This document shows positions 1 through 64,000 of a stretch of 64,000 bases of DNA, piece by piece. The notes beneath the pieces were generated by a model, which searched no databases, was not told the DNA's origin, and saw only the letters and a program-made list of their open reading frames with translations. Within the stretch, counting starts at the first letter, position 1, and each line of letters starts with the position of its first letter. Both the position numbers and the translations under genes were made by a program. The stretch spans positions 24,242,001 to 24,306,000 of the forward strand of contig NC_083279.1 in assembly GCF_963506605.1 (NCBI RefSeq). The letters run 5' to 3'. This stretch comes from Zootoca vivipara (Eukaryota).

Positions 1-13387: not shown

Positions 13388-13793
13388 TTGTTGTTGTTTA
13401 GTCGTTTAGTCGTGTCCGACTCTTCGTGAGCCCATGGACCATAGCACGCCAGGCACTCCTGTCTTCCACTGCCTCCCGCAGTTTGGTCAAACTCATGTTC
13501 GTAGCTTCAAGAACACTGTCCAGCCATCTCGTCCTCTGTTGTCCCTTTCTCCTAGTGCTCTCCATCTTTCCCAACATCAGGGTCTTTCCAGGGAGTCTTC
13601 TCTTCTCATGAGGTGGCTAAAGTATTGGAGCCTCAGCTTCACGATCTGTCCTTCCAGTGAGCACTCAGGGCTGATTTCCTTCAGAATTGATTGGTTTGAT
13701 CTTCTTGCAGTCCATGGGACTTTCAAGAGTCTCCTCCAGCACCAGAATTCAAAAGCATCAATTCTTCGGCGATCAGCCTTCTTTATGGTCCAG
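13388..13793 (-). mobile_element. BovB (RTE) LINE 3' end
   Basis: BovB-like 3' sequence with (CAA)n tail; 12-bp TSD CTGATAAGATTT (13376-13387, 13794-13805). Confidence 0.9.
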
Positions 13794-13899
13794 CTGATAA
13801 GATTTACAGGCCCCCAGAATCCATATGAGTTAGGCCTTTGGTCGCCAAGGTAGATAGAAGAACTGACACTAGATTCCTAGGAACAGAGAACAGCATCTC

Positions 13900-13955
13900 A
13901 GAACCCACGAACCTGAGATTAAGAGTCTCACGTTCTACCGACTGAGCTACCCAGC
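13900..13955 (-). mobile_element. tRNA-Lys(CTT)-derived SINE head fragment
   Basis: Reverse complement TAGCTCAGTCGGTAGAACGTGAGACTCTTAATCTCAGGTTCGTGGGTTC resembles tRNA-Lys-CTT but lacks the 3' T-arm and acceptor stem. Confidence 0.7.
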
Positions 13956-15229
13956 AGCTAAAGGGCTTTTTTTCAGTCCTGCATTGGTAACTGCTGCCTC
14001 CAGGCATTGTTTTTGCTGTGTTTGCAGCACCAAAGTGACTTATCTGAGGCACAAGCCTGGGCAGTGTGTATGGAGGTCCCCAACTGCCTAGACGACAAGA
14101 CCCACCTCTCGGCCTCACTGATGTGGTCCAAAGGAAAGGAAATCAATACATTTGGCACCAGCTGGGCTGCAGGATTGCTGGAAGGAGGTGTACAATATGC
14201 CATCCAACCACCATAGGGACGCCACTCTGGATTACCTATACCTATATCTACATGCCATGTTGCTACGGAGGGTTCAGATTGACACCTTGTGCATTAAAGC
14301 ATATGTGAAGGGGCTGCAAGCTATGCAAGCTACCTCTGCCCATGCAGACCATACACTGGTATGCCCCATTCCCATGTGTTTGGTAACTGTGAGAAGGGCC
14401 CCTTCACATTTGCTGATGTACATGTGCAGAGCTCTTCCGTGCAAGGAGGGAGGGAATGCTGACTGCCCTCTCTAATGTGCTTTTAATGTCTGGACCTCAT
14501 TCCCCCCACCCCCCACCCCCAGTGTCTAGCTCCTTCTTCTGCTCAGTTGAAGAGAGGAGTTTCCATTCTCAACAGAATTCCACCGTGGAGGGCACTGTCC
14601 CATTGCCTGTGCTGAGGAAAGATTGAGCAACCAGTCTGGTCAACTTCTGTATGTGTAATTGGGAAGAGCGTCTTGTTCATTGCCTGAGGCAGTGAAAGAT
14701 TTTGAGGTGGCCCAGCTGGTCTTGGTTGGTATGCACAGGAACATAGGAAGCTGTCCTGTGTCAGCTAGTGGTAGGGTTATTATTTTCGTTTTGATTTCTT
14801 ATTATGTTTTCTTATGATGATCTGGAACTTCTGCATACAAAGCAGATGCTCTACTACTGAGCTACAGCCCCTTCTTGTATAATGGCGGATCAGCACAGCT
14901 GCCTGTATTTCCAGACTCTCCTTGGTGGCACGACTATGGTTGCTCTCATTAGGAGCTCCGTCCTGCACTTCAAAACTGACCACCGTGCCATCACCTTCGC
15001 CAGTTACTACACAGCAGCAACCAGGCAGTGTATTCAGTTCACATGCCAGTGGTAGTTTAGAGACTATCCACCCCCATCCACCAACCCCAGAAGCTCTCAA
15101 GGCAGGAAAAGAGCCCATCTGGTGGCCAAGCACCAAATTATAAATACATATGAGGATTAGGGCATAACAATGAGCACATGCACCAGGGAGGCAGTTTTCA
15201 GCCACGCACTTGTGACAACCATAATGTAT

Positions 15230-15692
15230 ACAGTGGTACCTTGGATTACAAACACAATTGGTTCAGGAAGTCTGTACTTAACCTGAAGCCAACTTTCCCA
15301 TTGAAAGTAATGGAAAGTGGATTAATCCGTTCCAGACGGTCCATGGAGTACTTAAACTGAAGTGAACTTAACCTGAAGCGAACTTTCCCATTGAAAGTAA
15401 TGGAAAGTGGATTAATCCGTTCCAGACGGTCCGTGGAGTACTTAAACTGAAGTGAACTTAACCTGAAGCGAACTTTCCCATTGAAAGTAATGGAAAGTGG
15501 ATTAATCTGTTCCAGACGAGTCCGCGGAGTACTCAACCTGAAGCGTACTTAACCCGATGTATGAGTGTAATTGGTTCTGGAAGTCCGTACTTAACCTGAA
15601 GCATACTTAACCTGAAGCGAACTTTCCCATTGAAAGTAATGGAAAGTGAAAATACTCAAACAGAGGTGTATTTAAACCGAGGTATGACTGTA
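15230..15692. mobile_element. Tc1/mariner (Tigger/pogo-like) MITE with 90-bp internal tandem repeats
   Basis: TA-flanked termini CAGTGGTACCT / AGGTATGACTG; AACTTTCCCA recurs at 15291, 15381, 15471 (period 90). Confidence 0.8.
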
Positions 15693-16936
15693 CTCTGGTC
15701 CTGGTTCTGCCTGTTCAAGACCACTGACTCTCTTGGTGAGGACGAAAGCGATAATAAAAATGATGTGTTACTTGGGAGATATATGAGCCTTTGAAAACCA
15801 TACAAGTATGGTGCTAATATTTGATTAATGGGGGTTTTTTGGGGGGGGAGTAATAGCATAAACATTGTTAACTTTCACCTGATTCTTAAAACAAAAACAA
15901 ACTTGGAAGTAGGACTGTGCCTTTTCTTTCTTTTTTACAACTGAATATATTTTCAGGTAGGTATGTTTAGGATCTCAGTTGTAGCTCCCTGACATGATTG
16001 GATGTTGCTATTAAAGAGGTGGAAAAATGATGGGACTTACACACACACACAAACAGCCAAGCTTTCTCACTTGAGTAACCACATGACAACAGCACAGATC
16101 AATAGCAAAGTAATTTGGGACCCTGTGACAGATGCAATGTAAAAATATTTGTGGTGGTGTATATCGTGATATTGCTTAGCATAGGCTCACGGGGCGGGGG
16201 GGGGGGAGTGGGGAGAAGCATTAACGAGATTCTCCATGTCATCAACAATGGTTATGTTGGTCATAAGCCAAACCCTGACAATAACCCAAGATTGAAAAAA
16301 GTTTCTTTGAATTTGTCTTCCTGGTATAATTATGGCAGGTTCAGAGAGGAACCAGATCTGGAGTGTTGTAAAACTCAACACAATGAACTTGACAGACAGC
16401 CAGATTTCTGTTTTCAGTCAGTTTAGGGTTACTATAATCTCATTATTATGCTTGAAAGACGACAAGTAATAGAATCTCAGGTAGCTGTTCTGTCTTTACT
16501 CAGCCGCATCTTCTCTTTTATGCCGATTTCCCTTGATTACCTGAACTAGTGAAGCTCAGTTTTCAGCCACTTATCTCCCAGAAATAATCATCTGATCAGC
16601 CGTGTAAGGTTCTCACTGCACTCAGTGGTTTTAATGGGTCAAGCGTTAAATTAACCCTTTAACCATACCCTTGGAGAATACAAAACTTATTAAGAAGCAA
16701 TTTACTTCTCAGTCATTGTGAACTTCACAAAAGAGAACGCAATGGTTAGCTAGCTTTGCTTGTTGTCTTCTTCTCAAGGATCCTGTCGCCATTTTTTATT
16801 TTTTTAAAATTAAAATGGCAAGAAACCCTGAAAAATTAATCGCTTTACGAAATAGCCCTCCCCCTAAGAAGACTCCACCTCATTTGCTGAGATGAAGTGT
16901 GCATTAAAAAAAAGAATTGTATACTTGTAGGTTGTC

Positions 16937-17025
16937 CATAGCTGCCAAGTTTTCCCTTTTCTCATGAGGAAGCCTATTCAGCATAAGGGAAAATCCCTTA
17001 AAAAAGGGATAACTTGGCAGCTATG
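16937..17025. mobile_element. ~90-bp hAT MITE (CATAGCTGCCAAGTT family), copy 1
   Basis: 15-bp TIR CATAGCTGCCAAGTT; perfect 8-bp TSD AGGTTGTC. Confidence 0.92.
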
Positions 17026-19688
17026 AGGTTGTCCTGTCTGTAGGAATGCCTGCATATTTTAACAAAAGAATGGGTTATTCATACACACACACACACACAC
17101 ACCTCTTTACAGAATAGGGCACCGCTATTTTAGGGTACTATATGACAATCAGCTTTGTCATGGCTGTAACCATCTTCCTCCCTAGGTGGTGTTGCCATAT
17201 CTCCAGGTGGCATTTCAAAGAAAATGAATGGAAAATCAGTGATCTTTTCATAACCAACAGAAGCTTCCAGAATCCTGTTGCTAAGCTGAAGTGTCTATGG
17301 TTGTGGTCTTATGCACATCCGTAGGGGGAGAGAGTTTCACTGAACATGGTTGGACTTACTTCCAAGTAATTGTTGCATAGGGTTGTGTCATTAGTGTCTA
17401 GGAATTGCTAGCACTGAAATGTGTATGCTGAATGAGAACAATAATTTTAAGAATTCAGAAGTGTTCAGTGGTTCTCCCACAGGTGGCAGCCAGGAAAAAA
17501 CCCCTGCCCTACTCCAGCCTAGAATAGCAGAAAATCATGGAGAAGCCTTCTCCTTCACCTTCGCCAGAGGTCGAGCTGCTGCTTCTTGGCCATAATTTAT
17601 TTTATTCATTTATTTTAAGAGTACTTCTTAATATTGAAAAATCTCAAAGCAGTATGCAAAAATACAAAATGGAAACAATAAAATGCCATCATAAAAACAG
17701 AGGCGCAACCCCCCCCCCAAAAAACCCCATTAAAACAGTATTATGAAAACAGATCGAAATAGAAAATCAGTAATAACAGGAGACAATCTTATGGGTCAGG
17801 CAAAGCCCGGACCAAATTATATGTCTTTACAAAACATCTGAAGCAGCTGATGGGTGATGTTTTGTGTATGCCAAAGGGAAGGGCATTGCAGAATCCCAGG
17901 GTAACAGTAGAAAATAACCATTTTGGGATCACTGCTCTGTGATATCCTGTGGGGTGGGGTGCCACCAGTAAGTTACCCTTAACCCATTTCCCTTCTTATG
18001 TTACTTCCTTTTAACACACTGTTCACATTCATAGTAGCTGAATATTCATTTTTTTAACCAAACTTTTTCTTCTACTGTAAAAATACTCTTTAATGGAAAC
18101 TGTCTTGTAATAAAAAGTAAACTGCGCTTACAAAAATCTTACTTTTATAGGGGGGGGAATCAATATTCCAGGATGGGTGTTGCACCCATTGACCCCACAT
18201 GGGCCACAGCCCTAAGAGTTCCCCTTCCCTTTATATATTTTGGAATGTTTGAAGGTCTTTTCTCCCCTATAATTAAATGAGCACACCTTTCAGTCCCTGC
18301 TAGGCAAAGAAAAAAGCATCATCATCATCAACAACAACAACAACAACACTTATAACAACCTCTCTTATTAGAGATAGACAAATGAAGGGCTACAGGACAG
18401 ATCTAGCTCACAAAGCCACTTTCTTAGGCCCCAGTGTATTTAAAAGAAAATACTCTAACTCATAACGAAAGAAGCAATGAACCCCCATGTGTCTTTCAGA
18501 TACGGTTTGCTGCATTGCTATTTTTATTCCCATTGTGAAAAGGCATATACAGTACTGTAACCACCGACAATATGCTGCCTGAATGGATGTTTCGAAAGGC
18601 CTGTGTCTTCCTCAGCCAGTGACCTAATGGGAACTGTGTGCACGGTCTCCATATTTATGAAGTTCTTATTGATGACTGAAGCTAACAATTATAGATCCTG
18701 ACTACCCGTGAGAGAATATTGAATTGTTCACCTCAGAATATGTTCCTAAAAGCAGGGTGACTGGCCATAACCCACAGTAAAACAGGAATCTCAATTTGCC
18801 ATTTGCCGTTAGAGAAAGCAGGGACGATAGTTACATCAGTGGCAGCTAGTAGTTTAACCGCCATGTTACATTCCTTTCGATAAGCTTGGAATTCTTCTTT
18901 TAATGACTAAATCTTGTTTTGGCTGCATAAGTCTTTTTTTTTTAAAAAAAAAAATCTCACCAGGTCGTAAAAATTCAAAGCCTTGCCTAGATACTCAAAA
19001 CTTTTTATGTAATACAGAAAAGAACAGGTAATGGGTTTGGATGCCACCTGTTGTTGTTGTTGTTGGCATCTGGCAGCAATAAAGGAGTGCATAAACCATA
19101 TCTCCATTATAAACCTTTTCATCTGCTGAGATGTGTTCATTTTCCAGTCCTTTAGAGAACCACTATGGAGCACTGGATTCTCAGGCACACTCTTTTTCAC
19201 TATCAGCGTTTTGAGACCATTCCCCATGTGCCCTTAGAAGATACTATGGCACAAGTAATTAAAACTAATGCATTTTCCCCATTCAGACTTCACAGTGTAA
19301 ATTGCTTTCCAACATGTGGATTTATTTTTTTTATGCCATCTATCAATTACGATGCTCTCTTTTATTATTTATAAAGAAAGTAAGCTGGCACTTCTCCCAG
19401 GGGCCTGTGACATTTATTTAAAGAACAAAAATAAATCAGACAACAGTGAAAGATGCAACACTGATCCCTTGAGCTTAGCACATAAATTCCAGAGCTGCTG
19501 TGGGGGCTCCTTCTCTAGCTGAGTTGAAATAGAAAATGTATCCCAATAGGATAACAGGCCTCTCAAGCATGCTTCTGTGAAATCATGGATGACTATGTTG
19601 CGGTCATTACAAAATACTACTAACCAGGAAGGAAGAAAAGAAAGAAAGGGGTCAATCTCTAGAAATCCAACATAACAATCACCTAATG

Positions 19689-19824
19689 CAGGCACCCCCA
19701 AACTGCGGCCCTCCAGATGTTTTGGCCTACAACTCCCATGATCCCTAGCTAACAGGACCAGTGGTCAGGGAGGATGGGAACAGTAGTCCAAAACATCTGG
19801 AGGGCCGAAGTTTGGGGGTGCCTG
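19689..19824. mobile_element. Palindromic hAT (Charlie/MER5-like) MITE
   Basis: TIR CAGGCACCCCCAAACT / AGTTTGGGGGTGCCTG, inner inverted repeat GGCCCTCCAGATGTTTTGG; TSD ACCTAATG/AACTAATG (7/8). Confidence 0.85.
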
Positions 19825-21704
19825 AACTAATGAGCCCAGTCAGCGGAAACATGCAAGGACTTTTGTTTGTGCAATGGGGTTCTCCCCTCAGGGGGAGGAG
19901 AGGGGGAACTGTTCTGTCTGGCAAACTCAACTGCTTCCAGAGACAGAACGTTTGTCACATAGAGAAACACTGAACTCCACCCATAAGCACTGTGAGAGCA
20001 TACAGGGGTGGCAGCTCCTGACGGCCGAGCCCTTTTGGACCCCCCCCTCCCCAATGTCCATAAAGCACAGAGGCAAAGCACAGAGCCAAACACAGTGTGA
20101 CCGACTCCAGTGGCTGGATCCTTCTTTTTCTCTTCCTGCTGTGGGAGGGGGAGGAGGGTCGAAGTGGCCTCCTGCTGGGGGCAGTGCCAGGAGGTGGCAG
20201 AAGAGGCTAGCTGCCAGCCATTGAAGCTGCGCAGCCCCACCCCAGCTCCTCCCAACATCCTGATGTCAAGCGTAACATCACAAGCACGACATTCTTCCCC
20301 CCCCCCACACACAATCATCCTCACAAGCTGGTGCCTCTGAGAGCAGAACAGCCTTAGACTGGAATTGTAAAAATCCATGAGGAATATATGGTGGACCAAA
20401 CTATAACAGGAAAACATCATTTTATCCTATGGATTGTTTGCACACACAGCCTTCTTTCGCTTCCTCTTGGGGTATACTTTGGAGAGCAACTCATCTTGAG
20501 AAAAAGCTCTCATCCCACCTTCAAAACGAAAGTGCTAAGCTCAAGGAATTAAGAGTTGCATCTTCTACCGTCGCCGGCTTCACTTTTGCACTGTTTTCTT
20601 GTTACTGTTCTTATAATAAATCTAATAAAATATAACAAAAAACAAATCAGGGGGTTGGACTAGATGGCCCTCAGTGTCCCTTCCAGCTCTATGATAGTAA
20701 TAAGAACCATGATAGAACAGCAGAAATGCCATAGAAAACTATATAGTTTTTTTAAAAAAATAAAAAAGTAGGAGAACATCTCATAACTAGAGCACCTTGA
20801 CGTAAATGGCAACTCCTTCATAAGCTGGCATTGTCAGGAGCTACAGGTGGTATACAGGCCATTTGGCCATGTGTGGCAGGGAGAAAAAACATTTTCCTTT
20901 ATATTTCAATTATTATCTGCCAAGCCCTCCAGCATATGCTCAGCTGGAACTTATCAGGCTTGGTAGAGGCTCTTGTTGAGCTGTGTCCCTAAGGTGATTC
21001 ACCAGCCGCATGAGTTCCTGAAGGGAAAGTGACCCAGTTTCACAGCTCATTCACATTGATGCCGTATAATCCTTGCATTTTATAAAATGACTTATAAATG
21101 GACATTGTAACTCCAGCATCCAATAGGATACTGGTCCTGTTACTTTTATTATGGAAGGAAGTAGCCAAGTTGACTCTTGGCCCAAAAAGTTTCACATCCA
21201 CAAACTAAAGAAATATTATTTAATACGTCTGTCACTTTGCCTGTTTTTATAGCCCAGCCATCCCGCTAAGCACAGGTGTAACCAGTTGCCATGATGCACC
21301 TGCTTGAATGCAGGTTGTACCAAATTCCTATAGAACAGGGATGGGAAGAGAGATGGGAAGAGTAGAAGGAAGAGGCAGAGAGGGGTGATGTACTCTTCAC
21401 TTTGCTCCTCTCTGAAACCACTTCTCCAGGGAGGGTGACTTCCATAACTCAGGTGGCTATAAAGAATGCCTAGGGAGAAGACATTCAGTGGGAAAGCACT
21501 GGCTGAGAAAAGTTCAACTAGCCCCTCCTGCTTGCCTCTTTGGCACACATACCAAATCCTCCAACATTTCTCCATATATAAAAACAAAATAAAACATTAA
21601 ACATTTTTTTTTAAAAAAAAACCCTTCCCTATACAGGGCTGCCTTCAGGTGTCTTCTAAAAGGTTGAAAAATTACTTACCCACTTGGCTTGAGGGTTGCA
21701 TCAC

Positions 21705-21842
21705 CCTACCCTCCAACATTTATCCGATGAAAATAGGGGCGTCCTATGGGAAAGCGGGACATTCTGGGATCGAATCAGAAACCAGAATGGCTTCTGTAAA
21801 TCCAGGACTGTCCCTAGAAAATAGGGAGACTTGGAGGGTCTG
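21705..21842. mobile_element. Small MITE (ACCCTCCAA...TTGGAGGGT family); related copy at ~38275-38710 split by a Sauria SINE
   Basis: Terminal inverted repeat, and shared internal GGGACTGTCCCT motif with the 9542 element. Confidence 0.7.
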
Positions 21843-22173
21843 ACATACACATACTGCTTATGTGCATTTGGCAACAACTGGACAGGCCAAAGCCCAGTGG
21901 CAGAGCGTTCGCTTTGCATCCAGAAGGGCCAAGGTTCAAGTCCCAGGTAGGGCTGGGAAGGACCCTGGCCTAAAACCTTGGGCAGCCTCCATCTGTCAGG
22001 GCTAGACAATGAAATCTAGAGGAAGCACTGGTCTGACTTGAACTGTAGTTTTTTTAGGAGTTCTGGGAATTGTAGGTCTGTGAGGGAGACACCGCAGTTC
22101 CCCAGGTGAGATTTAAATGTAGAGTGTGGATCTGCCCTCACTATAAGGCAGTATCAGATGTTCCTAACAACCA

Positions 22174-22318
22174 NNNNNNNNNNNNNNNNNNNNNNNNNNN
22201 NNNNNNNNNNNNNNNNNNNNNNNNNNNNNNNNNNNNNNNNNNNNNNNNNNNNNNNNNNNNNNNNNNNNNNNNNNNNNNNNNNNNNNNNNNNNNNNNNNNN
22301 NNNNNNNNNNNNNNNNNN
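22174..22318. other. Assembly gap
   Basis: N run. Confidence 0.99.
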
Positions 22319-22583
22319 AGTGGGTAGGAATACCATATCCTTCAAAGTATCTCTTAAAATATTTCACACAAATCTCCTTCTATCTATCAATATTTTCATG
22401 TCCTAAGCAATTACACTTGGCAAAACACTCATACATTTCAAGCAAAGCTCAGACCTGCATTCTAAGGTATTGATTTAACTTGAAGTATAACAATGTGGAA
22501 TCAAGGAGACCCCATAGAAATTATGCAGATTGTGTGTGTGTGTGTTTATTTTTACTTATTTGCATGTGTCTCTTAAGATACTA

Positions 22584-22936
22584 GGGATGTGGGCGGAGCT
22601 GTGGGTTAAACCACAGAGCTTAGGGCTTGCTGATCAGAAGGTCAGCGATTCGAATCCCCGCGACGGGGTGAGCTCCCATTGCTCGGTCCCAGCTCCTGCC
22701 AACCTAGCAGTTCGAAAGCACATCAAAGTGCAAGTAGGTAAATAGGTACTGCTACAGTGGGAAGGTAAACTGCATTTCCGTGTGCTGCTCTAGTTCGCCA
22801 GAAGCGGCTTTGTCATGCTGGCCACATGATCTGGAAGCTGTACGCCAGCTCCATCGGCCAATTACGCGAGATGAGCGCCGCAACCCCAGAGTCGGTCACG
22901 ACTGGACCTAATGGTCAGGGGTCCCTTTACCTTTAC
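22584..22936 (+). mobile_element. Sauria SINE, full length
   Basis: 12-bp TSD CTTAAGATACTA (22572-22583, 22937-22948); (CCTTTA)n tail. Confidence 0.95.
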
Positions 22937-25368
22937 CTTAAGATACTAATCACACACATACACAGACATAAAATTTGCACTTTCAAAGTAATTTGTTATT
23001 ACACTTCTACCCTGTCCCCTTGACCCAAAGGAACCCAAGGCAGCATCTTGTTGGTTGTATCCTTTACTATTCTAGGTCTTGTTAATCAGAATTTAACCCT
23101 ACTTAGGATTTGTTTTTACAAAAGAGAGATTTGTAGCATGACATCTTTAAAACTTGGTTTTAGAACAGGGGGAGGGATTAATACCTGTGAGCATGCACAA
23201 AGAGGGAAATATTTAATTTAAAGAAGGGAGAGAAAACTTATTTGTCCTGTAGCAAGATCCTCTTAGGAATGGGGGAGAAGTGCAATTCAATCAGCATTTC
23301 AAGGTGTACCCACTTGCACTTTCCAAAACAGTATGCACACCAAAGGTCAGCCAACCTTGGAAATTTGTAACTCCCTGAATTTTGTAGTCCACTTCATCAG
23401 CCAAGTAATGTGTACAAAGATGCATATACCAGTATAAAGTGTGCATAAAATGCATGTATTTGTGAAAATAACACACAAAAGTGCCTTATATTAGGTAAAA
23501 TTGCATGCAGAAATTAGGAGAAATTTGCACTAAAATGCTGGTGAATTTTTGCAAGGGCTTAAAGAAATATATGGCGCACTAATGTGAAAATGGGAAGAAA
23601 CTGAGGCACACCAAAATCAACAGATTTGTCCATCCCTAGAGCCCCCTAAGCTAAACCACCTGGGGTCTGGACTCTCCTGCCTATGATGCCACTCCTCGCC
23701 CCCACACATTTAGATCACATTTCTCCATCAGAGAGTGGCAATGGCCAGGGAAAATGCAAGACCCCTGAGACATCCCTTGTGGGCTGGCATCCTTCTCAAT
23801 AAAAGCTCAGGTAGAAGGCACAGGAAACCAAAAGATTGTCACAACCCTCTACATGCCCAACCAATCACAGCATCTGTGGGTGCCATATCATTTGGAGGTT
23901 CATTCTGTATGATGTTGGAACAGGTGTTTAGTGTGGTGGCATCCACCCTTTGGAATTTGCTCATGTCACTTATCCAACAATAACCATCTGCTTTGGGGTT
24001 TTTTTGGGGAGTCTTCTAAATATGTTCCACTTTCAAAATGCTTTCAAAATGAAGATCATTATCCCAATTGGTATACGTACAGTATCAGATCTGAATCGAT
24101 TTTATGTATATATGTACTATTTTTCTTATATTATTGAAATTGTTATAAGTTTTTTTGTGTGTGTATGAGAGAGAGATTTAGGATGCCTTGTATGAAACCG
24201 TTCATAAAGGAATTAATTAAATAATAAAACCAGAGAAGGGCCAAGAGCTCCCAGTTGGCTAACACTTCTGACTTTTTTCATGTTCACCCTGCCAAACTTA
24301 CTTATTTTTCCATTCATTTCATTGAAGTCCCACCTAGCTACCCTATGGCTATCCCACTTAGCAAGGAAAGGTGGCTACGACCTGATCTAAAGGGTCCTTC
24401 AAATTACCATTTTTTCCCATCATGAAGTGAACCAGCAACACCACTGTGCAGGAGACAAACTGGGTCTTGAGAAGAGTCCTATGTATATATTCAGAAACTA
24501 GAGCAATATGAGTTTGAGATTTGGTGTTGTATGCTCTGTAAATACAGTGGACCAAATTTCATAAGACTAGAAGTCACATGGCCCACCACCTTGAGAGCTG
24601 GTACACATGACTGACACCATCTGCCCAGGAGACACTGCCTTCCTTGGACACTCATATTTTGTGTTACCTAGACCTGGTTGTTTGGGCAGGCGCTACTCCC
24701 CTTGGCCAGTGCGTGTCTTGTGTGGCAACAACAGCAACAATGAGGAGAGGCCATTTTACATCAATGTTCTGCCAGCAAGGACAGCCTCTTTTGCCAAAGG
24801 TTCTGAAAGCCAGAAGGTACTGATACTATTTGCCTTACCAGGCCTAAAAGGTTTAAGGAAGTGTGTAGTAGAGATTTTATTAAGTTTTAGAATGTTTTAT
24901 TATGTAATTTAAACACTCTGAGAACTTCTTCTTGAAAAGTGGATAAATAATGATTTTTTAAAAATCACCTTGCGGAGAATAAAGCCCTCTACTTAACCAA
25001 ATGAACGCAGGAAAAATGCCTCCAATATGGCAAAATGGCACAAAATTCTCCATACTTCACTGATCCAATTATCCAACTAGCCTTCTCCCATAATAGTCTC
25101 TGTCATGGAATTTACTTTTTATGAACTGCAGAAACCCATACCTATTTTTTTGAATTTTGTACTGCATTCTTCACTTTGAAATGAGAGAATCACAGACAGA
25201 TCTCAAAATTCAAACTGTGTGGTTGGGACATATAGAAATCACTTTACCTCTCCTAAAGAGTTTGCATTATGATTAGTTGGTCTGACAAATTCTGGGATAT
25301 TAAATGCCCCCAAAAGAGATTGTAAGGCTCTATGACTGGGTCAGCGACCTTTCACCTTTAAAACTTAG

Positions 25369-25382
25369 GTTGCCATGGCAAC
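25369..25382. promoter_or_regulatory. Perfect palindromic RFX X-box (GTTGCCATGGCAAC)
   Basis: Exact 14-bp match to the canonical RFX consensus in apparently non-repeat DNA; function not shown. Confidence 0.6.
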
Positions 25383-27770
25383 TAAAATCAGCCTCATTAA
25401 CTGCATAAACTAGTGACAAATATAAACGGTTGTTCTGCAGCTAATTAATCTTTTGAATTGTAGACCCAATCCATTTACACCGATGTATAGGATCCCATTC
25501 ACGGGACACTTTTTCCTTGAAGCAAAAAGAAAAGAAAAGTGTGCTTTATGTCAAAAAATATGCTGTTTTGTATCAATTTTTACATTGGTTTTAAATAATA
25601 ATAATTAAACACCAATGTGCATTACTCAGCATTCTAGCAAGGAATGGTGTTCCTCAAGGATGATAATCACACAGCCTCCCTTTTTACGCACTGTTTGTTT
25701 ATTTTATTTTATTTCCAAATGATAAATAATAATAATAATAAATTTGAGTCCTCCTTTTGTTTAGAGAAATTCATTTCCTTGATTGGAGGGCCAAAATGAA
25801 AGATTTATAGATGCCTGTTTCTCATTGGGAAGAAGGAAAGCGATCTGTTTGCAGGAGTTATATTTTCAGGCACTTTGCTGAGGCACCCCAACCCCCCTCG
25901 GTTCCTGACTGTAAAATAAGAAAACTATTACCCAGCTGGGGTAACAATAGGCTCCCACAGTGCTTTTCTGCTCAGACCGCAGCTGCCAGTGAAAGTGGAA
26001 ACTACAACAGCAGGATAACATTCTTTTCTTACAGCCTGTTTCTATGGACAAGGAGCCCTCCCACTGACTCAGTGTATTTTCTATGCAAAACTGCAGAAGA
26101 AGTGACATTTTAAAAGTTTTGACCTTTGTTGTGTGTATTTGTGTGTGTGTTTTAATAAAAAAAGGGGGTTTCTCTCTTGCGCTTTCTCCCCCCCCTTTTT
26201 GCACGAACCAATGTATACATTTTGCAACCTGACAGCATGTCTGTTAAGAGTAGCAATAGTCATTACTGTAATAATGAAATGTTTCAAAATTTGAAAATTT
26301 TGTGCAGATAACCTTTGTCTGGGAAACAGTCGCAATGTGGAAGGTGGCTCTACTTCTGTGATTGTTGCGGGGAAAACAGACGAAGGGGACAGACATCAAA
26401 AGAACCTTGGAGAACAGCACTGCTCCTAGTGTTTATGGCGTTCCTTTGTGATTCTTAATACAACTGTCTAAAGCAAAAACATAGATGATCACTGAATATT
26501 TTGGGATATATTCAGGGAGTGCAAGTTCCCAAAATCTGATGGCATGAGTTCTGCTGTTGCTGCTTTAAAAAGAAAGAAAGAAAGAAAAAGCCAAAGCTGC
26601 TGGTAACATTTGTTTGAAATTTGCAAATAAATGTTTGTGTTGTGAGCTGTTTTCTTCCAACTCTGGAACAAGTGGTAGTCCCTGGAGTGGGAGAAACTAG
26701 AAAGGAAAGAAATCAGGCCAGATTGGCAGTAGGATATGGCAATTCTGCATCTTCCAGCATGTTATTGTCTTTTTCCTGACCAACTGCCCTAGATTATAGC
26801 TTATTAAAGATCCCATAGCCAGTGGAAAATTTTGCAAAAGCTCATCATGACAGCCCCATGATATCTCATAGTAATACCTCAGGTAAGGGAGCAGTGGCGA
26901 TCCATTATATATAGCTCCTCAAGAGCAGCAGTTCATAGAATAATATCCAATTTATTAGGCTCAGCTGACGGTAATAGTATATTGAGCTAATAAAGGATGG
27001 AACTAGCATGTTGGAGTTGGGCTGGGAGAACCTGGGGCAACATCTCTGTTCAACCACATGGCATGACTTCAATCCTATGCGTAAAATAGGAAATAAGTAC
27101 CATTGAACTCAGTGATGCTTACTTCCGCTAGCCTTCATTCAACTTATAAAAGACAATAAACAAAATATCTTCAACCATCTAAAATGCAACCTGTAGCTTT
27201 TTGTTAGAAATGCAATCCATTTAAATTGGAAGTCTATCAAAAGAAAGGCATATCTAGGCTCTGCTGCATTATTATCCCCATTCTCTGACTTCCTCCATGC
27301 TAATCCATCACAAACAATAGCAAAACTTGAAACAGTACACAATATTGTACTGTTGGTGGGTTACATTTTGCAACCCACCCTGGACTTTTTGGTGAAGGGT
27401 GGGTAAGAAAATAACAGCAAAATCGTCATCACTGAAAGCCTCTCATTGTCACATTCAACTTCGAGAGGAAGGCAAGTTGGCTACATACCGTAATTGCTCC
27501 AGCTCTGAAAAAATCCTGGAGGTGCACTACCTCCCCCCCCCAAGCCCCCAGTTCTCTCTCCACTATACAACTGCCCATAGCTGTGGCATGAAGTTATTAT
27601 AATGGCACAATCCCATAAGCCACTACATCATCAAGTGCTATAGGGAATTTGCCCTTTACACAGCTGCCACACGCTGGGTCAACATTTTCATGGAGGTATG
27701 CACCAACAGCAGTCATTTCCAGCTCAGACCTCACAATCATATATGTGAAATTAGGATTATATATATATAT

Positions 27771-28125
27771 AAAGGTAAAGGTAAAGGGACCCCTGACCAT
27801 TAGGTCCAGTCGTGACCGACTCTGGGGTTGCGCGCTCATCTCGCATGATTGGCCAAGGGAGCCGGCGTATAGCTTCCAGGTCATGTGGCCAGCATGACAA
27901 AGCCGCTTCTGGCAAACCAGAGCAGCACATGGAAACGCCGTTTACCTTCCCGCTGTAGCGGTTCCTATTTATCTACTTGCATTTTGATGTGCTTTCGAAC
28001 TGCTAGGTTGGCAGGAGCTGGGACCGAGCAACAGGAGCTCACCCCGTTGCAGGGATTCGAACCGCCGACCTACTGATCAGCAAGCCCTAGACTCTGTGAT
28101 TTAACCACAGCGCCACCTGGGTCCC
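27771..28125 (-). mobile_element. Sauria SINE inserted in an (AT)n run
   Basis: Same body as other copies; (TA)n on both flanks. Confidence 0.93.
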
Positions 28126-28149
28126 TCATATATATATATATATATTGCA

Positions 28150-29050
28150 CTGAATCACATTTGCTGCTTCAATCCCCTTTCACCTTGTTTGGAGAGATTT
28201 ATTTCTTTATTTTGGAGCTCCTCACAATCCCTTTTTTGTTCTTACTACCCTGAACAATTTGGTGCTATCAGCAAACTTTGTCACCTCACTGCACACCCCT
28301 ATCTCCAGGTTATGAAGAAGGTAAAAAGTCCATGACCCCAATACTGATCCTTGAAAGACCCTATTACTTTCATCCCTCCATTGTGAGAACCGTCCGTTTC
28401 TTCCTACTTTCTAGTTTACCGGTACTTTCTTCCTTTAACCAGTTACTGACCCATAAGAGGATCTGTCCTCTTATCTCATTACTGGTAAGCTTCCCCAGGA
28501 TTCTTTGGTGAGGGACTTTTATCAAAAGCTTTCTGAAAGTCTAAGTTCACAGTGTGTACTGCATCACCCCGATCCACATGCTTACTGACACTCTCAAACA
28601 ACTCTGAAAGTTACGGTAGTTAGACAAGACCTACTCATGCTGAAGCCATGATGGTACTTCTCCAGCAGGACTTATATATGTTTGACAATTCTAATTTTAA
28701 TAATGCTCTCCACCATTTTTCTCTAAACAACCAACCTCTAATTTCCCAGATCCTCCCTGAATTCCATTTTTAAAAGTGTTCTATTTATGGTTCTCACATA
28801 TGGGGGTTGAACTTACAAACAAGTACTATATCTTTGTTAGAAGATCAGTAAATTAAATTCTTTTAAACTCTTCACTGAATACCACCAGTCCGTGCGACTT
28901 TTTACCGCAGTTCCTCAGACTACCTTCCTGAGAAAGTTATTTCAGGCATAGGTCCTTGCATCTTCCGTGATGAAATATGTAAATAATTAGTTCAGTCTCA
29001 CTGCAATTACCTTACTCCATTGCCTCCTTTTTACCATCTCCCTAGCCAGT
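28150..29050 (-). mobile_element. Old CR1 LINE reverse-transcriptase remnant
   Basis: Minus strand encodes LDFQKAFDK (~28520-28545) and KFADSTKL (~28257-28280); boundaries approximate. Confidence 0.7.
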
Positions 29051-29295
29051 TTCCTGCTCCTAATGGATTTTTTTTAAATTATTTTTATTATTAGCTTTAA
29101 TGTTTATAGTGATGTGTTCTGTAAATTCTTTTTCTGCATCCCTTATTGTTGTTGCTTCCAAGCATTCTGGAGTGGCGGGGGGGGGGGAAGTATATCCATT
29201 CTGAGTTCTCAATGTAACACAGCACCCAAGAGCTTGTCTGGCCATAATATCGCTGTCCAGGGTGAACACAGCTCCTCGGTCTACACAACTATTGA

Positions 29296-29296
<1 letters not shown>

Positions 29297-29343
<47 letters not shown>
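29297..29343. repeat. (TG)n microsatellite
   Basis: Visible dinucleotide run. Confidence 0.95.
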
Positions 29344-29349
<6 letters not shown>

Positions 29350-30847
29350 TAGTTTCGTAAAACATTTGAGCAATTAATTGAGTAGGGCAACCTTCTCCAA
29401 CCTGGTGCCCTCCGGATGTGTGGGACTACAACTCCCATCATTCCTAACTATTGACCATGCTGCCTGGGGGTGATGGAAGTTGGCATTCAACGACCGGGTT
29501 GGGTAAGACTGAACTAAGGCATGGAATTTAGCAGACTGAAGGTCTTCTGTAACAAATAGCATAACAAATTATGCATGCAGAGGATCAGCGACATTTGCAC
29601 AGCCAATCTATTAAAAAGGGTATTAATTGTCCTAGATTACCCAGGTAAAAAAATACAGCACTCTGATCCAAAAAAGTGGACTACATGATCAGGCTACATA
29701 TAGACTCAAAGGAGCAAACGGGAAACAAGAGCACATCAACTTCTCAGTAAAAAGATGATAAAAGATGATAAAAGAAATAGAACACAAAAGAGGAAAACAA
29801 ATAGAACAGAAATCCAAATCTATCAACTCTTTGAGAATAAAACCAATGAACTGTTATTCAATACTTATAGGGAGTAGGCAGAAGTCTAATTTTAACTTCG
29901 ACCACCTACTCAGGTCTCATAGCAACAACCCCTTGGCTTTCTTTCACAATATTTTAAATGGACTTGCAAAATAGTGAACTTGCTTCTTTTATAGATGCAC
30001 CTTTGCAAACATAGGTTTGATATTTTTGCTGGGTTGGGGGAGGCACATACATACATTCTCACGAAGTGCACTGTGCTTGGGTCATTATTTTTTCACAAGG
30101 GAAATTCATTTCATAGCTTCATCATACCAGATAGCGACGACAACAACAACAAAAATCCTAGTTCACACATATCACATTTTCCATGGAAGTTATATTTGAC
30201 AGTGTGATTTTTCTTCAGCAGCACAACCATGGATGCTGCTAGCAATTAATAAAGCTAAAGGAAGCAAATAAGTAAGTATCCGGAGGAATGAATGAAAACT
30301 GTATCCCAGGAGCAGTTCATTAAATCAGCTCATTTAGAAGTCAAAAGGAGGTGGCATGGAGGTGGCATAATGCTTAAGAAGTTCACCCATAAATATATAA
30401 TTAAAACCAACAACAAGTTCCTGATATAGCTAAGCTAGTTATATAAGGTCTTACAAAAGCTTCACATTCTTTTCTTTTCTTTTTTTCATTACTTGTTGTT
30501 CTTTCTGCTTAAAGTTCACTCAAGGTCAATAACAGATGAGTGAGTGCTCTTATAGAAAGATGCAGGCACAAGTGAGACTTTCAACAAAACATGGCAGTGC
30601 AGAGTAGGGCTGGGCAATATCTGGTTTTCAACATCGCGATATATCACCAGCTAAACATTGTGATATACTGATATATCATGATGTCTGAAACAAGGATGGA
30701 ACTAAAACAGTAGGGCTGGGTGATATGTGGTTTTTCCACTTTGCTATATACCACCAGCTAAACACCTGATGACTTTCCCCCAGCAAATGCCCCCACATTT
30801 GTCTTATGATGCAAACGCTGTTTTAGGAACCCCTTGTTTGCATCTTA

Positions 30848-31060
30848 GGCTACAATCTTATATCCACATGCCTAGGAGTTAGCCACACTGAATTCAGTGG
30901 GACTTACTTTCACGTAGACATGCATAGGATTGTGCTATTAATGATTGATCCTGCCCTCACTGCCTCCTATCACTTAAGCTGCAATCATAAATATACTTAG
31001 ACTGGAGTAAGTTCAACTGAACTCACTAGGGCTTATTTCTGAGCAGACATGTGATAGGAC
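30848..31060. mobile_element. Two copies of an ~85-bp palindromic dispersed repeat (CAATCCT..GGAGTAAG..GACTTA(C/T)TT..AGGATTG); further copies near 17320, 27070, 37100, 56860
   Basis: Recurrent degenerate motif with inverted ends; MITE-like, family not assigned. Confidence 0.55.
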
Positions 31061-32038
31061 TTCATGCATTTTCCTGCATATTCAGGAGCACCATACTCAA
31101 AACTAATCGATTGGAAGACTTTTCCATGACAAAAGTCATGATGATTTGTAACTTATAACAAATGTGTCCCACATTTTATCGTTGTCCATCTGCTTTAGGG
31201 GTTTCTTAGCTTTGTTCACATAGTTTCTATCGAATCCAGGATTCAAGGATATAAAGCACAGTCTGCAATCATAGGTACACAGATTCTTCTACTGCAGCTA
31301 AAATGAGATTTTAACTCTGGCAAGTGAAGCACAGCTTCTAGACTATTTTAAGAGAGGAACCATACAAACATCAAAAGGTATAATGAGCCTTATGTTTTAT
31401 TCATATTGGGTGATATTAGGCCTAATCCTGTGAGCCCTTGCTCATGTGAACAATGCTTAAGACTTCAAAAAGTCTGTTTTGTTGTCAAGAGGTTTCCTTC
31501 ACAATGGAGCCCAGGGTTTGACAAGAATAAGCTGACTACATAGTGCAACATGGCCAATTAAGAAAAACTTGAGATTTTTCTTTCAAATTCCAAGCATATT
31601 TGGAGTCAGTTAATAAGGCCCAGAACTATGTGTAGCTGTGGGCTCAAACTATTGGACAAGAACATACTTATAGTTCAGCCCTCAAACTGGAACATTTGGG
31701 GGGGGGGTTATTGGGTGAGCAAAACACACACTTTGGTTTAGCCAGTTCTTTGGGAGTGCAAGCTCAGGACAGCATTCTCTAGCCCCAACGTCTGTTTTCC
31801 AAGGATTCAGAAAATATGTAAATGTAGCACTGTAATTTCTCCCTGAACGTTGAGGCATTTGGATGAAAACTTCTAAAATAAGTCACATGTGGTATTTCCC
31901 TTTAATAGTGAAATATCAGGATGTATATGGGTATCCACTAACAGAAGAGCCTACAGTCACACCCACACCATAGATTTAAAGCGCTCTTATATCACTTTTA
32001 ACAGTCACTGAGAACCTTGAGAACCGTAGTGCTGACCT

Positions 32039-32543
32039 AGGAGATTGCAAAAGGAGATCAAAAATTATTTATGTATGCAACAACCGCGGCTAGCACTTTA
32101 TTAGCCCAAAAATGGAAAATACAGAAGTTACCGACTATTGAGGAGTGGCAGACGAAGATGATTGACTATGCAGAGTTAGCAAAGTTGACCTACGGGATCC
32201 GAAACCAGGGAGAGACAAAGTTCCAAAAGGAATGGAGTAAAATTGTGGGCTATATGGAGAAGAACTGTAGAAGTTTAAAGACACTTGCAGGACTGAAATA
32301 AATCCTACGAATTGGTTTTAATTAGTTGGACTGAAAGAAACTGTGAGATAAGAATGGGAAAGAAAACCGAATGATGGGAGGGAGGGAAGTCAAAGCTCGG
32401 CAAAGCAAAATGAACCAAAATAGGTGAATAGAAGATAAAATGTAACAATCTATGTTTTTTTGTTTTTTTGTTGTTGTTTTTGTTGTTGTTTGATGTTGTT
32501 TATTTGGAAATTTAATAAAAATTATCTTTTTTTTAAAAAAAAA
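32039..32543 (+). mobile_element. L1 LINE 3' end (ORF2 C-terminus, 3' UTR, poly-A)
   Basis: ORF 32071-32301 MYATTAASTLLAQKWK..PTIEEWQTK resembles the reptile L1 ORF2 end; AATAAA plus A-rich tail; TSD CCGTAGTGCTGACCT (32024-32038, 32549-32563). Confidence 0.85.
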
Positions 32544-32924
32544 GAGAGCCGTAGTGCTGACCTCACAGGGGTACAGTTCCCAGCACCATTAACAGTCTGC
32601 AGTTCCCAGGACTCCCCAGAACCGTTCGAGTGGTATAAGAGGTTTTAAATGTCTGAGATGGTATTCAACTCACTTTTATACATAGTAGACCCACTGAGAT
32701 GAATGAACATGACTAAGTTAGGTCCACTAATTTTAATAAATCTACTCTGAGTAAAAGTGAGTTGAATACCACCTATGGTGTGGATGGTAGGTGCATTTCA
32801 AGCATAAACGCCATCCATTTCTATTGTACATTTCAAGTAAGAATGCCAGCTTAACATTCTCAAAGGAAAAATGTAAACTACGGTTTGTAAATCACGGCAA
32901 ACCATAGTTAATTACTGCTCTCAC

Positions 32925-32955
<31 letters not shown>

Positions 32956-32985
32956 CAAACAAGCAAACAAACAAGCTTAGACTTA

Positions 32986-33078
32986 ACAAAACAAAAAAAA
33001 TTCCTTCCAGTAGCACCTTAGAGACCAACTAAGTTTGTCATAGGTATGAGCTTTCGTGTGCATGCACACTTCTTCAGA
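32986..33078 (-). mobile_element. Penelope-like element terminal fragment containing a minimal hammerhead ribozyme core
   Basis: GTAGCACCTTAGAGACCAAC...GCTTTCGTGTGCATGCACACTTCTTCAG; minus strand has CUGAaGA-stemII-GAAA; flanking direct repeat AGACTTA. Confidence 0.75.
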
Positions 33079-35761
33079 CTTATGTGTGAACTGGGGACTG
33101 CAGTTTGTTTCATTCAAACAGGCCACAGGTGATAAGCCATGGAAATAACCTAGGTTTAGCATTGTGTTTTTCAGCGAAGTATAACAATTGTCTATGTGAT
33201 GTCACCCTTGAATACTGATATATCAAAATGTATTCTGGAATACGCATTCTAAGTCCTTAGCCCAAGGCTCCATGCCAATAGTAAGAAGGGCAGGGAAACA
33301 CAGCAAAATAAGTAACATGGCTTAACGATTGAGATATCTCAATAACCACATTCAGGCACTTTTCAAGAGTTAAGAGTATGGAAAGGGGTGGAGACATGCA
33401 AGCATGCCTCCCCGCAATGTCCCTGCACATGTGGGCTCCTAATTTTGTGTGGTTATAATTGCACGGAGCCTCCCTCTGCCCCAAGTTAGCTGGAGGTGGT
33501 TAGAGGCCCTTTCAGACCTTTGGGCTTCAAATATGAAAGTTTTGGGGGAGGAGTAACCCCAACGAACAGAGAAGTTGGAATGGGGTTGTGCGCGTGTGTC
33601 CATCCCTTTACACATGTTGAATCTTCTCTTGATTAGGCTAAATGTCTGAACAGGGCTGATAAATCCTGGTATGTACTTCTTCATCAGTACAACACCTTGA
33701 TCTCTGCAACCATTCTAAAAAAAGGAGGGACGAAAAACGCAAAAGACATTTGGCTAGGTCCAGCAGTGCCCACCTGAAAGTAGAAGACCTTCTTCATGAG
33801 CAGAAGGATGTTTTCCAGTTTGGTGCGAGATCTTTGCCTGAGAAAAGCACAAGTTACGGACCAACCACCTTTCCAAATAGAAGCCAAAAGCAGCCCACCA
33901 GCCATGTTTGACAATCTGCCAGGAACTCCTGGTTTTGCTGCCTGTCTGGACTGCAGAATTGGGGGGCAGGGGTGCCAAGCACAGAACAGGGGGGAAATGC
34001 ACCACTAGTGGACTGCACTCAGTTGGGTAACTAGCTGTATACAGTCATGCCTTATTGCATCTAAAATTTCAGCTTTTTCAGGATATTGTTCTTATGGTGT
34101 AGCATGTATTCATGTTGTACTCCAGTATGAGGAAACTTGTATCTAGCATCTGAAACCAGCAGAATTTGGATAATGGTTCCACAATAAATCTAAGGTGTGA
34201 TTGTCTTTATAGCCAATGCTGTTTGATGTATTCAACAGTTATCTTTTGAGCTGCTTTTTCTTATAAAACCTGGTGTGTGCATTGTCCATATTTCAACCAC
34301 AGCAATACGCTAAAAAATAATTTGAGTAGAATATGAAACATACAGTATTCCATTCTAAGTAGTTTGCATGCAACCCCAGCCACAAATGTAGAGACGTTTT
34401 AGCTGCTTACACAAAACATCAATTTTATTATAGCTATCAATCTGAGCAAATAACCTACTTTGTTAATATTGCAAACAGTTTCCCCTGCTCCCTTTATTAT
34501 TCACATGGTTGAACCGTAAGTATGGGTCGAAGAAGATCCTTGCACACCCCACATTCTCTTGCAAATGCAGCCTTCCCCACAAAAACAAACCCTGAATGAA
34601 AGCACCAATCACTCATTTATCCCTTGCAGCTGTAAATCTAGCTCTGGTTTAAGATTCAGAGATCGATTTTGTGCACATGCCCCCCAAAATCATTCTTGTT
34701 TCTGCATTCCGGTGGTTAGTACCACATGCTTCCTAGCTTGTTTGTTTTTAATTGGAAATCATCTCACTTCAAGAAGAGCCGCAACAACTCTTCTTTTCAT
34801 GTGGGTAATGTGACTGTGTGCAAGAATCTATTTGCATATTACTTTGCCTTTCACAAAATGGTACAGCCACAGGACTTCATTATGATGTGTGTATAGGCTG
34901 GTTTTGACTTATTTATCCAGGGCTATTATGTTCTGTAATGAAGCATCTTCTTTTTTTACTCCTACCACACACCCCTCTCCTGGTAATAGGATTAGAAGAT
35001 GGTTGCTTCCTCTGTAAAGGACTTGAAGATAGTACACCCTATTATAGTTCCTATAGTGAAAAATGTAAACACAACAAAGGGGGAAGAGAAGGCTTAAAAA
35101 GAATCCAGTTTTAAAGGTTGCTCACAAATCGCAAATCTGGGATGGTAAACGTTCAGAATGCTCTGTTGTTTTCCCTCAATCCTATATAACAATGTGGCTA
35201 AATTCAAGGGGGGTGGGGTTAGAAGGACTTTTTCTTTAATTAAAAAAAGGACATAAAATTAACAAAACGAAAAGAAACAGGAAACTCTATCAAGCTTTAG
35301 GCCAACTGAACTTTTAAGGGCAGTGAGTTGATATGTTTTTGTTTTGTTGTTGTTGTTTTTGGTCCTGTCTCTGCCATTCCTTTACCCATTAAAGATTCTA
35401 TTCCAGGAATCACGCTGAATGACACAGTTTCTCCTTTCTGTGAAAGAAATTCCTCTCCTCTCTTTTGTCTCTCACCTCCCACTTGTCTTACCCTCCCTTC
35501 TAGGCCCTCATCTTTACTACTTTATGCCCAATCGCTCCTATTCAGCAGCACAGTCTCTTTTCTCTCCTACAACGGCAGGTTGCCCCCCTCCCCCTTGGGG
35601 CTGTGTGCAGATTAAGCGCAAAACAGAAACCCCCAGTATCTGAAACCTCCAAGCACATATTGAACTACACTACAGAACAGTTCTTCCTCCTCTCTAAGGA
35701 CAAGGTGGTACCAGCCACAATGCAAAATATTTCCTACATTCACATATATTGGTCTGGTGCG

Positions 35762-35762
<1 letters not shown>

Positions 35763-35815
<53 letters not shown>
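35763..35815. repeat. (TTA)n microsatellite
   Basis: Visible trinucleotide run. Confidence 0.95.
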
Positions 35816-36268
35816 TAGCTATGTGTAAATTATTTACTATAGGGTTCCTCCCCAAGGAAAGTGCTTTGTTAAGCTCATGTGATGCCTTTTAATACATTGC
35901 CAGCTTTCTGAAGCCTCATAGTGTTGTTGCTAGCTGTGTTTCTCATTTATTAGCCATTACAGCAGAGATAGTCCAGAATTGCAACTTTGCCTTGGAAACT
36001 TTCCGGATATTCACTTCTCTCCCAAAACGAAAGGTTCACTCCCCGTGTACTCTTGCTTGCATATTCAATGGGCCATATCCTTCATTTCAACTATCTCTCA
36101 GCATTATTGATCTCATTCATCTAGATTTAGCTTCACTCATGAACTAACACCAAACCAAACAAAAAGAAGAGGAAAGGATAAGGAGGGGAAGTGTTTGTCA
36201 GAGATCACGGAAGAGCTTTCTGTTGGTGGTGGTGGTGATGGTGAGCTACAGGACACAGGGATCTGAAT

Positions 36269-36609
36269 ACAGTGGTACCTCGGTTTATGAACACAATTGG
36301 TTCCGGAGGTCTGTTCATAAACTGAAGCGTTCATAAACTGAAGCGAACTTTCCCATTGAAAGTAATGGAAAGTGGATTAATCCATTCCAGACGGGTCCGC
36401 GGAGTACTCAACCTGAAGCGTACTTAACCTGAAGCATGGGTGTAATTTGTTCCAGAAGTCTGTTCATAAACTGAAGCATTCATAAACTGAAGCGAACTTT
36501 CCCATTGAAAGTAATGAAAAGTGAATTAATCTGTTCCAGATGGGTCCGCGGCGTTCGTAAACCGAAAATTCGTAAACCGAGGTGTTCATAAACCGAGGTT
36601 CCACTGTAT
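36269..36609. mobile_element. Tc1/mariner MITE, same family as 15230-15692
   Basis: TA-flanked TIRs CAGTGGTACCTCGGTTTATGAAC / GTTCATAAACCGAGGTTCCACTG; shared AACTTTCCCATTGAAAGTAATG unit. Confidence 0.85.
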
Positions 36610-38317
36610 ACAAAAAAGTTGCACTTTTCACAGGTGGAAAATAGGGGGACCACATATATAGGGGCACTAGGAAATTCTCATTATTTCATCTATAAGGAAT
36701 TCATACAGAGAGCTCACAGGAGGTACTTAAGAAAAAGTGCATTGCAAACAACAAAGGCTCTCTCTCCCCATCTCTAGAATGGCAACCAAAGAGAAGCAGT
36801 TTGCCAAGTGACAAGGCAGCTCATCATCATCCCAAACTGCATGACAAAGGCAGGGAGGCAGCAGCTCCCAAAGGCTACAAACCAACTGCTCCTAGAAGTT
36901 GCCTTGCAGACAGATGCTGTGCTGGGAATTTCTACTTGACAGAGCAGCACATGAGCTCCCTTTTGCAAGATCGACTCGGACAATCTGGAGGAGGTGGAGA
37001 GATGCTTCAGAAGCAACAGCCTGCTTTCCCCTTGCTGCACAAAGTTATCATTGACATGGACTAGTCCAATTAAACCTGTTGCCAAACCCAAGTGTCTATG
37101 GTTGCAATCCTAACACACGCTTTCCTAGGAATGAGTAACAACTGAACAGAGTGGGAGTAACTTTCGAGCGAACCCATGTAGGAATGCACTGCCTGCGTGT
37201 TTCTGGTATTGCGAGTTATGTTATACGAGTAAGGAAATTGCCTTCACAAACGGCCCATGAAACAATCAGCTGTGGTGTTTTTCTGGGGGGAAAGAAGTAC
37301 TAAAGATGTAAATTTACACTGATATTAAAATAGTGTCGTCAGGTTGTACATGATGCTGTGATCTTCATCCTTTGTGGTTCATTCAGTGGCTTTCTATAAC
37401 GGCATTCTGCTCCACTTTCCTCAGCCAAATTGGAATATAAAAGGGGCTGGAATGAGCATTAATATAAGAGATGGGCATCTGCTGCTCCTTGTCATTACTT
37501 GGTTTGCAAAATTCATTATTATTCATTCATGATATTCATTTATTTCATCTCTGAGATAATCATTTGGGAGTCTTAAAAAATGCATCACAGTAACATAGTG
37601 AAGGGTAGTTTTATAAATAAGGAAGGCCATAATAGATTAGGAGTGTCAGATAAAAGCACATGTCTCCAGGACCTCCCTAGTCTGCCAACCAATCTGCTGC
37701 TGCAGCTTGGTTGAATTATTCTTCTTCCATGGCAAATGTTTACTGTTTCCATATTTACTGGTAATGATGCTAAGATGCCTAGCCTTAGCCCACACCTTTA
37801 TAGGTGGAGCATTGGCTTTGCATGCAGATAGTCCCAGACTCAGTCCTTGACATATCCAGGTAGGGCTGGAAAGAACCACTGCCAGTCATCATAAGATAAC
37901 ACATAGAAGGATACATAGAAGGTTATCTTATGATGACTTGGCAGGAAGGATTCTGAAGGGCTTCATGTTCCAGGTGGGCCTTGCTTGAGAAACATGTTTT
38001 CCCTGAGCTCTGGTGTGGTCCTGTATCTTCTGTTATATTTTGTTCTTGCCTCCTCTTGTCCTCTGGTTCTGACTTGCCCTTTGATCCTGACTACTAGCTT
38101 GTCCTTCAGCTCCTTCCTCAATTCAAACTCCTGCCCATGGCAAAACTTGAAAAGGTGAGTGGTAGCATATGCTGGGAAGGAACATATCATGCCAGCAAGA
38201 TGCTATTATCAGTATTCTGACCATTTTGTTGCTATTCCTGCTATTCAGAATACAAATATTTTCAAGGCAGACACTCCAGGTTTCTGATTTGATCCTGGAA
38301 TGTCCTGCTTTTCCTTA

Positions 38318-38670
38318 AAGGTAAAGGGTAAAGGGACCCCTGACCATTAGGTCCAGTCGTGACCGACTCTGGGGTTGCGGTGCTCATCTTGCGTAATTGG
38401 CCGAGGGAGCCGGCGTATAGCTTCCAGGTCATGTGGCCAGCATGACAAAGCTGCTTCTGGCGAACCAGAGCAGCACACGGAAATGCTGTTTACCTTCCCG
38501 CTGTAGCAGTACCTATTTATTTACTTGCACTTTGATGTGCTTTCGAACTGCTAGGTGGGCAGGAGCTGGGACCGAGCAACAGGAGTTCACCCCATCGCGG
38601 GGATTCAAACCGCCGATCTTCTGATCGGCAAGCCCTAGGCTCAGTGGTTTAACCCACAGTGCCGCATCCC
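38318..38670 (-). mobile_element. Sauria SINE
   Basis: TSD TTTTCCTTA (38309-38317, 38671-38679). Confidence 0.93.
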
Positions 38671-38741
38671 TTTTCCTTAGGACATCCCAATTTTCATTAG
38701 AGAAATGTTGCACCAGCTGAAGTTTCCTAACCATTTTCAAA

Positions 38742-38876
38742 NNNNNNNNNNNNNNNNNNNNNNNNNNNNNNNNNNNNNNNNNNNNNNNNNNNNNNNNNNN
38801 NNNNNNNNNNNNNNNNNNNNNNNNNNNNNNNNNNNNNNNNNNNNNNNNNNNNNNNNNNNNNNNNNNNNNNNNNNNN
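38742..38876. other. Assembly gap flanked by L2 (left) and RTE (right, ~38877-38962) fragments
   Basis: N run; LKMVRKLQLVQ on minus strand at left; right flank matches the 46800-46900 RTE end. Confidence 0.9.
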
Positions 38877-39163
38877 AGTAAGATTGCCTTCCATGAACAC
38901 AGTCTTAACAGTGACTGTGGAGACCAATTCTGGGTCCACACGTCCTTCCACAGTGGGGATGTCAATAGTGCAGAAGTGGATTTAGGGGAGTGCAACTGGT
39001 TCACATGCACTGGATGCCGAGCTGACAGGGTGCCACTACAATGACTTAGAACAGAAGGCGAGAGGCGGGGGGGGCAGTTGGCATTGCATGGGGTGCTTCT
39101 GAAATTTGAAAGCCAGACGTCTACCACTACAATAGTGCATAGTAACCAAAGCAAAGTTTAATC

Positions 39164-39469
39164 CAGGGGTCCCCAGACTTACCGGGCGGTGGCGCGCTTC
39201 CAGGGTGGAAAAAGCGCCGAAAATCCATTGTGCGCATGCGTATGGGCCTCCCCCGCCCCGGAAGTGCACCAGAAATGACCTCTTCCAGGTCGGGAGAGGC
39301 CCATACGCATGCGCACAAAGGATTTTCGGCGCTTTTTTCCCGACCCGGAAGAACGCTGCTGCGCTGCGCGCCATAAGAGCGGGCGGCGGGCGGCGGGGGT
39401 TGTCACGGGCCGGATTGGCAGGCCAATTGGGCCACATCCGGCCCCCGGGCCGTAGTCTGGGGACCCCTG
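39164..39469. mobile_element. Young CpG-rich hAT MITE with long internal hairpin
   Basis: Perfect 16-bp TIR CAGGGGTCCCCAGACT, perfect 8-bp TSD GTTTAATC; CpGs largely intact. Confidence 0.92.
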
Positions 39470-39511
39470 GTTTAATCTCTCTACATAAGGTTGCATCTGC
39501 CAAACCAACCT

Positions 39512-40357
39512 AAGCGGTTGGAGGATGGATGGCGGCTAACAGATTGAGGTTGAATCCTGACAAGACAGAAGTACTATTTTGGGGGGACAGGAGGCGGGCA
39601 GGTGTGGAGGACTCCCTGGTCCTGAATGGGGTAACTGTGCCCCTGAAGGACCAGGTGCGCAGCCTGGGAGTCATTCTGGACTCACAGCTGTCCATGGAGG
39701 CGCAGGTCAATTCTGTGTCAATTCTATCAGCTCCATCTGCTACGCAGGCTGAGACCCTACCTGCCTGCAGACTGTCTCGCCAGAGTGGTGCATGCTCTGA
39801 TTATCTCCCGCTTGGACTACTGCAATGCGCTCTATGTGGGGCTACCTTTGAAGGTGACCCGGAAACTACAATTAATCCAGAATGCGGCAGCTAGAGTGGT
39901 GACTGGGAGCGGCCACCGAGACCACATAACACCGGTCTTGAAAGATCTACATTGGCTCCCAGTATGTTTCCGACCACAGTTCAAAGTGTTGGTGCTGACC
40001 TTTAAAGCCCTAAATGGCCTCGGTCCAGTATACCTGAAGGAGCGTCTCCACCCCCATCGTTTTGCCCGGACACTGAGGTCCAGCACCGAGGGCCTTCTGG
40101 TGGTTCCCTCATTGCGAGAAGCCAAGTTGCAGGGAACTAGGCAGAGGGCCTTCTCGGTAGTGGCGCCCGCCCCGTGGAACGCCCTCCCATCAAATGTCAA
40201 AGAGAAAAACAACTACCAGACTTTTAGAAGACATCTGAAGGCAGCCCTGTTTATGAAGGCTTTTAATGTTTAATCCATTATTGTATTGTATTTTTCTGTT
40301 GGAAGCTGCCCAGAGTGGCTGGGGAAACCCAGCCAGATGGGCGTGGTATAAATAATA

Positions 40358-40403
<46 letters not shown>
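39512..40403 (+). mobile_element. L2 LINE 3' ~0.9 kb (frameshifted ORF2 C-terminus)
   Basis: WMAANRLRLNPDKTEVL and HALIISRLDYCNALYVGLP..LQLIQNAAAR..LHWLPV are hallmark L2 motifs; (TAT)n tail. Confidence 0.95.
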
Positions 40404-43400
40404 GGCATTGCTAGCTACCAATGCCACGTGCATTCCCATATATAACACTGAGTCCAGAAGAACCTCAAAACTGCAAGCTTGTTTCTTTATGCAATCCCAT
40501 TTAAAACTGATCACACACCTCCTTCCAGTGCAGAACCCATTGTCTTCTCAGGACATCCTGTGAACTAGAAGCATGTGAGGAAGGGAACCAACCTATAATT
40601 AAGTTTTCATAGATTAATTATAGCTTAGACTGGGCAGTGGAATTCAGCCATCTCTGCAAACATGAGTACTTTAACTGAGCCAGTATAATCTATGAGGCAC
40701 CTTATCAAAACAATGGTTTGGAATTGTTTCAGGATATAATATTAATGAGGCTAAAACTAAATTATATGATTTAACTGTAATGACATTTTCCTAACACACA
40801 TGCAATTAAATTCATGGGTTCCTGATTCATAGAGCACGTGAAAAGGCCTCTTGTATGACTATCATCCATTTCAGAGCTTTAAGGGGGGGAAATGTTTTTA
40901 ATACAGTATGTCCATATTCATTATCCTTGGTTATTTAAAATGAGAAAGTCAGACCATCACAGAACAGTCAGTAAGAAGCACAGCCCTGATCCTAAATACT
41001 TGCTCAGGTAGCTGTTTCAATGCTAGTTTAATGTCATGGTTTGCAAAATTGCACAAGTGCAGGGAATTGTTACATCTAAATATATATTTCTTGGCACAGA
41101 AAGAGTTGGTTCACACATGAATGTATATCACTTGATCTCTCAGCACCTGCTGATTCGCAGCTCTGTGTATGAAATGCCTGCAGTGTTGAATTATTTGTAC
41201 TATGTATTCATTTCCCCCCGCTTTGGCACATATCATTTCTCTTGCTTTTCAACACCATAAAGTACCATTTGGCTCACTTAAGGGAGTTTTTACAAAACTC
41301 TTTGGTAAATACATATTTGAATTGATTGCCCCATTAACAAAAAGAATTGTTAGATAGAATTATATTTGAAGACACTGTCCATCAGCCGCCACAAAGCATG
41401 CTTAATTATTTCTTAGAAAATATTCGGTATTTTTCAAGCAGACAATAAAATACAATAAAATAAAATAAATGTAATCGGGAGGGTTTTTTTAAAAAAAAAA
41501 GAATAATTGGTATAAAAGTGTGTTTATTGCCCTGCTTTTATTCATGTAGATTTAATTAGCCAACACTTGACATGAGTATTTTAAAGTTATTAGCTAACAT
41601 TAATCCCGTCTCCCAATGGTGATCTGGCTCGGAATTGCAAAACCTCCAATGACACAATGATGAGCAATTTAAAACTCCCCCACCCTCTCTCTCTCTCTCT
41701 CTATCTATATATTTCTGATACTGAAACCATATGCTCTTCTACACACACACACAATTTCCTTTTATTCTTTTAACAATATGCTTTATCCAAATACCTACTA
41801 GATTTTGAATTAGTAGAATTTAGCTGCCGTCTCCTAAATTGCATAGACAATTGGTTAAGGAATAAAAGCAAAAGAAGAAGAAGGTGGTGGGGGGGGGGAA
41901 GGAGTTTATTTTTAGCAGGTGGTTGCAATTATACACACTTTGAGAGTTTCTATCCTCCACCCCCACCCCCCTTTTTTTGGACCCTGGCCTGTGCTCCCTT
42001 CAATCTTGTCAGCTGTAAAATGGGTCTCTTTTTAACCCATAATGGATCTGCGAGATTAAAGGTGAAGTCATGAATTAGTCAAAGTGACAGCCCAGCACGA
42101 TGGTCTGGGAGCAGGGGGTCTCCTTTTGTATTCGTCCACTCTGACCTCCAGTGCCACTCCACGTCTGTGGGAACCGGACAAGAAGAATGTTGGGGAGGAG
42201 TTAAAAAGCACGTAAGTGGCAGTTCCTGGTCCTGGCCAGAGAGGAGTTGACATTCTTTTGCTGGAAATATTCTGACATCATCCCAGTCATACCTCCTCAA
42301 CAGTCCCTTCGTTAGTTCTTTTGTGCTTAGCAGAGGAAAAAACAATAGGTCTTGTTGCAGGCATATAAAAGGGCGGACGGCAAATCTTTTACCCAGCTAG
42401 CTATTTTAGATGATGTTGCTTAAAATTTGCTGCAACGCCGTTTTTAATAGCAGAAAACTTTAGAGCTAGGGCTTTAATGGCTACTTGTTGTTGTTGTTGT
42501 TTTTAAACATCTAAAGAGTATAGAAATGCGACCCACATCTCCATATACCAAAGTCCAGAGGAGGGTCCTCTTCCATTGTGCGCCTACTACGGAGGAATGC
42601 TCTTCCTACTGAAATTAGATAGGCACCTACTTCAGGGTGATTTCACTGACCATTAAAGACCATCTGCTTTTCCATCCCTGACTTCTTGGTATGGTACCTT
42701 TTTTTTACTGACGATTTTTATTTCAGCGAGCTTTGTGATGTGCTTTATTATTGTCGCCAATAAAAAGCAGTATAGAATTTTAATTTTAAAAAAATAAAGT
42801 ATAAAGAAATACCATGGCTCACCAAGAGCATGTAACAACCCAAGGTCTCTGCTTGCTGCTGTGACCTTCCAAGCACAATTCAGAGTGTTTGTTTTTATAT
42901 ATAATAAACTTCTGCATAGGTGGGAACCCTTTATACCTCAGTAACCAGCAATGGGGGCATAGTTCAGCAGCACAGCACATGCACTGATGGTCCAAGCATC
43001 AATCTCTGGCAAGAGAATCAAGATTCCTACATGAAACCCTGCTCAAACCACCAACCTTCTGGTCAACAGCCACACACAATGACCCATTGCTCTTCAAGTT
43101 AGACGAGCCAATAACTTCTCATATGTCAAATCATGATCTCTGTGGTGGTTCAGTACATCCTGGCCACTTGCCTAATCCTGATTATAGGGATCTTCAATGG
43201 ACCTGGAGCTATTGAGCTATTCATTACTTATTTACTGATTACATTTATATACCTCATTTCCTCCAAGGCGGCATGTATGCCACTCTCAACGTTTTATTCT
43301 CATAACAACCCTGTGAGGAAGATCAAGCTGACAGATAGTGCCTAGTCTAAGGTCACCCGGTGTGCTTCATGGCTTAGCTGGAATTTGAACCTGGGTTCTC

Positions 43401-43693
43401 TAACTACTCAAACCACTACTGGAGAATGACAAGCAGTATGGTATCAGTAGCTGCATGTGGACTGAGGTGATTCTCTGATTGAGACTCCCAGTTACTCACA
43501 ATGTACTCTGACATCAGGGGGTCATATCCAACTAAGCTATAATAAGCAGACCCAATGAAATTTATAGACTTAGGTTTGTCAACATGTCTATTAACTTCAA
43601 TGGGTCTGCTTTGAGTAGGGCTAACATCGGATACAGCATTAAATGTGGGGGGAGAAAGCCCTAAGCTAACCTTTGCAAATGAAGTGTTCTCTC

Positions 43694-44672
43694 CAGGGTG
43701 GATAAAAATCAATGATTTTTTTTAAAAAAAAATCAAAAAATTGGATTTTTTTAATTTAAATTGGATTTTTTTGATTTAAATTGATTTTCTTGATTTAAAT
43801 CAGATTTTTTTAAATAAAATGCTTTTTGAGGAAAATATATTACCATCCAAAGGTTATTCCATCATGAAATAAAGATTAGTTTTTTAATTATGTAGAATAA
43901 GGTTGTATATGTTTAATTTTTTTGGTAAATAAATTCCATTAATCCATTCACAATGTCATGCTCTTCCAGAGGTTTTTGTAAGATTATTGGGCAGTTTCTC
44001 TGCCTACAAGATATGTTTGGTTTACTTTTGCAGTTCTCAAAACTGAATTTGACTCAACAGAGATCACATGCCTCTTCTTCACAGCAAAAATGTTATAACA
44101 TGAACAGAGTTGAGAAAAAGACCTTAATTCTATTGTTCTAAAAACCCATGAATACAGAAACAATCCCTTCAGTGATAACTTTCAAGAAGTTCAGTGAATA
44201 GAATAGAAACAATATTTTTCTGATTGTTTGGAGTGGACAGTATTTAAGTTTTTCATGTGTAGGCTGGGCTGACAGTCTAAGTTTCTTAAAATATATATAC
44301 ATTGTTTTTGTTTAGCCAAATTAGTTAACAAACATGGATGTTTGTTTAAGCAAATAACATATGCTGTAATGTTATTGTTTCAGTTGAATAAATCTATTTA
44401 AAGTGTTATTATTAAGGTAATGATTATTTTTCTCCTTCCTAAGTACAACTGTAAAGTTGTCCAAATATGAAAGATTAACCTATTAAACTGGGGATAAAAA
44501 ACTAATATGAAAAGTTGTTATTCTAAAAATTTTCATCTACTTGCATATTAAAGTTATACCAGCAAGAATTAGTCTTTATGTAGAAAACTACAGTATGATT
44601 TAAATCAAGCCTTACTGACTAGTGATTTAAATCGTGATTTAAATCAGTTTGATTTAAATCAAATCCACCCTG
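43694..44672. mobile_element. 979-bp non-autonomous hAT transposon
   Basis: TIR CAGGGTGGAT / ATCCACCCTG; perfect 8-bp TSD GTTCTCTC; arrays of subterminal GATTTAAATC palindromes; no transposase ORF. Confidence 0.9.
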
Positions 44673-45063
44673 GTTCTCTCACATTCTGTGTCCATATGGA
44701 ATAGGCAACGTCGATTCTTGAAAACCTGCCCATTCAACAGTGTTCGGGATAACTGCACTGTCAGTCACCAGGTGGGCCAGAGTGACAACTTTTGTTTTCT
44801 CTGCAAAGCCATAGGCAGATCAAAGTGGCCACATCAGGGGGGAGATGCTGGGAAACCAGGGAAACCTGTTGGAGGACAGAGCCATGTGTGCCATCTAGCT
44901 TGGCCAGCTTGCTTGCTGCCCTGCAGGTGTGGGTACCATCTTGTCCACCTCAACAGCTGCTCATCTTGGGCCAGCCTTGTTTTCCCCAGACAGCAAAGGG
45001 TTGGGGTTGGTTGGCTCTTGTGGTGCACTGGTGGTCCATAGCCTAAGCAAAAGACAAGTATCT

Positions 45064-45207
45064 CATAGCTCAGTTGGTACAGCATGAGACTCTTAATCTC
45101 AGCATCGTGGGTTCAAGTCCCAGGTTGGGCAAATGGTCACTATGGTAGAGGGTTGAGCTAGATTACCCTTGTGATCCTTACCAAATCTACAGTTCTATTA
45201 TTCTATG
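45064..45207 (+). mobile_element. tRNA-Lys(CTT)-derived SINE with CR1-type tail
   Basis: TAGCTCAGTTGGTACAGCATGAGACTCTTAATCTCAG..GGTTCAAGTCCC head, then CR1-like tail ending TTCTATTATTCTATG. Confidence 0.8.
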
Positions 45208-45834
45208 GCATGTCATTGCCCCAAGTCACTTGCAGCTTTAGCTCACAGTGAGGAAAAGGCGGAGTGTGTGGGACGAGAGGGTGCTAGGATGGATGGAAAC
45301 CTCTCCAAGATGCAAATGGCACTTTGTTATCTCAGGTACTGCTTTAAAACAGATGTTACCGCTCCTCCTAATACTACTATCAAGGCTGAAGCCAGCATTG
45401 TTGCTATTATGAACAGCATAGATTACAAGAAGTTGGCTTCTCTATCGGCTATGCTGCAACACACATGAAATATGGATTGCAGATTCCCTCCCCGCCTGCC
45501 CCCCTCCAAAACACATATATAATATTATATAGAATCTTGACATAAAAGTATTTCTGGCCAGTGCCTGTCATTCGTATTCTGCACATTTCCTGCGATTTGC
45601 CTCCAGCCAGGTCTGACACCTGTAACGCTTCAAATGATAATGCCACATCATGAAGACAAAAGGAAAGTGCATTGAAGATGCACCTGAATGGCAGAAGGAG
45701 AAGGATTCACATTGCTAAGTGTCGCTTAGCAACATGATATGTGAGGAATATCTATGAGAACCTACCATGAGTCTTGCTCTGACCACCCCTCTGTTTTTAT
45801 TTGAATATTACACCCTGATTCCTCCCACCCCCAA

Positions 45835-45845
45835 TGTGGAATTCT

Positions 45846-45899
<54 letters not shown>

Positions 45900-46258
45900 A
45901 AGGAAGAAAAGTGCATACCTACATTTTGATTGCTTTACTTACGTTAGATTAACCTGGAGAGTGAAGAAGATACTGAGACAGGAGGAGGGAGACACCTTCC
46001 CATTTCCAAAGAACAGGCTTGATTTCACAGCTTGCATCTGATTCCCTGCCCAGGTCTGCTTACCAATGTAAAACTTGTTCTAAATAGGCTCTCTAGCATC
46101 TACCTCCCTTGCTAAGTAAGGCTGCTGAGAATCCTGAAAGGCACAAATCCTGAATGAAAGGCACAAATACAGGATGGGAGACACCTGGCTTGAGAGCAGT
46201 ACATGTGAAAAGGATCTAGGAGTCTTGGTAGACCACAAACTTGACATGAGTCAACAGT
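45835..46258 (+). repeat. Left arm of inverted duplication (unique DNA plus CR1 piece); partner at 55397-55832
   Basis: Reverse-complement match read base by base; two substitutions outside the (GT)n tract; identical ORF-track peptides at both sites. Confidence 0.95.
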
Positions 46259-46769
46259 CACAAAATATATTTAGCTTTTTTAGCTGCTGCATCACACTGT
46301 TGACTCATGTCAAGTTTGTGGTCTACCACAAAATATATTTTGGGAGTAAAGTGAGAGAGAAGAGTAGGCTACTTTAATAATAAAAGGTAACAATATGTAA
46401 ATAAAGTGATGTAATATTTAAGCTTTCTTACAGGCCAAACCTGGATTCCATTGGTGGAAAATAACCACCACCACCCCAAAAAAGCAGGTTTTTTTCTACC
46501 ATGTCTTTCCCCCCTTAGTCCTGGGAATGGTAACTTTGTGAAGATATTGGTTGGTTATTCTGGACTTGAACTCTGTCACATTAAACTATAATGCACATAG
46601 TTTAATGTGGTAAACAGAATTCATGTTGAAAATAACCACTCGATATCCTCCCAGGGTAAGTTGTGGTGAGATGTTAGAGAATACACGAATGTATGTACCA
46701 TCATACAGATGGTTTCTGTCCGTAGCACACACATGGTTAGGATTTACCCCAGATATTTTAAAAGTGCAT

Positions 46770-47322
46770 CTTCTTCTTCTTTGGCGATCACTTGTATCCG
46801 AGTAAGATTGTCTTCTATGAACATTGTCTTAACAGTGAGTCTGTAGGTGACTGTGGAGGCCAATTCTGAATCCACACGTCCTTCCACAGTGGGGACATTG
46901 GTTTCCAAGTGGGAGTTGATCACGGTGTGAATTTGCCAAGCGTGCCTTCCTCTTAGCACGTTTCTCCCTTACATCCTGTGTTTGAGCGTCTTCAAAGCCC
47001 ATGACACCTTCGGTAAAGGCTGTTCTCCAACTGGAGCACTCGCAGGCCAGTGTTTCCCAGTTGTCAGTATTTATACTACATCTTTTAAGATTTGCCTTGA
47101 GACAGTCTTTAAACCACCAGCATTGTTGACCACCAGCATTACGCTCTCTATTTTTAAGTTCGGAATAGAGTAGTTGCTTTGGAAGACCATCATCAGGCAT
47201 CCGCACAACATGACCAGTCCAACGAAGTTGATGTTGAAGAATCATTGCTTCAACACTGGTGATCTTTGCTTCTTCCAGTACACTGATATTAGTTCGCCTG
47301 TCCTCCCAAGTGATGTGTAAAA
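46770..47322 (-). mobile_element. RTE-clade LINE 3' end
   Basis: ITWEDRRTNISVL..QLRWTGHVVRMPD..LPKQLLYSEL..CPHCGRTC..GLHSH; (GAA)n tail; TSD AAAAGTGCAT (46760-46769, 47323-47332). Confidence 0.93.
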
Positions 47323-47639
47323 AAAAGTGCATACACCTACTAGGTACCATACAAAAAACTTAAAGAAGGCAGCCCCTGTCCTCAGCTTTACAAAGATAAA
47401 GACCACTAAAGGGGGGGGGGGGAGTTGAAAGGAAAGGAAGGTCAACTGGCAAAATTCAAGGTGAGAAAAATAAGTTGAGGCACAAAATGGGACAGGAGTC
47501 AGGTGTCAGCTGGAAATGCTTTTCGGTTATATGAAGCTGCAAGGGAGGAGGAATGCAGCAGAAACTATAGTAATCCATTACTCAAATAATAAGGGGGCAG
47601 AGGGGCCTCATCTCCCTACCATTTTTAATGGCTACCCGG

Positions 47640-48400
47640 GCTTCTGTTTCTAGAAGGCTCCAGGGGAAGACATGTTTTGGATGAAATTGGTGTCAAGGTA
47701 TGGAGCCCATAGATCTCATTGGCACTTGCAAAGCTTTGCACATGGGGCTTCGGAAGACCCCAATATCAGATGATCACTGGTCCTGACAGGACACTATGCA
47801 AGGGGCTTTGCAAGACCATCATCTGTTGATCAGCTTATTGTTAGACATTACAGAATGCCACAAACATGGCTTTGCAAGACCTTATGATCAACTCATTCTC
47901 ACACCCCAGGAAATGGCTGTGACTGGTTGGCTAAATCAGGTGAGAGTAGCTGATGGGTCTCAAAACCTCAGTGAATTAGGGACTTCCCCTGTATGTGAAG
48001 ACAGACTCTGGTGGATTCAGCAGACGAGTCCAATACTGGGTCCAATAGTCAAGAATGTGGTTTCTGCACATGCCCTAGAGGGAAATGAGGGGCAGCTGGG
48101 GCTCATCAACCTGGGAAGGCAGCTCATTTAGGAGAAGGAAAACTCTGGTCCTAACCCTCCACTGCCTTGCGGGAAATCCTTGGGAGAAGAAAAGGCTGAG
48201 GAGTAAACCCTACCAGATCCACCCAGAACCACCCTCAGGTGGTTGGATAGCGTCTTGTATGCCTCCTTCTGACAACTCCTGCAGCCAAGCTGGTGCCACA
48301 TGTATTGCTCTGCTTTCCTTTGGACTACATCAGTGAGGCTGAGAGGGGGATCCTATCATCTGGGCAGCCCAGGATCTCCATACACACTGCCCAGGCTTGG
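47640..48400 (+). mobile_element. Probable RTE-type LINE 5' region remnant; related antisense fragment at ~14045-14220
   Basis: 48290-48400 is similar to the reverse complement of 14045-14165 (CTCCATACACACTGCCCAGGCTTG shared); family assignment from memory only. Confidence 0.45.
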
Positions 48401-48693
48401 GAACTATATGACAAAGAAAATCATAAAAGTACCAGATAGGAATTTTCCTGCCATCAGGCTATTATTAACCTGGTTCGTAGGTCTTCATACATGCACTCCT
48501 ATGAACTTTTTACATTTTCACTTAGGGAAAAAATCATTTCAAGAAGGTATCTTATTCAGATTATTACATTTTTTTAAAAAAATCAAGTCTGTATGAACTT
48601 CTAAAGTCTGTTTGTTGCCCCCCAAAAAAATGTTTTCTTAAAAGAGGTTGGTATGTAAGAGTCAGAAATGTATACTTGAGCATACATAATCAC

Positions 48694-48783
48694 CATAGCT
48701 GCCAAGTTATCCCTTTTTTACAGGGATTTTCCCTTATGCTGAATAGGCTTCCTCGCGAGAAAAGGGAAAACTTGGCAGCTATG
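48694..48783. mobile_element. ~90-bp hAT MITE copy 2 (opposite orientation)
   Basis: TIR CATAGCTGCCAAGTT; perfect TSD ATAATCAC. Confidence 0.92.
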
Positions 48784-49482
48784 ATAATCACTGAAGACAT
48801 GGGAGCCAAAGGAGTATTCAACTAAACATCCTTCCATTGTGCTTTGGAAAATTGTCATCTGACCCAACTAGGAACTGCCATGGCTATTCTTCCAATCGTT
48901 AAGGAGAAGAAGCAAACAAAAATTGCCCAGATCACTATAACTTCCACATTTCTGGTTATGAATACGTATAATTGTATGTTAATTTGTCAGTTAATTTGCA
49001 GCTTGTGCTGCAAAGCTTCCGAAATTCTGGCTGTGCTCATCTCAGGTTTGAATGTTCGAAATAATCAACTGTTTAGGGGGTGGTTGCAGTTTATTATTTA
49101 TTTATACAACACCATCAGTGCTAGCAAAGTTTTATAAGCAAAAAATGAAAATTAGCTTACAACATAATATTCTTTCCACCCAATCGTGGCGTGCTGGAAA
49201 GCAAGTGCTTAGAACAAAAAGTTCTGGACTGATATTGCCGATGGATCCCCAATGGATCCCTGATATAGCACTGCATGTTCACTGCTTAAAACTGGTACGA
49301 ATGCAATCAATCAATCAATCAATCCAATGCACTAGCAACCCCAACCATATGCCAAGCTGTGTTGTGCTGGAAACAACTCCTGTGACAACACAGTTGGCTC
49401 AGAGCACGGTGAAAAACTGAAACAAGGGAACACAGCATAGCAGAGACCTTCCATTTAAGCAGAAAATGACACTAGTGGCATT

Positions 49483-49573
49483 CATAGCTGCCAAGTTTTC
49501 CCTTTTCTCACGAGGAAGCCTATTCAGCATAAGGGAATTTCCCTTAAAAAAAAGGGATAACTTGGCAGCTATG
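49483..49573. mobile_element. ~90-bp hAT MITE copy 3
   Basis: TIR CATAGCTGCCAAGTT; perfect TSD GTGGCATT. Confidence 0.92.
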
Positions 49574-50546
49574 GTGGCATTGCCACTAGTATAGAACATG
49601 CTAAACCACACCTGTCCAATTTAGGCCTCACGCAAAATGCTGAGCAAACCCATTCCGTGCAATATCTCAACATTGCATATCTGTTAAGGGTTAAGTGCAG
49701 TTAAGATATGAAGCTTCCTTATTATACTGAGTCAGACCAGGGGGTCCCTCTAACTCAGCATTGTCTACAGTTACTGGAAGGGGCTCTCCAGGGTTTCAGG
49801 CAGGGGGACTGAGCCTGCAGCCTGGGCTGCACCTGCCCAATGCACGGGCAGCACAGTTAAGCCAACCTACATTGTTGTATTTTAGTGGTGAAATTGGTTT
49901 GGAATCCTAGTAGTTCACTCGATTAGGTTGTGAGTTGGGCTGTTAGTGCAGGCTATTGTTAAGATATTTTCCAAACAATTAACATTTCTGGTGGTGGGAA
50001 GAGGAAATGGAAATACTCATTTAACTAGATTCAGCGGTGCTCATTTAACAAGGCTGTCCATGCATAAACATCGAGCCAAAGAGAAACAGAAATACTCAAA
50101 GCATGTATATTCAATGCAGGCAATTTTTGATGACAGACAAGGTCCCCCCCCCCCCCAGCTGAAGTCGAAATCTTAAATGATCTTCTTCTTCTTCTCCTCT
50201 TCCCAAAGATTTTTTTTTTAAGACCAAACTTTCAGTGTCATCCATAATAGCAGTTCATGCCAAGGACTACTTTCTTAAAGCTGCTTCTCAAGTCTTGTGA
50301 TTTGCAGCAGCAGCAGCAGCACACACTTCTTATTACAGGATACATTATGCAGAAACCCTCTGCTCTGTGATGGGACATGGCAACCCCGCTGTGAGAATGC
50401 CGATCAGCACTTCTTTTAAGGCCTTTTCTCAATTGTCAGCAAAGTATTTTTTAAGGTTAAAAGGTGTAAAATTATTCTGAAATGCTTTTCTGACCTGTCG
50501 CCTATCACGCTACAAAAAGCTATAGTTCATTTTCTTCCCACCTAAA

Positions 50547-50583
<37 letters not shown>

Positions 50584-51918
50584 TGGAAATATAAGAAGAA
50601 ATCCAGTTAGCAGAAACAAATCAAATGGGGGACGGGGGGGGGCGACAAAAATCTAACTTTAGTTTCCCTCCCCTCCATATATCTATAGACAAATATATCT
50701 GTGGATAGATCTTAATAATTTTATTAAAGTGCAATCGCATTGCGATGCTTTTGGCCTTCTTATTCATGATATTGATTTTCCAGAACATTTGTTTCAAAGC
50801 TCAACTAATAGCAAAAATGTCGTTTTCTTTTCTGTAGCTTGTTATGATAGGATTCTGTGACACACTGCACAATGTAGTAGTCAAAAGGATCAACCTTATG
50901 AAAAAATATTCCCATAACATGAAGGCACAATATTCACATGATCCATCACTCTGCAAACACTACCTGTACTTTGATTAAAACAATGCCGGATGTCAGCAGG
51001 GGGGGGGGGGGGAGAAGAAGCCTTCTGTTCCCCAGAATTGTGGCTTGTCTTCAGTTCTCCAAGCTGCTTAACTCTAGATTTCCCAGGCTACATCAATCAT
51101 TTAAGGTCAATGATCCTATAATTTTTAATCCTAAACCCAAAAGGTTACCACATCCTATTGTCTGTAGCTTAGGATTTTCAGTTGTGGCTAACTTTTTATA
51201 CTTCAGTGTAATAGTGAAAGATTTTGAAAATCTCTTTAAGTTTCATGGAGTGTTTTATATAGTTGCATAATCAGCCCTATATGAGGCAACTCAACCTTGT
51301 AGTAAAGATAGCTACCAGTTTAGAACAAAAGTATCTGTCAGGCACCAAAAGCCTGATTGGCCTATTAAATGTATGGTGTGTGCGCACAAAGAAGCAAGTA
51401 AAGCTGGGGGGGGCGGGGGAAAGCACTAAGAAGAAAAGCTGGTTGGAGGGATGAATTCAGAAGAGATGACGAAAGCAGCACTGTGAAATGCCTTCCCCTT
51501 CTGCGCTGAGAAATGTTGCTGAGCTGCACAACTGATATATATATACACACATGCAGAATATATAGCATGGGAAGGGCATACGAAAGTAAAAGAAAGAGAG
51601 AGGCTGCAACACACATAACAGTGTCCCTGTATATTTACTATGCAGTATGAAAAGGAAGAGGTCTGCAATATTAACTGAAGCCAATAGTCCAGTTATTGAA
51701 ACTCCACAAGGATCTGATGCACGGGTGTAGTGTCTATGAAAGTGGGCACTGACTCCATAACATCAGCATTAGCAAGAGTTTTAACTGAACCCAACCCTCT
51801 CCTTTGCCCAAGTGCTGTGTTCTTGGGATTGTTTTTTAAAAAGATACAGGCTTCCCCAAATCTTAACTTTTCAGGCTTTAGGGCAGGAATCTTCCTCTTC
51901 CTCTCTCTCTCTTTAAAG

Positions 51919-52040
51919 TGTTGTTGTTGTTGTTCAGTCGTCGCGACTCTTCGTGACCCCATGGACCAGAGCACGCCAGGCACTCCTGTCTTCCACTGCC
52001 TCCCACAGTTTGGTCAGACTCATGTTGGTGGCTTTGAGAA
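51919..52040 (-). mobile_element. BovB LINE extreme 3' fragment
   Basis: Near-identical to 13388-13515; (CAA)n tail. Confidence 0.88.
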
Positions 52041-53356
52041 AAACTGTGTTACTTTTAGGGAAATCAGAACTGTGCTTTGCGAATGAATTTTCGGCATGTT
52101 TTTGGCTTCTCTTCGGAAGTATCTTGTACTGACTTCACCAAGCGTTGGAGGGCTCTGTAGCGGTCAAACCTCTTTTCTTCCTGGATATATTGAGCAGGAC
52201 ACTGATTTCCTGCAACACCCTCTTCCCTACTCCCATTGTGATGGGAGGGAATCATGTATTTAATTTATTTATTTTAAAGCCTTAGCAAGAGTTTCAAACA
52301 CACTTTGTAAACTGGGTATCTGAACTGAACTGCCTGCTGGTGATGAGGGTTTTACCGTTCTCCTGCCACCCCTGATTTCTGACTAGGTCTGAAAGCCAGG
52401 TTAGCTATGGAAGTCTGCTGACATTCTCACAGGTAGCATTTTCATGCAAGATACTGTTAACGCAGGCCATATTACGCTACCATATGTGATGAGCACACAT
52501 CCTCTCTTTTTTGCTACTTGTACGTGTCATGGTAATCCACCAGCAGCCTGGACTTCCCAAGGCATGTCTGTACAACAAAACAGAGGGGCATGTACTCAAC
52601 AGCACACAAATGGAATTCATGAAATTTCACGCAATGGAAAGGACAATATCCATGTAGAAAACCAAGCCCTGTCTTTAGTGGTTTTTTACTCTTAGATTAC
52701 ACAAGAGCTTGAGTTCTCACTTTCAGGATTTATACCGGTGCAGGATCCTTCGGTGCAGGTGTATGTTTAGCAATTGCATTAAAAAAAAACCGGAACATTT
52801 TCTGCTCAGCAAGCGGAGGTTGCAACCTAAGGTTCCCTAAATTAAAGTCCTGCAACAATCCTTTTTTGAAAGGTGAGCAAATAAAAGTTTCACAACATTC
52901 AAGCCCTTTTGTTCAAACAAGATGTTCTATTTCAGAGATAGCCTGAGGGGTTTAGAAATGTTCGTGGTGGTAGCTGCAACTGAAGATTCTGTTTTTAAGG
53001 CACCTTTAGCTGAGAAGGAAAGAGAGGCCATTCCAGTAATCCGAACAGCCACACCTTCATGGCATTCCCATAGTAGCCTATACCTCATATCCTCAAAGGC
53101 AGATATGGGAAACCATATGATTACAATGAGCTCCAGTAAAAACTCTGCACATGTGATGCCCAAGATATGCTGTTTATAATGCAGAGACCCCAGGTAATCT
53201 GCAAGAGGTACCTGGTAGGTCAGGGTCCATATCTTTTCTGCCCCTCTACACGTCGCCTGTTATTTATTCTCCATCACTGTTCTAAAAAAAATTTTTTGCA
53301 CCACCTTCTATTCAAATAGAATGCTATAGACATTTTTGAAAAGCATACTTATTTGC

Positions 53357-53405
<49 letters not shown>

Positions 53406-53745
53406 TTGATTGATACCCCGCCCATCTGCCTGGGTTTCCCCAGCCACTCTGGGCGGCTCCCAACAGAACATTAAAAACACAACACAGCATCAAACATTGA
53501 AAACTTCCCTAACAGGGCTGCCTTCAGATGTCTTCTAAAAGTCAGAGAGTTGTTTCTTTCCTTGACATCTGATGGGAGGGCATTCCACAGGGCGGGTGCC
53601 ACTACTGAGAAGGCCCTCTGCCTGGTTCCCTGTAACTTCACTTCTCGCAATGAGGGAACCGCCAGAAGGCCCTCGGCGCTGGACCACAGTGTCCGGGCTG
53701 AACGATGGGGGTGGAGACGCTCCTTCAGGTATACAGGACTGAGGC
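53357..53745 (-). mobile_element. L2 LINE 3' end
   Basis: Reverse complement of ~40015-40400; (AAT)n tail. Confidence 0.93.
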
Positions 53746-54611
53746 CTGAGGGTGCAATCCTGCACAGACTTACTCGGGGGAGGGAGAAAGCTTCTCCTTT
53801 TAACTTGGGGTGTGTTCACACCACAGCTTTAGAGAGCAGTGACCAGCTGTTCACAGCAACATGGCTTGAATAGTGTCACATTCATTTCTGTTTGTGTGCA
53901 CACCCAGGGAGAGTCAACAGGTGGGGATGCCTTTACCCCACGCAAAGGTGTTCATACCTTGGCTGGAAAGGAGTTAAGGAACGGCTTAAGGACTCCAAAT
54001 CAGTGTGAAGATGGTTTGAGAAGCAGCACATCAATCAGTAGTATTTCACAAAATAATACAGGATATGTATGCATTTTAGATGGCATCCTATGGAACATGG
54101 GTTACCATTAAATACTCAGCACTGGATACTCAGTGAGAGCACAGCAAATGGAAATGTCAACACAGCATCAGTGGGACTTATTTCTGGCTAGCTCTGTACA
54201 GAAAGCACCGCCAGTCATATAATTGATTCCTACAGCTGAATTTGAGTATGCTACTATGGATCGATGAAGGGAGGGATAATGAGTTTGTATCACTAGAAGA
54301 GTAAGTTTAGGTAGATGCTCGCACTAGCTTTCCAATATGTATGCTTATTATTATTTCCTGAATGCAGCCCTGTATAGGGGAGTTTTAAATGTTTGATGCT
54401 TTACTGTGTTTGACGTTTTAATTGGTTGGAAGCCACCCAGCATGGCTGGGGCAACAACAGGTAGTTGGTGGTGGTTGCAAAATAAATACTCTTGCTACAT
54501 TTGACACACAAAAAAACAACAGTTATATATTCATCACCCAGACTGCCAACATATTCAACCATTTTAAAAATCTAAATCTTTCACTGCTACAGTGAAGTTG
54601 GTAAAGTCCAG

Positions 54612-54772
54612 TGGACTGTAGCTCAGTGCTTTGGATGCAAAAGGTTCCAGGTTCAATCCCTGGTAAGGATGGCATCTCCTGGTAAGGCTGGGAGAAACCA
54701 TCTCAGAGGACTGAGGGAGAAGGGGTGATTCTAGGTTCAATCTCTGGCATCACCAGGTAGGGCTGGGAATGT
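54612..54772 (+). mobile_element. tRNA-Ala-like SINE fragments; related pieces near 14820, 21895, 37800
   Basis: TGTAGCTCAGTG..GCTTTG..CAGGTTCAATCCCTGG..CATC..CAGGTAGGGCTGGGA. Confidence 0.6.
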
Positions 54773-55778
54773 CATAGAATCGTAGAATCGTAGAGTTGGA
54801 AGAGACCACAAGGGCCATCCAGTCCAACCCCCTGCCGAGCAGGAAACACCATCAAAGCATTCTTGACATATGCCTGTCAAGCCTCTGCTTAAAGACCTCC
54901 AAAGAAGGAGACTCCACCACACTCCTTGGTAGCAAATTCCCCGGCCGAACAGCTCTTACTGTCAGGAAGTTCTTCCTAATGTTTAGGTGGAATCTTCTTT
55001 CTTGTAGTTTGAATCCATTGCTCCGTGTCCGCTTCTCTGGAGCAGCAGAAAACAACCTTTCTCCCTCCTCTATATGACATCCTTTTATATATTTGAACAT
55101 GGCTATCATATCATCCCTCAACCTTCTCTTCTCCAGGCTAAACATACCCAGCTCCCTAAGCCGTTCCTCATAAGGCATCATTTCCAGGCCTTTGACCATT
55201 TTGGTTGCCCTCTTCTGGAGACGTTCCAGCTTGTCAGTATCCTTCTTGAACTGTGGTGCCCAGAACTGGACACAGTACTCCAGGTGAGGTCTGACCAGAG
55301 CAGAATACAGTGGTACTATTACTTCCCTTGATCTAGATGCTATACTCCTATTGATGCAGCCCAGAATTGCATTGGCTTTTGTAGCTGCTGCATCACACTG
55401 TTGACTCATGTCAAGTTTGTGGTCTACCAAGACTCCTAGATCCTTTTCACATGTACTGCTCTCAAGCCAGGTGTCTCCCATCCTGTATTTGTGCCTTTCA
55501 TTCAGGATTTGTGCCTTTCAGGATTCTCAGCAGCCTTACTTAGCAAGGGAGGTAGATGCTAGAGAGCCTATTTAGAACAAGTTTTACATTGGTAAGCAGA
55601 CCTGGGCCGGGAATCAGATGCAAGCTGTGAAATCAAGCCTGTTCTTTGGAAATGGGAAGGTGTCTCCCTCCTCCTGTCTCAGTATCTTCTTCACTCTCCA
55701 GGTTAATCTAACGTAAGTAAAGCAATCAAAATGTAGGTATGCACTTTTCTTTCTTAAAACACACGCACACGCACACGC

Positions 55779-55821
<43 letters not shown>

Positions 55822-55993
55822 AGAATTCCACAGTACTTTACATTTCTCCTTGTTGAAATTCATCTTATTTGCTTTGGCCCAGTTGTCTAATCTGTTAAGG
55901 TCATTTTGAAGTGTGATCCTGTCCTCTGGGGTATTGGCCACCCCTCCCAATTTGGTGTCATCTGCAAACTTGCTCAGGATGCCCTCAAGCCCA
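54773..55993 (-). mobile_element. Young CR1 LINE (5'-truncated), interrupted by an inverted copy of DNA from 45.8-46.15 kb
   Basis: Open ORF2 C-terminus [31 protein letters not shown]; (ATTCTACG)n tail; 5' half KFADDTKLGG..NKMNFNKEKCKVL resumes at 55833. Confidence 0.96.
55397..55832 (-). repeat. Right arm of inverted duplication (partner 45835-46258)
   Basis: Reverse complement of the left arm; the microsatellite here carries (ACACGC) interruptions. Confidence 0.95.
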
Positions 55994-57974
55994 TGTCCAC
56001 TGCCCAAAGCCCTGGAGAGCCACTGCCCAATAATGTGGAACATACTGAACAAAATAGACCAATGATCTAACTGCAAAAGGCAGAAGCATATCATTTAAGT
56101 GCATTTAAGTTTGATTGTGCTTGTAAACTACAATGATTTAATAATCAAGTTAGTATAACTGCAAGCTCTTTAATATATCTGTACTTGTGGGACATCTTTT
56201 GTTTTATGGTTTTCCATGCAAAAGGTAAACAATCTGCTCTACTTCTCTTTTTCCTCTTTAGGCTGCCCCACATGCATTGATTTTCGAGTTCTTCAGCATA
56301 ATAATGGAACTGTGGAATGAAAACCCAAATGCACACCTTATGTCAAAAGAAAAGAAAGCTGGAGGATTCAATTGTAGATGAACTTTCTTAATTACTTAGG
56401 GACTTGTCCCTGTGAATTCAGTGGGACTTATTTCTGAGTGAGCTTGCCCTGGTTTGGGCTGCAACTGGTTAAAATAAAACACCGGAGAAGGGGGGAAATG
56501 CTAATAAATGTAAGGAAATTTGGTGGTGGTGAGCTTGGCAAGGCTGAATTTCCAAATCTTGATGAGTATTCCAGCATACAATGCACTGAAAATTAAATGA
56601 GGTAACAGCACCCCCTTCTGAGAACCAATCCTGAATTTCTGTATTACCCTCACTTTAGAGTACAACTAGGACTCATTTCATGATGGTCACAGATTTCTAA
56701 ATTCAGCTCCTCACCCCTGTCTTTCTCCTGTATACTATTTTGCTTAAAAATGTAGAACATATCCACAATCTTTGTTTGTTTACAGAGACACACATACATT
56801 GCAGTCAATATTTATATAATATTTTATGTATGTTTGTTAATTATGAATATAATATACAGGATGCAATCCTAAGCATACTTACTAGAAAGCTCTATTGAAC
56901 ACAGTGGGGTTTATTTCTGAGCAAATATGTTTAAGGTCAGGATGTCAGAGGAAAGACAGTCGTTCTTCCACTTTGCATGATTAATTGCTTTCTTCCTGTC
57001 AGCATGCCTTGAGATAATAGTTCCAAGTAGCACACCTATTATTTTTTTAATCTTCTGTGCCTTTTTCCATAAAAATGCTCAAGGCAGTTCACAGTAATTT
57101 CTAATACTGAGCAATATCATTATTAAAATATCACAAAAATATATTGCTTTAGTTAGGTTTAGTTTTCTCTGAGTGATGTGTAGTTCAAAGGCACCAGATG
57201 TGAGTGAGTGATGTAACCGTAGGCTTAATTGTTGGGTTTTTGTGATTTGTTTTTCTTACACATATGTACAGGTTGAGCACATTTGGAGATACAGCTTAAC
57301 TCCAACAGATGTCCCATCTCCAAAGCAGATTTCTAGGGGAACCACCAGCACCATCAGATCCTCACAGGAAATCCAGATTCTTACTTGGGCTCTTTCTCCT
57401 TCTGCCAACCTCAATTCCAAAAAACCTGAAGCTAAGTCTCTCCTCCCTTTGGCCAGGCAGAGGACAAAGGATGAGTCATTTCCACCTCTCCACTTTCTGG
57501 CCCATTCACAGGGATAGCAGCTAAGCTGATAATCATCAGTTAAGACAGAGACATGTCTGGGCAAAGAACTTGCCAAGCTGCTTCCTATATTCTTGCCAGT
57601 TCTGGACCTTGATGGAAGCTGTGGGTTAGAAGAGATCCCTCATGGTTGCAGCAGCACTGGTGCTCACCAGGACTAAGATGGGGCGGGGCAGGATGGGGAG
57701 AACCATGTTAGCAGTGGCAGGCACAAGCATGCATGTGAACTTGCACCCACTGCCAACCCAGTACTTCCCATCTCTCATTGCCACCCTAGTCAGCCCTGAA
57801 CAGCAGCGCCACGGCCACAGTCAGGTCAGAACAGTGGGTGGCACACCTTTCCATGCACAGCCTACAAAGGTCCTATTGTGTCTTTTCTACGAGGTGCCCA
57901 GGAAGAATGGAGGCAGCAAAAGCCTCTCTCATGCTCTTCCCCACCGAGAAGGCAGGACTAAAGCTTTCGGCTGA

Positions 57975-58150
57975 TCATTAGGAGAAATTGCTTGACAGTA
58001 AAAGCAGTTTAACAATTGGGCCAATTACCTAGAGGAGTGCTGGGCTCAGCCTCACTGGAGGTCTTCAAGCAGAGGTGGTAGAGCCATCTGCTATGGATGC
58101 TCTAGATTCAGATTTCCTGCATTATGCATGGGGGTTAGACTAGACAGCCT
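57975..58150 (+). mobile_element. Old CR1 3' end fragment
   Basis: CACTGGAGGTCTTCAAGCAGAGG and GGGGGTTAGACTAGA motifs shared with other CR1 ends. Confidence 0.7.
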
Positions 58151-60799
58151 ACATCTATAGGGCAAAGAATGACGTGAATGCTGGAGCAAAGTTTGGGGGG
58201 GAGTAGAAGAAGCAAGAGAGGCAAACACCTAGACTGGCCAATCCACCTGAAAAAAAAAACAGGCAGGTTTGTTATTGTGCCTCAACCCTCAGAAATCAGG
58301 TAGCAAAACTTCATGGCATAGGGATAAACATTATGACCAGCTGCAGAACAAGCTGTCCTCGAAGGAGGGAGCAAGGGCTGACTAAAAAGTTGGGATTCCC
58401 AATGCTCAAGAGTAAGGAAAGTGAAGGAGAGCCAGGTGAGTGATGGGCGGGGAGAGAGATAGGTCCATCAGATACCAGTACATCTGGAATGGTTCTGCCA
58501 ATATGAATGGCAATTATGGTCCTTGAACCATCACCAAACACTATCCAGACTCATGGGGACACTCTTGGGAGCTCTGGTAACTCTCCTTGGCACACCCACA
58601 TGGTGTCATGAGCTGCTTAAGCAGTTTAGCTGGGTTTGGCACCCCTCCCTAATCACAGCACAAGCAAGTGCAGTATCCCATTGAGGTGGATAAACTATCA
58701 GTTCAAGAAATGATGGGTAGTTTGACCATGCATTGCAGTGCAACATGTCAAACTGTACCAGGATTTAGTTCATTGTCATGTTATGTAATGTCATGCCTTT
58801 TGCATTGTTAGACATTCAAAATGCCTTCAGTAAAAATAAAAATACTAAAAAAGAAACATAGCTAAATCTTTGCACAAGTTAAAAATTCTATTAAAATTCT
58901 GCTTGTCATCCAGCTGCTAAAAAGCCATGCCATATAAACCAAGCAACCATACATAAGGATTCATATGTTGTTATCTCCAGATTGTTGTCACACTATCCAC
59001 TGACCCAATGCATTCAAAGTTGTTTCAGTTACACTCTGGGTCATCCAGAGGTCACTTGTTTCCTCTACGGAATTGGGAATTCCCTCCAGCCTATGAGGCC
59101 CCCCGCTTACTGTCCCCTTGATGGGAAAGGGGAGAGAAGTGACCAGAGGAGGTGACTACCTCTGCATTTCCCCCCCCCCCCAAAAAAAATAAGAATGTGG
59201 CCATAGACTTAGAAAGGCCGACTGACTGAGAACCATAATTTAAAATGCTTGGAAAGGACAGAAATGGACAAATTAATTGAAGTGATCTGAAGAAGAGAAA
59301 GTAGACGATCTTTATTGAGAGATGGGACTATTTTGTTTATTACTGAAATGTAAAATATAGAAATGTAATGCTTGAAATAAAGTGGATTTTTTGGAACGAA
59401 GTTAACAATAAACAAAAGATTAAAGGTTGACACCTTGTAGAGTGGAATTTCAACAGGCATTACTTTAACAACCCATTTTCTCATTGAGAGTGTAATAAAG
59501 ATTACTGGCTTCCCATCAGCACCCACTTTACAATGCCTTTTATTGGGGATTTGTGTCAACTCCCAGGTGACCCAGTGATAGTGTTAATAAACAAATTCCA
59601 AGTCTGACACTGGAAGAGAAAATGGATATGTCTTCACTATGTATACCTAAGTAATCTTTCTTGATCTAGAAAAATAAAGCCCAGAGTCCCAAATACTGAA
59701 TTTTTTAACGCTTAAGACAGCAATACTCCTAAGGCAATTCACCTTAAACTTTGCTGTCATGAACAAGACAGGAGAGTATTCAGCCAACATCCCTTTTATT
59801 GATGAGTGAAGTCCGTTGGCACTGCCGTTGTGATAAGGATTTTATTTTATTTTTAAAACCCAAACATGCAAGCAATCAGTTAATCTAACAAATATGTTAA
59901 ATGTTATGGGACAAAAAGGCTGGCTACTCACTGCTTTCATGAGCAGGGGACATAAATCTCTGGGAAAATTGCGCAGATGAAATCTGTGCGGAACACGTGA
60001 AGGGTCTTGGCACGTTCAGGCTCTGGAACCCTGAAGATAAGAGTTTTTTTTAAAGGACATCCTGCCTATCAATACTTCCACAGAGCACACCCTTTTGAGC
60101 TTTAGAAATATATTACATTATCCCTACAGCACACACAACACTTTTTACAATCATCCCCTAAAGCCACATGTATCTTCTTCAGTCCTTACTTAAGCAACTT
60201 TATTTATTTTTTTCTTTTTCAAGGAAAATCCTTTCAGAAAAAGAATGATGGCAAATAACCCAGGCTGCTTTTGCTGAATTATTAGAGCAGGTTTGTTAAC
60301 TAAAGACACTATTTGCTAAAATATTGATTGACTGTCTCATGCTACATTTCCTGCTATAAATACAGGGCACAATTCATCACCCCGTGAACACAGCAATCAA
60401 AGGAACTTAGCATAGGAGGCATAAGAGTCCTGCCCTCCCCAGCTTGTTCTTCTCAAACGTACCACAGTATCCACAAGCTTCTGGCGTAGTACATGAATCC
60501 AGCCATCTCTCCCCTTCTCGGGGACCTGACCAGAAAGCTACCATACTCATCCCGGAGCATGAATAACTTATGTGCAAGGACCAGGAAAGGATACTTTTAC
60601 TGCATATGGGCCTCACTTTGAAAGTAATCATCAGCACAATGGGTTGTGTATCACCTTAAGGGCCATTGGGGGGGGAGGGAGAACAGAGGACTCCGTGGAA
60701 CACTATGGGGCTTCCCTAACATGTATGTAGCAGTGCCCATGGGTGACGGATTGCACCCAGTGTTTTAAACGTTTCAAGAGTTATCACTTGTCTTGTGTT

Positions 60800-61650
60800 T
60801 ACACGGAGCCGTCTTTCCTACTGGAGCTACTGGTGCATTGCGCCAGGGCGCCGGCCTCTCAGAGGCGCCCCAGGGGTGCCCCAGTGAGTGGGGGAGCTGC
60901 GCGGCTTTGCCGGCGGCCTCCCCTTTCCCTGCACGCCGGCTCAAGTCGCAGCGCCCCTGCACCTGCTGCTGCCCTAGCCATGGATGTGCCCCTTTCCGCT
61001 CGCGAAGAGCCGGGAGAGTTCTGGAGGGTGCCACAGAAGAGGTGGAGGCTGGACGCAGCGCCTCCTGTATCAGCTTGCCACCCTCGCCTGCCTCCGCCAT
61101 GCTGCGCTGCGCCCGGAGCCTCCGCCCCTCTGGAGGAGCCGCCCTCCAGCTGCTACCCACCCAGAGGGCTGCCTCTCGCCTTTCCCGTCTTCTCCTCAGC
61201 GAAGGGGCCCTCAGGGCACGGTGGCAGGAGCTGCCAAAGTGCCAAGGCGCACCGTGATGCTTGCGCTTCGCCAGACCCTCACAGCACACGAGGGCTGCCA
61301 GGAGGCGGCCCCCCACTGAGGGCGAGCCCAGAGCTGCCGCCTCTTCCTTGCCACCAGGAGCCTGCGCCTGTCCTGAGCGCAGCAGCAGCAGCAGCTACGA
61401 ACTTACTAGCATGGAAGCACACCCACCACCTCCGTCTCCCAAATGCAATGGGGGAATTTGCGCCCTTGGCAACTCCAGACCCTCTTACTTGCGCTGCTGC
61501 TGCTGCTGCCGAACTTGCTAGTCTTACGAACCTGGAGGCCAGAGCCTCCGTTCTGCCAAGCAGCCGTCTGCTGCCCGCCCAGAGGGAAATGGGGGGGATG
61601 GGGGGTGAAGCAGGGGTCCTTGCCCTAAGGCACAAGATCAACTTAAGACG
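60800..61650. promoter_or_regulatory. CpG-island-like region (putative promoter or first exon)
   Basis: Sharp rise in GC and CpG content over ~850 bp, with no TIR/TSD or similarity to other repeats in the window. Confidence 0.65.
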
Positions 61651-61792
61651 GCCCTGTGTTTACATGACATCACAATGCTTCAGAGCTAGTTACATGCTGG
61701 TTTGCAAAGTTGGAGTGAAAAAAAGTAACAGGGCAGCAAGCCTGTGTTTGCCTTGGAGCGTATATTTCTATCTACATCCACAGCTAACCTGA
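60980..61792 (+). CDS. Hypothetical Pro/Ala-rich protein (270 aa, or first coding exon), unidentified
   Basis: Longest ORF in the window; ATG in strong Kozak context (GCCATGG); N-terminus MDVPLSAREEPGEFWRVPQKRWRLD; GC richness alone can give long ORFs. Confidence 0.4.
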   Translation: MDVPLSAREEPGEFWRVPQKRWRLDAAPPVSACHPRLPPPCCAAPGASAPLEEPPSSCYPPRGLPLAFPVFSSAKGPSGHGGRSCQSAKAHRDACASPDPHSTRGLPGGGPPLRASPELPPLPCHQEPAPVLSAAAAAATNLLAWKHTHHLRLPNAMGEFAPLATPDPLTCAAAAAAELASLTNLEARASVLPSSRLLPAQREMGGMGGEAGVLALRHKINLRRPCVYMTSQCFRASYMLVCKVGVKKSNRAASLCLPWSVYFYLHPQLT

Positions 61793-61984
61793 GATCGCTG
61801 CAGAGTGTAACAGAAACATGCATTTATTGTGCTCATATTCTTTTTATACACACACACACAAAATTTTATGAGCATGTGCTGAAAATGTAACATGTGACCT
61901 GGCCCATCTGGAAAGGGTTCAAGGTCTTATTCTGATATTCATGCATCTCAAATACTTGTGTCTGAGTACTCTCAAATTTCAGAA

Positions 61985-62344
61985 GGGACGCGGGTGGCGC
62001 TGTGATCTAAACCACTGAGCTTGCCGATCAGAAGGTTGGCGGTTTGAATCCCCGTGAAGGGGTGAGCTCCCGCTGTTCGGTCCCAGCTCCTGCCAACCTA
62101 GCAGTTGGAAAGCACCTCAGAAGTGCAAGCAGATAAATAGGTACCACTCCAGCGGGAAGGTAAACGGCATTTCCGTGCACTGCTCTGGTTCGCCAGAAGT
62201 GGCTTAGTCATGCTGGCCACATGACCCAGAAGCTGTCTGCGGACAAACGCAGGCTCCCTCGGCCTATAGAGCGAGATGAGTGTGCAACCCCAGAGTCATC
62301 CGTGACTGGACCTAACAGTCAGGGCTACCTTTACCTTTACCTTT
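61985..62344 (+). mobile_element. Sauria SINE
   Basis: GGGACGCGGGTGGCGCTGTG head, (ACCTTT)3 tail. Confidence 0.93.
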
Positions 62345-62373
62345 AACTCTTACATTTCAGAGGTGCCTGCCTG

Positions 62374-62652
62374 CAGTGGCAGAGCTTCATGCACTGGCAC
62401 CGGGGGATGGAGAGCAGGCAGGGGCGGGGCTGGCATGCGTCCCGGGGTGGAGCGCGCCGCCTGCAGGGACATGGCGCACATTCTGGGGTGTGGCACGCGT
62501 TCTGGGGGTGTGGTGCGCCTCCTGGGGCAGGGACCACCGCCTGTGGGGGTGGGGCACCCAGCACCGGCGGGGGGCAGCCGCGATGGCACCCCACTGGGAT
62601 CGCGCTGCCGGGGGCGGCGCGCTCCTATCGCCCCCCTCTTCCTACGCCCCTG
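62374..62652. mobile_element. GC-rich hAT-type MITE
   Basis: Termini CAGTGGC / GCCCCTG with perfect 8-bp TSD CCTGCCTG. Confidence 0.8.
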
Positions 62653-62759
62653 CCTGCCTGTGACCATTTTCTGCAGGGCTTGAATGGCAGGGAACACCCA
62701 CCTACCATTTGTAGCAGCTACTTTTCAAAAATCCATGGGGGGTATGATTTGGGTCCCCT

Positions 62760-62760
<1 letters not shown>

Positions 62761-62809
<49 letters not shown>

Positions 62810-62828
62810 ATCTATCTATCTATCTATC
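62761..62828. repeat. (CTAT)n / GATA tetranucleotide microsatellite
   Basis: Visible run. Confidence 0.95.
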
Positions 62829-63864
62829 TGCCTGGATCTCTCCACCATGTATTTGGCTATGTTCCTAGCTGAGAAGGGCAGTCTGATCTTCCACTCTGCT
62901 TTGCTTTCTTTGTTCAGGCTGTCTATGCAAGTCCACCCACTGTCCAGTTCTTGAATTACAGAGGAAGCACAGCAGGTTTGGTCAGGCTCTGTTACCTTCT
63001 GCAATGGGTGCCTTAACTGCCTTCTGAAAGAAGGCTACTAGGGTGTGTGTGTGTGCGCGCGCACACACACACCCACCAACACACCCACACGCACATAATG
63101 ATTTGGCTGAAAATGGAAGGACTCAGGGGGTGAGGCTTATAACTTTCATTAAAGGCCCCCTACATTTATCCCCATAATTCAAGCACTGTTTTCCTGGCTA
63201 TTTTCTTGCATGGTTTTTATCAAAATGCAGGGAGAAAAAAGGAACCACTGGGAGCAGCAAATGGTAAACAGGGTCTGAAGAAAGGAGAACTGACCGAACT
63301 TGAAGCAACCTGCGCAACAGGAGGGGGAACTCTTTCTGTGCTTCCCCAGGCCCACTTACACATCAGTGCAAGGGCACGTCATAATCTGTCCCCAAAAACT
63401 CTTATGGAGCGCTTATCTCTCTCCTAATTACCCAACGTACCAATCCAGTAAACATCCCTCACAGCATGGGTCACTCTTTATGCAAAATTACAGGGTTCAG
63501 AATATTTACTAATTGAGCAAGCTGATTGGCTGCATATCTGTAAGTGTCTTCTAATATATTTAATTGCAATGTTTTTGAGTCTGTGTAGTCTGAGACCCTC
63601 TTAGAGTCAGCACTTAGTCCCTTTCACAATTATAAATGTCAGCGACAATAGCAGAGGCTTTCCCCATCTCCAGAGTGAAAGACATTAAAGATGATTTTTG
63701 CCTAGCATAAGGAACAGAGAGCAATTTGGGCTTTTTCTGTTTTTCTGTTTTGTTTTGTTACTTCCATTATTTAAAATTATGGGATTAGGAACAGAAGTTG
63801 TGCATATCAGTCCCTAGTCAAAGACCAAAAGGTCTGTTGAGAACTAACTTTATTTGTTTAGCAC

Positions 63865-64000
63865 ATTTATATTCTGCAATTCCTCCAAGGAGCTCATGGT
63901 GGCTACATGGGTCTCCTGCTGCTGCTTTTTACCCACACAACAGCCCTGAGAGGTAGGTTAGGCTGAGAGACACTGACTGGCCCAAGGGTAACCAGTGAGT
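63865..64000 (-). mobile_element. MIR-like / CORE SINE; related copies at ~6460-6610 and ~43240-43415
   Basis: ACAAC..CCCTG(T/A)GAGG..AGGCTGAGAGA..TGGCCCAAGG motif shared among three copies. Confidence 0.6.

What the first reader, a model, noticed from the sequence alone, without database searches (positions are those of the whole stretch)
45835..55832. Two-way templated exchange between a CR1 and a unique site 9-10 kb away, leaving ~424-bp inverted repeats
Seen: the CR1 at 54773-55993 is split between KEKCKVL and [13 protein letters not shown] by ~310 bp that is the reverse complement of unique DNA at 45835-46134. Conversely, the unique locus continues into ~104 bp of that CR1 (46155-46258). 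Both sites share the same composite junction, GAATCCTGAAAGGCACAAATCCTGAATGAAAGGCACAAATAC, which alternates donor and CR1 words. The CR1 halves stay collinear, so there is no net inversion. Two substitutions and a differently evolved (GT)n tract argue against a simple assembly duplicate. Inference: a first templated insertion created homology; a later break was then repaired by one-ended ectopic strand invasion that copied the new junction back (SDSA/MMBIR plus microhomology joining). The near-identical inverted arms bracket 9.1 kb (46259-55396) and could drive an inversion polymorphism.
Basis: partly seen in the sequence, partly recalled or inferred. Interest (0 to 1): 0.7.

Follow-up and report, generated by a model that had tools for sequence, protein, structure and literature searches.

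The report
CR1 junction copied into neighbouring copy
A real 424-base inverted repeat in a reptile genome most likely arose when one of two neighbouring copies of a common jumping gene was broken and repaired by copying the other's start and flank, an ordinary kind of repair scar rather than a two-way exchange.

Summary
The inverted arms (45835-46258 and 55397-55832), the shared junction and the split CR1 are real. The unique donor and the junction each occur exactly twice in the genome. The junction also stands in 4 of 4 public runs of the best-matching organism, so it is no assembly artefact. Those runs change the story. Each shows one unbroken flank-junction-CR1 contig. In two of them its depth fits one arm only. 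In one, the left flank of site B does not enter a CR1. An outgroup holds 222 other bases at site A. Copies of this family often begin at this very point. Best reading (0.6): the junction is the ordinary 5' end of a second, independent CR1 inserted at A. B later received that junction plus about 300 bp of flank by one-way ectopic repair. Rivals are an inversion later re-inverted (0.17), a short patch copied from B first (0.1) and mis-assembly of the second arm (0.08). It is a known kind of scar, and no gene was seen to be affected.

The parts
45835..46135 (+). Native unique DNA 'a' with a (GT)n tract; donor of the insert at B
   Evidence: Contiguous with the left flank, unique; lies on one outgroup contig with the right flank (X5 record 25)
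46136..46154 (+). Composite junction J: a CR1 word, a re-copied flank word, then CR1 again; likely the 5' junction of a truncated CR1 inserted here
   Evidence: present in 4 of 4 runs; truncation at this point is common
46155..46258 (+). CR1 remnant b', sense strand; identical to 55397-55500
   Evidence: no private change at B over this stretch
46259..46330 (.). Templated patch: 14-base word, about 55 bp of antisense CR1 (c), start of the 14-base word again; forms a hairpin with b'; marks loss of about 220 bp of native DNA
   Evidence: z -9.5; native sequence resumes at 46331 in 4 of 4 runs; c has the family allele where B has a private one
46331..46794 (+). Unique right flank Y, more diverged from run X1 than the neighbouring pieces
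   Evidence: Unique; 12 other letters in 464 against 1 in 581
54769..54773 (+). Target-site duplication, left copy (5 bases)
54774..55502 (-). 3' part of the CR1 at B, with its tail
   Evidence: 14 of 729 sites differ from the column majority of 30 family loci; flank-tail junction present in X1, X16, X20
55503..55832 (-). Inserted inverted copy of J and 'a', replacing 16 nt of CR1; 1-base microhomology at the right join
55833..55992 (-). 5' part of the CR1 at B (5'-truncated, reverse-transcriptase region)
55993..55997 (+). Target-site duplication, right copy

Best explanation
The inverted repeat is likely a one-way repair copy between two independently inserted, oppositely oriented CR1 copies 9 kb apart. 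Step 1 (inferred): a CR1 truncated just behind the A-run of its RT region inserted at site A; J is its 5' junction. Step 2 (shown by the target-site duplication): a longer copy of the same family inserted at B. Step 3 (inferred): B broke at its A-run; the end carrying the CR1 3' part invaded the copy at A, on the same or more likely the homologous chromosome, ran through J and about 300 bp of flank, and was joined back to the 5' part with one base of microhomology and a 16-nt loss. Step 4 (loss of native DNA shown, loss of CR1 inferred): site A lost the rest of its CR1 and about 220 bp of native DNA, and was sealed with repeated short templated syntheses from both CR1 strands. Steps 3 and 4 may be one event.
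For:: X1, X16, X15 and X20 each have one unbroken contig over 55474-55758 (CR1, J, 'a'). Its depth is 46 against 57 for the flank in X1 and 36 against 37 in X20, which fits one arm, and X1, X16 and X20 read the site-A allele at 55608. In X15 the only contig on the left flank of B stops matching at 54769 and goes on for 275 unlike letters, while J is present; outgroup X5 has 222 other letters between 46135 and 46331; X1 has 249 unlike letters left of 46331, which fits 222 plus about 27 letters into a repeat; 7 of 14 hits of a pattern that asks for a non-A-run upstream have no upstream CR1 match, at least 4 starting exactly at this point; the pattern samples about one flank in eight, so some 30-50 copies begin here (rough). 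Four other hits have deletions or a patch at the same A-run; re-copied flank or element words stand at several other 5' ends; patch c has the family allele (26 of 26 copies) where B has a private one; 55-700 pairs of family copies within 10 kb are expected by chance.
Against: The full CR1 at A was never seen: the letters of the loose ends were not shown, and contigs break inside the repeat. b carries the same two subfamily alleles as fit the rest of B, a pair held by about a third of copies, which mildly favours one source; conversion would also give it. X15 has low depth (4-6), so an allele may have been dropped, and its match ends 4 bases short of where an empty site should. In X16 and X15 the J contig is about 1.5 times as deep as the flank. 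Contig depth is a weak guide to copy number. Two lesions on one haplotype are needed.
Confidence: 0.6

Rival explanations
1. Other individuals carry a simple 9-kb inversion that split the single CR1 at B, J being its left breakpoint. The window is a re-inversion with a staggered or template-switched break that duplicated the 424 bp and deleted about 220 bp.
For: Explains both lesions of the window in one event, one arm in X1 and X20, a repeat beside the 222-bp piece, concordant alleles of b with the rest of B and the diverged Y flank. Inverted duplications at inversion breakpoints are common in Drosophila (PMC1885836, passages).
Against: Needs two rare rearrangements reusing both breakpoints. 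X15 shows J without a CR1 tail at B and without a branch at the end of 'a'. Patch c lacks the private B allele.
Confidence: 0.17
2. One reading: a short patch was copied from the CR1 at B into a break at A, and B later copied the new junction back.
For: b' and b are identical over 104 bp; one arm with site-A alleles in X1, X16 and X20 fits the intermediate state.
Against: X15 has J with no visible CR1 at B. The junction lies at a common truncation point. The opposite order (B first, A still native) would give a branch at the end of 'a' and double depth, which none of 4 runs shows.
Confidence: 0.1
3. The second arm is a mis-assembly: a small mis-oriented contig overlapping its neighbour, the two arms being the two alleles of one junction.
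For: No run was seen to hold both arms or either window-specific join; both alleles at 55608 occur in other individuals; the geometry equals that of a flipped contig.
Against: No N at either join; the patch at A is a multi-step templated scar found in no parent form; the joins have 1-3 bases of microhomology, too short for a contig merge; differences in Y are mostly transitions. X16's Y contig starts exactly at 46331, a weak hint of a second allele branching there.
Confidence: 0.08
4. One event in which two DNA ends (or a CR1 cDNA and a break) templated each other, giving both arms at once.
For: Would explain an identical junction at both sites; L1 cDNA intermediates recombine with distant breaks (PMC13526784, abstract).
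Against: J exists in individuals that appear to have one arm and still have the native piece left of Y. The arms differ less than a copy made at insertion should (3 changes against about 11 expected).
Confidence: 0.05

Closest known systems
Non-allelic gene conversion / one-ended SDSA between retroelement copies (recalled; a related case listed as PMC4921805, search listing only)
   Same: A break in one copy is repaired from a nearby homologous copy; the recipient takes the donor's sequence without net inversion.
   Different: Here the tract runs past the end of homology into about 300 bp of unique flank and ends in a near-blunt join.
5' junctions of truncated L2/CR1-clade LINEs (PMC4245944, passages)
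   Same: 3-5 bp target-site duplications, microhomology and extra nucleotides at the 5' join; B has a 5-base duplication and J has extra templated words.
   Different: The duplication at A cannot be seen because its 3' end is gone.
Polymerase-theta templated insertions, TINS (PMC7165422, passages)
   Same: Several rounds of short direct and inverse templated synthesis from the flanks with short microhomologies, as in the patch at A.
   Different: Primary tracts there are rarely over 10 bp and distal templates are under 0.1% of repair; c is 55 bp and the insert at B 330 bp, so these need a more processive step.
FoSTeS/MMBIR complex insertions (PMC5120786, passages)
   Same: Templated insertions of hundreds of bases, 1-3 bp microhomology and small deletions at both donor and recipient sites.
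   Different: Those are large clinical copy-number events; this is a sub-kilobase natural variant.
Staggered-break inversions with inverted duplications (PMC1885836, passages)
   Same: An inverted duplicate of unique DNA at two distant breakpoints.
   Different: The interior here is collinear with the outgroup at A, so it would need a prior inversion.

Membership tests
5'-truncated CR1 insertion (site B) | 3' tail, short target-site duplication, RT-region homology to a multi-copy family | tested here: met
   Tail at 54774, 5-base duplication, 2,820 motif copies, weak RVT_1 match
5'-truncated CR1 insertion (site A) | 5' junction at a point where family copies truncate, precisely at the end of native flank | tested here: met
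   the outgroup match ends at 46135
5'-truncated CR1 insertion (site A) | Own 3' tail and target-site duplication | not testable with these tools
   Absent from the window; loose-end letters in other runs not shown
Ectopic conversion from A to B | Donor state exists without the recipient copy | tested here: inconclusive
   One-arm depth in X1 and X20, ratio about 1.5 in X16 and X15; contigs only
Ectopic conversion from A to B | Recipient halves collinear with a small loss and microhomology at the exit | tested here: met
   16 nt lost, 1 base shared
Templated-insertion (TMEJ-like) scar at A | Inserted words copied from flanks in direct and inverse orientation with short microhomology, at a deletion | tested here: met
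Templated-insertion (TMEJ-like) scar at A | Dependence on polymerase theta | not testable with these tools
   Needs genetics
CR1 subfamily carrying the junction | Junction and donor present at many loci | tested here: not met
   2 copies only
Staggered-break inversion | Interior inverted against the ancestral order | tested here: not met
   Outgroup contig holds 'a' and Y in the window's order and strand; a prior inversion in other individuals is not excluded

The most novel reading that the evidence does not exclude
A 9-kb segment inverted once by a non-homologous break inside a CR1 and was flipped back by a template switch between homologous chromosomes at both old breakpoints, so that the two arms are two alleles of one junction; all stages would still segregate in one species.
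Probability: 0.17. Interest if true: 0.55.

Novelty: new member of a known kind. Interest (0 to 1): 0.27.

Why it matters
It is a compact natural germline example of how two young, inverted LINE copies can move unique flanking DNA without reverse transcription and leave an inverted repeat. The stages appear to segregate among living animals, so the order can be read from long-read haplotypes. It also warns that a junction shared by two sites need not mean reciprocal exchange. No gene or function was found: 16 of 17 long frames tested had no Pfam match, and short exons were not searched, so the biological effect is probably small.

Tried and rejected
A CR1 subfamily with the junction: rejected. 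A closer source subfamily sharing B's private changes: two private words are unique in the genome and a third has 9 matches. Subfamily alleles did not separate b from the rest of B. The joint 46258-46309 in X1 and X16 as a site-A allele: six other loci have such a duplication. The 3-base insertion at 46148 in X1 and X16 stays unexplained. The lack of cover over 'a' for X1 and X16 was contradicted and is not used. Dating by arm divergence was dropped because both alleles occur in other individuals. My early one-event reading was lowered. The look-up of earlier findings returned nothing. Six paper searches (less the mechanism-only) listed no squamate case of this structure; only listings were seen, so this does not show that none is in print. 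The right join at B (55833) and both (GT)n tracts lay outside the stretches on which runs were laid, so they are unconfirmed. Only 6 of the 24 listed runs were laid.

Full report
Observation. The window holds an inverted repeat at 45835-46258 and 55397-55832, 96.3% identical over 436 columns. Outside the (GT)n tract the arms differ at two sites and share the composite junction letter for letter. The donor stretch has two matches in the 1.44-Gb genome and the junction words have two; the flanks of site A are unique. The CR1 at B has a tail at 54774, a 5-base target-site duplication (54769-54773 and 55993-55997) and an RT-region frame ending ...KEKCKVL. The family motif across the interruption is intact in 2,820 places; against its commonest listed form B lacks 16 nt, and the join to the insert shares one base.

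Right of the CR1 remnant at A lies a second patch: a 14-base word, about 55 bp of antisense CR1 matching 55375-55429, and the 14-base word again. It folds back on the remnant (z -9.5 against 200 shuffles). The word is itself a join of a CR1 word and the right flank, so both CR1 strands served as templates (read from the sequence). The patch reaches about 22 bp beyond the remnant and has the family allele (26 of 26 copies) at a site where B has a private change.

Age and family. B differs from the column majority of 30 family loci at 17 of 891 sites; 11 of 865 are private or nearly so, none of them in the 106 bp next to the junction. Two private words are unique in the genome. Had both arms been made when B inserted, about 11 differences would be expected over 430 bp; 3 are seen (P 0.005), though conversion could erase some.

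Other animals. One search listed 24 runs; 6 were laid. At site A, one contig of an outgroup run (X5) holds 'a' up to 46135 and the right flank from 46331 in the window's order, with 222 other letters between. So 'a' is native to A and the window has lost about 220 bp there. X3 has 175 and X1 249 unlike letters left of 46331; X16's contig begins exactly at 46331. At site B, 4 of 4 runs of the best-matching organism have one unbroken contig over 55474-55758, through CR1, junction and 'a'. The junction is therefore real and shared. Its depth is 46 against 57 for the flank in X1 and 36 against 37 in X20, but about 1.5 times the flank in X16 and X15. X1, X16 and X20 read the site-A allele at 55608; X15 reads the site-B allele, which the outgroups also have. 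In X1, X16 and X20 the left flank of B runs about 28 letters into the CR1 tail. In X15 it stops matching at 54769 and goes on for 275 unlike letters, at depth 4.

Reading. If 'a' led both to the junction and to the native 222 bp, the contig would break at the end of 'a'; it does not, in any of the four runs. So in these animals 'a' leads to the junction, and in X1 the 222-bp piece abuts a repeat (249 is 222 plus about 27, the same overlap seen at other repeat borders). Two arrangements fit: a second CR1 inserted between 'a' and the 222 bp, or an inversion that split the CR1 at B. X15, with the junction but no visible CR1 at B, favours the first. So does the base rate. Of 14 copies picked for a non-A-run upstream of this point, 7 have no upstream CR1 match and at least 4 start exactly here; the pattern samples about an eighth of flanks. 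Four others have a deletion or patch at the same A-run, which makes a break of B at this spot plausible. Re-copied flank or element words stand at several other 5' ends (2 of 39 by the strict word test, some of those loci chosen for a duplication, with flank duplications seen by eye). Extra nucleotides and 3-5 bp duplications are described for L2/CR1-clade insertions (PMC4245944, passages).

Mechanism. Shown: the arms, the junction in other animals, the loss of native DNA at A, the target-site duplication at B. Inferred: an independent truncated CR1 at A; a break of B at its A-run; invasion of the copy at A by the end with homology, synthesis through the junction and about 300 bp of flank, and a near-blunt join to the other end; deletion of the rest of the copy at A, sealed by repeated short templated syntheses like those described for polymerase theta (PMC7165422, passages), though longer. 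The B arm has the older allele at 55608, while the A arm shares a newer one with animals that seem to have one arm, so the donor was probably the homologous chromosome (inference). Unexplained: the right flank of A differs from X1 at 12 of 464 sites against 1 of 581 in the neighbouring pieces (P 0.0004), with changes on both lineages, as if it came from an old haplotype. This fits a switch between homologues and also the inversion rival.

Comparison and verdict. The parts resemble ectopic conversion between retroelements (recalled), complex insertions by iterative template switching (PMC5120786, passages) and, for the rival, staggered-break inversions (PMC1885836, passages). L1 intermediates can recombine with distant breaks (PMC13526784, abstract only), but a single event is unlikely here. 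No supplements were read. No gene was found among 17 long frames. The feature is real, of a known kind, probably one-way rather than two-way, and of modest interest.

Noticed in passing
L066 (G000:C12:55119917-55122942): Two copies of this CR1 family head to head about 900 bp apart, 93.5% identical, both beginning at the same A-run.
   Followed up: partly
L060, L065, L067, L070: Family copies with the upstream part intact but a deletion or a short templated patch at the same A-run; the site looks like a recurrent truncation and repair point.
   Followed up: partly
window 46331-46794: 12 differences from run X1 in 464 bp against 1 in 581 nearby; it contains an old imperfect palindrome at 46537-46653.
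   Followed up: partly
window 54769: Run X15 seems to lack the CR1 at B, so this insertion may be polymorphic.
   Followed up: partly
window 40016-40404 and 53356-53746: Another inverted pair of a dispersed repeat, 88% over 392 bp, about 13 kb apart; five copies of a 350-bp repeat lie at 4515, 22592, 27770, 38316 and 61984.
   Followed up: no
window 1431-1648 and 15225-15650: A 108-bp near-perfect tandem duplication and a 90-bp-period tandem array with a related array at 36264-36566.
   Followed up: no
window 60731-61792 (+): A 353-codon stop-free frame with no Pfam match.
   Followed up: no
L051, L053, L055: Family copies whose 5' end carries a restart duplication of the first element words.
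   Followed up: partly
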